Assembly: GCA_934098385.1 (NCBI GenBank)
Contig: CAKOOJ010000001.1
Location: 137,249 to 201,248 of the forward strand
Reading direction: 5' to 3'
Source: an uncultured Bacilli bacterium
GTDB taxonomy: Bacteria; Bacillota_I; Bacilli_A; RF39; UBA660
Length of the DNA stretch: 64,000 bases
Part shown: piece after piece, positions 1 to 64,000 of the stretch
Position numbering within the stretch: position 1 is the first letter of the stretch
Layout of the letters: each line of letters starts with the position of its first letter
Notes under the pieces: generated by a model
Databases searched by the model: none
Told to the model about the DNA's origin: nothing
The model's input: only the letters and a program-made list of their open reading frames with translations
Made by a program: the position numbers and the translations under genes

Positions 1-830
1 TATCTAAAAATTTATATTATGTTCATATTAATGCAGTTATATTTTCAAAAGATGTTGCATCAACAAATATGGAAGATTTATTTAATTATTTAGTTAGTAG
101 AGTTCAAATAAATTCTAATTATTATATTTTAATAAGTGATGATATAAAAGAATTATTAGATACTAAAGATAATGATAATGATATATTAGGAGAAAAAATA
201 GATAAATTAATAAATAATAGTACTAATAGTGGTACTATGGCTAATTATGATTTTATGGAAATATTAAGAAATTTCACTTCTCCAAATAAAGATATACATT
301 TAAATAAAATAAGTGTTAGAAATGATTTAACAACTATTAAAGATGGATATTATTTTAATGGCGAAAAATTAGCTGGAGAATTAGATAATAATGATTTAAA
401 ACTAATTAATTTATTTAAAAAAAGTAATAATATATATTTTACTTATAAATATAATAAAGATTATTATAATTTAAAAATAGATAGTTCAAATGTATCTTAT
501 AATATAAAAGATAAAATAAATATTAAATTAGATATAAAAGCTGATATAGATACTGCTGGAGAAAATATTAAAACTGCTAATATAAATGTTGTAGAAAAAT
601 TAAATAAACATACAGCACAAAGTATAGAACATGATTTGAATAATCTATTAAATAGGTTAAAAAAAGATAAGAGTGATATATTAGGTATAAATAATTATAT
701 TTATAAAATATATGGTAAGAAAAAGTTAGATTTTTTTAAAGATGATTTTGATATAAAAGTAAATGTAGTAATAAATAAAAAAGGTTTAGTACATGATACT
801 TTAGGAGGAAACTATCATGAAAAAGAATAA
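1..830 (+). CDS. Ger(x)C-family spore germination protein, C-terminal portion (5' end outside window)
   Basis: The frame of ORF 69..830 stays open back to base 3 (..LYYVHINAVIFSKDVAS..). It resembles the Ger(x)C C-terminal domain and overlaps the downstream GerAB-type permease gene by 14 nt. Confidence 0.4.
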   Translation, partial: SKNLYYVHINAVIFSKDVASTNMEDLFNYLVSRVQINSNYYILISDDIKELLDTKDNDNDILGEKIDKLINNSTNSGTMANYDFMEILRNFTSPNKDIHLNKISVRNDLTTIKDGYYFNGEKLAGELDNNDLKLINLFKKSNNIYFTYKYNKDYYNLKIDSSNVSYNIKDKINIKLDIKADIDTAGENIKTANINVVEKLNKHTAQSIEHDLNNLLNRLKKDKSDILGINNYIYKIYGKKKLDFFKDDFDIKVNVVINKKGLVHDTLGGNYHEKE

Positions 831-1806
831 AGAATATTTAAGTTTAACTAACTTTTTTAGTAAAGCTTTATTTCTTGGTATAGGATTATCAAAAGTATTA
901 ATTGATGCAAAAGAAAGTGCTATATTTAGTATAATACTAGGTACTATATTTGGTACTTTAATACTATTTATATTAAATAAATTATCTTTTTATAAATGTA
1001 ATGGATTAAGAAGATTTATTATGTTTATTATTATATATATATTACTTGTAATAGGTTTAACAGAATTTACTACTTTAATATCAAGTATATATTTAATAGA
1101 TATTAAAAAATATATTCTTATGTTACCTACTCTAGCTGTTATATTATATATGAATAGTAAAAATATAGAAGTACATTATAAAGTATCAAGTATGTTATAT
1201 ATTGTATCTTTTACTATATTTATTATTACATTTTTTAGTTTAGCACCTCAAATAGATTATTTAAATTTATTACCATTATTTAATGTTAGTTTTAAAAAAA
1301 TATTATTTACTTCTTTAGAATTTACTCTATTTAGTGTAGTACCTAATATATTATTAGGTGGATTAGATATTAAAAAGGATAATAAAATAATAAAAAGATA
1401 TTTAATGTCTAATTTATTATTAAGTTTAATGATATTAGTTACACAAGGTATATTAAGTGTAGAATTAGTAAGAATGTTTAAATATCCAGAATATATTGTT
1501 TTAAAAAAGATTAGTTTATTAGATTTTATTAATAATGTAGAAAATATTATATCTTTCTTATGGATATTTACTATATTTATGTATTTAAGTATATGTAGTA
1601 AAGAATTATATGATATGTCTTATGATACATTTAATAATAAATATATTTATCCTATATTTTTATTTATAAGTACTTATTTTATATCTAATTATTTTTTAGA
1701 TAATGTTAATTGTTTACTATTTTTATTTAATAATTTATGGTTAATATTATTAGTTATATTAGTAATATATATTTTAGTTAATGTGAAGAGTTTAAAAAAG
1801 AAATAA
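817..1806 (+). CDS. GerAB/GerKB-type spore germination permease-like integral membrane protein
   Basis: 329 aa with about 10 hydrophobic segments. The N-terminal stretch ..AKESAIFSIILGTIFGTLILFILNKL resembles the GerAB family. Translationally coupled to the Ger(x)C-like ORF. Confidence 0.5.
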   Translation: MKKNKEYLSLTNFFSKALFLGIGLSKVLIDAKESAIFSIILGTIFGTLILFILNKLSFYKCNGLRRFIMFIIIYILLVIGLTEFTTLISSIYLIDIKKYILMLPTLAVILYMNSKNIEVHYKVSSMLYIVSFTIFIITFFSLAPQIDYLNLLPLFNVSFKKILFTSLEFTLFSVVPNILLGGLDIKKDNKIIKRYLMSNLLLSLMILVTQGILSVELVRMFKYPEYIVLKKISLLDFINNVENIISFLWIFTIFMYLSICSKELYDMSYDTFNNKYIYPIFLFISTYFISNYFLDNVNCLLFLFNNLWLILLVILVIYILVNVKSLKKK

Positions 1807-1820
1807 TTTTTTAGTTTTAA

Positions 1821-3246
<1,426 letters not shown>

Positions 3247-3412
3247 CTAACACGTATAATTATATACTAATTTGAATAGAGATTACAACCAAAATTATTT
3301 CTTTTACTTCTAATAAAAGAAAAAATCATAACTTAAGTATGATCTTATATATTTTGGAATAATTATCATCCATTATTTAAAAGCCCGAATTTTATAAAAA
3401 AGGGCGGGTTTT

Positions 3413-5317
3413 TTAAGCAATTTTGTAGTCGTCTTCTAGTGAAAATTCTACATTTTCGTCTATCCATTCTTTTCTAGGTTCTACTGAATCTCCCATAAGT
3501 GTATTTACTCTTTTTTCAGCAAGTACTGCATCATTTATAGAAACTTTTATTAGGTTTCTACTTTCAGGGCACATTGTTGTTTCCCAGAATGGACCAGGGT
3601 TCATTTCTCCTAATCCTTTATATCTTTGTACTTTATAATTACTTTTTCCATTAGTGTATAGTTTTAATTCTTCATTTGTCCAAAAATATTTAGTTTCTTT
3701 ATTATAGTCTACTCTAAATAGTGGAGGCATTGCTATATATAAATGTCCTGCTTCTATTAATGGTTTCATAAATCTATAAAAGAAAGTTAATAGTAAACAT
3801 TGAATATGTGCACCATCATCATCAGCATCGGTAGTAATTATTACTTTATCATAATTTATATCACTAATATCGAAATCGTTTCCAACTCCTGCACCTACAC
3901 AATGAATTATAGTATTTATTTCTTCATTTTTGAATATATCACTAACATTTGCTTTTTCTGTGTTAATTATTTTTCCTCTCAAAGGAAGTATTGCTTGAAA
4001 TTTTCTATCTCTACTTTTTTTTGCGGTACCACCGGCACTATTTCCTTCCACTATGAATAATTCATTAATTTTGGGATTTCTTGATTGAGGTGGTGTTAGT
4101 TTAGCACTTAAACTTTTCGCTTCTCCTTTTTTTCCTTTACCATTTCTGGCTTCTTCTCTAGCTTTTCTTGCAGCCAATCTTGCAGTTCTACTCTTTGTTG
4201 CTTTCTCTAATATTTTAACCGCAGTATCACGATTTTCTTCTAAGAAAAACTTTAAATTATCATAAACAATGGATTCAACAACGTTTCTAGCTTCTGGTGT
4301 TCCTAACTTACCTTTTGTTTGTCCTTCGAATTGTAAAAATTTCTCTGGTATTTTTAAATTAATTACAGCAGTTAAACCTTCCCTAACATCACTTCCATCA
4401 AAATTTGCATCTTTGGCTTTTAATATTCCATTTGTTCTAGCATAATCATTAAATACTTTAGTAATTCCTGTTTTGAAACCTACTTCGTGAGTTCCACCAT
4501 CTCCAGTTTTAACATTGTTTACAAAAGACAAAATATCTTCACTATAACTATCTGTATATTGAAGTGCAATGTCCACTTCAATATCATTTTTTATACCATG
4601 AATTGGAACTACTTTATGTAGGGCATTTTTATTTTCATTTATATATTCAACAAATGATATTAATCCATTATCATAGTGATATGTAGCATGTTTATCATCT
4701 GCAATATCATGTATTTCAACGGTTAATGCTTTTAGCAAAAATGCACTTTCTTGCATTCTTTCACATAATGTTGTAAAAGAAAAATCTCTTTGTTTAAATA
4801 TTTCTTTATCTGGCATAAAAGTAACTTCTGTACCAGTTTCTTTAGTTGTTCCAATTTGTTTAAGCGAACTTTTTACGTGTCCGCCTTTTTCAAATTTAAT
4901 TTCACATATCTTGCCATCTCTGTAAATTACAACATTCATCCACTTACTAAGCGCATTAACGACGCTAGCACCTACGCCATGTAAACCACCAGATACTTTA
5001 TATCCACTTTCAGTAAATTTACCTCCAGCGTGAAGTATTGTATATATTACTTCTGGAGTACTTTTTCCACTTTCATGTTTTCCTATTGGAACACCACGTC
5101 CATTATCTCTAACTGTTAAACTTCCGTCTTCATTTATTGTTATTATTATTTTAGAACCAAAACCATTAATAATTTCATCTATACCATTATCAATTATTTC
5201 CCACGCTAAATGGTGAAGTCCTCTTTTATCTGTAGATCCAATATACATACCTGGTCTTTTTCTAACCGCTTCTAAACCTTCTAATATTTTTATTGAACTC
5301 TCATCATATTTTGCCAT
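3413..5317 (-). CDS. parE: type IIA topoisomerase B subunit, most likely topoisomerase IV subunit B
   Basis: ILEGLEAVRKRPGMYIGST, GHKL ATPase and Toprim (EGNSAGG, DADDDGAHI) motifs. The C-terminus ..VEPRKEWIDENVEFSLEDD resembles ParE rather than the GyrB ..Y.NLDI ending. No parC or gyrA is adjacent. Confidence 0.85.
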   Translation of the reverse strand: MAKYDESSIKILEGLEAVRKRPGMYIGSTDKRGLHHLAWEIIDNGIDEIINGFGSKIIITINEDGSLTVRDNGRGVPIGKHESGKSTPEVIYTILHAGGKFTESGYKVSGGLHGVGASVVNALSKWMNVVIYRDGKICEIKFEKGGHVKSSLKQIGTTKETGTEVTFMPDKEIFKQRDFSFTTLCERMQESAFLLKALTVEIHDIADDKHATYHYDNGLISFVEYINENKNALHKVVPIHGIKNDIEVDIALQYTDSYSEDILSFVNNVKTGDGGTHEVGFKTGITKVFNDYARTNGILKAKDANFDGSDVREGLTAVINLKIPEKFLQFEGQTKGKLGTPEARNVVESIVYDNLKFFLEENRDTAVKILEKATKSRTARLAARKAREEARNGKGKKGEAKSLSAKLTPPQSRNPKINELFIVEGNSAGGTAKKSRDRKFQAILPLRGKIINTEKANVSDIFKNEEINTIIHCVGAGVGNDFDISDINYDKVIITTDADDDGAHIQCLLLTFFYRFMKPLIEAGHLYIAMPPLFRVDYNKETKYFWTNEELKLYTNGKSNYKVQRYKGLGEMNPGPFWETTMCPESRNLIKVSINDAVLAEKRVNTLMGDSVEPRKEWIDENVEFSLEDDYKIA

Positions 5318-5371
5318 TCTATCACCTTATCCCTAAAAATTTTAACATATCAAATTTAAAAAAACAACTTA

Positions 5372-5644
5372 TCAATAATCTGATACTTTGTTTTCTTCTA
5401 AATAACTATTCAAAAATTTATTAACAAACACATTTTTTAAAAAATCTATATCATTTTCATTAGTTATTGGAGTAAGTGTATTATTTTCTGTTTGTTTAAA
5501 AAACACACTTTCTTCAGTAGGTATCTCAGTATCATTATCAACTTCTAAAGTTAAATAGTACACACTACCATTTTCTATACTACTATCTGTTATAATATAT
5601 TTCTTATTATTAGATAGTTCTACAATAGCCCCACTTTCTATCAT
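5372..5644 (-). CDS. hypothetical acidic protein
   Basis: 90-aa ORF, abutting the next ORF. No motif recognised. Confidence 0.35.
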   Translation of the reverse strand: MIESGAIVELSNNKKYIITDSSIENGSVYYLTLEVDNDTEIPTEESVFFKQTENNTLTPITNENDIDFLKNVFVNKFLNSYLEENKVSDY

Positions 5645-6169
5645 TTAACATTTCCCCAATCCCTTTTTTATAATATCATCATTATCAATTCTATCATCTA
5701 CATACTCAACTTTATCAAATTTTTTATCAAACTTTTTAACTATCTTTGTTTCTAATAGAATAGATGTTAATCTATCTTTTACATAAGTTTTATCAAAGTT
5801 ACCACTATAATTTCTATTAACTAACATATTTTTTATTTTAAAATAATATTTATTTAATACTTCTAATATATTATCTTCTCTTAATTCTATATCATTTTCA
5901 TACAAGAAACTCTTTATAACTTTTTCTGTAATTTTTTTACATAAATTAGCATTGTATAATCTTTTAATTTTTTTGATTTTTAAAGGTTCATCTTCCATAG
6001 TTATTTTAGTACTATAATATTTTTTATTAACACTATCACTTTTTAATAAATCTTGTAGTAACATATTATAATATATTTTAGTATTTCTTTTTTCTTCAAT
6101 GGAATCTGTATTTTCATATAATGCACTTAAAATATTTAGTTTTTTTTCTATCAAAAAGGTATCTTTCAT
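5645..6169 (-). CDS. hypothetical protein
   Basis: 174-aa ORF on the gene-dense minus strand. No motif recognised. Confidence 0.35.
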   Translation of the reverse strand: MKDTFLIEKKLNILSALYENTDSIEEKRNTKIYYNMLLQDLLKSDSVNKKYYSTKITMEDEPLKIKKIKRLYNANLCKKITEKVIKSFLYENDIELREDNILEVLNKYYFKIKNMLVNRNYSGNFDKTYVKDRLTSILLETKIVKKFDKKFDKVEYVDDRIDNDDIIKKGLGKC

Positions 6170-6232
6170 AACATCACCTACTATATTAAGTATAATTTAT
6201 TTGTTGTTAAAAGTAAAGAAAAAACGAATAAT

Positions 6233-7447
6233 TTATTCGTTATCAGTTCCACATTTAGGACATATTGAAACAATACTAGGCATTTCGTTTCCACAATTTT
6301 TACAATATTTTTTATTATCAGTTATTGTTTTTTCTGATGTTTCTGCTTGATTATCATTATTATTTAATTGTATTGTATCACTTACTTCTGTTGTTTCTGT
6401 TTGAGTGTTGCCTGAAAGTATTGTTTCAGTTTGATTGTCATTATTTTCAGTAATAATAGTTGGTTTTGAATTAAATGCATTTATTACTTGAGGTTCTTCT
6501 TTAGGTAGTATTTTCTCTTCTTCAACCTTTTCCACTGTAGTTTGTAAATTGTTATTTACATTATCATTTAAAGTCATGTTAAATGCATTTACTGTTTTGT
6601 TATTATTAATATTATTTTCTGTTGGAACAACATTTTCTTTTGAAATATTTGTTTCTAAATTTGTATTTTCATTAATAGGTATTTCAAGTGGAATATCATT
6701 TTGAGTTTCATTCATATTATTATCTACTTGAATATTATCAATATTTGTATTTAGTTCAGTAGGTATATTGTTTTCAACTTCGTTGTTCTCATTAACAATT
6801 GGTTCTACAACTGCTGGTTCTTCTACACTTTCATTATTGATAACTGGTATTTCAGCATTGTTATTTTCTGTTTCAACTGTTGTAGTATCCCCATTTTCTA
6901 CTGTTGGAATATTGTTATTTTCTATTTCAACATTTTCTATTGTTGGAAAAGAACTATTTAATACATTATCATTAACTATATTTGTATCAGTATCATTATT
7001 ATTTTCATTAATTATATTCATTGCATTAAAATTATTATTTATAGTTGGTTGTTTTTTATCTTCTTCTTCAGAAAAAGCAAGTAATGGAACAAATATTATT
7101 GGTAATAATAACAATCCTATTCCAAAGCCTGTACTTTTATTAAAACTCTTTGCCAAAGAAATATTTATTTTTATTATTGCATAAATATTTACAAATGGTA
7201 TAAGTAATAATAAGAAATAAATCATTGAAAGATTTGCAACTTGTATTTGTACTATTACATTATATATTGGAACAAGTATTGCCCAACCTGGTTTTCCTTT
7301 CTTTTTAAATATTTTCCAGTAAGATATAATCATTATTATACTTAAAATTAATGAAAAAATAATAATTCCTATAAATAATGCTGTTAATCCAGCGTTATTT
7401 GTTGTTGTATCATATATTCCTCCCATATCACTTGATAAATCTTGCAT
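6233..7447 (-). CDS. membrane protein with a DUF5684-like TM module, a long Asn/Glu/Thr-rich linker and a C-terminal zinc ribbon
   Basis: N-terminus ..YWKIFKKKGKPGWAILVPIYNVIVQ.. (DUF5684-like, from memory). Low-complexity middle. C-terminus CKNC..N12..CPKC. Confidence 0.5.
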   Translation of the reverse strand: MQDLSSDMGGIYDTTTNNAGLTALFIGIIIFSLILSIIMIISYWKIFKKKGKPGWAILVPIYNVIVQIQVANLSMIYFLLLLIPFVNIYAIIKINISLAKSFNKSTGFGIGLLLLPIIFVPLLAFSEEEDKKQPTINNNFNAMNIINENNNDTDTNIVNDNVLNSSFPTIENVEIENNNIPTVENGDTTTVETENNNAEIPVINNESVEEPAVVEPIVNENNEVENNIPTELNTNIDNIQVDNNMNETQNDIPLEIPINENTNLETNISKENVVPTENNINNNKTVNAFNMTLNDNVNNNLQTTVEKVEEEKILPKEEPQVINAFNSKPTIITENNDNQTETILSGNTQTETTEVSDTIQLNNNDNQAETSEKTITDNKKYCKNCGNEMPSIVSICPKCGTDNE

Positions 7448-7502
7448 ATTATTAAACTCCTCTCTCTATTATAGATTATATAAAAGTTAGTAAATTAATG
7501 CA

Positions 7503-7527
7503 AGAAAAAACTACTAATTTAGTAGTT
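7503..7527 (-). terminator. intrinsic terminator of valS (hairpin overlaps the stop codon)
   Basis: Minus strand AACTACTA-loop-TAGTAGTT followed by TTTTTCTT. Confidence 0.6.
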
Positions 7528-10039
7528 CTTCTAATTTTTTCTTTTCTTCTTCAAGTTTTTTTCTATCTAATTCAACTATATTCTTTGGAGCTTTATTTAC
7601 ATAGTTATCATTTGATAATAATTTTTCTCTTCTTTCTATAGAAGATTTTAATAATTTTATTTGTCCTTCTTTTAATAGTTTATCTGCTTCTGTTTCAATT
7701 TTTTCAAAATATATAGTTGCTTTTATTTTATTTGAAAATACTTTATATGATTTAATACCTAGTGGTCTATCAACTAAATTATTATCTAATTTCAACATTT
7801 TTACTATTAAATCATTATTATCTGTTGTATCAAACATTACTTTCATATCTTTCGTAATATTATTTTCTGCTTTAATATTTCTAAAATTTTTAATGAAATC
7901 TATTTCGTCATCTACTACTTGTTCTTCTAATTCAAATATATATTTTTTATTGTGTTTTGGGTAAGTAGAAATCATAATAGACTCTGTTTCTTTAACTGGT
8001 AACATACTATATATTTCTTCTGTAACATATGGCATAAATGGATGTAACATTTTTAATATGTTTGTAAGTATATAGCATAATACACTCTTAGTAGTATGGT
8101 TATCTATTGTATATTTTGCCATTTCTATATAGTAATCACAGAAATAATTCCATGTAAATTCATAAATTGCACTTGATGCATTATTAAATTCGTATTTGTC
8201 CATAAATTTCTTTACTGTACTTAGTGTATTTTCATATTTAGTTAGTATCCATTTATCTACTGGTTGTAAGTTTTCTAATTTTATTTCTTTTAAATCTTCT
8301 ATATTAGATAATACAAATCTTGATGCATTCCAAATTTTATTAATATAATTCCAAGCAGATTTTATTTTTTCTTCATCAAATCTCATATCTGTTCCTGGTG
8401 CTACATCTGTTGCTAGGTAATATCTTAATGCATCTGCTCCATATAAATCTATCATATCAAATGGATCTATTCCATTGCCTAAACTTTTTGAAAATTTTCT
8501 ACCTTGTTTATCACGTATAAGTCCATGTATTAAGCAATCTTTAAAAGGTCTTTTTCCTAATATTTCTTCTCCCTGGAATGTCATTCTGTTTACCCAAAAA
8601 GGTATGATATCGTATCCAGTAACTAATACATTATTAGGATAATATCTATTTACTAAGTCCATGTTATTAGGCCAACCTAATGTTGCAAAAGGCCATAATG
8701 CACTAGAGAACCATGTATCAAGAACATCTTCATCTTGTACCCAGCCTTCTCCTTTAGGTGCTTCTATTCCTACATAAACTTCTTCACCTTTATACCAAGC
8801 AGGAATTCTGTGTCCCCACCATAATTGTCTTGATATACACCAATCATATGTTATTTCCATCCAGTGATTCATAGTTTTTTCAAAATTTGTTGGAACAAAA
8901 TGTACTTTAGTTTTTGTATCACGTTGATTTTCTAATACTTTATCTGCAAGTGGTCTCATTTTAACAAACCATTGTTTTTTTATCATTGGTTCAATTATTG
9001 CATTAGTTCTTTCACTATGTCCTACTTCGTGAACAATTGGTTCAACTTTTAAAAGTATACCAGTATTTTTTAATTCTTCAATAACTTTTTCACGTGCATC
9101 TTCTCTACTTAGTCCTTTATATTTACCACAATTTTCGTTTAAAGTAGCATCATCATTCATTATAATAATTCTCTCTAAGTTATGTCGATTACCTACTTCA
9201 AAGTCATTAGGGTCACTTGCTGGAGTAATTTTTACAGCTCCTGTGCCTTTAGTCATATCAGCATGTTCGTCTGTTATAATTGGAATTGGTTTATTAAGTA
9301 TTGGTAATATGACTTTTTTTCCAATATACTTTTTATATCTAGGATCATTTTCGTTAACTGCTACAGCAGTATCGCCAAACAAAGTTTCTGGACGTGTTGT
9401 TGCAACTACAATATATTCTTCACTATCTTCTAATTTATACTTTAAGTGATAATATGCGCTTTTTTCTTCATTATAAAGAACTTCTTCATTAGATAATGCT
9501 GTTTTTGCAATAGGATCCCAATTTATTAACTTTTCTCCACGATAAATAAGTCCTTTATTGTAATAATCTACAAAAACTTTTTTTATTGCATCTTCCATAC
9601 CTTTATCTAAAGTAAATCTTTCTTTAGAATAATCAAGTGATACACCAAGTTTTGCCCATTGTTTTCTAATATATTCTGCGTGTTCATTAGTCCACTTCCA
9701 ACATTCATCTAAGAAGGCTTCTCTACCTATTTTATATTTATCTTTACCATTATCTTTAAGTCTTTTAACAACTTTTGCTTCTGTTGCTATTGCTGCATGA
9801 TCCATTCCAGGAAGCCATAGTGCGTCATATCCTTCCATTCTTTTATATCTAATAATTGCATCTTGAAGTGCTATATCCAGTGCATGTCCTAAATGAAGTA
9901 CACCAGTAACATTAGGAGGAGGTAAAACTATACAAAATGGTTTCTTTGTTTCATCTCCACATTTAAAATAACCTTTCTTCATCCAATAATCATATTTACC
10001 AGTTTCTACTTGCTTATGATTATATTTTTTGTCTAACAT
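7514..10039 (-). CDS. valS: valyl-tRNA synthetase
   Basis: 841 aa. PPPNVTGVLHLGHAL (HIGH), KFSKSLGN (KMSKS), and a C-terminal coiled coil. Confidence 0.97.
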   Translation of the reverse strand: MLDKKYNHKQVETGKYDYWMKKGYFKCGDETKKPFCIVLPPPNVTGVLHLGHALDIALQDAIIRYKRMEGYDALWLPGMDHAAIATEAKVVKRLKDNGKDKYKIGREAFLDECWKWTNEHAEYIRKQWAKLGVSLDYSKERFTLDKGMEDAIKKVFVDYYNKGLIYRGEKLINWDPIAKTALSNEEVLYNEEKSAYYHLKYKLEDSEEYIVVATTRPETLFGDTAVAVNENDPRYKKYIGKKVILPILNKPIPIITDEHADMTKGTGAVKITPASDPNDFEVGNRHNLERIIIMNDDATLNENCGKYKGLSREDAREKVIEELKNTGILLKVEPIVHEVGHSERTNAIIEPMIKKQWFVKMRPLADKVLENQRDTKTKVHFVPTNFEKTMNHWMEITYDWCISRQLWWGHRIPAWYKGEEVYVGIEAPKGEGWVQDEDVLDTWFSSALWPFATLGWPNNMDLVNRYYPNNVLVTGYDIIPFWVNRMTFQGEEILGKRPFKDCLIHGLIRDKQGRKFSKSLGNGIDPFDMIDLYGADALRYYLATDVAPGTDMRFDEEKIKSAWNYINKIWNASRFVLSNIEDLKEIKLENLQPVDKWILTKYENTLSTVKKFMDKYEFNNASSAIYEFTWNYFCDYYIEMAKYTIDNHTTKSVLCYILTNILKMLHPFMPYVTEEIYSMLPVKETESIMISTYPKHNKKYIFELEEQVVDDEIDFIKNFRNIKAENNITKDMKVMFDTTDNNDLIVKMLKLDNNLVDRPLGIKSYKVFSNKIKATIYFEKIETEADKLLKEGQIKLLKSSIERREKLLSNDNYVNKAPKNIVELDRKKLEEEKKKLEELLN

Positions 10040-10063
10040 AATATCAAATCCCTTCCATAATAT

Positions 10064-10276
10064 AAAAACACGATATTCCTAAGGACGAAATACCGTGTTA
10101 CCACCTTATTTTATGTATAAAATACATCTCAAAACTTTAACGCAGTTAACGTAATATTCTACTAATTTCAAATATTCTGTTCCATTGCTACCTTCTATTA
10201 TAATTTTTATTAGTTTACACCAACCACTAACTCTCTAAAAAAAAATATATAATATACTCCTCAACTTCATAACATT
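10064..10276 (-). promoter_or_regulatory. T-box leader (tRNA-sensing riboswitch) of valS
   Basis: The minus strand carries an AGAGAG box and the conserved T-box sequence GGTGGTAACACGG (10093..10105). This is followed by the terminator ACACGGTATT-N11-AATATCGTGT plus TTTTTAT just upstream of the valS RBS. The specifier codon could not be assigned confidently (GUA and GUU candidates). Confidence 0.8.
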
Positions 10277-10282
10277 TTCTAT

Positions 10283-10311
10283 ATTATAAAATACTTTTTT
10301 TGTTTTTTCAA
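10283..10311 (-). promoter_or_regulatory. sigma-A-type promoter for the valS leader
   Basis: TTGAAA-17 nt-TATAAT on the minus strand. Confidence 0.55.
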
Positions 10312-10321
10312 GAAAAAATTA

Positions 10322-10350
10322 TTGATAATAATTAAATAATATTTTATAAT
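10322..10350 (+). promoter_or_regulatory. sigma-A-type promoter for the PilB/GspE-like ATPase gene
   Basis: TTGATA-17 nt-TATAAT, about 25 nt upstream of the AAGGAGTGG RBS. Confidence 0.5.
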
Positions 10351-10375
10351 TAATTATAGAATAAGGAGTGGTGTT

Positions 10376-11776
10376 ATGGATAATAATATTTATAATGATA
10401 TTTTAAGTACTAATAATAGTGATTCTAACACTAATCCAACTAATTTTATGAAGAATTATGATTATGATAATGTTGCTATTACTGACATTGTTAATTCTAT
10501 AATTGTTGATGCTATAAATAATAAAGCAAGTGATATACATTTTAATCCTACGGAAGATGGGATAGATATTAGGATACGTGTAGATGGTGAACTTAGAAAT
10601 TATAGTAAAGTCCCACTATCTGTTAAAAAGAATATGATAACTAGAGTTAAAATTCTTGCTGGCATGAACATTACAGAAAGTAGAATACCACAAGATGGTG
10701 CTATCAAACAAAAAATATTAGATAAAGATGTAGATTTGCGTGTTTCTTCACTTCCTACTAATATGGGTGAAAATATTGTAATCCGTATATTAGATTATAC
10801 AATGAGTACACAAGGTATTGAGACATTAGGTTTTAATGAAACTAATTTAAAAAAATTATTAAAAATGATTAGTGAACCAAATGGTATAATACTTGTAACT
10901 GGTGCTACTGGTAGTGGTAAATCAACTACTGTTTATTCCATTTTACAAAGATTAAATACAATAGAAAGAAACATTATTACTGTAGAAGATCCAATAGAAA
11001 TGAATATACCAGGTATTAATCAAGTACAAGTAATTAGTGATATAGGTCTTACTTTTGCAGCAAGTTTGCGTAGTATTTTACGTCAAGACCCTGATATTAT
11101 AATGATTGGAGAAATAAGAGATGACGAAACTGCTCGTATTGCGGTACGTGCTTCTATAACAGGTCACTTAGTTCTTTCTACAATACATACAAATAGTGCT
11201 TTAAATACTATTGAAAGATTAACTGATATGAATATTGAAAGATATTTGTTAGGTACTGCTTTAACTGGAATAGTTAGTCAAAAATTAACTAAAAAATTAT
11301 GTCCTTATTGTAGAGGAGTTAGACCTACTACACCATATGAAAAAAAAGTATTTAAAAATAGTTTAAATTTAGATATTAATGAAATATATGAAGCAAAGGG
11401 TTGTGATAAATGTCATAATGGTTATAGTGGACGTATGGCAATACATGAAGTACTTTTAATAGATCAAGAAATTAAAGATGCAATTACAAATAATATAAAT
11501 AAAGAAAAATTAAGAGATTTAGTTTATGGTAATGGAACAATTACTATGTTACAAGATGGTTTGACTAAAGTGATTAATGGTGATACTACTTTTGAAGAAT
11601 TAATGAAAGCTATTGATGTTGACGATTCAGATTTAACTACTAAAGGATTGACTGAATCTCTAGAAATATCTGAAAAAAATAAAGATGTTTTAAAAGATAA
11701 TGCTAATTATAAAAAATTACAACAAAAAACTGATGCTGATTACGAAGTATTTGATTTAGATTTTTTAAATAAATAA
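10376..11776 (+). CDS. GspE/PilB-family secretion/type IV pilus ATPase (orphan)
   Basis: Walker A GATGSGKST, the RQDPDIIMIGEIRD box, a His box, and the tetracysteine CPYC..CDKC. Has an acidic ~60-aa C-terminal tail. No pilC, pilM or prepilin peptidase is nearby. Confidence 0.85.
   Translation: MDNNIYNDILSTNNSDSNTNPTNFMKNYDYDNVAITDIVNSIIVDAINNKASDIHFNPTEDGIDIRIRVDGELRNYSKVPLSVKKNMITRVKILAGMNITESRIPQDGAIKQKILDKDVDLRVSSLPTNMGENIVIRILDYTMSTQGIETLGFNETNLKKLLKMISEPNGIILVTGATGSGKSTTVYSILQRLNTIERNIITVEDPIEMNIPGINQVQVISDIGLTFAASLRSILRQDPDIIMIGEIRDDETARIAVRASITGHLVLSTIHTNSALNTIERLTDMNIERYLLGTALTGIVSQKLTKKLCPYCRGVRPTTPYEKKVFKNSLNLDINEIYEAKGCDKCHNGYSGRMAIHEVLLIDQEIKDAITNNINKEKLRDLVYGNGTITMLQDGLTKVINGDTTFEELMKAIDVDDSDLTTKGLTESLEISEKNKDVLKDNANYKKLQQKTDADYEVFDLDFLNK
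11725..11763. repeat. 39-bp perfect direct repeat, copy 1 (inside the 3' end of the ATPase gene)
   Basis: aaaaactgatgctgattacgaagtatttgatttagattt, identical to 12605..12643. Confidence 0.9.
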
Positions 11777-11806
11777 ACTAAGTAAATTTATGAACTTAGT
11801 TTTTAT
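11776..11806 (+). terminator. intrinsic terminator after the present ATPase stop codon
   Basis: AACTAAGT-N9-ACTTAGTT followed by TTTTATTT. Confidence 0.6.
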
Positions 11807-11824
11807 TTATAAAATAAAATATAA

Positions 11825-12199
11825 TTATGTGGCATTAATTTCCAAATTATTCAAATATTTTTCATAAGTATTGATAAATCTGACAAAATCATCGATATCT
11901 ACACTACCAATTTTAAATTTTATATTTTTTTTGGGAATTTTATATAATTGATCACATTTTACAATGCTATCGACATTTAAGTTATTGCTTTTATTTTTGT
12001 TTAATAACTCATTAAATCTAAATTTTGATTTTTCTCGATGAGATGATACAATTAGTCCAAAGTATTCTATAGGAATTAATTGTTCTTCATCGACATCAAT
12101 AATTACAAACAAATGATTTTTACCTATTTTGCCATTATTATATTCATATTTTGATACAAAGACAATATCTCCAATTTCATATTTTTTCAAAAAAATCAC
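11825..12199 (-). CDS. PemK/MazF-like type II toxin
   Basis: GDIVFVSKYEY..HLFVIIDV..IVSSHREKSKF..VKCDQLYKIPKKNI follows the MazF/PemK SH3-barrel pattern. The start is GTG (12199) or the TTG three codons downstream, preceded by AAAGGAG. Confidence 0.5.
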   Translation of the reverse strand: MIFLKKYEIGDIVFVSKYEYNNGKIGKNHLFVIIDVDEEQLIPIEYFGLIVSSHREKSKFRFNELLNKNKSNNLNVDSIVKCDQLYKIPKKNIKFKIGSVDIDDFVRFINTYEKYLNNLEINAT

Positions 12200-12372
12200 T
12201 CCTTTGATTTTTTTAAATATGATTTTAATTCTCCTTTATGCTCTTCATATTCAACAGGAGTATCTTCAAATGCTTGTACATGAGATTTTATTATATAGTT
12301 TTTTTTAGACTTTGAAATCAATTTTTTTACTTTTGTTTTTATAGTTTCTTTATTTAAATTATTGTAATTCAT
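12196..12372 (-). CDS. putative antitoxin (58-aa Lys-rich ORF, below the ORF-track cutoff)
   Basis: Hand translation: MNYNNLNKETIKTKVKKLISKSKKNYIIKSHVQAFEDTPVEYEEHKGELKSYLKKSKE. GGAGG lies 10 nt upstream. Its TGA stop overlaps the toxin GTG (GTGA). Confidence 0.35.
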   Translation of the reverse strand: MNYNNLNKETIKTKVKKLISKSKKNYIIKSHVQAFEDTPVEYEEHKGELKSYLKKSKE

Positions 12373-12604
12373 AAATATAATTCCTCCTCTTTTTTATAAA
12401 AGTATAGCATATTTTCTAAATATATTAAATTTCATATTTAAAAATAGTATTTATTAATTTATATTACATGTTTTATTATTAATTTGTACTATATCTTTTA
12501 TCACCACCCTGATGAAAAATATATATTATATTTAACACATAAAAGTCAACAAAAAATATGCATACCATTTTTAAAATATAATATGTACATTTTATACGAT
12601 TACC

Positions 12605-12643
12605 AAAAACTGATGCTGATTACGAAGTATTTGATTTAGATTT
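12605..12643. repeat. 39-bp perfect direct repeat, copy 2 (orphaned ancestral 3' end of the ATPase gene)
   Basis: In frame it reads KTDADYEVFDLDFLEK-stop (stop at 12653..12655), versus ..FLNK-stop in the live gene. It is followed by a strong terminator. Confidence 0.9.
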
Positions 12644-12658
12644 CTTGGAAAAGTAAAA

Positions 12659-12690
12659 ATCTATAGAAAATAAGTTCTATAGATTTTATT
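12659..12690. terminator. bidirectional intrinsic terminator (ancestral ATPase end / HD-paralogue end)
   Basis: ATCTATAGAA-N6-TTCTATAGAT, a 10-bp stem flanked by an A-run and a T-run. Confidence 0.7.
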
Positions 12691-13114
12691 ATACTATTTT
12701 TTTATTCTTCAATAATTTCTTTACATCTTTATTCATGCTGTTATCAAATTTATAATTTTCTTCAATTATTAAATTACAAACTTTATCGATAAATGTCTTA
12801 TTATATTTTAATCTTAATAATATTCTTTTAGCCATTACTTCACTAATAATATTAGATTTAAAATTATATTCTTTATTATTCTTTGAAAATGGTATACCTA
12901 TATCATGTAATAATATTGAAACTCTATGTTCTAAATTCATATCCGTAATTGATAACAAATATAATGTAAATTGCCATGCATTTAATCCATTATATTTATA
13001 ATTTTTGTATCCTATCATATGTCTTAATTCTGGTATTAATTCTAATAATTCTTTTATATTACAATTAATACTATCCACTACATTTTCTTGCATTAATATT
13101 TCTTCTAACTTCAT
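12689..13114 (-). CDS. degenerate HD-domain paralogue
   Basis: 141 aa, collinear with the upstream HD protein (LLHDIGIPFSK vs LLLHDIGKPHS) but lacking the downstream His residues (KNHN>KSN, LMHD>IEEN). Confidence 0.5.
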   Translation of the reverse strand: MKLEEILMQENVVDSINCNIKELLELIPELRHMIGYKNYKYNGLNAWQFTLYLLSITDMNLEHRVSILLHDIGIPFSKNNKEYNFKSNIISEVMAKRILLRLKYNKTFIDKVCNLIIEENYKFDNSMNKDVKKLLKNKKIV

Positions 13115-13133
13115 TTTACTACCTCTTACTACT

Positions 13134-13655
13134 TCATTTTTTAAATAATTTTTTTGTTTTTTCTAAAACTTTAATTCTTTTATCAATATTTTTTGGATTA
13201 TGAGCTAATCCGTCTGCTAATTGAATTTGATATCTAATATATTCTAATTCATAGTTGTTTTTTATATCATCTTCAGTAATCATTATATCATGCATTAAAA
13301 TTAAATAACATATTTTTTCAATATATTCATTATTATAACCTAATCTTTTTAATATAATTTTGGACATATTGCTAGATACTACATTATGATTTTTATAATG
13401 TCTAAATTCACCGTCTTCTTGATAAGAGTGTGGTTTACCTATATCATGTAATAATAATGTTAATCTAATATCAATATCTTTATTAGATATAGAGATTGCT
13501 TTTAAAGTGTGTCCCCATACATCTAAATTATGATATTTATTTTTATGTTCAAAGCCTATCATATATTTTATTTCTGGTATAAGTAAAGTTAAATAATCTA
13601 GATTATTATTGATACTTTCTACTACGTTATCACTTAATAATATATCTTCTAACAT
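13134..13655 (-). CDS. HD/HDIG-domain phosphohydrolase
   Basis: H..LDVWGHTL..LLLHDIGKP..HYKNH..LILMHD motif series. Confidence 0.7.
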   Translation of the reverse strand: MLEDILLSDNVVESINNNLDYLTLLIPEIKYMIGFEHKNKYHNLDVWGHTLKAISISNKDIDIRLTLLLHDIGKPHSYQEDGEFRHYKNHNVVSSNMSKIILKRLGYNNEYIEKICYLILMHDIMITEDDIKNNYELEYIRYQIQLADGLAHNPKNIDKRIKVLEKTKKLFKK

Positions 13656-13661
13656 CTCAAC

Positions 13662-16196
13662 CTACTTCATATTTTTTAATTTATATAATATATTTATAGC
13701 TTCTATTGGAGTGATTTTTAGAACATCTATTTTATTTAATTCTTCTCTAATATTATCTTTTGTTTCAAAGTCAAATGTTAACTGTTGGTTCACATTTTTA
13801 TTTTTACTTTCATTTTTATTATTATTGTTTTCATAATTTTTTAGTATTTCACTAGCTCTATTTATAACAATTTCTGGCATATTTGCAAGGGATGCAACAT
13901 GTATACCATAACTTTTATCAACTGCTCCACTTTTTACCTTATGTAAGAAAGTTATTACACCATTTTCTTCAATTGCATCAACATGTACATTTTTAATTCC
14001 ATTATCTTTATTTTCTAAATCTGTAAGTTCATGATAGTGTGTTGAAAACATTGTTTTACATTTTATATTACTACTAACATATTCTAGTATAGATTGTGCT
14101 ATGGATAATCCATCATATGTAGCTGTACCTCGACCTAATTCATCAAATAATATCAAACTATTTTTTGTAGCATTAACAATAGCATTTCTTGCTTCTAACA
14201 TTTCAACCATAAAAGTAGACTCACCACCAACTAAATCATCACTTGCTCCGATTCTTGTATATATTGCATCAAATATTGGAAGAGTAGCACTACTCGCTGG
14301 CACAAAAGAACCCATTTGAGAAAGTATTATAGTTATTGCAAACTGTCTCATGTAAGTTGATTTACCACTCATATTTGGTCCAGTAATTAAAAGAGTATTT
14401 GTATTTTCATCCATTAAAACATCATTTTTAACATATTCATTTTTATTAATACTTTCTACTACTGGATGAAAACCATCTTTTATATCTACTTTTCTTTCAT
14501 TAACTAGTTTAGGTCTAACTAATTTATATTCTTCACTTACCATAGATAAAGATGAATAAGCATCTAGTAAACTTAATATGTATGCTGTTTTTTTAAGTTT
14601 TTTAATATTTTCTTTAATAATACTTTTTATTTCCATAAATAAATTATATTCTAAATCTATAATTCTTTCTTCAGCATTTAAAACTAAAGCTTCTTTTTCT
14701 TTTAAAAGTGGTGTTATAAATCTTTCCGCATTAGTTAAAGTTTGTCTTCTTTCCCATCCATATTCTTCTTTAATCTTATCTATTTGACCTTTACTAACTT
14801 CTATATAATAACCAAATACTTTATTAAAACCTACTTTTAGATTGCTTATACCGGTTTTTTCTTTTTCAGTTGCTTCTAAACTACTTATAAATTCTTTACC
14901 ACCACTACGTAAAGTTTTTAATTCATCGAGTTCCGTGTTATACCCTTCTTTAATTAAGTAACCTTCTTTTATAGTTATTGGTGGGTCATTATATATACTT
15001 TTCTCTAATAAATCATATAATTCAGTATGAGTATCTATATTATAATCTAAATTTAATTTACTTATAATATCTTTTATGTTAGGTAAAACACTTAATGATT
15101 TCTTTATTTGTAATACATCTCTTGCATTTAGATTACCACAAATAACTTTACCACATAATCTTTCTAAGTCATATACTTCATATAAATTATTGCGTAACTC
15201 TTCTCTTAGTAAAAATTCATTATTTAATTTTTCTACTATATCTAATCTATCATTTATTAATTTAATATCTTTAAGTGGATGTAACATCATATTTTTTAAT
15301 GTTCTTGCTCCCATTGCTGTTTTAGTTTTATCTATTAGCCATATTAAACTATATTGTCTTTCTTTTAATCTTAATGTTTCAAATAATTCTAGATTACGAA
15401 TAGTATGTATATCCATATTTAAATAATTATCATGTTCTATAATGTTTACTTCATTCATATGATCTAAACTATTTAATTCTACTATACTTAAATAATAAAA
15501 TAAGTGTTTTATACCAGTTATTATTCTTATATCTTCTATATTTTTATATACTTCAGTATATTTATCATTTAAATATTTATCGTTTATACTTATATTAATA
15601 TTATAGTTATTTTTAAGTACATTTAATAAACTTATATCAAAATCACTTGTAATTAGTACTTCTTTTAAATTAAGATTTAATATTTCATTTATTAATTTAT
15701 CTTTATCATGAATAATAAATTCGCTATTAATTTCTCCAGTAGAAATATCAGCATAAGTAATTAAATACTCACTATTAACATCTAGTATGCTTCCAATATA
15801 GTTTGTGTCTTTGCTATCTAAGTATTCTAAATCTACCATAGTTCCCTTACTTACAACTTGTACTACTCCCCTTTTTACCATACCTTTAGTATTTTTAGGG
15901 TCTTCTAATTGTTCTACTATTGCAACTTTATAACTTTTATTTACTAATTTTTCTATATATTGTTTTGCACTATGATGTGGAACACCACACATTGGAACAC
16001 GTTCTTTAAGACCAGCATTCTTTCCGGTTAAAGTTAATTCTAGTTCCCTACTTGCTATTTCTGCATCTTCAAAAAACAATTCGTAAAAATCTCCTAATCT
16101 ATAAAAAAGTAATATATCTTCGTAATCTTTTTTTATGTCCATATATTGTTGCATCATTGGAGATAATTCTCTTATATCTACATCTTTTCTTTTCAT
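13662..16196 (-). CDS. mutS: DNA mismatch repair protein MutS
   Basis: MMQQYMDIKKDYEDILLFYRLGDFYELFFEDA, Walker A GPNMSGKSTYMRQ, 844 aa. Confidence 0.95.
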   Translation of the reverse strand: MKRKDVDIRELSPMMQQYMDIKKDYEDILLFYRLGDFYELFFEDAEIASRELELTLTGKNAGLKERVPMCGVPHHSAKQYIEKLVNKSYKVAIVEQLEDPKNTKGMVKRGVVQVVSKGTMVDLEYLDSKDTNYIGSILDVNSEYLITYADISTGEINSEFIIHDKDKLINEILNLNLKEVLITSDFDISLLNVLKNNYNINISINDKYLNDKYTEVYKNIEDIRIITGIKHLFYYLSIVELNSLDHMNEVNIIEHDNYLNMDIHTIRNLELFETLRLKERQYSLIWLIDKTKTAMGARTLKNMMLHPLKDIKLINDRLDIVEKLNNEFLLREELRNNLYEVYDLERLCGKVICGNLNARDVLQIKKSLSVLPNIKDIISKLNLDYNIDTHTELYDLLEKSIYNDPPITIKEGYLIKEGYNTELDELKTLRSGGKEFISSLEATEKEKTGISNLKVGFNKVFGYYIEVSKGQIDKIKEEYGWERRQTLTNAERFITPLLKEKEALVLNAEERIIDLEYNLFMEIKSIIKENIKKLKKTAYILSLLDAYSSLSMVSEEYKLVRPKLVNERKVDIKDGFHPVVESINKNEYVKNDVLMDENTNTLLITGPNMSGKSTYMRQFAITIILSQMGSFVPASSATLPIFDAIYTRIGASDDLVGGESTFMVEMLEARNAIVNATKNSLILFDELGRGTATYDGLSIAQSILEYVSSNIKCKTMFSTHYHELTDLENKDNGIKNVHVDAIEENGVITFLHKVKSGAVDKSYGIHVASLANMPEIVINRASEILKNYENNNNKNESKNKNVNQQLTFDFETKDNIREELNKIDVLKITPIEAINILYKLKNMK

Positions 16197-16282
16197 AATA
16201 TACCTCTAAATCTATTAATTATTATAACAGATTTATTATATTTCTTCATTAAAAAACTCTATCTTTTAAGATAAAGTCTTAA

Positions 16283-16831
16283 TTATTTATTAATTTTTAA
16301 TTTTATAACATTGTTATGAGTATCTTCTTTAGAAGTTATTGTATTTAAAAACTCTTTCATTATATCTTTACCAGATAAATTACCATAAGCTTCAATTATA
16401 TGTTCATAAATTAAATGCGCTTTTTCTAAATCATAATCTATATTTAAATCATATGTATTATTGTGTAATGTATAGGGATTATTATATAAATAATTGTACA
16501 TTACTCTATATTGTATTGGTAAATCACTTAATTTTATATTTTTAAAATTATCTAAAGTTGTTAGAATATATTCATTTAGTCCACATTTGATACAACCCTT
16601 ATATACATGATTATCAATATGTTTTACATTAACACAAATATGATTACATGCATTATATTCTTTTTCTTTATATTTTGTTAAATTTATTATTATTTGTTCA
16701 TCAATTAAGTCTTTAAATTTTATTAATTCTTTATATTTTATTACATCAGGTAATTGTTCTAATTTTTTTATTTCTTTTATATAATTATCTCTTTCTTCTA
16801 ATAATTTTGTATACTCTTCTTTATTTTCCAT
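16283..16831 (-). CDS. hypothetical Cys-containing protein
   Basis: The ORF track starts at 16885, but GGAGG sits 8 nt upstream of the internal ATG (MENKEEY..). CNHIC..CIKC pairs are present. Confidence 0.35.
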   Translation of the reverse strand: MENKEEYTKLLEERDNYIKEIKKLEQLPDVIKYKELIKFKDLIDEQIIINLTKYKEKEYNACNHICVNVKHIDNHVYKGCIKCGLNEYILTTLDNFKNIKLSDLPIQYRVMYNYLYNNPYTLHNNTYDLNIDYDLEKAHLIYEHIIEAYGNLSGKDIMKEFLNTITSKEDTHNNVIKLKINK

Positions 16832-16881
16832 ATATAATCCTCCAATAAGTAGAATTATTTTATTAAAAAAAATATATAAAG

Positions 16882-17184
16882 TCAAATTATTTTATATATT
16901 TCTTTAGTATTTTGTATTTTGAAACCATTAACAACATTATAATTATCAGTATAAAAGTTAGTACCTATTTCAAAACAATCATAATATTTTATTTCTGTAT
17001 TAAAATATCCAATTTTAGTTTTCCAATTTATTTTTTTATAATAATCATATTCACATGATAAATCTATATCATTAGTGCTTTCTATAATATCTAAAAGTAC
17101 TAATGCAGCACCACTTATTATAATATATTTATTTTTATCTAGATTTAATTCATTTAATTTATTTAATATATCATTTTTATTCAT
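16882..17184 (-). CDS. hypothetical protein with a nucleotidyltransferase-like GS..DIDL motif
   Basis: 100 aa. IIISGAALVLLDIIESTNDIDL resembles a minimal NTase fold motif. Confidence 0.3.
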   Translation of the reverse strand: MNKNDILNKLNELNLDKNKYIIISGAALVLLDIIESTNDIDLSCEYDYYKKINWKTKIGYFNTEIKYYDCFEIGTNFYTDNYNVVNGFKIQNTKEIYKII

Positions 17185-17232
17185 ACTTACCTTATTTTCT
17201 ATTAGTTTTATATTGAAAATGCGTATTCATAT

Positions 17233-18999
17233 TTATTTATCTTTATAATTTTCTAAGTACTTGTGTAATTTTATTGCAACATTCTCTGGAACAAATTCTT
17301 TTAATTCTTTAGTAGTAGCGTTGCTAATCTTTTTGACACTACCAAAATGTTTTATTAATTCTTTTTTACGTTTAGTACCTATTCCTTCAACATTATCTAA
17401 TATGCTAGATATAGAACCTTTACTTCTTATAGTTCTATGATAATTAATTGTATATCTATGTACTTCATCTTGTATTCTAGTTAAATAATGAAATAGATTA
17501 CTAGTTTTATCAATATCATAAATATTCAAAGTATCTCCATCCATTAAATCACTAGTTCTATGTTTATCATTTTTAACTAAACCACATACTTTTATTTTTA
17601 AATTTAATTCTTTTAAAGTATCTAGACATGCATGTATTTGACTTTTACCACCATCTACTAGTATTAAGTCTGGTATTTCACTTTTTTCAATCAAACATCT
17701 GTAATATCTTCTATATATAACTTCTTTCATAGTATTATAATCATCATTCTTATCTACAGTAATTTTATATTTTCTATAATCACTTTTACTAGGTAAACCA
17801 TTTTTAAATACTACCATACCAGATACATTAAATGTACCAAATATATTGGAGTTATCAAATATATCTATTCGATAAACATTAATACCTAACAATCTACTTA
17901 ATTCATCATTAGCACCATTAGTTCTAATACTATCTTTTTCTAATAAATTTAATTTATTTTCTAAATTCATTTTAGCATTTTTATAAGACATATCTAATAA
18001 TTTCTTTTTATTACCTCTTATACTAGTAGTAAATTTAGTATTAATCATATTATTTAATAAATCTTTATTTATATTCTTTGGAATTAATACTTCTTTAGGT
18101 ATTTCATGTTTATTATAATATAATGCTATATAATATTCTAATTCACTGATATAATCTTCCATAACTGGTATTATTTTATTATTATGTCCTATTAATTTAC
18201 CATTTCTTAAAAAGAATATTTCTATACTTAAATAGCCTTTATCAAAATAATAATTTATTATATCTCTATTAATATTATCATGTAATTCTACTCTTTGTTT
18301 TTCCATTACTACTTTAATATAATCTAGTTCATTTTTTAAATCTTTTGCTTTTTCAAAATTTAATTGTTCAGAATAAAAATTTATCTTTTCTAATAATTTA
18401 TTAGTGATTATTTTTTCATCACCTTTTAAGAATTTTATTATATCTTCTTCCATAGATTTTATTTTATCTTTATCTACATTTTTTGTACAATATCCTAAAC
18501 ATTCATTTATATGATAATAAAGACATAAATTTTTTCCCAAAGTATCACATTTTTTTAAAGGATATAATCTATTTATTAAATTAACTATTCTTCTTGCTGC
18601 ATATACGTTAACAAATGGTCCAAATAATAGTTTATCTTTATGTTTTTTTATATTTAAGTATCTTACTACTTTTAAAGATGGATATGGTTTTCTGGTATAT
18701 TCTATATAAGGATAACTTTTATCATCTTTTAATAATATATTATATCTAGGATTATATTGTTTTATTAAATTTAATTCTAATATAAAAGCTTCTAATTCAC
18801 TATTAGTTACTATATATTCAAAATGATCTATTTCATTTACCATTATTTCAGTTTTACCAGTATTTTTTCCTATAAAATAATTACTAAGTCTATTACGTAA
18901 ATCTTTTGCTTTACCAACATATATTATTACGTTGTCTTTATTATACATTTGATATGAACCAGGTAAATGAGGTACTAAATTTAATTCTTCTTTAAACAT
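17233..18999 (-). CDS. uvrC: excinuclease ABC subunit C
   Basis: GIY-YIG N-terminus (GSYQMYNKDNVIIYVGKAKDLRNR), a UvrBC domain, and a C-terminal HhH (GIGTKRKKELIKHFGS). Confidence 0.95.
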   Translation of the reverse strand: MFKEELNLVPHLPGSYQMYNKDNVIIYVGKAKDLRNRLSNYFIGKNTGKTEIMVNEIDHFEYIVTNSELEAFILELNLIKQYNPRYNILLKDDKSYPYIEYTRKPYPSLKVVRYLNIKKHKDKLLFGPFVNVYAARRIVNLINRLYPLKKCDTLGKNLCLYYHINECLGYCTKNVDKDKIKSMEEDIIKFLKGDEKIITNKLLEKINFYSEQLNFEKAKDLKNELDYIKVVMEKQRVELHDNINRDIINYYFDKGYLSIEIFFLRNGKLIGHNNKIIPVMEDYISELEYYIALYYNKHEIPKEVLIPKNINKDLLNNMINTKFTTSIRGNKKKLLDMSYKNAKMNLENKLNLLEKDSIRTNGANDELSRLLGINVYRIDIFDNSNIFGTFNVSGMVVFKNGLPSKSDYRKYKITVDKNDDYNTMKEVIYRRYYRCLIEKSEIPDLILVDGGKSQIHACLDTLKELNLKIKVCGLVKNDKHRTSDLMDGDTLNIYDIDKTSNLFHYLTRIQDEVHRYTINYHRTIRSKGSISSILDNVEGIGTKRKKELIKHFGSVKKISNATTKELKEFVPENVAIKLHKYLENYKDK

Positions 19000-19237
19000 A
19001 TTTCATCACATATATTATTTTAGCACAAATTTATTAACATATACAGAACTAATATATATCAACTTAATATTTAATTGTTAGTATTAAATGCAAAAAAATT
19101 CAATAAATTTATAACATATTGTAATTTTTTTAGATTATTTAATAACTATTTTATATTTAAAAATGAATAAATTAATATACCATTAAGCGAAGTTTTTTCT
19201 CTTCAACGCTAGTATTTTCGGCACTTTTTTTAAACTG

Positions 19238-21118
19238 TCAGTTAGTAAGTACAGTGTACGGATTTGAACTAGTTCCATCTCCTCCACCTACCAGCAATTC
19301 AGCCTTTAGATTAATAACTGGACGATAATTGTGACTATTTGTGACATTAAAGTATGAATTTGTAAAATTTCCAGCACTATCAACAACAAACAAGCTTGTA
19401 GCGCCATGAAACCTTGGAGATGAAAGCATAAACTCATTTCCATTACTTAAATAGTGTTTAATAGTACTTGTATTACTCCTATATCCATAAGCTCCTGCAT
19501 ATGCCACTTCATCAGCAGATAAAAGTCCTATTGGATATTTTAAATCTCCATTTGTTTTATTACCATTTACAAGTGTTGCTACATCTACTGTAAATCTTGA
19601 ATAATCATTTGTTGCATTTTCTGCACATTTAAATGTTGGTTTTGCAGTTGTAATTTCTGTTGTACCAGAACTATATAATAATCTTTCTGTTGATGCATAA
19701 TATGTATGATTTGTTCCATAACCTAGTTGAGTTGTAACTCCACCAATACCACTTGATGCTAAAGTTTTATCATTACAAAATACCGTATCTGAAATATAAT
19801 CTATATTATTAGTATCGACTATATTAGTTTTATACCATGCATCAAGTGCTTTTTTTATTGTACTTTCTACAACATTTATATGTGTTGCATCATATGGTGT
19901 TGCTGCCCATTTACCTCCAGCAGATATACATGCAGCATTTGTTGTAATTGATGTATCTACTTCTGCTGCAGTTCCTGCATTATTTAGTTTTATACATTGA
20001 TTTGTACTACTACTAGTTTGTCCAGTCATACCATACATATACCCAACATATGCATTATCATCACTTTTAGAATTAAATACAGATACACCAGCATTACTGT
20101 CTAGAACTAGCCTAATTGTTCCATCACCATTTATTCTTACTATTCTCCATTTTTTATCTGCAAAAGATACATAATTATTTAATATAGGTCCTCTATAATA
20201 ATAACTTATTCCATAATCATCTTCTGCACTAAATATACCATCATTAGTAAAATCATTAACTTCATCATTCCAGGATGTACCATCTGCTACTTTACTCAAA
20301 TCTGGAGTTGTTTTTATTTTTGTAGATTTTGCTGTTTTATATATAACCTCTGTCCCATCTTTTACACATGTTCCAGGACATCCAGCTGCCACATTTGCTA
20401 AACAAGTAGTTCCATATCCACAATTTGTATCTTCAACAAATTGAGTTTTATCCATATCTATTCCTGTTGCTATTTTGGCGCTATCTACTATCACATCTTT
20501 TAACGGCGCATTAACATAAGGATTAAATTGACTTGGATCTACTATATTCGCTTTTGCACTAAATGTTTTGTTCATGTCTACATTTTGATTTTCATTTACA
20601 TTTTTGTATGTTACAACTAATGTATATACTTGTGCTTTATCATCTGCTATATCATTTTGTACTAATATAGTTCCAAGTGAAGGAAATGTTGTTTCATCAC
20701 TTACTCCATTACATGTTCCAGATATAGTTCCTGTTACTGTCTTATTTGTTTTATCTATGCTAAATCCCGTTTTAGAATATTGTTTACAATCTAATGTGTA
20801 TACAATATCATCTTTTCTTTCAAATTGATTTACTACATTTTCTAGTGCTACTCCATATGTAACAGTTTTATTTCCTTTATTTGTTGCTACAAATGTTTTT
20901 GTCCAACTTTTACCTGGTTCAACCTTTGTATCAGTTATTAATTCATCATTTATATCTGCATATTCTAATAAAATATTGGCTGTTACTACAGATATAGATT
21001 TGTTATTGTTATTTCCGTTTATTTTTGTTAAATAATAACCATAAGTTAATCCTATAAGTATTAGACTTACTAATACTATTCCAGTTATACTAATTATTAT
21101 TCTTTGTTTTCTAGACAT
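19238..21118 (-). CDS. large secreted/surface protein: SipW-type signal peptide, TasA/camelysin-like N-domain and a C-terminal WRIVRI..LLSxDE..RPVINL module (paralogue A)
   Basis: The start is set at MSRKQRIII by comparison with the paralogue at 33166..34839. IGLTYGYYLT signal motif, ..VEPGKSWTKTFVATNKGNKTV.. beta-sandwich-like pattern. The C-terminal module resembles the DUF6273-type WRVL/WWLRSP/VRPA family (from memory). Confidence 0.7.
   Translation of the reverse strand: MSRKQRIIISITGIVLVSLILIGLTYGYYLTKINGNNNNKSISVVTANILLEYADINDELITDTKVEPGKSWTKTFVATNKGNKTVTYGVALENVVNQFERKDDIVYTLDCKQYSKTGFSIDKTNKTVTGTISGTCNGVSDETTFPSLGTILVQNDIADDKAQVYTLVVTYKNVNENQNVDMNKTFSAKANIVDPSQFNPYVNAPLKDVIVDSAKIATGIDMDKTQFVEDTNCGYGTTCLANVAAGCPGTCVKDGTEVIYKTAKSTKIKTTPDLSKVADGTSWNDEVNDFTNDGIFSAEDDYGISYYYRGPILNNYVSFADKKWRIVRINGDGTIRLVLDSNAGVSVFNSKSDDNAYVGYMYGMTGQTSSSTNQCIKLNNAGTAAEVDTSITTNAACISAGGKWAATPYDATHINVVESTIKKALDAWYKTNIVDTNNIDYISDTVFCNDKTLASSGIGGVTTQLGYGTNHTYYASTERLLYSSGTTEITTAKPTFKCAENATNDYSRFTVDVATLVNGNKTNGDLKYPIGLLSADEVAYAGAYGYRSNTSTIKHYLSNGNEFMLSSPRFHGATSLFVVDSAGNFTNSYFNVTNSHNYRPVINLKAELLVGGGDGTSSNPYTVLTN
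20521..21118. repeat. ~600-bp near-identical direct repeat, copy A (5' module of paralogue A)
   Basis: Aligns without indels to 34242..34839 (constant offset of 13721). Includes a perfect block of about 114 bp (20618..20731). Confidence 0.85.
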
Positions 21119-21151
21119 ATATATCATTCCTATCTTTATTATTCTAATAAA

Positions 21152-21180
21152 ATTATAAAATAAAAAATGATATATTTCAA
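21152..21180 (-). promoter_or_regulatory. sigma-A-type promoter for paralogue A (overlaps the sufU stop)
   Basis: TTGAAA-17 nt-TATAAT on the minus strand. Confidence 0.5.
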
Positions 21181-21605
21181 TCATTTTTATAGTTATTTAA
21201 TATTTTTAATATACCAGTATAAGGAAGTGTTACGCAAGTTTTTCTATTTTGTTGTTTATATATTTCATCAAATGCAATACCTTCTTTTAGTTCTTCTTCA
21301 TTATATTTTTTTTCTTCTACCATATTCATAAAATTATTTATATATTTTATTGCATCATCTACACTTTTATTTATTATATTTTTTAACATTATAGATGTAC
21401 TTGCAGTAGAGATTGCACATGCTTCTCCATTAAACCTTATATCTTTTATTATATTATCTTTTATATCAATATATATATCAATATTATCTATACATGATTC
21501 ATTATTAGAATTTGTTTTTATATATCCTAAATTATCATTTCCATCTTTATTAAATGGATTTTGAAAGTTCTCTAATATTATTTCTCTTTTAAATTCATTG
21601 TCCAT
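21177..21605 (-). CDS. sufU: SufU/IscU-type Fe-S cluster scaffold/sulfur acceptor
   Basis: NPFN.., ..ESCIDNI.., GEACAISTASTS, ..RKTCVTLP. Overlaps the sufS stop. Confidence 0.8.
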   Translation of the reverse strand: MDNEFKREIILENFQNPFNKDGNDNLGYIKTNSNNESCIDNIDIYIDIKDNIIKDIRFNGEACAISTASTSIMLKNIINKSVDDAIKYINNFMNMVEEKKYNEEELKEGIAFDEIYKQQNRKTCVTLPYTGILKILNNYKND

Positions 21606-22804
21606 TATATCATCTCTTTCATAATTTTATTTCTATCACTGAGTAAATTTACTAGTTTATCTATTTCTTCATATGTGTTATAAAAATATAAACTAACTCT
21701 TAATGAATTTTTTACACCAGTTTCGTCTTTTAATATTTTAGCACAATGATTACCTGCTCTTACACAAATATTATATTTATTTAGGTAAAATGCTACATCT
21801 TGACTAAATATTCCATCTATATTGAATGATACTATACCAGAATCACTTTCTAAGTTTATTATATCTATATATGGTAATTTTATTAATTTATCTATTAAAT
21901 ATGCTTTTAATTTTTTTTCGTAATCAAATATATTATCCATACCTATTTTATTTAAGTAATCAATTGCTGCACCTAATCCTATTGCACCAGCTATATTTGG
22001 TGTTCCGGCTTCTAGTCTAGTTGGTAATTCTTTTAAATAAACTTCACTAGGATTATCGAATGATTCGTTCATTCCTCCACCCATATTTATTGGTTCTAAT
22101 TTTTCTAAAAATTCTTTTTTTCCATATAAAACACCTATACCTGTTGGACCACACATTTTATGTCCAGAAAATACTAGGAAATCCATATCACTTTTTTTTA
22201 CATCGACTTTTTTATGTGGAACTAATTGTGCTCCATCTATTACAACGAAAATATTATTTGCGTGAGCAAATTTACATATTTCATCTATTGGTCTTTCATC
22301 ACCAACAACATTTGTTATTCCTGCAATACTTATTACTTTTGTTTTGTCAGTTATACTATTTATTACGTTATCCATTGTGACGTGTAAATTTTCATCTAAA
22401 TCTATATAATTTACTTTTATCCCAATAGTATTAACTAATTTAAACCATGGAAGTACATTTGATGCATGTTCACTCTTTGTTATTAAAACTTCATCGCCAG
22501 GTTCTAATAAATGCATGAAAAATCCATTAATAATCATATTAAGTGATTCTGTTGCACCACTTGTAAATATTGTTTCATCAAATTCAGCATTTATAAAATC
22601 AGCTACTTTTTTACGAGCGTTTTCATAATTGACATCAACTTTATAGCTAATTGTATAATCCCCTCTATGTGCGTTCGCACTATAATTTTTATAATAATCA
22701 GTTATTGCATCAATTACTGAATCTGGTTTAAAAGTTGTTGCTCCATTATCAAAATATATAATATCATTTCTTAACATTGGAAAATCATATCTATATTCTG
22801 TCAT
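21605..22804 (-). CDS. sufS: cysteine desulfurase, class V aminotransferase family
   Basis: SGHKMCGPTGIGVLYG (PLP lysine) and RAGNHCA (catalytic Cys loop). 399 aa. Confidence 0.9.
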   Translation of the reverse strand: MTEYRYDFPMLRNDIIYFDNGATTFKPDSVIDAITDYYKNYSANAHRGDYTISYKVDVNYENARKKVADFINAEFDETIFTSGATESLNMIINGFFMHLLEPGDEVLITKSEHASNVLPWFKLVNTIGIKVNYIDLDENLHVTMDNVINSITDKTKVISIAGITNVVGDERPIDEICKFAHANNIFVVIDGAQLVPHKKVDVKKSDMDFLVFSGHKMCGPTGIGVLYGKKEFLEKLEPINMGGGMNESFDNPSEVYLKELPTRLEAGTPNIAGAIGLGAAIDYLNKIGMDNIFDYEKKLKAYLIDKLIKLPYIDIINLESDSGIVSFNIDGIFSQDVAFYLNKYNICVRAGNHCAKILKDETGVKNSLRVSLYFYNTYEEIDKLVNLLSDRNKIMKEMI

Positions 22805-22821
22805 GTTATCACCTCCAAATT

Positions 22822-23409
22822 CTATCTAGCTTCATTATTTAAGAAACCATCTAAAATTAATCTAATAGAATTTTCTCTATTTATTCCTTTACTCATTAAA
22901 TAAAATATATAATCTTCATTTACTAAAGATATACTTGCACTATGATTTGCAGAAACATTTTTTGTATCTATATACATATTAGGATAAATATTAGATGTTC
23001 CATTATTAATATTTAATAATTTAATATTCTCATCTAGTTCATTATCTATTGTATTTTCATTTACTTTACCATCAATAATAACACTACTTTTTCCACCATC
23101 ACTTATACCATGTATATTAATAGTATTTTTTGATTTATTTCCTATCATTTTTACATTTATATAAACATTATAATCTTTTTTTGATATAAAACTATGATTA
23201 TATAAGAACTCACTATTATTATTTTCTATTATATTTATTTTTAATTCACTTTTATCTATTTCACTATAATGATTTATTATAAATTTTATATTATCTTTTA
23301 ATTCTATATTTAATTCATTTATATTATATTCTTTTTTTATATTACATATAGTATCTTTATCTATACATATATTTATAATATTTTCTTTATCTAATACTAG
23401 TTTATTCAT
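22822..23409 (-). CDS. minimal SufB/SufD-family protein (195 aa)
   Basis: The C-terminus ..VSANHSASISLVNEDYIFYLMSKGINRENSIRLILDGFL matches the SufB/D C-terminal signature. Overlaps the sufC stop by 8 nt. It is well under half the length I would expect for SufB or SufD. Confidence 0.6.
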   Translation of the reverse strand: MNKLVLDKENIINICIDKDTICNIKKEYNINELNIELKDNIKFIINHYSEIDKSELKINIIENNNSEFLYNHSFISKKDYNVYINVKMIGNKSKNTINIHGISDGGKSSVIIDGKVNENTIDNELDENIKLLNINNGTSNIYPNMYIDTKNVSANHSASISLVNEDYIFYLMSKGINRENSIRLILDGFLNNEAR

Positions 23410-24157
23410 TATTTATATTCTCACTTACTTTATTTGTCCTATTAAAACCATTATTTTCTATATTTTCTGCTAAACTATAATCTCCTGTTTTTATTATTTT
23501 TCCATTTTCTATTATATGTACATAGTTAGGAGTTAATTTTTTTAATATATTAGTATGATGAGTTATTATTAGAAATGAACATGAATGGGTATCAAAATAT
23601 TCTTTTAGTGAATCACATATGGTATTTAAGTTGTCAACATCTACTCCGCTATCTATTTCATCTAAAAGTATTAGGTCTGGTTCTAGAACCCATAAATGCA
23701 TAAGTTCATTTTTTTTTCTTTCTCCACCAGACATATTTTCGTTAATGCCTCTGTGTATAAAACTTTTATCTACATTTATCTTTTCACATACTTTATTCAT
23801 AAGTTTAGAGAATTCAAATATATTTACACTTTTAGCAGTTTTAGCCTCTAAAGCTAATCTTAACATTTCAGAGTTTTTTACTCCTTCTATCTCGATGGGA
23901 TTTTGATTTACTAAGAAAATACCATTTCTAGCACGTTCTGTTGTATCTAATTTTAATAAATCAACATCTTTATAGAAAATACTTCCTTCATCTACTGTAT
24001 ATGTTGGATCTCCCATTAATACTTTACATATTGTACTTTTACCACTTCCATTTAGTCCCATTAATGAGTGTATTTCATTATCATTTATTTCTAAATTAAA
24101 ATCTTTTAATATAATTTTATCTTTTACACTTACTGTTAAATTTTTTATACTTAACAT
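23402..24157 (-). CDS. sufC: Fe-S cluster assembly ATPase SufC
   Basis: GLNGSGKST, MSGGERKK, ILLDEIDSGVD. Confidence 0.9.
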   Translation of the reverse strand: MLSIKNLTVSVKDKIILKDFNLEINDNEIHSLMGLNGSGKSTICKVLMGDPTYTVDEGSIFYKDVDLLKLDTTERARNGIFLVNQNPIEIEGVKNSEMLRLALEAKTAKSVNIFEFSKLMNKVCEKINVDKSFIHRGINENMSGGERKKNELMHLWVLEPDLILLDEIDSGVDVDNLNTICDSLKEYFDTHSCSFLIITHHTNILKKLTPNYVHIIENGKIIKTGDYSLAENIENNGFNRTNKVSENINNE

Positions 24158-24167
24158 GTTATCACCT

Positions 24168-25454
24168 CTAATTTTTTAAAGCAGTTATGGGTACAACATA
24201 TATTCCATCTGGTCTTTTATATGCTGCATTTGACATACCACATATAATACACATAACTTTTGGTATTTTACCATTCTCTTTTTCTATTCCATTTTTTATT
24301 TTTATTAAATTATTTGCAGCACTTTCTATTTGATTAGCACCTAATTTAATTTCAAATGCACACCAATCTCCATCTTCTAGTTCTATTATTGTATCTATTT
24401 CTCTATTTGAATAATCTTGATAATGGAAACATTTAGCATTAAATGTTGATGCATATATTTTTAAATCTCTTTCCACTAATGCTTCAAATAAAAATCCAAA
24501 AGTTTCTAAATCATTTATCAATTTATCAACTGATAAATTTAAAAGTGCACTAGCAATGGAAGGATCAACAAAGTGTCTTTTTTCTGATTGTTTTACTCTT
24601 ATTGAAGATCTTATATTTGTACTAAAAGGTTCGTCATTATCTAGTAAAAACAATTTGTTTAAAGCATTTAGATATGATGATACCGTATCTGTATCTATAT
24701 CTTCATTATCTTTTTCTTGTATATCATTTTTTAATGTTTTTATGCTTACAGTAGTTGATTCATTTCTTGCTAAAGATTTTAGTAGTAAATTCATTTTATG
24801 TTTATCTCTAGTTATACCATCTAATCTTTGTAGGTCGTCATCTATAATTAATTTTATATATTCTTTAACAGCTTCTCTTGCATCTAGGTCATTTAATTCT
24901 AAATTACCTGGCCAACCACCACGTATAATTAAATTAGCTAGTTTTCTTAAATCTACATTCCCAGTAGAGCATGAAATTTTTTTATTATCACAAATATCTT
25001 CTAGTGAAATTAATCCACTTGAATCACCAGATTCGTATAAAGACATGGTTCTTAAATTTATTTTTCCATATCTTCCTGCACCACTATGACTTATTCCGTT
25101 TCTTTTTGGTGTAGATGAGCCAGTTAATATATATTGTCCTTTTAAACCATTTCTATCGACATCATATCTTATTTCATCCCAAAGATTAGTAGCCTCTTGC
25201 CATTCGTCAATTAATCTAGGCTTTTCACCTTCAAGAATTATTTCAGGAGATATTTTTGCTAGTTCTATTTCATTTGAAGTTTCTCCAGTTGTTTTTTTTA
25301 AAAGAATTTCACTTTTTGCAAATTTTCTTCCTGTCCATGTTTTACCACAATATTTTGGTCCTTCAATAACTACAGCACCAAATATTTTTAAATATCTCTC
25401 TAAGGTTTTATCTAACAATCTAGGTTTATACAAATCATTAATATTTTCATTCAT
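24168..25454 (-). CDS. AAA-type ATP-binding protein with a DUF4143-like C-terminal half
   Basis: Walker A GPKYCGKTW. 428 aa. The overall pattern matches the COG1373/DUF4143 ATPase family (from memory). Confidence 0.7.
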   Translation of the reverse strand: MNENINDLYKPRLLDKTLERYLKIFGAVVIEGPKYCGKTWTGRKFAKSEILLKKTTGETSNEIELAKISPEIILEGEKPRLIDEWQEATNLWDEIRYDVDRNGLKGQYILTGSSTPKRNGISHSGAGRYGKINLRTMSLYESGDSSGLISLEDICDNKKISCSTGNVDLRKLANLIIRGGWPGNLELNDLDAREAVKEYIKLIIDDDLQRLDGITRDKHKMNLLLKSLARNESTTVSIKTLKNDIQEKDNEDIDTDTVSSYLNALNKLFLLDNDEPFSTNIRSSIRVKQSEKRHFVDPSIASALLNLSVDKLINDLETFGFLFEALVERDLKIYASTFNAKCFHYQDYSNREIDTIIELEDGDWCAFEIKLGANQIESAANNLIKIKNGIEKENGKIPKVMCIICGMSNAAYKRPDGIYVVPITALKN

Positions 25455-25478
25455 AATTTAGACTCCTTTTCTGATTAA

Positions 25479-25507
25479 ATTATATTATATTTTCGTTTAT
25501 TAGTCAA
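25479..25507 (-). promoter_or_regulatory. sigma-A-type promoter of the DUF4143 ATPase gene
   Basis: TTGACT-17 nt-TATAAT, with AAGGAG RBS downstream. Confidence 0.5.
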
Positions 25508-25510
25508 TAT

Positions 25511-25602
25511 TCATTCGGCCATATTTTACATTTCTATTCGGTCATATTTTTAATTTTCATTCGGTCATATTTCGAATTTCCATTCGGTCATATTTTTCAA
25601 AT
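25511..25602. repeat. 4 x 23-bp tandem direct repeat (core ATTCGGTCATATTT)
   Basis: The ATTCGG cores start at 25513, 25536, 25559 and 25582, an exact 23-bp period. The array abuts the -35 of the ATPase promoter. Confidence 0.9.
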
Positions 25603-25613
25603 GAAAAAGACAT

Positions 25614-27362
25614 CTATTCTAAGATTGCCTTTATTCTTCTAACACCAGCACTACTTGCTTCTTCTTTTTTTATAATAAATTTTCCTAAACATCCAGTAGA
25701 TTTTACATGAGGTCCACCACATAACTCATGTGATATATCTCCTATACTGTATACAGTGACTACATCTGGATATTTTTCTATGAACATACATTCAGCGCCA
25801 CTATTTAGTGCATCTGTTTTACTCATTTCTTTTACTGTTACTGGAATATCTTCTTTAATCCATTTATTAACTAAATCTGATACTTTTGTTTTTTCTTCAT
25901 CTGTTAATTTATGATCGCAAGAAAAATCAAATCTCATTCTTTCACTAGTGATATTACTTCCTTTTTGATGTACTTCTGGTCCTATCACTATTTTTAAAGC
26001 AGCATTTAAAAGATGTGTTGCAGTGTGATATTTTGTTTCAATTTCTCCATTAGAAGCTAAACCACCTTTAAATTTACCGCTTGATGAAGTACGAGATAAT
26101 TCTTGATGTGCTTTAAATTTTTCTTTGAATCCATCAACATCTACAACTATTCCCATTTCGTTTGCTAGCTCAACAGTTAGTTCAATAGGAAAACCATATG
26201 TATCATATAATCTAAATGCTAAATCTTTATTAAGTTTTCCGTCTGTAATATTTTTTGTTATTTTTTCAAATTCTTTTAAACCTTTTTCTAAAGTTCTATT
26301 AAATTTTATTTTTTCGTTTGTTAATACATCTAATATTATATTATAATTTTTATCTAATTCTTCATAATATTTTCTATATTTATTAATTATTAGTTTTGCG
26401 ATTTCTATATCCCAATCACTATTAACATCTATATTTAATTTTTTTGCATGTCTTATAGCACGTCTTATTAATCTTCTTAGAATATATCCTTGGTCAGTAT
26501 TACTTGGTTTTATCATCGCATTATCTCCAGATATAAATACCGCAGTACGTATATGATCTGCTATTATACGCATACTTTTTTCATTACCTATATATGGTTT
26601 CATACTGATACGTTCTATTAATTCAATTACATCTTTCCAAACACTTGATGTGTAGTTATCATTAACACCTTCTAGTATCGCTACTACTCTTTCATATCCC
26701 ATACCAGTATCTACATTTTTTTTAGGAAGTGGTGAGATGTTTCCGTTTTCATCTTTGTAATATTGCATAAAAACATCATTCCATATTTCTACCCAACGAT
26801 CGTCTTCTGGGTCAAATACTTCTGGTATAGGATCATCACTTCTGAAATAAAACATTTCAGAATCTGTTCCACATGGCCCTATTTCTCCTGCAATCCAGAA
26901 ATTATCATCACTAGTTTGTGCTATTCTTTTATCACTTATTCCTAGACTTTTCCATATTTTTATTGCTTCAACATCTTTATCTAATATATCATTTCCTTTA
27001 AATACTGTTACCGCTAATTTTTCTTTAGGTATTTTTAATACGTCTGTTAAAAATTCAAAACTCCATGTTATTGCTTCTTTTTTAAAATAATCTCCTAAAC
27101 TCCAATTACCTAGCATTTCAAAAAATGTGTGATGATAAGTATCTCCTACCTCATCTAAATCATTAGTTCTTATGCATTTTTGATAATCTACAAGTCTTGT
27201 ACCATAAGGGTGAGGTTGACCTTTTAAGTATGGTACTAACGGTTGCATTCCTGCAGTATTAAATAAAACACTAGGGTCATTTTCAGGAACTACTGGAGCT
27301 GAAGGGATTTGTTTATGACCTCTTTTAACAAAAAAATCTATATATAAATCTTTTAAATTCAT
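25614..27362 (-). CDS. alaS: alanyl-tRNA synthetase, short form lacking the C-Ala domain
   Basis: FNTAGMQPLVPY, FFEMLGNWSLGDYFK, and the editing motifs HTATHLL and CGGPHV. The ORF ends at ..GVRRIKAILE after 582 aa. Confidence 0.9.
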   Translation of the reverse strand: MNLKDLYIDFFVKRGHKQIPSAPVVPENDPSVLFNTAGMQPLVPYLKGQPHPYGTRLVDYQKCIRTNDLDEVGDTYHHTFFEMLGNWSLGDYFKKEAITWSFEFLTDVLKIPKEKLAVTVFKGNDILDKDVEAIKIWKSLGISDKRIAQTSDDNFWIAGEIGPCGTDSEMFYFRSDDPIPEVFDPEDDRWVEIWNDVFMQYYKDENGNISPLPKKNVDTGMGYERVVAILEGVNDNYTSSVWKDVIELIERISMKPYIGNEKSMRIIADHIRTAVFISGDNAMIKPSNTDQGYILRRLIRRAIRHAKKLNIDVNSDWDIEIAKLIINKYRKYYEELDKNYNIILDVLTNEKIKFNRTLEKGLKEFEKITKNITDGKLNKDLAFRLYDTYGFPIELTVELANEMGIVVDVDGFKEKFKAHQELSRTSSSGKFKGGLASNGEIETKYHTATHLLNAALKIVIGPEVHQKGSNITSERMRFDFSCDHKLTDEEKTKVSDLVNKWIKEDIPVTVKEMSKTDALNSGAECMFIEKYPDVVTVYSIGDISHELCGGPHVKSTGCLGKFIIKKEEASSAGVRRIKAILE

Positions 27363-28018
27363 TATTTATCACTTCCTATTTCATTTATTATTTTGTCTAC
27401 TACTTCATTTATACTCATGTTGGAAGAATCAATATATATTTGATCATTAGTTCTCTTTAAATTTCCAATAGGTTTATTAAAGTCATTATAATCTCTTGCT
27501 TTTATACTTTCTACAATTTCTTCGTAGGACATATTTATACCTTTTTCTTGATTTTGCTTATACCTTCTTTTTGCACGTTCTTCTACACTAGCATCTAAAT
27601 AAAATTTATAATCTGCTTTAGGAAAAACTACAGTAGTAATATCTCTACCTTCCATAATAACATTTTTACCTAAAGCCATTTTTCTTTGTAAATCTACTAA
27701 TATTTCTCTAACCTTAACTATACTCGATACTGGAGAGACAATATTTGTTACATCTTTATCTCTAATTCTTTCGCTAACATCTTTCCCATTTAAAAATGTA
27801 TGTCCATTTTTATCAAAATCAATATTTATTTTTTTTAACAAATCTACAACTTTATTTTCTTCTTTATAGTCTATTTTATTTTCTATACAAGCTAGAGCTA
27901 AACACCTATATGTAGCACCTGTATCGATGTAAATTAAATTACATTTTTGTGCTACTAATTTAGTTATAGTACCTTTCCCACTTCCTGCTGGTCCATCTAT
28001 TGCAACTATCATATACAT
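27362..28018 (-). CDS. cmk: cytidylate kinase
   Basis: IAIDGPAGSGKGTI..IDTGATYR. Shares 1 nt with the alaS start. Confidence 0.9.
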   Translation of the reverse strand: MYMIVAIDGPAGSGKGTITKLVAQKCNLIYIDTGATYRCLALACIENKIDYKEENKVVDLLKKINIDFDKNGHTFLNGKDVSERIRDKDVTNIVSPVSSIVKVREILVDLQRKMALGKNVIMEGRDITTVVFPKADYKFYLDASVEERAKRRYKQNQEKGINMSYEEIVESIKARDYNDFNKPIGNLKRTNDQIYIDSSNMSINEVVDKIINEIGSDK

Positions 28019-28091
28019 CCCTCACAAACAATAATATTGTATCAAAAAAGTTACTAAATATCTACTTTATTTAGTAACTTTATTATAAATC

Positions 28092-28676
28092 TTATTTTTC
28101 TTCTATACTAATTGTTTCTATTATAGGTTGTTTATCTTCTGGAATAAGTCCGTTTCCATCACCATATTTGCTAACATCATTTACTATTTTATCTACTATT
28201 TCTATACCGCTTGTTACTTTTCCAAATGCTGCGTATTCTCCATCTAAATAAGTATTATCTTTTTGCATTATGAAAAATTGACTACTAGCACTATTATTAT
28301 CACTGCTTCTTGCCATAGATATTACACCTCTAGTATGGCTAATTTTATTATTAACACCATTATTTTTAAATTCGCCTTTTATAGTTTTATTGCTACCACC
28401 AGTACCATTTTTATTAGGATCTCCACCTTGTATCATAAAACCATCAATTATTCTATGGAAAGTAAGATTATCATAAAAACCTTCTTTAGATAATTTAACA
28501 AAATTATCTACTGTTATAGGTGCAGTATCTCTATCAAGTTCCAATTTTATGTTCCCATAGTCTTTTATCTTTATAGTTGCATTAATTATATTATTATCAT
28601 TTTCCTTCCAATTTAATCCTATAATTAATACAATAAATAAAATTAATATAACAACATATTTAATATATTTTTTCAT
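28092..28676 (-). CDS. cyclophilin-type peptidyl-prolyl isomerase with an N-terminal membrane anchor
   Basis: FHRIIDGFMIQGGDP, ..MARS..NSASSQFFI.., YAAFGKV. Confidence 0.85.
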   Translation of the reverse strand: MKKYIKYVVILILFIVLIIGLNWKENDNNIINATIKIKDYGNIKLELDRDTAPITVDNFVKLSKEGFYDNLTFHRIIDGFMIQGGDPNKNGTGGSNKTIKGEFKNNGVNNKISHTRGVISMARSSDNNSASSQFFIMQKDNTYLDGEYAAFGKVTSGIEIVDKIVNDVSKYGDGNGLIPEDKQPIIETISIEEK

Positions 28677-29542
28677 CTAAATATCCTTTCATAATCTTTA
28701 ATATATTTGTTAATAACTCTTTTGTTTTTTATAACTTTATATAAATCATTTAATTCATCATTTCCATATAATATTGTTGCAATAGGTAATGTTAAAGAAC
28801 AATATAAATTAATATTACCTTCTAAATTGCATAACATCATTAATACATCTTTCATATTATTACTATTTAAAATAATATAAAATATAATTTTTAAAACATT
28901 ATAAATATTTTCGTCATATTTTATTTCACTATAATATATATTATCTTTTAATATATGTTTATATTTTATTTTATTTTTTAATGAAAAGTAATTAGGTATA
29001 TCTATTTTTAATGATTTATATTTATCATAGCCTTCTAATATATTTAATATATATTTATAATAAATAAATGCTCCTATAAGTACTTCTTCATTAATATTTG
29101 TTATAGATATAATAGGAATTATAGTATCTAGTGTATCCTCATTATAATAATTATATATTACTATTGGTATTATTCTTGATAATGATCTTGCACTATAATC
29201 TAATTCATTATATTTATAATTAATATTATTTTTTTTACTGTAATGTTCTAATATGTCTAAACTAACTTTGTCTAAATCATACACTTTATCACTAGTATAC
29301 TTACCAGTAATTAAACTCATACATAGTTTATTTAATATATCCTTAGGGACTATATTTTTGTATTTAGTAATGGAATCTATTGTAGCAAGAAGATTAGTTG
29401 TATAAAATGAATAATTTCCTTTTTCTATATTAAGTGTTTTATTATCTTTTATTACAATATTATTATCTTCATAATTATTTAATTTAGATAACCCTAAACT
29501 ATCTCCTATTATGAATGATAATATTATATTTTTTATATCCAT
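28673..29542 (-). CDS. hypothetical protein (weak ADP-ribosylglycohydrolase-like N-terminus)
   Basis: 289 aa. Only IIGDSLGLS resembles the family GDALG motif. Confidence 0.3.
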   Translation of the reverse strand: MDIKNIILSFIIGDSLGLSKLNNYEDNNIVIKDNKTLNIEKGNYSFYTTNLLATIDSITKYKNIVPKDILNKLCMSLITGKYTSDKVYDLDKVSLDILEHYSKKNNINYKYNELDYSARSLSRIIPIVIYNYYNEDTLDTIIPIISITNINEEVLIGAFIYYKYILNILEGYDKYKSLKIDIPNYFSLKNKIKYKHILKDNIYYSEIKYDENIYNVLKIIFYIILNSNNMKDVLMMLCNLEGNINLYCSLTLPIATILYGNDELNDLYKVIKNKRVINKYIKDYERIFR

Positions 29543-29547
29543 ATATT

Positions 29548-30735
29548 TTATTTATTGAATGATATTATACAACTATTCGATTCATTATAAGTACATAATT
29601 TATTATCTTTTTTATCTAATTTAAATTTATAAAATGTAGTAGCGTTAACATATATTTTTAAAATATCTTCTTCTTCATCGTATTCATTTATTCCAATTTG
29701 TTCTTTTCTATCATTAAATTTAATTGTAGATTTATTATTTTTTACTATTATTTCTTTAAAGTTAGTATTTTCATTATTAGTTTTCCATGTACCAGTTATA
29801 TTTGTTGGTAATATAGTTAATACTTCATTAGTTTTAAATCCCATATAACATAATAATATTATTACTATTATTTTTATTATGTTCGGTACTTTTTTTAAAA
29901 ATTTAGTATAACATATTGGCATCAATAATATACTTACTAATACAAAATATATAAAATTAAATTTACTATAATTAATAATTCCAAATACTAATACTAAAGA
30001 CGCTATAATATATCTTAATATATCTAGTTGTTTATCATCTTCATAAATTGCATAATCATTTATTAAATCTACTATAACACCTATTCCAAATAACCCAAGA
30101 GTTAATAAATATATAATTCCCCATTTGTAATTTTTTTCTTTAAATTTGTGTATTCCAAACCATCCAGTAAGTGCTATAAGCAAAAATTCACTACCACTTT
30201 TTGTACTTTTTATATTTTTATATTTTTCTTGTTTTTTATTAAAATATTTTAATTCTTTATTTGTGCAAATAAGATTATATACTGTATTGTAATCATTATA
30301 TAATCTTTTAAACTCTTTATTATTTTCTTTATATGTAAAATCATGTGTTAAAGTTTCTATTAATCTTTTATATATTTTTTTATTCTTATGATATAAACTA
30401 TTTAATTCTGCATATATTAAATATGCTTCTTCATATTTTTTTTCTTTATATAACTTCTCTGCTTCAATATATTTTTTATTATCTTTTAATTCTATTTTTT
30501 TTATATCTTTATTTTTTTCAATGTTATTATTTTTATTTATATCTTTATTTTCTTTAACTATATTGTCTTTTTTTATATTAATATTTTTATTTGTTTTAAT
30601 TTTAGTAGTATTGTCCTTTTTATTAACTTTATTATTTTTTTGTTTGTTATCTTTTACATTCTTTTTTTGTTTTGTTTTATTAGTTTTTATATTATTTGAT
30701 TTTTTAGTTATTTTTTTATTTGTTTTTTTATTCAT
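29548..30735 (-). CDS. TM2-domain membrane protein with a Lys/Asn-rich N-terminal region
   Basis: LTGWFGIHKFKEKNYKWGIIYLLTLGLFGIGVIVDLIND resembles the TM2 domain. Confidence 0.5.
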   Translation of the reverse strand: MNKKTNKKITKKSNNIKTNKTKQKKNVKDNKQKNNKVNKKDNTTKIKTNKNINIKKDNIVKENKDINKNNNIEKNKDIKKIELKDNKKYIEAEKLYKEKKYEEAYLIYAELNSLYHKNKKIYKRLIETLTHDFTYKENNKEFKRLYNDYNTVYNLICTNKELKYFNKKQEKYKNIKSTKSGSEFLLIALTGWFGIHKFKEKNYKWGIIYLLTLGLFGIGVIVDLINDYAIYEDDKQLDILRYIIASLVLVFGIINYSKFNFIYFVLVSILLMPICYTKFLKKVPNIIKIIVIILLCYMGFKTNEVLTILPTNITGTWKTNNENTNFKEIIVKNNKSTIKFNDRKEQIGINEYDEEEDILKIYVNATTFYKFKLDKKDNKLCTYNESNSCIISFNK

Positions 30736-30746
30736 TTTAAACCTCC

Positions 30747-31178
30747 TTATCTTGTATTTAATTCTTCTAAACTATTTACCATTATCCAATCTTCTAAAGA
30801 AGAATAATTAGGAATATCTATACCATCAATTTTTTCTAAGTCTTTAAATTCTATTAAGCATACACACTTTTTTTTCCATTTTTTTTCTTCTTGATCACAT
30901 AAATTTAATTTATCTTTATATTTGTCAAATATTTCATCTATTTCCATTTTAGTTAAGGCTTTATAACTATCTGCATTTGTTACTATGGCATGATAGTAAG
31001 ATTTGTTTTCACCTTTATTAACAAAATACAACTCATCATTAATAAATATTCTTGAATTTGGAATACGTCTAGTTGCACTACCTCTTAAAATTATAGTTCT
31101 TTCTTTATTAATTATTTTATCTAATTCTTTAGTTTTATTATCACAAATTACTATGTGTATCATGTATATCACCTGCAT
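30747..31178 (-). CDS. hypothetical protein (possibly ASCH-like)
   Basis: 143-aa ORF. The true start is probably the internal MIHIV. Confidence 0.3.
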   Translation of the reverse strand: MQVIYMIHIVICDNKTKELDKIINKERTIILRGSATRRIPNSRIFINDELYFVNKGENKSYYHAIVTNADSYKALTKMEIDEIFDKYKDKLNLCDQEEKKWKKKCVCLIEFKDLEKIDGIDIPNYSSLEDWIMVNSLEELNTR

Positions 31179-31235
31179 ATATTATTCTATCATAATTTAA
31201 TGTAATTTAAATAAAAAAATTCACATTTTTGTGAA

Positions 31236-32147
31236 TTAATTGTCACTATTATTTTTACTTTTATTTATTAGTTCTTTAATTTTTCTAAAATAGTGATTTA
31301 TACATGACTTAGTTATCTTTGTACTAGTTTCCATGCTTATAATATAAGATAATTCATTCATCGTTGTTTCTGGATATTTTTCCTTATAATCAATTACTGT
31401 TTTTATTTTATCATCTAATAAATCTAATAAATCATGATCTTTTAAATATTTTATATTTTCAATTTGCTCTAAACTAGTTTTCATACTTTTTTCTATATTT
31501 GCTTGTTCGCAATTATTAAGTCTATTTACCATATTTTTATGATCCCTATATATTCTAATATCTTCATAATAAAACAATGAATTTGTTGCACCTAACAATT
31601 TTATAAAATCACTTATTTCTTCACTAACTTTAATATATACCATATACCCTTTATCGCGTCTAATTACTTTACTATTAAATTTTAACTTTATTAATAATGA
31701 ATTAATTAAATCTGCATCATTTTTGTTATCTACTAAAAATCCTAAATGATATTTACTTTTTGATGGATCATTTATTGAACCTGTACAAAGAAACGTACCT
31801 CTTAAAAAGGATACTATTTCTTCATAACTGGAATCTATTATGTTTCTATTTAATTCTTTTATATCATTCGTTATTATATCTATTTTATCTTTTATTGATA
31901 ATATGAATATTTTTTTTATTTTGAATTTCTTTTGTGTTCTTATTGTTAAATTAATATCTATATTATAAGTTATTTTTATTAATTTAAAAATATATCTTGC
32001 TACATTTGCATTTTCTATATATATTTTTAGTCTGTCATTTTCTAGAGTTGTAGCGTATTTTAAATAAGAGATTAGAAGTATTCTAGCATCTATATCACTA
32101 GGAATGTTGCTTGTAACTTCTTCTTTTATTCTTGTTGTAAATGTCAT
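31236..32147 (-). CDS. whiA: DNA-binding sporulation/cell-division regulator WhiA
   Basis: N-terminus FTTRIKEEV, 303 aa, C-terminal HTH. Overlaps the yvcK stop, which is the classic yvcK-whiA pairing. Confidence 0.85.
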   Translation of the reverse strand: MTFTTRIKEEVTSNIPSDIDARILLISYLKYATTLENDRLKIYIENANVARYIFKLIKITYNIDINLTIRTQKKFKIKKIFILSIKDKIDIITNDIKELNRNIIDSSYEEIVSFLRGTFLCTGSINDPSKSKYHLGFLVDNKNDADLINSLLIKLKFNSKVIRRDKGYMVYIKVSEEISDFIKLLGATNSLFYYEDIRIYRDHKNMVNRLNNCEQANIEKSMKTSLEQIENIKYLKDHDLLDLLDDKIKTVIDYKEKYPETTMNELSYIISMETSTKITKSCINHYFRKIKELINKSKNNSDN

Positions 32148-33106
32148 TTAGAAACCTCATCCATTAGGTATGAGAATATTAAATATGATGTTTTTAATGA
32201 ATCATGTTTTATAGTTCCATCAACTTTACTAAATACATATAATTTATCACTTATTAGTTGTGTATTTAATTTTTCTATTTCTCTTTTATCAACTTTTACT
32301 AAATCTTTTTCTTCTTCTCTTTGGTATTTTTGTCTAGTTTTATAAGGAATATTTTTATCGTTAGATATTACAACATCTATATGTTCAATATATTTTTCTA
32401 TTACTTTTATATGATCACTTACTTTAAAATCATCTGTTTCGCCAGGTTGCGTAAATAAGTTACATACATACATTTTTTTTGCTTTTGATTTATTTATTGC
32501 ATCTTTTATTTCTTCTACTATTATATGTGGTAGTATACTTGTATATAATGAACCTGGTGAAAATATAATTAAATCTGCATTTTTTATAGATTTTAATACT
32601 TCTTCATTTACATTAAATTTTTTATCATATTTTAATTCTTTTATTTTTTTATCACTATATGTTATATTTTCTTCTCCAACTATTTTAGTTCCATCTTCCA
32701 TTATTCCTACAAGTTCTACTTTATCTTCTGTGTTGGGTAAAATTCTACCATTAATTTTTAAAAGCCTACACATAAAGTCAATTGCATCTGTTAAATTACC
32801 TTTTTGGTCTATTAAAGCAGCCATTAAAATATTTCTTATTGGATGATTTTCTAATGATGGATTTTTAAATCTATATGATAATAAATCTATTAATTCTTGA
32901 TCACCATTGGCCATTGTTAGCATAACTTTTCCTATATCTCCTACAGCGGGTATATTAAGTTCTCTTTTTAGTGTACCAGTACTTCTTCCATTATCTGCAA
33001 CACTAATTACAGCGGTTACATTTACTGGAAATAATTTTAATCCAGAAAGAAGATGTGAAAGTCCTGTTCCTCCACCAAATACTACAACATTTTTCATAAT
33101 TATCAC
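32144..33106 (-). CDS. yvcK: YvcK/CofD-family gluconeogenesis/cell-shape factor
   Basis: VVVFGGGTGLSHLLSGLK, ..ADNGRSTG... No rapZ/yvcJ lies upstream. Confidence 0.85.
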   Translation of the reverse strand: MIIMKNVVVFGGGTGLSHLLSGLKLFPVNVTAVISVADNGRSTGTLKRELNIPAVGDIGKVMLTMANGDQELIDLLSYRFKNPSLENHPIRNILMAALIDQKGNLTDAIDFMCRLLKINGRILPNTEDKVELVGIMEDGTKIVGEENITYSDKKIKELKYDKKFNVNEEVLKSIKNADLIIFSPGSLYTSILPHIIVEEIKDAINKSKAKKMYVCNLFTQPGETDDFKVSDHIKVIEKYIEHIDVVISNDKNIPYKTRQKYQREEEKDLVKVDKREIEKLNTQLISDKLYVFSKVDGTIKHDSLKTSYLIFSYLMDEVSK

Positions 33107-33125
33107 GTCCTAAAAAGAATTATAA

Positions 33126-33165
33126 CAAAAAAAAGATTTAGTATCAAATATATTGTCTAAATCTT
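33126..33165 (-). terminator. terminator-like hairpin after paralogue B (copy of the dnaJ terminator element)
   Basis: AAGATTTAG-N15-CTAAATCTT plus a T-run on the minus strand. Confidence 0.5.
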
Positions 33166-34839
33166 TTATGATTTTACAACGTATGCATTGTTGACTGTAC
33201 CGTTTCCAGACGTTATTTGTGTACCAGTTATGAGCGTTATAACAGGTCTGAGTGCAGTATAACCGTTATCACTACATATAGTTTCATTTCCAATATAACC
33301 CACCATTCTATTTCCTGGAGGAGAAAAAACATCTTCTATATACATTGCTTTAACCTTTTCATTAGGAGTGGAATTATAATGATGATCAAGAGATAAAAGA
33401 TACCATGCATAATAAGAACCAATAGATGATGCATTATCATACAAATAATAAGTTGAATTGCTAGTTGAACCTCCTCCAGCAAATTGTGCTTCATCAACTG
33501 TTAACATTCCAATAGTATTAGTATCTATTTCTCCAACTTTTTCTTTACTTCCATCACATTTTAATAATGGACTTTTATCTACATTTATTCTTTTATAAGC
33601 ACTATAACTAAATATTGTTGATGCTTTTATTAATTCTTCTGCTGTCTGAGTTGACAAATCATAAGTTTTAGTAGAACTGTTATAAATATACGCGCTTGTT
33701 CTATCTCCTATACACCAATCTTCATTTTTAAGTAGTACTTTATCACTATCTTTTGTTATTTTTCTCTCTAACCATGCATTTAATTTTGTTCTTGCATTAT
33801 AAGTTGTATTTGCTTCACTATTTACATAATCATTTTGTATGTAGTTTTCAATTTTTTTATATCCGTAGTCAGATAACAAAATTGTTCCTTCTACACCTGA
33901 TATTCCATCTGTAGCTAAACCACTAGTTGCTGTTACATTTGTGTCACTACATGATAGTTCTGAGGCTAGTATTAGTTTTATACTTCCATCTCCTTGAATT
34001 CTGACTATTCTCCAACACATTCCTGCATAGTTTACAAAATTATCTTCTACTCCGCCTCTATAATAATAAGAAGTACCATAATCATCTTCTGTTTTAGAAA
34101 GTGTTTTTTCTGTTTCTGTAGATATTGCTTGTCCTGGAATTGTTGTTGGTGTTTCTTGATATATTGTTCTTGTTGCATCACTTGTTGCTGCTGTTTTTGC
34201 ACTATCAATTATAGCAGTAGCTAAAGTATTTGTACCATAAGGTTTAAAATTGTTTGGATCTACTATATTTGCTTTTGCACTAAATGTTTTATTCATATCT
34301 ACACTTTGATCTACATTCATTTCTTTATATGTTATTGTTAATGTATATACTTGTGCTTTATCATCTGCTATATCATTTTGTACTAATATAGTTCCAAGTG
34401 AAGGAAATGTTGTTTCATCACTTACTCCATTACATGTTCCAGATATAGTTCCAGTAACAGTCTTATTTGTTTTATCTATACTAAATCCTGTTTTAGAATA
34501 TTGTTTACAATCTAATGTATATACAATATCATCTTTTCTTTCAAATTGATTGACTACATTTTCTAGTGCTACTCCATATGTAACAGTTTTATTTCCTTTA
34601 TTTGTTGCTACAAATGTTTTTGTCCAACTTTTACCTGGTTCTACTGCACTATCTGTTATTAGTTCATCATTTACATCAGCATACTCAAGTAAAAGATTTG
34701 CAGTTACAACAGATATACTTTTACTATTAGTATTTCCTTTTATTTTTGTTAAGTAATAACCATAAGTTAATCCTATTAATATTAAACTTACTAATACTAT
34801 TCCTGTTATACTTATTATTATTCTTTGTTTACGACTCAT
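33166..34839 (-). CDS. large secreted/surface protein: SipW-type signal peptide, TasA/camelysin-like N-domain and a diverged C-terminal WRIVRI..LTVDE..RPVITL module (paralogue B)
   Basis: 557 aa, with GGAGTG RBS 7 nt upstream. The first ~197 aa are nearly identical to paralogue A. The rest is homologous but strongly diverged. Confidence 0.7.
   Translation of the reverse strand: MSRKQRIIISITGIVLVSLILIGLTYGYYLTKIKGNTNSKSISVVTANLLLEYADVNDELITDSAVEPGKSWTKTFVATNKGNKTVTYGVALENVVNQFERKDDIVYTLDCKQYSKTGFSIDKTNKTVTGTISGTCNGVSDETTFPSLGTILVQNDIADDKAQVYTLTITYKEMNVDQSVDMNKTFSAKANIVDPNNFKPYGTNTLATAIIDSAKTAATSDATRTIYQETPTTIPGQAISTETEKTLSKTEDDYGTSYYYRGGVEDNFVNYAGMCWRIVRIQGDGSIKLILASELSCSDTNVTATSGLATDGISGVEGTILLSDYGYKKIENYIQNDYVNSEANTTYNARTKLNAWLERKITKDSDKVLLKNEDWCIGDRTSAYIYNSSTKTYDLSTQTAEELIKASTIFSYSAYKRINVDKSPLLKCDGSKEKVGEIDTNTIGMLTVDEAQFAGGGSTSNSTYYLYDNASSIGSYYAWYLLSLDHHYNSTPNEKVKAMYIEDVFSPPGNRMVGYIGNETICSDNGYTALRPVITLITGTQITSGNGTVNNAYVVKS
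34242..34839. repeat. ~600-bp near-identical direct repeat, copy B
   Basis: See 20521..21118. Confidence 0.85.
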
Positions 34840-34951
34840 TCTATCACTCCTTTTTTCTCACGAAAAAACATATTTCTTCATACCCCCCCCCCCAACGTTT
34901 TTGGGGGTTGGGAAAGAGATATGTTTTTATAGTTTTTTCATGAGTCGTAAA
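34828..34951. repeat. perfect 12-bp inverted repeat (TTTACGACTCAT / ATGAGTCGTAAA) bracketing a 100-bp segment
   Basis: Arms at 34828..34839 (the first four codons of paralogue B) and 34940..34951. The enclosed 34840..34939 holds the RBS, the C11 tract and a G/C hairpin. Confidence 0.85.
34883..34893. repeat. C11 (G11 on the coding strand) homopolymer
   Basis: Eleven consecutive C residues counted, 44..54 nt upstream of the paralogue B start codon. Confidence 0.95.
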
Positions 34952-34991
34952 ATTTATAATTTATAATTTGTGGTATTTCTACCTTAATAAA

Positions 34992-35020
34992 AATATAACA
35001 TTTTTTATAATTATTGTAAA
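34992..35020 (-). promoter_or_regulatory. candidate promoter of paralogue B, outside the IR-bracketed segment
   Basis: TTTACA-17 nt-TATATT on the minus strand. Confidence 0.4.
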
Positions 35021-35051
35021 CATATTTTGTGAATTTTTGAGATTTTTTATA

Positions 35052-35081
35052 TTGACACATCAATAATTATGATGTTAAAAT
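35052..35081 (+). promoter_or_regulatory. candidate promoter of the small RNA
   Basis: TTGACA-18 nt-TAAAAT with an extended -10 TG (TGtTAAAAT). Confidence 0.5.
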
Positions 35082-35087
35082 TAATTT

Positions 35088-35157
35088 AAGTAGAGCATTA
35101 CTTTGTAATGCCTACCCATAGGGTAAGCACTCGTATTAAATTACGAGTCTTTTTATT
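35088..35157 (+). ncRNA. candidate ~70-nt small RNA with three hairpins, the last a rho-independent terminator
   Basis: GCATTAC-ttt-GTAATGC (35095..35111), TACCC-ata-GGGTA (35113..35125), and ACTCGTA-N6-TACGAGT followed by CTTTTTATTTT (35129..35157). No ORF. Confidence 0.4.
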
Positions 35158-35287
35158 TTACATTAATATATTTGTTTTTATTACAAATATAATAGTAGGT
35201 AAAATATGATATTTAATATCAAACCATAATATATTATTTATATTAGGTAGAACAAATAATTAATACGTAGTGCTTAATGGAGTTAAC

Positions 35288-35386
35288 CTATACTCCTTTT
35301 TGTAGGAGGAATAAGACTACTTTCAAAATGTATATTATTACTATACTTTTAAATATTTCTAAAATATAATAAAGTAATTTATTCAT
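35288..35386 (-). CDS. 32-aa hydrophobic peptide ORF (type I toxin-like)
   Basis: Hand translation: MNKLLYYILEIFKSIVIIYILKVVLFLLQKGV. GAGGGAG SD lies 7 nt upstream. Below the ORF-track cutoff. Confidence 0.3.
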   Translation of the reverse strand: MNKLLYYILEIFKSIVIIYILKVVLFLLQKGV

Positions 35387-35483
35387 ATATACACTCCCTC
35401 TCATTTGATATGATTGGGTAAGCACTAAACAAAATAAAGCTCTGGTTATATATACTACACTAAAGTATTTAAATATTTTGTCG

Positions 35484-35524
35484 AAATAAAAAAGATTTAG
35501 TATTAATTATATTTTCTAAATCTT
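35484..35524 (-). terminator. dnaJ terminator hairpin (overlaps the last dnaJ codons)
   Basis: AAGATTTAG-N15-CTAAATCTT followed by TTTTTTATTT on the minus strand. Confidence 0.5.
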
Positions 35525-36624
35525 TTAAAAGGTTCTTCATCATCTAATTCAGTATCACTTAAGTCTTTAATTAATTTCTTTTGTTTTCTATCTAATTTTG
35601 TTGGAATAATAACGTTGTATATTAGATAAGTATCGCCTTTCTTTCCATATTTTTCATCGTCTATTCCTTTACCACGTAATTTTTCTTTGTCACCATTTTG
35701 TGTTCCTGCGGGAATATCTACTTTTACTTCACCCTGAATAGTTTTAATTGTTTTTTTACAACCCATTATTGCATCAGTTATAGTTAATGGCACTTTCATG
35801 TATATATCACTTTTATCTCTTTGATAAATTGGATGGTCTTTAACTGTAAATTCTATATATACATCTCCATTTGGTCCACCATTTAATCCACTAGAAGCTT
35901 TTCCAGCCATTCTTAATTGATCCCCATTATCTACACCGCGTGGAACACGTAATTTAAGGTTCTTTTTACTATTTACTACACCATTACCTTTACAACTACT
36001 ACAAGTACTTTCAAATATAGTACCAGTTCCATTACATTTTGAACATGTAGATTGTGTTTGCATCATTCCTAATATAGTTCTTCTTTCTTCAACGACCATA
36101 CCACGTCCGTTACAATTTGGGCATGTTTTTTCTCCATGACCACCAGCGCCATTACAACTTGAACATTTATCTTTAATATTTATTGTAAATTCTTTTTCAC
36201 AACCATAAACAGCCTCTTCGAATGACAAGTTTATATGAACTAAAGCGTCTTCTCCTTTTGTTTGCATTTTAGATGCTCTTTTTCTTCTGCCACCAAATGA
36301 TGAGCCTCCACCCATAAATGTTTCGAAAATATCACCTAGGTCTATATCACCAAAGTCAAAGCCAGAAAAACCTCCAGAGAAGCCACCAAATCCGCCACCG
36401 CTACCATCAAATGCAGCAGAACCAAATTGATCATATTGTTTACGTTTATTTGGATCACTTAAAACACTATAAGCTTCTCCAATTTCTTTAAATTTTTCTT
36501 GTGCTCCTTCTTCTTTATTTATATCAGGATGATACTGTTTAGCTAGTTTACGAAAAGCTCTTTTTATTTCTTCATCACTAGCATTTTTATCAACACCTAA
36601 AGTTTTATAATAATCTTTTGCCAT
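35503..36624 (-). CDS. dnaJ: chaperone DnaJ
   Basis: J domain (YHPD), a G/F-rich region, and four CxxCxGxG repeats. Confidence 0.95.
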
Positions 36625-36627
36625 TTT

Positions 36628-38421
36628 TTACACTTCCTTTTTTAATAAACTTATATATAAATCAAGCAAACTATTAAATTCATTAAATGCATCTTTATAA
36701 ACTTTTTCATCTGTTAAATCAACACCAGCTAATTTTAATGATTCCACAGGATCTATTTTAGAGCCTAGACCTAAGAATTTTGTATAGTTATCTAATGCAT
36801 TTGTTTTATTGTTATATATATCTTTTGCTATTTTCATAGCAGCAATATAACCAGTTGCATATTGATATACATAGAAATTGTAATAGAAATGTGGAATTCT
36901 AGACCATTCATATTCTATTTCTTTATCTATTACTACATTATTTCCAAAATATTTTTTATTTAATTTATAATATTGGTCACATAATAAATTTTTAGTTAAT
37001 ACTTCACCATTTTGTTCAAGTTCATGAATATTAAGTTCAAATTCACTAAACATAGTTTGTCTTACTACACTGGCTTTAAATCTTTTAATAAGTTCATCTA
37101 CTATATATAGTTTTTCATCCTTTTCATTATTATTATTTAACATATAGTATGATAATAATAATTCATTTACTTGACTAGCAACTTCTGCAACAAAAATTGT
37201 ATAACTATAATTTTGATATGAGTTATTTTTTATTGCATAGTAATAATGCATTGCATGTCCTAATTCATGCGCTATTGTAGAAACTTCATCAAATCTACCA
37301 TCAAAATTTAAAAATACATATGGATGAGTTAAATAACATGCAGTACAATAACCACCCATTCTTTTATTTGTAGTTGGATAAACATCTATCCATCTTTCAT
37401 TAAATGATTTTTTTAGTATATTAATATAATCTTCACCTAATGGTTTAAGAGCTTTTAATATTAATTCTTTTCCTTCATCAAAGGTATATAATTTATTATA
37501 TCCATCAACTAATGGAACATATGTATCATATAAATGTAATTTATTTAATCCCAATACATCTTTTCTTATCTGCCATTGTTTATGTATTATATTTAAATTA
37601 TCGTTTATAGATTTTACTAATATTTTATATACATTACTATCAACGTTATTATTTATAAGCGATGCATCTAAACTAGATTTATATCCTCTAATATTTGAAA
37701 TAGAATTATGTAATTTAACTTCTCCACTTATTAATTCACTACTAGTATTTATAATGCTTTCATATCCTTTATAAAGAGTTTTAAAGGCATTTTTTCTTAC
37801 ATTTCTATTATATGATTCTAAATATGTAGCATAATTATTATTATTTATTTCTATCTTCTTGTTATTTTCGTCTTTAATATTTCCAAATTTTAAATCTACA
37901 TCAGTTAGTTTAGAGAATGTATCTTCTGGCACATTAAATGTATCAGATAATTTAGAAATTATTTTTTCTTCTTTATCACTTAAAATATATTCTTTTTTTC
38001 TAAAAATATCTTTTAATAATATTTCATATTCTAATAATTTTTTATCCTTTTTGTATAGTTTTTCTATATCGCAATAATTATATTGCATTAATTCTGGAAT
38101 TATATAAGATGATAGCTCACTATATTTTTTGTTTAACTTTATTACATTTCCATAGAATGTGTTATATTTGTCATTACTTAAGTCTGTATCATTATTTATA
38201 TGTGCATATATAAATAATCTTTCAATTCTTTTAGAAAAATTTGTATCTAATTCTAATAATTCATATAGATTATTGTATATGTTATTCTTATATTTTTCTA
38301 TTACACATATTTCATTTTCTAAACTTTTAATTTCTTTTATAAAATCATTTTCATTTTTAAATAGTTCAGTTAAATCAACTTTATATTTTTCTGGTATATC
38401 GTTTCTACTCTTATATTTCAT
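36628..38421 (-). CDS. pepF: oligoendopeptidase F (M3B family)
   Basis: HELGHAMH zinc motif. 597 aa with the typical M3B length and layout. Confidence 0.85.
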   Translation of the reverse strand: MKYKSRNDIPEKYKVDLTELFKNENDFIKEIKSLENEICVIEKYKNNIYNNLYELLELDTNFSKRIERLFIYAHINNDTDLSNDKYNTFYGNVIKLNKKYSELSSYIIPELMQYNYCDIEKLYKKDKKLLEYEILLKDIFRKKEYILSDKEEKIISKLSDTFNVPEDTFSKLTDVDLKFGNIKDENNKKIEINNNNYATYLESYNRNVRKNAFKTLYKGYESIINTSSELISGEVKLHNSISNIRGYKSSLDASLINNNVDSNVYKILVKSINDNLNIIHKQWQIRKDVLGLNKLHLYDTYVPLVDGYNKLYTFDEGKELILKALKPLGEDYINILKKSFNERWIDVYPTTNKRMGGYCTACYLTHPYVFLNFDGRFDEVSTIAHELGHAMHYYYAIKNNSYQNYSYTIFVAEVASQVNELLLSYYMLNNNNEKDEKLYIVDELIKRFKASVVRQTMFSEFELNIHELEQNGEVLTKNLLCDQYYKLNKKYFGNNVVIDKEIEYEWSRIPHFYYNFYVYQYATGYIAAMKIAKDIYNNKTNALDNYTKFLGLGSKIDPVESLKLAGVDLTDEKVYKDAFNEFNSLLDLYISLLKKEV

Positions 38422-38440
38422 TATTCCTCCATATAAATCT

Positions 38441-38469
38441 AAAAAGAAGAGCTAGATAAATCTAACTCT
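38441..38469 (-). terminator. hairpin plus T-run between dnaK and pepF (internal operon terminator/attenuator)
   Basis: Minus strand AGAGTTAGAT-tt-ATCTAGCTCT followed by TCTTTTT. Confidence 0.5.
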
Positions 38470-38482
38470 TTTATCTTTTTAA

Positions 38483-40596
<2,114 letters not shown>

Positions 40597-40604
<8 letters not shown>

Positions 40605-41220
40605 TTACTTTCACCATCGCAGGTCTAATAACTCTATCCTTGTACATATAACCCTTTTGTAATACTTCTACAACTACATTATGTGGTTTTGACTCATCAT
40701 GTTCCATTAATACTGCTTGGTGTACTCTTGGATTAAATTCTATTCCTTCAGCTTCTATTTCTTTAACTTCAAATTTATTTAATATATCAACTATACTTGT
40801 ATATATCATTTTAAACCCACTTAAGAATTTAGAAACTTCATCTGATAAATCAGTATCGTCTAACATAATTGCTCTTTCAAAATTATCTACTATAGGAAGT
40901 AAGGACTTTAAAACATCTTCATTAGCATATCTTAATAAACTAGATGTCTCTTCTTCTTTTCTTCTTTTAAAATTCATCATTTCAGCTTGAGCTCTAATAG
41001 CCTTATCATTACTGGCATTCAGAGCAAGTTTTAATTTTTCAATCTCACTTTCTAAATGTTCACATTTTTTATTTTCATGTTTTACATTTTTGTGAGCTTT
41101 ATAAGGTTTCTCATTTTGTGTTTCTTTTGTATTATCTTTTTCACGTTTCATTTCTTCAACCTTACTTTTTATATCTTTTAATTCTTCTTTATTAACTTTT
41201 TTATTATTTTCTTCTTTCAT
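40597..41220 (-). CDS. grpE: nucleotide exchange factor GrpE
   Basis: Coiled-coil N-terminus, ..RYANEDVLKSLLPIVDNFERA.., ..KGYMYKDRVIRPAMVKV. Confidence 0.9.
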
Positions 41221-41223
41221 ACT

Positions 41224-42216
41224 TTACCTTTCTATGTAGTTTTTTAAATAGTCTAAAAGAGTAACTACTTTATCATATTCCATTCTTTTTGGTCCTATAA
41301 TAGCAAGTGTCCCAACTTCACCACCTATGTTGTAGCTAGTTTTTATAACTGTTGTATCTGGATCAAAATTATTTTCTTCTCCAATGTATACTTTTATGTC
41401 TTTATCATCAGTTTCAATATTTTTAACCAATTCTACATCTTCTAGTTTATTTATTATTTCTTTTATTTTTTCTGGTTCATTATATTCTGGTTGTTTTAAA
41501 ATATTTGTCTTTCCTCCAAAAAATACATCATCATTAGAACCTTCTTTAAATTCAGAAAATGCATTGTAAAAGAAACTACATAATTCTTCATATTTTTGCA
41601 TTGTATTAGCAATTTCAGGTTTAATAACATATTCTAATTTTTCTAGTATTTCATTTATTGGTGTTCCAACTAATTCTTTATTTACGATTTCACATGTTTT
41701 AACTATTTCTTTAACACTAACATCCTCTGGTATATATACTTGTCTATTTTCAACATGTCCCGTATTTGTTACAAGTACAGAAACAACTTTCTTTTCATCT
41801 ATAGGAATTATACTTATTTGTTTTAATATGTTGTTATAACTGTTTTTTCCTAATACTATACTTGTATAATTAGTTATATCGCTAATAATCTCCATACATT
41901 TATTAATAGCATCACTCAATATCAAATCTTTGTTATTCAAAATTGTTTGAAGTTTTAAAACATCTTCACCAGTTATTTCTTTAGGTTTCATTAAATTCTC
42001 AACGTAGTAATGATATCCAGCTTCACTAGGGATTCTTCCACTACTTGTATGAGTTTTTTCTAAATAACCTAATTCTTCTAAATACATCATATCATTTCTT
42101 ATTGTTGCTGAAGAACATTTAAATTTCTTGCATAATGATTTAGAGCCAACTGGTTTAACAGTTTTAATATAAGATTCGACAATGGCTTTTAATAATTTAC
42201 TCTGTCTATCTCCCAC
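41224..42216 (-). CDS. hrcA: heat-inducible transcription repressor HrcA
   Basis: GTG start, RQSKLLKAIVESYIKTVKPVGSKSL. Sits upstream of grpE-dnaK, with CIRCE operators in front. Confidence 0.9.
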   Translation of the reverse strand: MGDRQSKLLKAIVESYIKTVKPVGSKSLCKKFKCSSATIRNDMMYLEELGYLEKTHTSSGRIPSEAGYHYYVENLMKPKEITGEDVLKLQTILNNKDLILSDAINKCMEIISDITNYTSIVLGKNSYNNILKQISIIPIDEKKVVSVLVTNTGHVENRQVYIPEDVSVKEIVKTCEIVNKELVGTPINEILEKLEYVIKPEIANTMQKYEELCSFFYNAFSEFKEGSNDDVFFGGKTNILKQPEYNEPEKIKEIINKLEDVELVKNIETDDKDIKVYIGEENNFDPDTTVIKTSYNIGGEVGTLAIIGPKRMEYDKVVTLLDYLKNYIER

Positions 42217-42228
42217 AAAATCACTTCC

Positions 42229-42255
42229 TTAGCACACACTTTTCTTTAGTGCTAA
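42229..42255. promoter_or_regulatory. CIRCE operator 1
   Basis: TTAGCACAC-N9-TAGTGCTAA. Confidence 0.85.
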
Positions 42256-42259
42256 CTAC

Positions 42260-42288
42260 ATTATAATATTATGCTTAGCACTTGTCAA
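42260..42288 (-). promoter_or_regulatory. sigma-A promoter of the hrcA operon
   Basis: TTGACA-17 nt-TATAAT on the minus strand. The -35 lies inside CIRCE 2, and CIRCE 1 is just downstream of the -10. Confidence 0.7.
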
Positions 42289-42302
42289 TATATGAGTGCT
42301 AA
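42275..42302. promoter_or_regulatory. CIRCE operator 2
   Basis: TTAGCACTT-N10-GAGTGCTAA. Confidence 0.85.
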
Positions 42303-51779: not shown

Positions 51780-52702
51780 ACTTTTAAATACTTTCTAACC
51801 GCTCTCGTGCTTGCAAACATACCAACTAATCCACCAATAATTAGAAGTGCTAAAGATGTTTTATAAATAATTAAACTAGGTTTTGTTAATTCTACTAGAT
51901 TAGATAAAACTACTCCACCCATTGTTTCATAGAAATATGTATATCCAAAAATAGTAAGTATTATTGGTATTAAACTACCTAAAATTCCTAATAATAAACC
52001 TTCAAATAAATATGGAAGTTTTATAACAGCATTACTAGTACCAACTAATCTCATAATATTTATTTCATTTCTTCTACTAAATATAGTTATTTTAATAGTG
52101 TTTGTTATTAAAAATACAGTAACTACTATTAATGCTATTACTATAGCCCAACAACATTTTTTTACCATATCAAATACACTTATCATTCTATCCACCATAG
52201 TTTCACCATATTTAACTAAAGTAACTTTATTTATATTTTTTATAGTTGTTGCGGTTTCTTTTATTTTCTTTATATCTTTTACTTTTAGAATATAAGTGCT
52301 TTGTAGTGGATTTTCATCATCACTCCAATTATCCATAATAGTTTTAAATGTTTCATTTTCATTACTCATGTTATTTTTTATTTCGTCTTTACTTCTATAT
52401 GTAATGCTATCTACGTTATCTATATTATTAAGTTCATTTTTTACATTTTTTATTTCTTCTTCACTAGATTTGCTATCTACAAAAACAATCATTGTTAAGT
52501 CTTTTTCTATTTTCATAGTCATATCCGTTACATTTTCGGTAGCAAGTATTGCTAGAGCAACTAGAATGAGTGTGATAACCGTACATGAAATACTAGCTAC
52601 AGAAAGACTAAAATTACGAAATATACTTTTAAAAGAATCCCTTATACTTCTATTAAATATTCTTATCAGCTTCATCATCGTATTTTCCTTTCTTTTTATC
52701 AC
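51776..52702 (-). CDS. ftsX: cell division permease-like protein FtsX
   Basis: 4 TM segments with a large extracellular loop. Immediately downstream of ftsE. The true start is probably MMKLIRIF. Confidence 0.85.
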   Translation of the reverse strand: MIKRKENTMMKLIRIFNRSIRDSFKSIFRNFSLSVASISCTVITLILVALAILATENVTDMTMKIEKDLTMIVFVDSKSSEEEIKNVKNELNNIDNVDSITYRSKDEIKNNMSNENETFKTIMDNWSDDENPLQSTYILKVKDIKKIKETATTIKNINKVTLVKYGETMVDRMISVFDMVKKCCWAIVIALIVVTVFLITNTIKITIFSRRNEINIMRLVGTSNAVIKLPYLFEGLLLGILGSLIPIILTIFGYTYFYETMGGVVLSNLVELTKPSLIIYKTSLALLIIGGLVGMFASTRAVRKYLKV

Positions 52703-53360
52703 TAACTATTACCCCGTTTTTTATTGTAACAACACGTTTTTTTAATCTATTAACTATATCTTTATCGTGTGTTGCCATAATTATAGTTGTTTCTAAATCT
52801 TTATTAATGCTAGTAATTACATCCATTATTTCTTTAGAAGTATCAGGATCCAAATTACCAGTTGGTTCATCACATATTATCAATTTAGGTTCATTTACGA
52901 TAGCTCTTGCTATACAAACACGTTGTTGTTCTCCACCAGAAAGTTCATGAGGATAACTTCTATATTTTTCTTTAAGTCCAACTCTTTCTAATGCTTTTAA
53001 AACAAGTTTTTTTATTTCACTTCCTGCCATACCATAACTTTCTAATGGATATGCAACGTTTTCATAAACTGTTAATTTGGGTAATAATTTAAAATCTTGA
53101 AATACAATACCTATTTTACGTCTTAATTTATAAACTTTACTATTACGTAATTTAGCAACATTAATTCCTCCAACATATACCTCGCCTTTATTGGGTTTTT
53201 CTTCCCTATAAAGAAGTTTTAATAAAGTACTCTTACCGCTAGCTGTAGGTCCAATAAGGAAAACAAATTCTCCTTTTTCTACTTTTAGATTTCCATTAGC
53301 TAGGGCAGTAACACCATTTTTATAAACTTTATAACAATCTTTTATATTTATAAATTCCAT
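52653..53360 (-). CDS. ftsE: cell division ATP-binding protein FtsE
   Basis: GPTASGKST, LSGGEQQR, IICDEPTGNLD. Confidence 0.9.
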   Translation of the reverse strand: MEFINIKDCYKVYKNGVTALANGNLKVEKGEFVFLIGPTASGKSTLLKLLYREEKPNKGEVYVGGINVAKLRNSKVYKLRRKIGIVFQDFKLLPKLTVYENVAYPLESYGMAGSEIKKLVLKALERVGLKEKYRSYPHELSGGEQQRVCIARAIVNEPKLIICDEPTGNLDPDTSKEIMDVITSINKDLETTIIMATHDKDIVNRLKKRVVTIKNGVIVSDKKKGKYDDEADKNI

Positions 53361-53441
53361 ATTTACTCCACCTTACTATATAAAGTATAGCACAAATTAT
53401 TTATCTTTTAAATAAAAAGTCGATATTTGTCAAATATTAGC

Positions 53442-53467
53442 AAAAAAAAAGACATAAGTCTTTTTTC
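53442..53467. terminator. bidirectional-looking terminator after the TasA-like gene
   Basis: A9-GAC-ataa-GTC-T6 (AAAGAC/GTCTTT stem). Confidence 0.6.
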
Positions 53468-53482
53468 ATTATTAAATTAATA

Positions 53483-54238
53483 TTAAGCAGCTGGAGTAAC
53501 AGTATTACCTTCAGCATCAATATAAGTTGCACCACTATCGTTAGTAGTAACACCAACAACTTTTACAGTAGCTTTTATATTAGCAGCTTGGCTATCATTT
53601 TGACTAGCAGCAGTATCAGCATATTTTAACATTAAGTAATAATATTGAGTAACATTTTTGTCAATTTCTACAACTTTAGAAATAACTTTATCTTCTCCAG
53701 TAGCTGGTAATTGACCACTAGCAACTTTTGTTCCACCAGTATAAGTATCAGCAGCGTCTACAGAATATAATTCATAAGTTAAATTAGCAGCATCTGCAGT
53801 ATTTTTAGCAGCAATACCATTAGTAATATCAATTAACTTAATAACGTAAGTTGATTTACCAGTAGATCTAGCAGTACTTGCTACATTGAAAGCAGCTGGT
53901 TTAGTAATACCGTCAGCAGCAGTTAAACCCTTAGTAGTTACATCTGCATCATCAGTTGCAACTAAAGCTTTAGTACGTAACTCACCATCAACTGTTTCAG
54001 TTCCGAAATAATGTAAACCATCACTTTCCCAACCAGGAATAACTTTTTGAGCAGTCATTGTTTTGTTTTGAGTATAATTAACTTCTAACATACCTGCTGT
54101 AACTTCTGTAGTTTTTTCATCTTGGTTTCTTGCTACTGATGCAGTGAAGTATGCATAAGTAAACCCAACTACTGATAAAGCAACTACAAACATTGCTACT
54201 ATAGCTATAGCTATCTTTCCATTGTTTTCTGATTTCAT
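53483..54238 (-). CDS. TasA/camelysin-like secreted fibre-subunit candidate with a SipW-type signal peptide (short paralogue 1)
   Basis: ..VVGFTYAYFTASV.., TAGMLEVNY..QKVIPGW. 251 aa, Ala/Thr/Gly/Val-rich, unlike the Lys/Asn/Ile-rich proteome here. AGGAGGAT RBS. Confidence 0.65.
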   Translation of the reverse strand: MKSENNGKIAIAIVAMFVVALSVVGFTYAYFTASVARNQDEKTTEVTAGMLEVNYTQNKTMTAQKVIPGWESDGLHYFGTETVDGELRTKALVATDDADVTTKGLTAADGITKPAAFNVASTARSTGKSTYVIKLIDITNGIAAKNTADAANLTYELYSVDAADTYTGGTKVASGQLPATGEDKVISKVVEIDKNVTQYYYLMLKYADTAASQNDSQAANIKATVKVVGVTTNDSGATYIDAEGNTVTPAA

Positions 54239-54263
54239 TTCTTTTCTATCCTCCTACAATAAA

Positions 54264-54292
54264 ATCATATCAAATCATAATAAGTATGTCAA
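54264..54292 (-). promoter_or_regulatory. strong sigma-A promoter of short paralogue 1
   Basis: TTGACA-17 nt-TATGAT. Part of the 54-bp cassette repeated at 62721..62774. Confidence 0.65.
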
Positions 54293-54320
54293 TTTAAAAT
54301 TGAAAAAAAATTTAAAAAAT

Positions 54321-54345
54321 TAAAAAATAGACGATATTGTCTATT
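54321..54345 (-). terminator. terminator of the 139-aa ORF
   Basis: AATAGAC-N6-GTCTATT with a T-run on the minus strand. Overlaps the stop codon. Confidence 0.6.
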
Positions 54346-54763
54346 ATTTATTCTGTAACATATTTAACATGTCAATTTTAAACATATCTTTTGAAGCATT
54401 AGCTTTACTAATCATAACACCTTTATAAGTAGTTAATTCTGCCATATGTCCTTCTAATAATATATCAGTAGGTGTAATAGTATCTAACATAACTACATTT
54501 TGTTCTTTATAAACGATATACTTAAGTGTTACATCACCATGAATTTGTTTAAACATATGATCACTAGGCAATCTAAGCTCATAAGTTTCAGTTTTTTCAA
54601 CTTTATTCTTACTAATTAATTCACCAATAAAATTACCTTTTCTTAATTCAGGATAGTAATCAAAATTAAGTTTTTTATAAGCAAGCATATTGTATTTTTT
54701 TAATGCCCTTTCTAACTTTTTAAACTCATTCTCATTAATATAATCTAAAATAAATCCTTTCAT
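54344..54763 (-). CDS. hypothetical protein
   Basis: 139-aa ORF with its own consensus promoter, a GGGGG RBS and a terminator. No family recognised. Confidence 0.45.
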   Translation of the reverse strand: MKGFILDYINENEFKKLERALKKYNMLAYKKLNFDYYPELRKGNFIGELISKNKVEKTETYELRLPSDHMFKQIHGDVTLKYIVYKEQNVVMLDTITPTDILLEGHMAELTTYKGVMISKANASKDMFKIDMLNMLQNK

Positions 54764-54794
54764 AAAATAACCCCCTTATTTCATCTGTGTATAA

Positions 54795-54823
54795 ATTATA
54801 GCACTTTTGTTTGTGTTTGTCAA
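54795..54823 (-). promoter_or_regulatory. perfect consensus promoter of the 139-aa ORF
   Basis: TTGACA-17 nt-TATAAT with an extended -10 TG. Confidence 0.65.
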
Positions 54824-54839
54824 ATTTTGTCAAGTGATA

Positions 54840-54862
54840 AAAAAATAGACAAAAAGTCTATT
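54840..54862 (-). terminator. terminator of the Flp-like pilin gene
   Basis: ATAGAC-N5-GTCTAT with a T-run on the minus strand. Overlaps the stop codon. Confidence 0.6.
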
Positions 54863-55052
54863 CAGCATCAACGCACTTACCATCTCCTGGTTTATCACCT
54901 TTTTCATATACTTGTCCAGTTAAGGAACAACCTGATTTAGTTATAGAATCTTTTAAATAACCACCAAAATAATTGACTAAAGCAATGGTAATAACACTTA
55001 TTAGTGCAATTATTAAAACATATTCAACCAATGCTTGACCTTTTTTATTCAT
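54858..55052 (-). CDS. Flp/Fap-family (type IVb, Tad-type) prepilin
   Basis: MNKKG/QALVEYVLIIALISVITI matches the G/xxxxEY processing motif plus a hydrophobic helix. 64 aa, with two C-terminal Cys. Confidence 0.65.
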   Translation of the reverse strand: MNKKGQALVEYVLIIALISVITIALVNYFGGYLKDSITKSGCSLTGQVYEKGDKPGDGKCVDAE

Positions 55053-55075
55053 TTGTAATCACCTACTATACCTAA

Positions 55076-55104
55076 AGTATAATAAATTTATCGATTATTG
55101 TCAA
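55076..55104 (-). promoter_or_regulatory. promoter of the Flp-like gene (overlaps the ruvB stop)
   Basis: TTGACA-17 nt-TATACT, with AGGTGA RBS. Confidence 0.55.
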
Positions 55105-56096
55105 ATACTTTCATTAGCTGTTTTTAAGTGCTCTTTTGCTTTATCTGTGGTCATTCTACCTCTAGGTGTTCTTTTTATAAAACCTTCTTGTAAAAGATAT
55201 GGTTCAACTACGTCTTCAATGGTTGAAACTTCTTCACCAATGCTTGCTGCTATGGTTTCAACACCTACTGGGCCACCATTAAATTTATTAATTAAACTAG
55301 TTAAATACTCTAAGTCAACTTGATCAAGTCCATATTTATCAACTTTAAGTCTTTTTAAAGCACTATCAGTTATTTCTTTATCAATTATTCCATCACCAAT
55401 AACGCTAGCAAAATCTCTAACTCTCTTAAATAATCTATTGGCAATTCTAGGTGTTTTTCTACTTCTTTTGGCTAATTCTAATGATGCATCGTCTGTAATT
55501 TCCATATCTAAAACTCTACTTGTTCTTTTTATTATTTGATTTAATTCTTCTTCACTATAATAATTAAGTTTAGATACTATTCCAAATCTATCTCTTAGTG
55601 GACTTGATAAATCGCCTGCTCGTGTTGTTGCCCCAACAAGTGTAAATGGTGGTAAATCTATTTTTATATTTCTAGTATTTCCTTCTGTTCCAACCACTAT
55701 GTCAAGTTCAAAATCTTCCATAGCAGGATAAAGTATTTCTTCAATAAATTTTGGAATACGGTGTATTTCGTCTATAAATAGTACATCTCCCGGTTCTAAT
55801 GTTGATAAAAGTGCTGCTAAATCCCCACTTTTTTCAATAGATGGTCCTGTAGTTGTTTTTATATTACTACCTAATTCATTAGCAATAATATGTGCAAGTG
55901 TGGTCTTTCCTAATCCTGGAGGGCCATATAATAATACATGGTCTAAAGACTCATTTCTCATTTTAGCAGCATCTATAAATATCTTTATATTTTCTTTTAC
56001 TTCTTCTTGGCCAACATAATCTTTTATATATTGTGGTCTTAGCGTATTATCAACTTCACCATTTAATAATTCTTTAGAAACTATTCTATCATCCAT
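55101..56096 (-). CDS. ruvB: Holliday junction helicase RuvB
   Basis: [28 protein letters not shown]. Confidence 0.95.
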
Positions 56097-56100
56097 ATTA

Positions 56101-56652
56101 TCACTTTCCTAACAATTTTAATGCTTCCTTTATTTGATTTTCTAAACTTAAATCATTATCTACTTTATCTATTATCTTTTTTATATCATTACTTTTATAA
56201 CCTAAACTTTCTAAAACTTCAATAAGTTCTCTAGAGTCATATTGAAATAAGTCAGTTTGTGTAGTAAGTTTTCCTTTTAAATCTAATATAATTTGTTTAG
56301 CAACTTTATCTCCAATTTTAGGAAATCTTGTTAAATATGTAACGTTATCACTATTAATTGCATCATAAATTCCTTTAATATTACCACTTGCAAATAATGG
56401 CATAGCCATCTTAGGCCCTATTCCTTTAACATTAATAAGTTTTAAGAATAAGTTCTTCTCTTCCATATTTTTAAAACCATATAAACTATTTTCGTCTTCT
56501 TTAATATGATTATATAAATAAACTTTACATTCCTCATTTAATTTAAAACTATATGGGTTAGATACAAAAATAGAATATCCTATATTATTATTATCTAATA
56601 TTATATAATTACCATCATATCCAACGACTATACCTTTTATATAACTGTACAT
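56101..56652 (-). CDS. ruvA: Holliday junction DNA-binding protein RuvA
   Basis: [11 protein letters not shown].. start preceded by AGGAG (9 nt). HhH motifs ([18 protein letters not shown]). Lies in frame inside the 490-aa ORF 56101..57573. Confidence 0.9.
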
Positions 56653-57573
56653 TATACCAACTCCTAAAATAATAGTATCATACATTCGTTTGTATATCAA
56701 TAGTATTTTAAATTTTTTATTTTTTTTTATTATTTTATTTTCTTCAATATATTTATAATTCAAATTATTATTTGATGTTATAATGGTCTCTCCAAGATTT
56801 TTTTCTAAATCTTCTTTTGCAGTTTTAGCCGCATGTCCACCTAGTTTTGCTATTTTTTTATTTTCTTCTAGTCCAAGTTGTTTATGTTTTTTAGCTAGTT
56901 CTTCTGTTGCAGCCTCTCCTAAATCCGTAAGAATAACTTCAATTTTAGACATGTTATCTCTTAAATTTTCTTTTCGTATTCCCTTATATTCTTTATATTG
57001 TTTTGCATTCATACCAGACCATTCTTCATATATAGTATTAGTTAATATTGCATATTCCACTCCATCTTTAATACCATTATTACTCCATACTTTAGTTAAT
57101 TTTTTTCGATTAATAATAGCTTTCATTCTTGCTTCTATCCATTCTAACGAATATCCTTTTTTTATATATAAATCTATCATTTCATCAATACCTTTTGAGG
57201 GATCGAATACTTCATCGACTTTTTGTCTACCAAGCTTAGCGAGCCACAACTTAAATGGTTCTGCTTTTGGACTTGGAACCGATTCAATCAATCTAAATAT
57301 TCCTTCAGTATCCAATGTATCGGTTTGTCTTAGTTTACCGTCTTGTGCTTTAATTTTCAACTTCCGACAATTTGTCGGAAGTTCACTTCCTTCGTCTTTA
57401 GCTAATCGTCTTTTTAATGTTGTCCAATAATCACTCGAATCTTTAGGTTCAATTAATGCATTTATAACATCAACCACACTAAAGTAATATTCTTCTTTGT
57501 CCTTATCCCATATACTTCTGATCTCTTTGTTTTCGAAAAGATTTGAAATTGTTTTTATCTTACTATCATTCAT
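56653..57573 (-). CDS. Bro-N domain / DinD-like (DNA-damage-inducible protein D-like) protein with no stop codon of its own
   Basis: FENKEIRSIWDKDKEEYYFSVVDV.., ..IESVPSPKAEPFKLWLAKLG.., ..KENLRDNMSKIEVILTDLGEAAT.. match a widespread ~280-aa Bro-N family (from memory). AGGAGGG RBS. The frame continues uninterrupted into ruvA. Confidence 0.65.
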
Positions 57574-57801
57574 AAATAAAACCCTCCTTAATATTTTTAT
57601 GACTTGTAAAAGAAATATAACATGATTGATAAAAGTTTGTCAACAAAAATATGTATTATATTTTTATTTTATTATATATTTTATTTGTAGTTTTTTTAAA
57701 TTTGTTTAATATTTACTCTTTTATATTTTTTTGAGCAATTTATAATAACAATTTTCTTACTTTATTAATAAACTATAATAGATAGATTAGGAGGTATTAA
57801 T

Positions 57802-57984
57802 ATGTACTACTATGGATACAATGGAGGTTATAACCAAGGTTATAACTATAATCCTTGTTGTAACACTACTTATGCAGGTACTACAAACGGTTATGGTTGG
57901 GGTGCTGCATTATGGATAGTTTTATTCATTTTATTAGTAATCATAATCGGAGCAGGTTGGACTTGGAATACTCCTGCAAATTAA
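57802..57984 (+). CDS. YjcZ-like small sporulation protein
   Basis: Tyr/Gly/Asn-rich N-terminus followed by ..AALWIVLFILLVIIIGAGW. AGGAGG RBS. Resembles the YjcZ family (from memory). Confidence 0.55.
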   Translation: MYYYGYNGGYNQGYNYNPCCNTTYAGTTNGYGWGAALWIVLFILLVIIIGAGWTWNTPAN

Positions 57985-58010
57985 AAGATGAGCTAAAACT
58001 CATCTTTTGT
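57985..58010. terminator. bidirectional terminator
   Basis: AAGATGAG-N6-CTCATCTT followed by TTG. Confidence 0.65.
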
Positions 58011-59554
58011 TATTCAGTAATTTCTTTTGGATTTTGATCTATTTGTAATGGTTTAGGATCGTCCTTTACATCTGTTTCCTTCTTTTTAATAACTAAATTA
58101 TTATCTTTATCAACATCAAGTTTTACATCTCCACCAAAATTCTTATTAAAATCGTCTTCTGAAACTATTTCTTCTGTTTTTTTACTTTCTTCTTTTTCAT
58201 CTATAATTTCTTTCTCAGTTATCTTTTTAATAATAATTTTTCCATCAACAATTTCATATGTATATTTTATCCCATTAAAATTAAATTCTTTACTAATTAT
58301 AGTAATTTGATATAAATTAGTCATATCAATATTATTTTCAAATATAATTTGTTTATCTGTATCAATTACTAAATATCCGTTAAATTTCATATTACTAATA
58401 TCTGTTTTTTCAACTAAATAAGCATTACCATTAATATTTATAGTTGCTTCTTTTGCTGGATCAATTGTTACATTATCACCTGTAATATCTTTAACAACTA
58501 TATTTTGATTATCATCAACATTTTCATAATTGTCTTTTACTTCTCCAACATTTTTTACCATATCTGGATTTGTTTCGTCTTTAATTTCATTATTTTTATC
58601 ATAATTATAAACGACATCATAAATATTAAATTCATTTAAATCAAATACTTTTTCTGTATTTTGAGAAACAATTTTTATACTTAAAACAACTTTATTAGGT
58701 GTATTACTATTTAATATAGTACCACTTATAAATTCCTTATATTCTAAATTATCTTTGTTAATATCATTCTTTAAAGCATAATAAACTTTATATTCAGAAG
58801 TTATATTATTAACTTTAATATCAATAATATCATTTATACTAGCTACTACACTTTGGTCTTTTACAATATTTCCATTTTGTAAAACATCAACAGTAACGTT
58901 TGATAAGTCAATTGCTGGTTTGATTTCTTCAGTTTTGTTTTTAATACCTATTATTGCATACATAGATAAATGTGTTGTACTGAATTTGATATATCCATCT
59001 TTTACACTTGTTTCGAATGTTTCATCAGTAATTATACCATTATCATTTACGTATACAACCTTATATTCATCATATCCAATTAAATCACTACTAAGTGGAA
59101 TACTTATATTTATTAATGAATTATTTACACTCTTTTTAATATTATCACTTGAATATAATGAAATATCATATAAACCTATTACATTGTTATTTTTTAAGTA
59201 TTCATTAATATCTAATTTTTTACTAACTAATTTATCATTGTCTAGTATTTCGTTAGTTAATTTAAAATTGTATATAATTTTATTAGTTTCGTCTACTGTA
59301 CTTTTATATACGTTGTTATTATTTTCTTCTTTGACATTACTAACTTGTTTCACAATGTTACTTTTCTTTGTTGTTTTAACTTCAGTTGTTTTTACTTCTG
59401 TAGTCTTTTTTTCTTCACTCTTTTTATCTTTATCTCCACTTACTAAAGATTTATTATTAAAATGTACAATAAGTACTATTCCTAATAATATCAATAAAAC
59501 TATTCCTATTACAAAATATTTTGTTTTCTTTTCATTTAATTCCAATTTAAACAC
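58010..59554 (-). CDS. hypothetical membrane-anchored extracellular protein
   Basis: 514 aa. N-terminal TM segment, a KTTEV KTTEV KTT mini-repeat, and a beta-rich remainder. Confidence 0.45.
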   Translation of the reverse strand: MFKLELNEKKTKYFVIGIVLLILLGIVLIVHFNNKSLVSGDKDKKSEEKKTTEVKTTEVKTTKKSNIVKQVSNVKEENNNNVYKSTVDETNKIIYNFKLTNEILDNDKLVSKKLDINEYLKNNNVIGLYDISLYSSDNIKKSVNNSLINISIPLSSDLIGYDEYKVVYVNDNGIITDETFETSVKDGYIKFSTTHLSMYAIIGIKNKTEEIKPAIDLSNVTVDVLQNGNIVKDQSVVASINDIIDIKVNNITSEYKVYYALKNDINKDNLEYKEFISGTILNSNTPNKVVLSIKIVSQNTEKVFDLNEFNIYDVVYNYDKNNEIKDETNPDMVKNVGEVKDNYENVDDNQNIVVKDITGDNVTIDPAKEATININGNAYLVEKTDISNMKFNGYLVIDTDKQIIFENNIDMTNLYQITIISKEFNFNGIKYTYEIVDGKIIIKKITEKEIIDEKEESKKTEEIVSEDDFNKNFGGDVKLDVDKDNNLVIKKKETDVKDDPKPLQIDQNPKEITE

Positions 59555-59632
59555 CCTACCTTCAATTAGAAGTATATATTTTATTAATATAAATGTAAAT
59601 AAAAAAAAGTAAAACTTTACTTTTACTTTACA

Positions 59633-64000: not shown

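Follow-up and report, generated by a model that had tools for sequence, protein, structure and literature searches.

The inverted repeat at the start of gene B

The analysis presented here favored the idea that a 12-bp inverted repeat at the start of gene B forms a helix (P1) in the 5' leader RNA, and that this conserved, structured leader controls a subset of a multi-copy TasA-like surface-protein family in uncultured gut Bacilli. The leader helix would probably act as a translation brake. The helices themselves existed, were conserved, covaried, and bore wobble signatures that were specific to RNA.

The original prediction described a perfect 12-bp inverted repeat in which one arm corresponded to codons 1 to 4 and the arms were 100 bp apart. 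These coordinates and the complementarity were verified in the window (i.e., the whole 64-kb stretch of DNA that was analyzed). Specifically, TTTACGACTCAT at positions 34828-34839, the reverse complement of ATG AGT CGT AAA (codons 1 to 4 of gene B), and ATGAGTCGTAAA at positions 34940-34951 were separated by exactly 100 nt. The arms were 100% complementary, and the helix stopped at 12 bp on both ends, as read from the sequence. No further exact copy of the 12-mer was found anywhere in the 64 kb. When up to one mismatch was allowed, three copies were seen compared to 0.36 expected, and two of the three were the arms themselves. Because the repeat recurred with covariation in about 20 related leaders, we judged it to be far beyond chance.

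The elements that were predicted to lie in or near the bracketed segment were also located. A Shine-Dalgarno (SD) sequence and a G/C hairpin were present inside the segment, and the promoter TTTACA-17-TATATT was outside it (10 of 12 consensus matches, with a TG). The claim of a C11/G11 tract was correct with regard to the homopolymer, but there was a single tract (C11 when read on the plus strand, G11 on that of the gene) rather than two. A second, partly competing helix had been overlooked in the original prediction; it was formed by CTCACGAAAAAAC at positions 34857-34869 and GTTTTTTCATGAG at positions 34932-34944. The parts of the leader were as follows:

34992..35020, minus strand: σA-type promoter, with a -35 box TTTACA (35020-35015), a 17-nt spacer with TG, and a -10 box TATATT (34997-34992)
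34972..34983, minus strand: P0, small 5'-terminal hairpin GGUA-GAAA-UACC, the predicted first structure of the transcript
34940..34951, minus strand: anti-start arm UUUACGACUCAU, 5' strand of P1, from the repeat search and comparison with relatives
34932..34944, minus strand: 5' strand of P1', CUCAUGAAAAAAC, from the repeat search
34864..34928, minus strand: P2, long hairpin whose 5' strand is rich in pyrimidines and whose 3' strand opens with G11, with loop AAAAACGUU between them
34883..34893, minus strand: G11 homopolymer in the 3' strand of P2
34857..34869, minus strand: 3' strand of P1', GUUUUUUCGUGAG, a U6 tract plus GUG
34845..34852, minus strand: SD sequence AAGGAGUG, predicted to be mostly unpaired (probability of about 0.6)
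34828..34839, minus strand: AUG AGU CGU AAA, start codon and codons 2 to 4, 3' strand of P1
33166..34839, minus strand: gene B, 557 amino acids, a member of a multi-copy protein family, either secreted or at the cell surface

The putative transcription start was placed from the position of the promoter. The 5' strand of P1' overlapped the arm in CUCAU (34940-34944), and P1 and P1' competed for CAU. In the 3' strand of P1', the GUG paired with CAU through a U·G wobble, and the U6 tract made the hairpin look like an intrinsic terminator. In the short forms of the leader (the window, L055, L063, L081, and L120), only about 20 nt separated the U-tract and the ATG. The long forms carried a hairpin insert of about 100 nt with TATAAT-like motifs; if these motifs act as a promoter within the leader, the arm would be missing from part of the mRNAs. 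A leader peptide was considered and rejected, as the mini-ORF found after the G-run (AUG AAG AAA UAU GUU UUU UCG UGA) was not kept in relatives.

Conservation and covariation of the leader

Absence of the repeat in close relatives had been named as a sign of a chance or fossil duplication. About 20 related leaders from other metagenome-assembled genomes (MAGs) of gut Bacilli and from metagenomes kept an upstream arm complementary to the AUG and codons 2 to 4. The complementarity was seen in winB, L002, L006, L015, L018, L020, L036, L038, L041, L042, L051, L055, L063, L081, L117, L120 to L122, and L138, and the distance from the arm to the ATG was 112 to 237 nt. In paralogues without the leader, the arm-to-start score was only at background (8 to 10 of 12).

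The arm and the codons changed together (AGU/ACU versus AAU/AUU, and CGU/ACG versus AGA/UCU). In 13 distinct leaders, 98.7% of the P1 cells were paired, compared to 31 to 49% in slid controls, and none of 500 shuffles reached the observed value. Three P1 columns were changed on both sides (A-U/U-A, G-C/U-A, and U-A/C-G). Independent double-sided compensations were few (at least two) because the leader and the 5' coding sequence moved between loci as a module; for example, L138 and L120 represented the same locus with different types. Among leaders that kept the G-rich hairpin, all 10 of the non-Watson-Crick P1 cells were G·U on the mRNA strand, and they represented at least eight separate events. 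The same cells would be A·C on the opposite strand and mismatches in DNA. Under neutral DNA change, the probability of G·U would be 1/6 to 1/2 per event.

Similar results were obtained with the other helices. In P1' (CAUR-A6 with U6-YGUG), 99.3% of the cells were paired in relatives, the U·G was invariant, and three columns covaried. P1' formed the base of the long hairpin that contained the G9 to G14 run and the U-tract, and it shared CAU with the arm. In P2, C/U exchanges opposite the G-run preserved G-C or G·U pairs. When the cores were aligned with plain MAFFT, RNAalifold detected only the upper part of the hairpin; the lower stem and P1' were tested on an anchored alignment.

A promoter with a -35 box, 17-nt spacing, and a TGn-10 box was located at a constant distance from the 5' hairpin in the relatives. 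The hairpin that followed the -10 box in all arm-bearing relatives was either GGUA-NNNN-UACC or a different one, AGGAUA...UAUCUU. Since the conserved extended -10 promoter and the 5' hairpin were upstream of the arm, both arms should be on one transcript.

When the window leader and one long-form leader were compared to Rfam 15, only sub-threshold chance matches were obtained. The Rfam scan located OLE and T-box RNAs elsewhere in the window.

Predicted folding of the leader and the G-run

The leader in the window was predicted to fold with an energy of -51.3 kcal/mol (z = -6.6), and P1 was part of the minimum-free-energy structure. Partition functions were calculated for 16 leaders, and in 15 of them P1 paired with a probability of 0.9 or more. 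The probability that the AUG was unpaired was 0.01 to 0.08 with the arm and 0.16 to 1.0 when the arm was removed, and the SD was largely open. On these values, the start codon would be inaccessible once the leader has folded. Codon 3 was CGU in most arm-bearing genes; in the window, CGU accounted for 11% of Arg codons and AGA for 82%. This use of CGU fits selection for a helix that contains G-C pairs.

The G11 tract was the sole run of eight or more G nucleotides in the 64 kb. In relatives, the run was G9, G10, G11, G12, or G14 in length, it differed at a single locus (G11 in L120 and L121, G14 in L122), and it was interrupted in L063 and L081. It was therefore a homopolymer with strain-differing length, as is typical of simple-sequence repeats. 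In all copies, the hairpin had an energy of -26 to -36 kcal/mol and was followed by U6 to U9 and then YGUG. The stable, G+C-containing stem directly before the U-tract had the features of an intrinsic terminator; a simple terminator scan missed the leader hairpin owing to its internal loops.

We considered two roles for the G-run. When the leader was folded with G6 to G16, the stability of the hairpin shifted gradually and P1 stayed at 0.90 to 0.96, and a role for G-run length as a folding switch was rejected. A role as a promoter spacer was also rejected; the sequences showed a spacer of only about 11 nt in TTG...G11...TATRAA. Because its length had no predicted effect on P1, conservation of the G-run is left unexplained by the clamp model described below. 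Four related leaders (L017, L029, L031, and L111, from another MAG) kept the G-run hairpin and lacked the arm, which argued that the hairpin also functions independently of the arm.

Gene B and its family

The N terminus of the gene B protein contained a SipW/TasA-type signal (..GLTYGYYLT..) that resembled the GTYAYF type. No significant Pfam or NCBIfam match to the protein was found. The best PDB match to its AF2 model (pLDDT 78) was the TasA fiber 8aur_A, and this match was weak (E = 1e-3, TM 0.28). As originally described, paralogue A (19250..21118) started with ATG TCT AGA AAA and lacked the repeat. Two contigs (L003 and L004) carried the body of gene B behind different 5' ends. We rejected these contigs as examples of real recombination since the crossover was in a stretch that was identical between A and B, which made them indistinguishable from assembly chimeras.

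A proposed model for control by the leader

In the model outlined here, we infer the transcription start, inhibition of translation, termination at the U-tract, and relief of the clamp. From the conserved promoter, transcription would begin about 145 nt ahead of the ATG, and the small 5' hairpin P0 would form first. The single-stranded 12-nt anti-start arm would emerge after P0, and the long pyrimidine/G-run hairpin P2 would form after the arm. The base of P2 would be P1', which would take in the last three bases of the arm, and the U-tract would lend P2 the shape of an intrinsic terminator. In read-through transcripts, the arm would pair with the AUG and codons 2 to 4, displacing the GUG decoy from CAU. 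The SD would be exposed, the start codon and the first nine coding nucleotides would be locked in the 12-bp helix, and translation initiation would be throttled unless the clamp was opened or outrun. Possible means of relief include ribosome loading before P1 forms, an RNase III cut in the hairpin, or some other factor. A strong, conserved promoter that feeds a constitutive clamp would be paradoxical unless something opens the clamp. A divergent sRNA candidate located upstream was considered as the opener, and it was rejected because its duplex energies with the leader were no better than those of shuffled sequences.

An extended version of the model would give the G-run and the terminator a role. 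Specifically, the hypermutable G-run would set terminator read-through, so that phase variation would operate on an RNA hairpin, and the arm, both in cis and on abundant terminated leader RNAs, would silence in trans all paralogues that share the first four codons. In this way, the leader would determine which member of the large surface-protein family is produced. We considered this version to be quite unlikely. If it were true, the two-lock module would provide RNA-based mutual exclusion among surface-protein paralogues without DNA inversion.

Alternative explanations for the repeat

The original prediction offered two readings of the repeat, an RNA helix that buries the start codon and an ON/OFF inverton. 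The former was supported by the conserved upstream promoter, the covariation, the G·U pairs on the sense strand, and the predicted pairing, and the latter was not. In the inverton reading, a site-specific recombinase would flip the 100-bp segment between the 12-bp arms; because the SD is inside the segment, a flip would swap it for a sequence without one. (The flipped junction would read the dnaJ-side flank, the arm, and then TCTATCACTCC....) The idea was reasonable because inversion in Mycoplasma penetrans is driven by 12-bp inverted repeats whose sequences vary among its genes (PMC3047005), and the perfect repeats that flank the segment in the window had a geometry that fits Clostridioides difficile flgB and cwpV (PMC5914908) and M. 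penetrans mpl (PMC3047005). Three contigs (L001, L021, and L118) also broke inside or at the edge of the element, but such breaks were explained by the leader being a repeat of more than 141 nt that was common to several loci (L117 versus the window). About 29 copies from many samples and loci were in a single orientation, with none flipped, and neither C-runs nor an inverted signature turned up in a scan that covered 51 gene starts and the full set of 138 loci. Across 430 kb of related loci, 26 runs of eight or more G nucleotides were on the gene strand and none on the other strand. Half of the full copies (10 of 20) had an arm mismatch at the DNA level (11 of 12 matching), including at central positions 4, 5, 7, and 8, and in leaders that kept the G-rich hairpin these mismatches were G·U on the sense RNA. 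In addition, the arm still tracked the codons when a structured insert made the arm spacing vary from 100 to 225 bp, and the invariant wobbles in P1' and the G·Y helix would be meaningless in DNA. As the original prediction had noted, the window appeared to lack a recombinase; none of the 20 unassigned ORFs that were scanned matched a recombinase family in Pfam. Orientation was judged from assembled copies, and rare inversion may occur; overall, we regarded the inverton reading as very improbable. An equally DNA-based proposal is that the repeat is a quasi-palindrome without an RNA function, either a protein-binding or cruciform site or a relic that is kept symmetrical by template-switch repair. 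The arm-to-ATG region was indeed a large palindrome with imperfections, and covariation between the arms of a palindrome can arise by template switching, without selection. The strand bias of the wobbles is hard to reconcile with this proposal (the imperfections were G·U on the gene strand in leaders that kept the G-rich hairpin), as are the asymmetric inserts of 19 to 127 nt on one side only and the conservation of the promoter and SD where an mRNA leader would be expected to have them. A quasi-palindrome of this kind was thus highly unlikely.

The other alternatives assigned the leader a different role as an RNA. One was that the majority of transcripts terminate at the U-tract and yield a leader-derived sRNA of about 125 nt that acts in trans; it would consist of the 5' hairpin, a single-stranded seed (UUUACGAYU), and the terminator. 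Its seed would pair with the start regions of family mRNAs, including those of paralogues with the same first codons, and cause cross-repression. The arm-to-GUG core was predicted to fold with the first nine arm nucleotides free, the remainder in the hairpin, and then U6, which is a classic sRNA layout. At least six leader-bearing paralogues in one MAG (OIYG01/URLV01) had near-identical arms and start codons, and the long forms may own a promoter downstream of the hairpin. However, the short-form genes would be transcribed by read-through alone, because only the short interval noted above separates the U-tract and the ATG; every such mRNA would then carry its own arm in cis, and pairing within the molecule should prevail. 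Furthermore, the differing arms in genome CAKOOU each matched their own genes (L006 versus L018 and L020), which pointed to cis specificity, and we considered a trans-acting sRNA unlikely. The remaining alternative was a processing or stability element that acts positively. Stacked on one another, P1, P1', and P2 would make up a nearly continuous helix of about 45 bp, which RNase III would cut or which would block RNase J. The cut would remove the arm and activate or stabilize the mRNA, and the G-run would be a tuning simple-sequence repeat as in hmw1A. The leader resembled the hmw hairpin (PMC12721329) in that the 5' UTR of a surface-protein gene contained a long hairpin, one strand of which was a repeat-like series of pyrimidines whereas the 3' strand was rich in G; moreover, the G-run varied from G9 to G14 among strains, and a related MAG (L081) had an RNase III gene. 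The predicted fold and P1 were insensitive to G-run lengths of 6 to 16, and processing would extend the clamp model and not replace it. We assigned a low probability to this alternative.

Implications and comparison with known systems

If the start-codon clamp model holds, the leader is an undescribed cis-regulatory RNA motif that is absent from Rfam. The genes under its control would belong to a multi-copy, fast-recombining family that encodes TasA-like surface proteins in uncultured gut Bacilli with small genomes. An inverton-like signature, namely a short perfect repeat around the ribosome binding site of a variable surface protein, could then be an RNA clamp, and such look-alikes would matter for inverton-calling pipelines. 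The leader would also be a compact natural design that combines an anti-start arm, a decoy GUG, and a homopolymer-bearing hairpin, and it would tie simple-sequence repeats to 5' UTR structure, as was recently done for Haemophilus influenzae hmw.

The order of elements in the gene B leader (promoter, small 5' hairpin, stable hairpin with a U-tract, SD, and gene) was like that in leaders controlled by LicT/SacY (PMC3575810). The gene B leader differed in that no antiterminator alternative overlapping the 5' strand of the terminator was found, and no ligand, tRNA, or protein partner and no Rfam match were identified. The C. difficile flgB switch spans 154 bp and has inverted repeats of 21 bp, and the cwpV switch uses a terminator that depends on orientation (PMC5914908); the mpl promoter inversions of M. 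penetrans involve 12-bp inverted repeats that differ from gene to gene (PMC3047005). As in these systems, the gene of a variable surface protein had a short inverted repeat around 100 to 200 bp of DNA that lie between its promoter region and its ORF, the leader had a terminator-type hairpin, and the genes formed a multi-copy family. In contrast to these systems, the gene B element showed no flipped copies, no recombinase among the 20 window ORFs, RNA-type wobbles in the arms, and a promoter outside the segment.

In the 5' UTR of H. influenzae hmw1A, RNase III cleavage of a repeat hairpin raises expression (PMC12721329). Both leaders would be post-transcriptional control elements with a repeat length that varies among strains, the control role in gene B being predicted. 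The repeat in gene B was a G homopolymer on the 3' arm, whereas the hmw1A heptamers are on the 5' arm; gene B also had an extra helix at the start codon, and its host is an unrelated, low-GC bacterium of the Gram-positive type.

In the MS2 maturation gene, an upstream complementary sequence occludes the initiation region in cis. The Escherichia coli rpoS leader is similar in that an upstream segment of the 5' UTR pairs with its own initiation region, and translation is inert until this pairing is opened (PMC2831331). In the hok and aapA1 type I toxin mRNAs, cis pairing keeps the initiation region inert until it is opened, processed, or outrun (PMC8167048). The predicted pairing of an upstream 5' UTR segment of the gene B leader with its own initiation region placed the leader alongside these four systems. 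It differed from them in that the pairing partner was the AUG and codons 2 to 4, with the SD left open, and in that the helix enclosed a terminator-shaped hairpin with a homopolymeric G-run. Furthermore, CAU would toggle between the GUG decoy and the real AUG, and each genome contained many copies of the leader, which preceded paralogous genes for surface proteins.

Leader of gene B and its inverted repeats

The G+C content of the window was approximately 25%, and most of its genes were located on the minus strand (alaS, cmk, whiA, yvcK, dnaJ, pepF, dnaK, grpE, and hrcA). According to the original prediction, gene B, which encodes a TasA-like surface protein, had a perfect 12-bp inverted repeat with codons 1 to 4 as one arm and 100 nt between the arms. 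The repeat was confirmed at the positions listed below, and the exact 12-mer had no other occurrence within the window. The sister gene, paralogue A, did start with ATG TCT AGA AAA and lacked the repeat, as had also been claimed.

33166..34839, minus strand: gene B, 557 aa, with neighbours dnaJ and yvcK
34828-34839: start-side arm TTTACGACTCAT, the reverse complement of gene B codons 1 to 4
34940-34951: second arm ATGAGTCGTAAA, an inverted copy exactly 100 nt from 34828-34839
Leader element 1 (gene direction): promoter TTTACA-17-TATATT
Leader element 2, 3' of the promoter: GGUAGAAAUACC
Leader element 3: AU-rich spacer
Leader element 4: arm UUUACGACUCAU
Leader element 5, 3' of the arm: GAAAAAAC
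Leader element 6: long hairpin, with G11 opening its 3' strand
Leader elements 7, 8, and 9, in order after the hairpin: UUUUUUCGUGAG; AAAAAAGGAGUGAUAGA; AUGAGUCGUAAA

The folding energy of the leader RNA was -51.3 kcal/mol (z = -6.6), and the minimum-free-energy structure included the 12-bp helix between the arm and the start of the gene (P1). The base of the hairpin was a second repeat, CUCAUGAAAAAAC with GUUUUUUCGUGAG, that was absent from the original prediction. In this hairpin-base helix (P1'), CAU pairs with a GUG decoy, and these three CAU bases are contested between P1' and P1. No Rfam family was matched by the leader.

Gene family and lineage

The gene B family was large and without a Pfam domain, with more than 1,000 database matches and at least 10 paralogues per genome. 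The N-terminal ~200 residues were conserved, including a TasA/SipW-type signal (..GLTY[AG]Y[FY]LT..), and the C-terminal parts were variable. The top PDB match of an AlphaFold model of the gene B protein (pLDDT 78) was the TasA fibre, although the match was weak. Paralogue A (19250..21118) had a different, simple promoter, and its 5' coding DNA was near-identical to that of gene B (33166-34839) over ~300 nt, of which ~115 nt were 100% identical. In two related loci from other samples (L003 and L004), the gene B body and yvcK followed a promoter and 5' end of either the A type (nifU context) or a third type (truA/pseudopilin context); these junctions reflect either expression-site-swapping recombination or assembly chimeras.

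The relatives were gut MAGs tagged as uncultured Bacilli or Tenericutes (Hadza and UMGS assemblies). Two small window proteins shared a GxTYAYF-type signal, one of them weakly matching Peptidase_M73/camelysin, and the window also contained GerAC-like and spore-permease genes (for both groups jointly, 53483-54238 and 62002-62712 on the minus strand and 69-1806 on the plus strand). Together with a Spo0A gene in related contig L119, this gene content is indicative of a lineage that forms spores, even though some MAGs carry the Tenericutes tag.

Other elements in the window were an OLE RNA (48480-48969, minus strand; 222 bits) adjoining a small membrane-protein ORF (47941-48459), a T-box leader (10078-10279, minus strand) that precedes valS, and a 490-aa RuvA (56101-57573, minus strand; RuvA_N, HHH_5, and RuvA_C) with the unusual architecture of a fused N-terminal Bro-N domain.

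Co-variation of the arm and the start codons

We compared 138 related loci from genomes, metagenomes, and ENA assemblies. The arm was complementary to its own AUG and codons 2 to 4 in every copy that had a G-run hairpin and sufficient upstream sequence, at 112 to 237 nt upstream of the ATG. Three arm/codon types were found: UUUACGACUCAU with AUGAGUCGUAAA, UUUACGAUUCAU with AUGAAUCGUAAR, and UUUUCUAUUCAU with AUGAAUAGRAAA. The arm thus mirrored both the Ser/Asn codon and the choice between the synonymous Arg codons CGU and AGA. Leaderless paralogues had only background complementarity (8-10/12). CGU, the codon of the commonest arm type, made up only 11% of window Arg codons, and its use in arm-bearing genes fits selection for a G-C-containing helix.

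When 13 distinct leaders were aligned on anchors and scored for pairing, 98.7% of P1 cells were paired and three columns were altered on both sides; slid controls were 31-49% paired, and none of 500 shuffles attained the observed value. True mismatches were confined to L112, a decayed copy without the G-run. The other exceptions were all G.U on the mRNA strand (10/10, in six different columns and at least eight events), an outcome with a probability of 1/6 to 1/2 per event for neutral substitution in a DNA repeat. For P1', 99.3% of cells were paired, three columns co-varied, and the U.G between CAU and GUG was invariant; C and U interchanged freely in the pyrimidine strand opposite the G-run. 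Such wobble and co-variation signatures are meaningful in sense-strand RNA; neither duplex DNA nor the antisense strand would account for them. The wobble bias carries more weight than the double-sided changes, since the leader and 5' coding sequence move as one unit (L138 versus L120, at the same locus) and independent compensations of the latter kind are consequently few.

DNA inversion as an alternative

The original prediction had also offered an ON/OFF invertible DNA switch. The geometry of the element is like that of the leader-embedded invertons of Clostridioides difficile flgB and cwpV (PMC5914908), and in Mycoplasma penetrans inversion is mediated by 12-bp inverted repeats that vary among genes (PMC3047005), which makes the idea a fair one and means that differing arms in one genome are not in themselves a counter-argument. 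However, all 20 complete and ~9 partial copies, from many samples, loci, and species, had a single orientation, and in 430 kb of related loci, runs of at least eight Gs numbered 26 on the gene strand and 0 on the other. Half of the complete copies had DNA mismatches in the arms, central positions included, and these imperfections were the strand-specific, sense-strand wobbles. A scan of the 20 unassigned window ORFs yielded no recombinase family, in line with the earlier claim that the window contained no recombinase gene. An invertible switch was therefore not supported, although inversion may still occur at a frequency too low to show in our counts of assembled copies. Contigs broke at the element in L001, L021, and L118 because the leader and 5' coding sequence are a repeat common to several loci; L117 carried the window's leader in another chromosomal context.

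Probable transcription of the arm and upstream features

All arm-bearing relatives had a -35/17-nt/TGn-10 promoter, then a small hairpin (GGUA-NNNN-UACC or another folding sequence, AGGAUA...UAUCUU) at a fixed short distance, and then the arm. This conservation, from which the transcription start is inferred, is strong but indirect evidence for a 5'-UTR location of the arm. In short forms, including the window, only ~20 nt separated the U-tract from the ATG. Long forms had an extra AU-rich ~100-nt hairpin between the U-tract and the Shine-Dalgarno sequence (SD) (GACAAAU...AUUUGUC); it includes TATAAT-like words, so it may hold an internal promoter.

A candidate small RNA gene (35052-35158, plus strand) was divergent from the gene B promoter. 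It had a TTGACA-18-TAAAAT promoter (11/12, TG), a hairpin (GUAGAGCAUUAC-UUU-GUAAUGCCUAC), a linker, and a terminator (ACUCGUAUUAAAUUACGAGU plus U5). Many paralogues, of both promoter types, were preceded by this module (L002, L036, L038, L117, L119, L120-122, and L138); its promoter and first hairpin were conserved, and the terminator stem differed in sequence but still folded. Its pairing with the leader was no better than random. The whole spacer between a small ORF and the gene B promoter (35040-35300, minus strand) was far more stable than shuffles (-65.8 kcal/mol, z = -7.6), with a long-range stem of AAGCACUACGUAUUAAUUA with UAAUUUAAUACGAGUGCUU. That hydrophobic 32-codon ORF (MNKLLYYILEIFKSIVIIYILKVVLFLLQKGV; 35288-35386, minus strand), directly downstream of dnaJ, had a strong SD (GAGGGAG) and was conserved in L002 with one amino-acid change. 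It may encode a small membrane protein or a peptide resembling type I toxins.

Variation of the G-run hairpin

The G-run was the sole run of at least eight Gs within the window. Most copies kept it at G9-G12, and at one locus, ~70 nt upstream of the gene start, its length changed between samples (G11 in L120 and L121, G14 in L122); a single A or T broke it in L063 and L081. The G-run is therefore both variable and maintained, and predicted folding and P1 were insensitive to its length. In one MAG, leaders L017, L029, L031, and L111 kept the hairpin without the arm, which implies a separate role for the hairpin.

Several leaders were decayed or rearranged. In L043 (1-375), an upstream ORF replaced the arm, 5' strand, and G-run, with the junction inside the hairpin 3' strand; in L081 (1492-1964), the leader was kept, the gene was internally deleted, and an RNase III gene adjoined; and L116 (~940-1000) had a fossil arm and G7 upstream of a different promoter. 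In MAG contig L005 (1-93), the hairpin loop was preceded by a sequence with no relation to the 5' strand and arm found elsewhere, probably because the contig end is chimeric at the hairpin.

Predicted effect on initiation

Of 16 full leaders subjected to partition-function folding, 15 had a P1 probability of 0.9 or higher. The predicted unpaired probability of the AUG was 0.01-0.08 with the arm versus 0.16-1.0 with the arm deleted, and the SD was mostly open. In the predicted fold of the isolated arm-to-GUG core, the first nine arm bases were free and CAU was in P1'. In order of transcription, the hairpin and P1' would fold first, and the U-tract may terminate some polymerases. In read-through RNA, the nine free arm bases would nucleate on codons 2 to 4 and oust the GUG decoy, locking the start codon. 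The element would thus act as a translation brake, possibly with partial termination, that early ribosome loading, cleavage of the long helix, or a further factor might release. The terminated leader would also have the form of a small RNA whose anti-start seed is free, and it may act in trans on paralogues that share these first codons.

The other reading in the original prediction, an RNA helix that buries the start codon, is supported by the co-variation, the G.U wobbles, and the predicted AUG occlusion. The element is best described as a structured leader RNA in which a start-codon clamp encloses a terminator-like hairpin with a G-run, and it is predicted to control a subset of the multi-copy TasA-like surface-protein family. 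It belongs with cis occlusion of the initiation region, a known type of control, although the leader itself is undescribed. The nearest published parallel for an adhesin-gene 5'-UTR hairpin carrying a repeat is Haemophilus influenzae hmw1A, in which RNase III cleavage of the repeat-bearing hairpin raises expression (PMC12721329).
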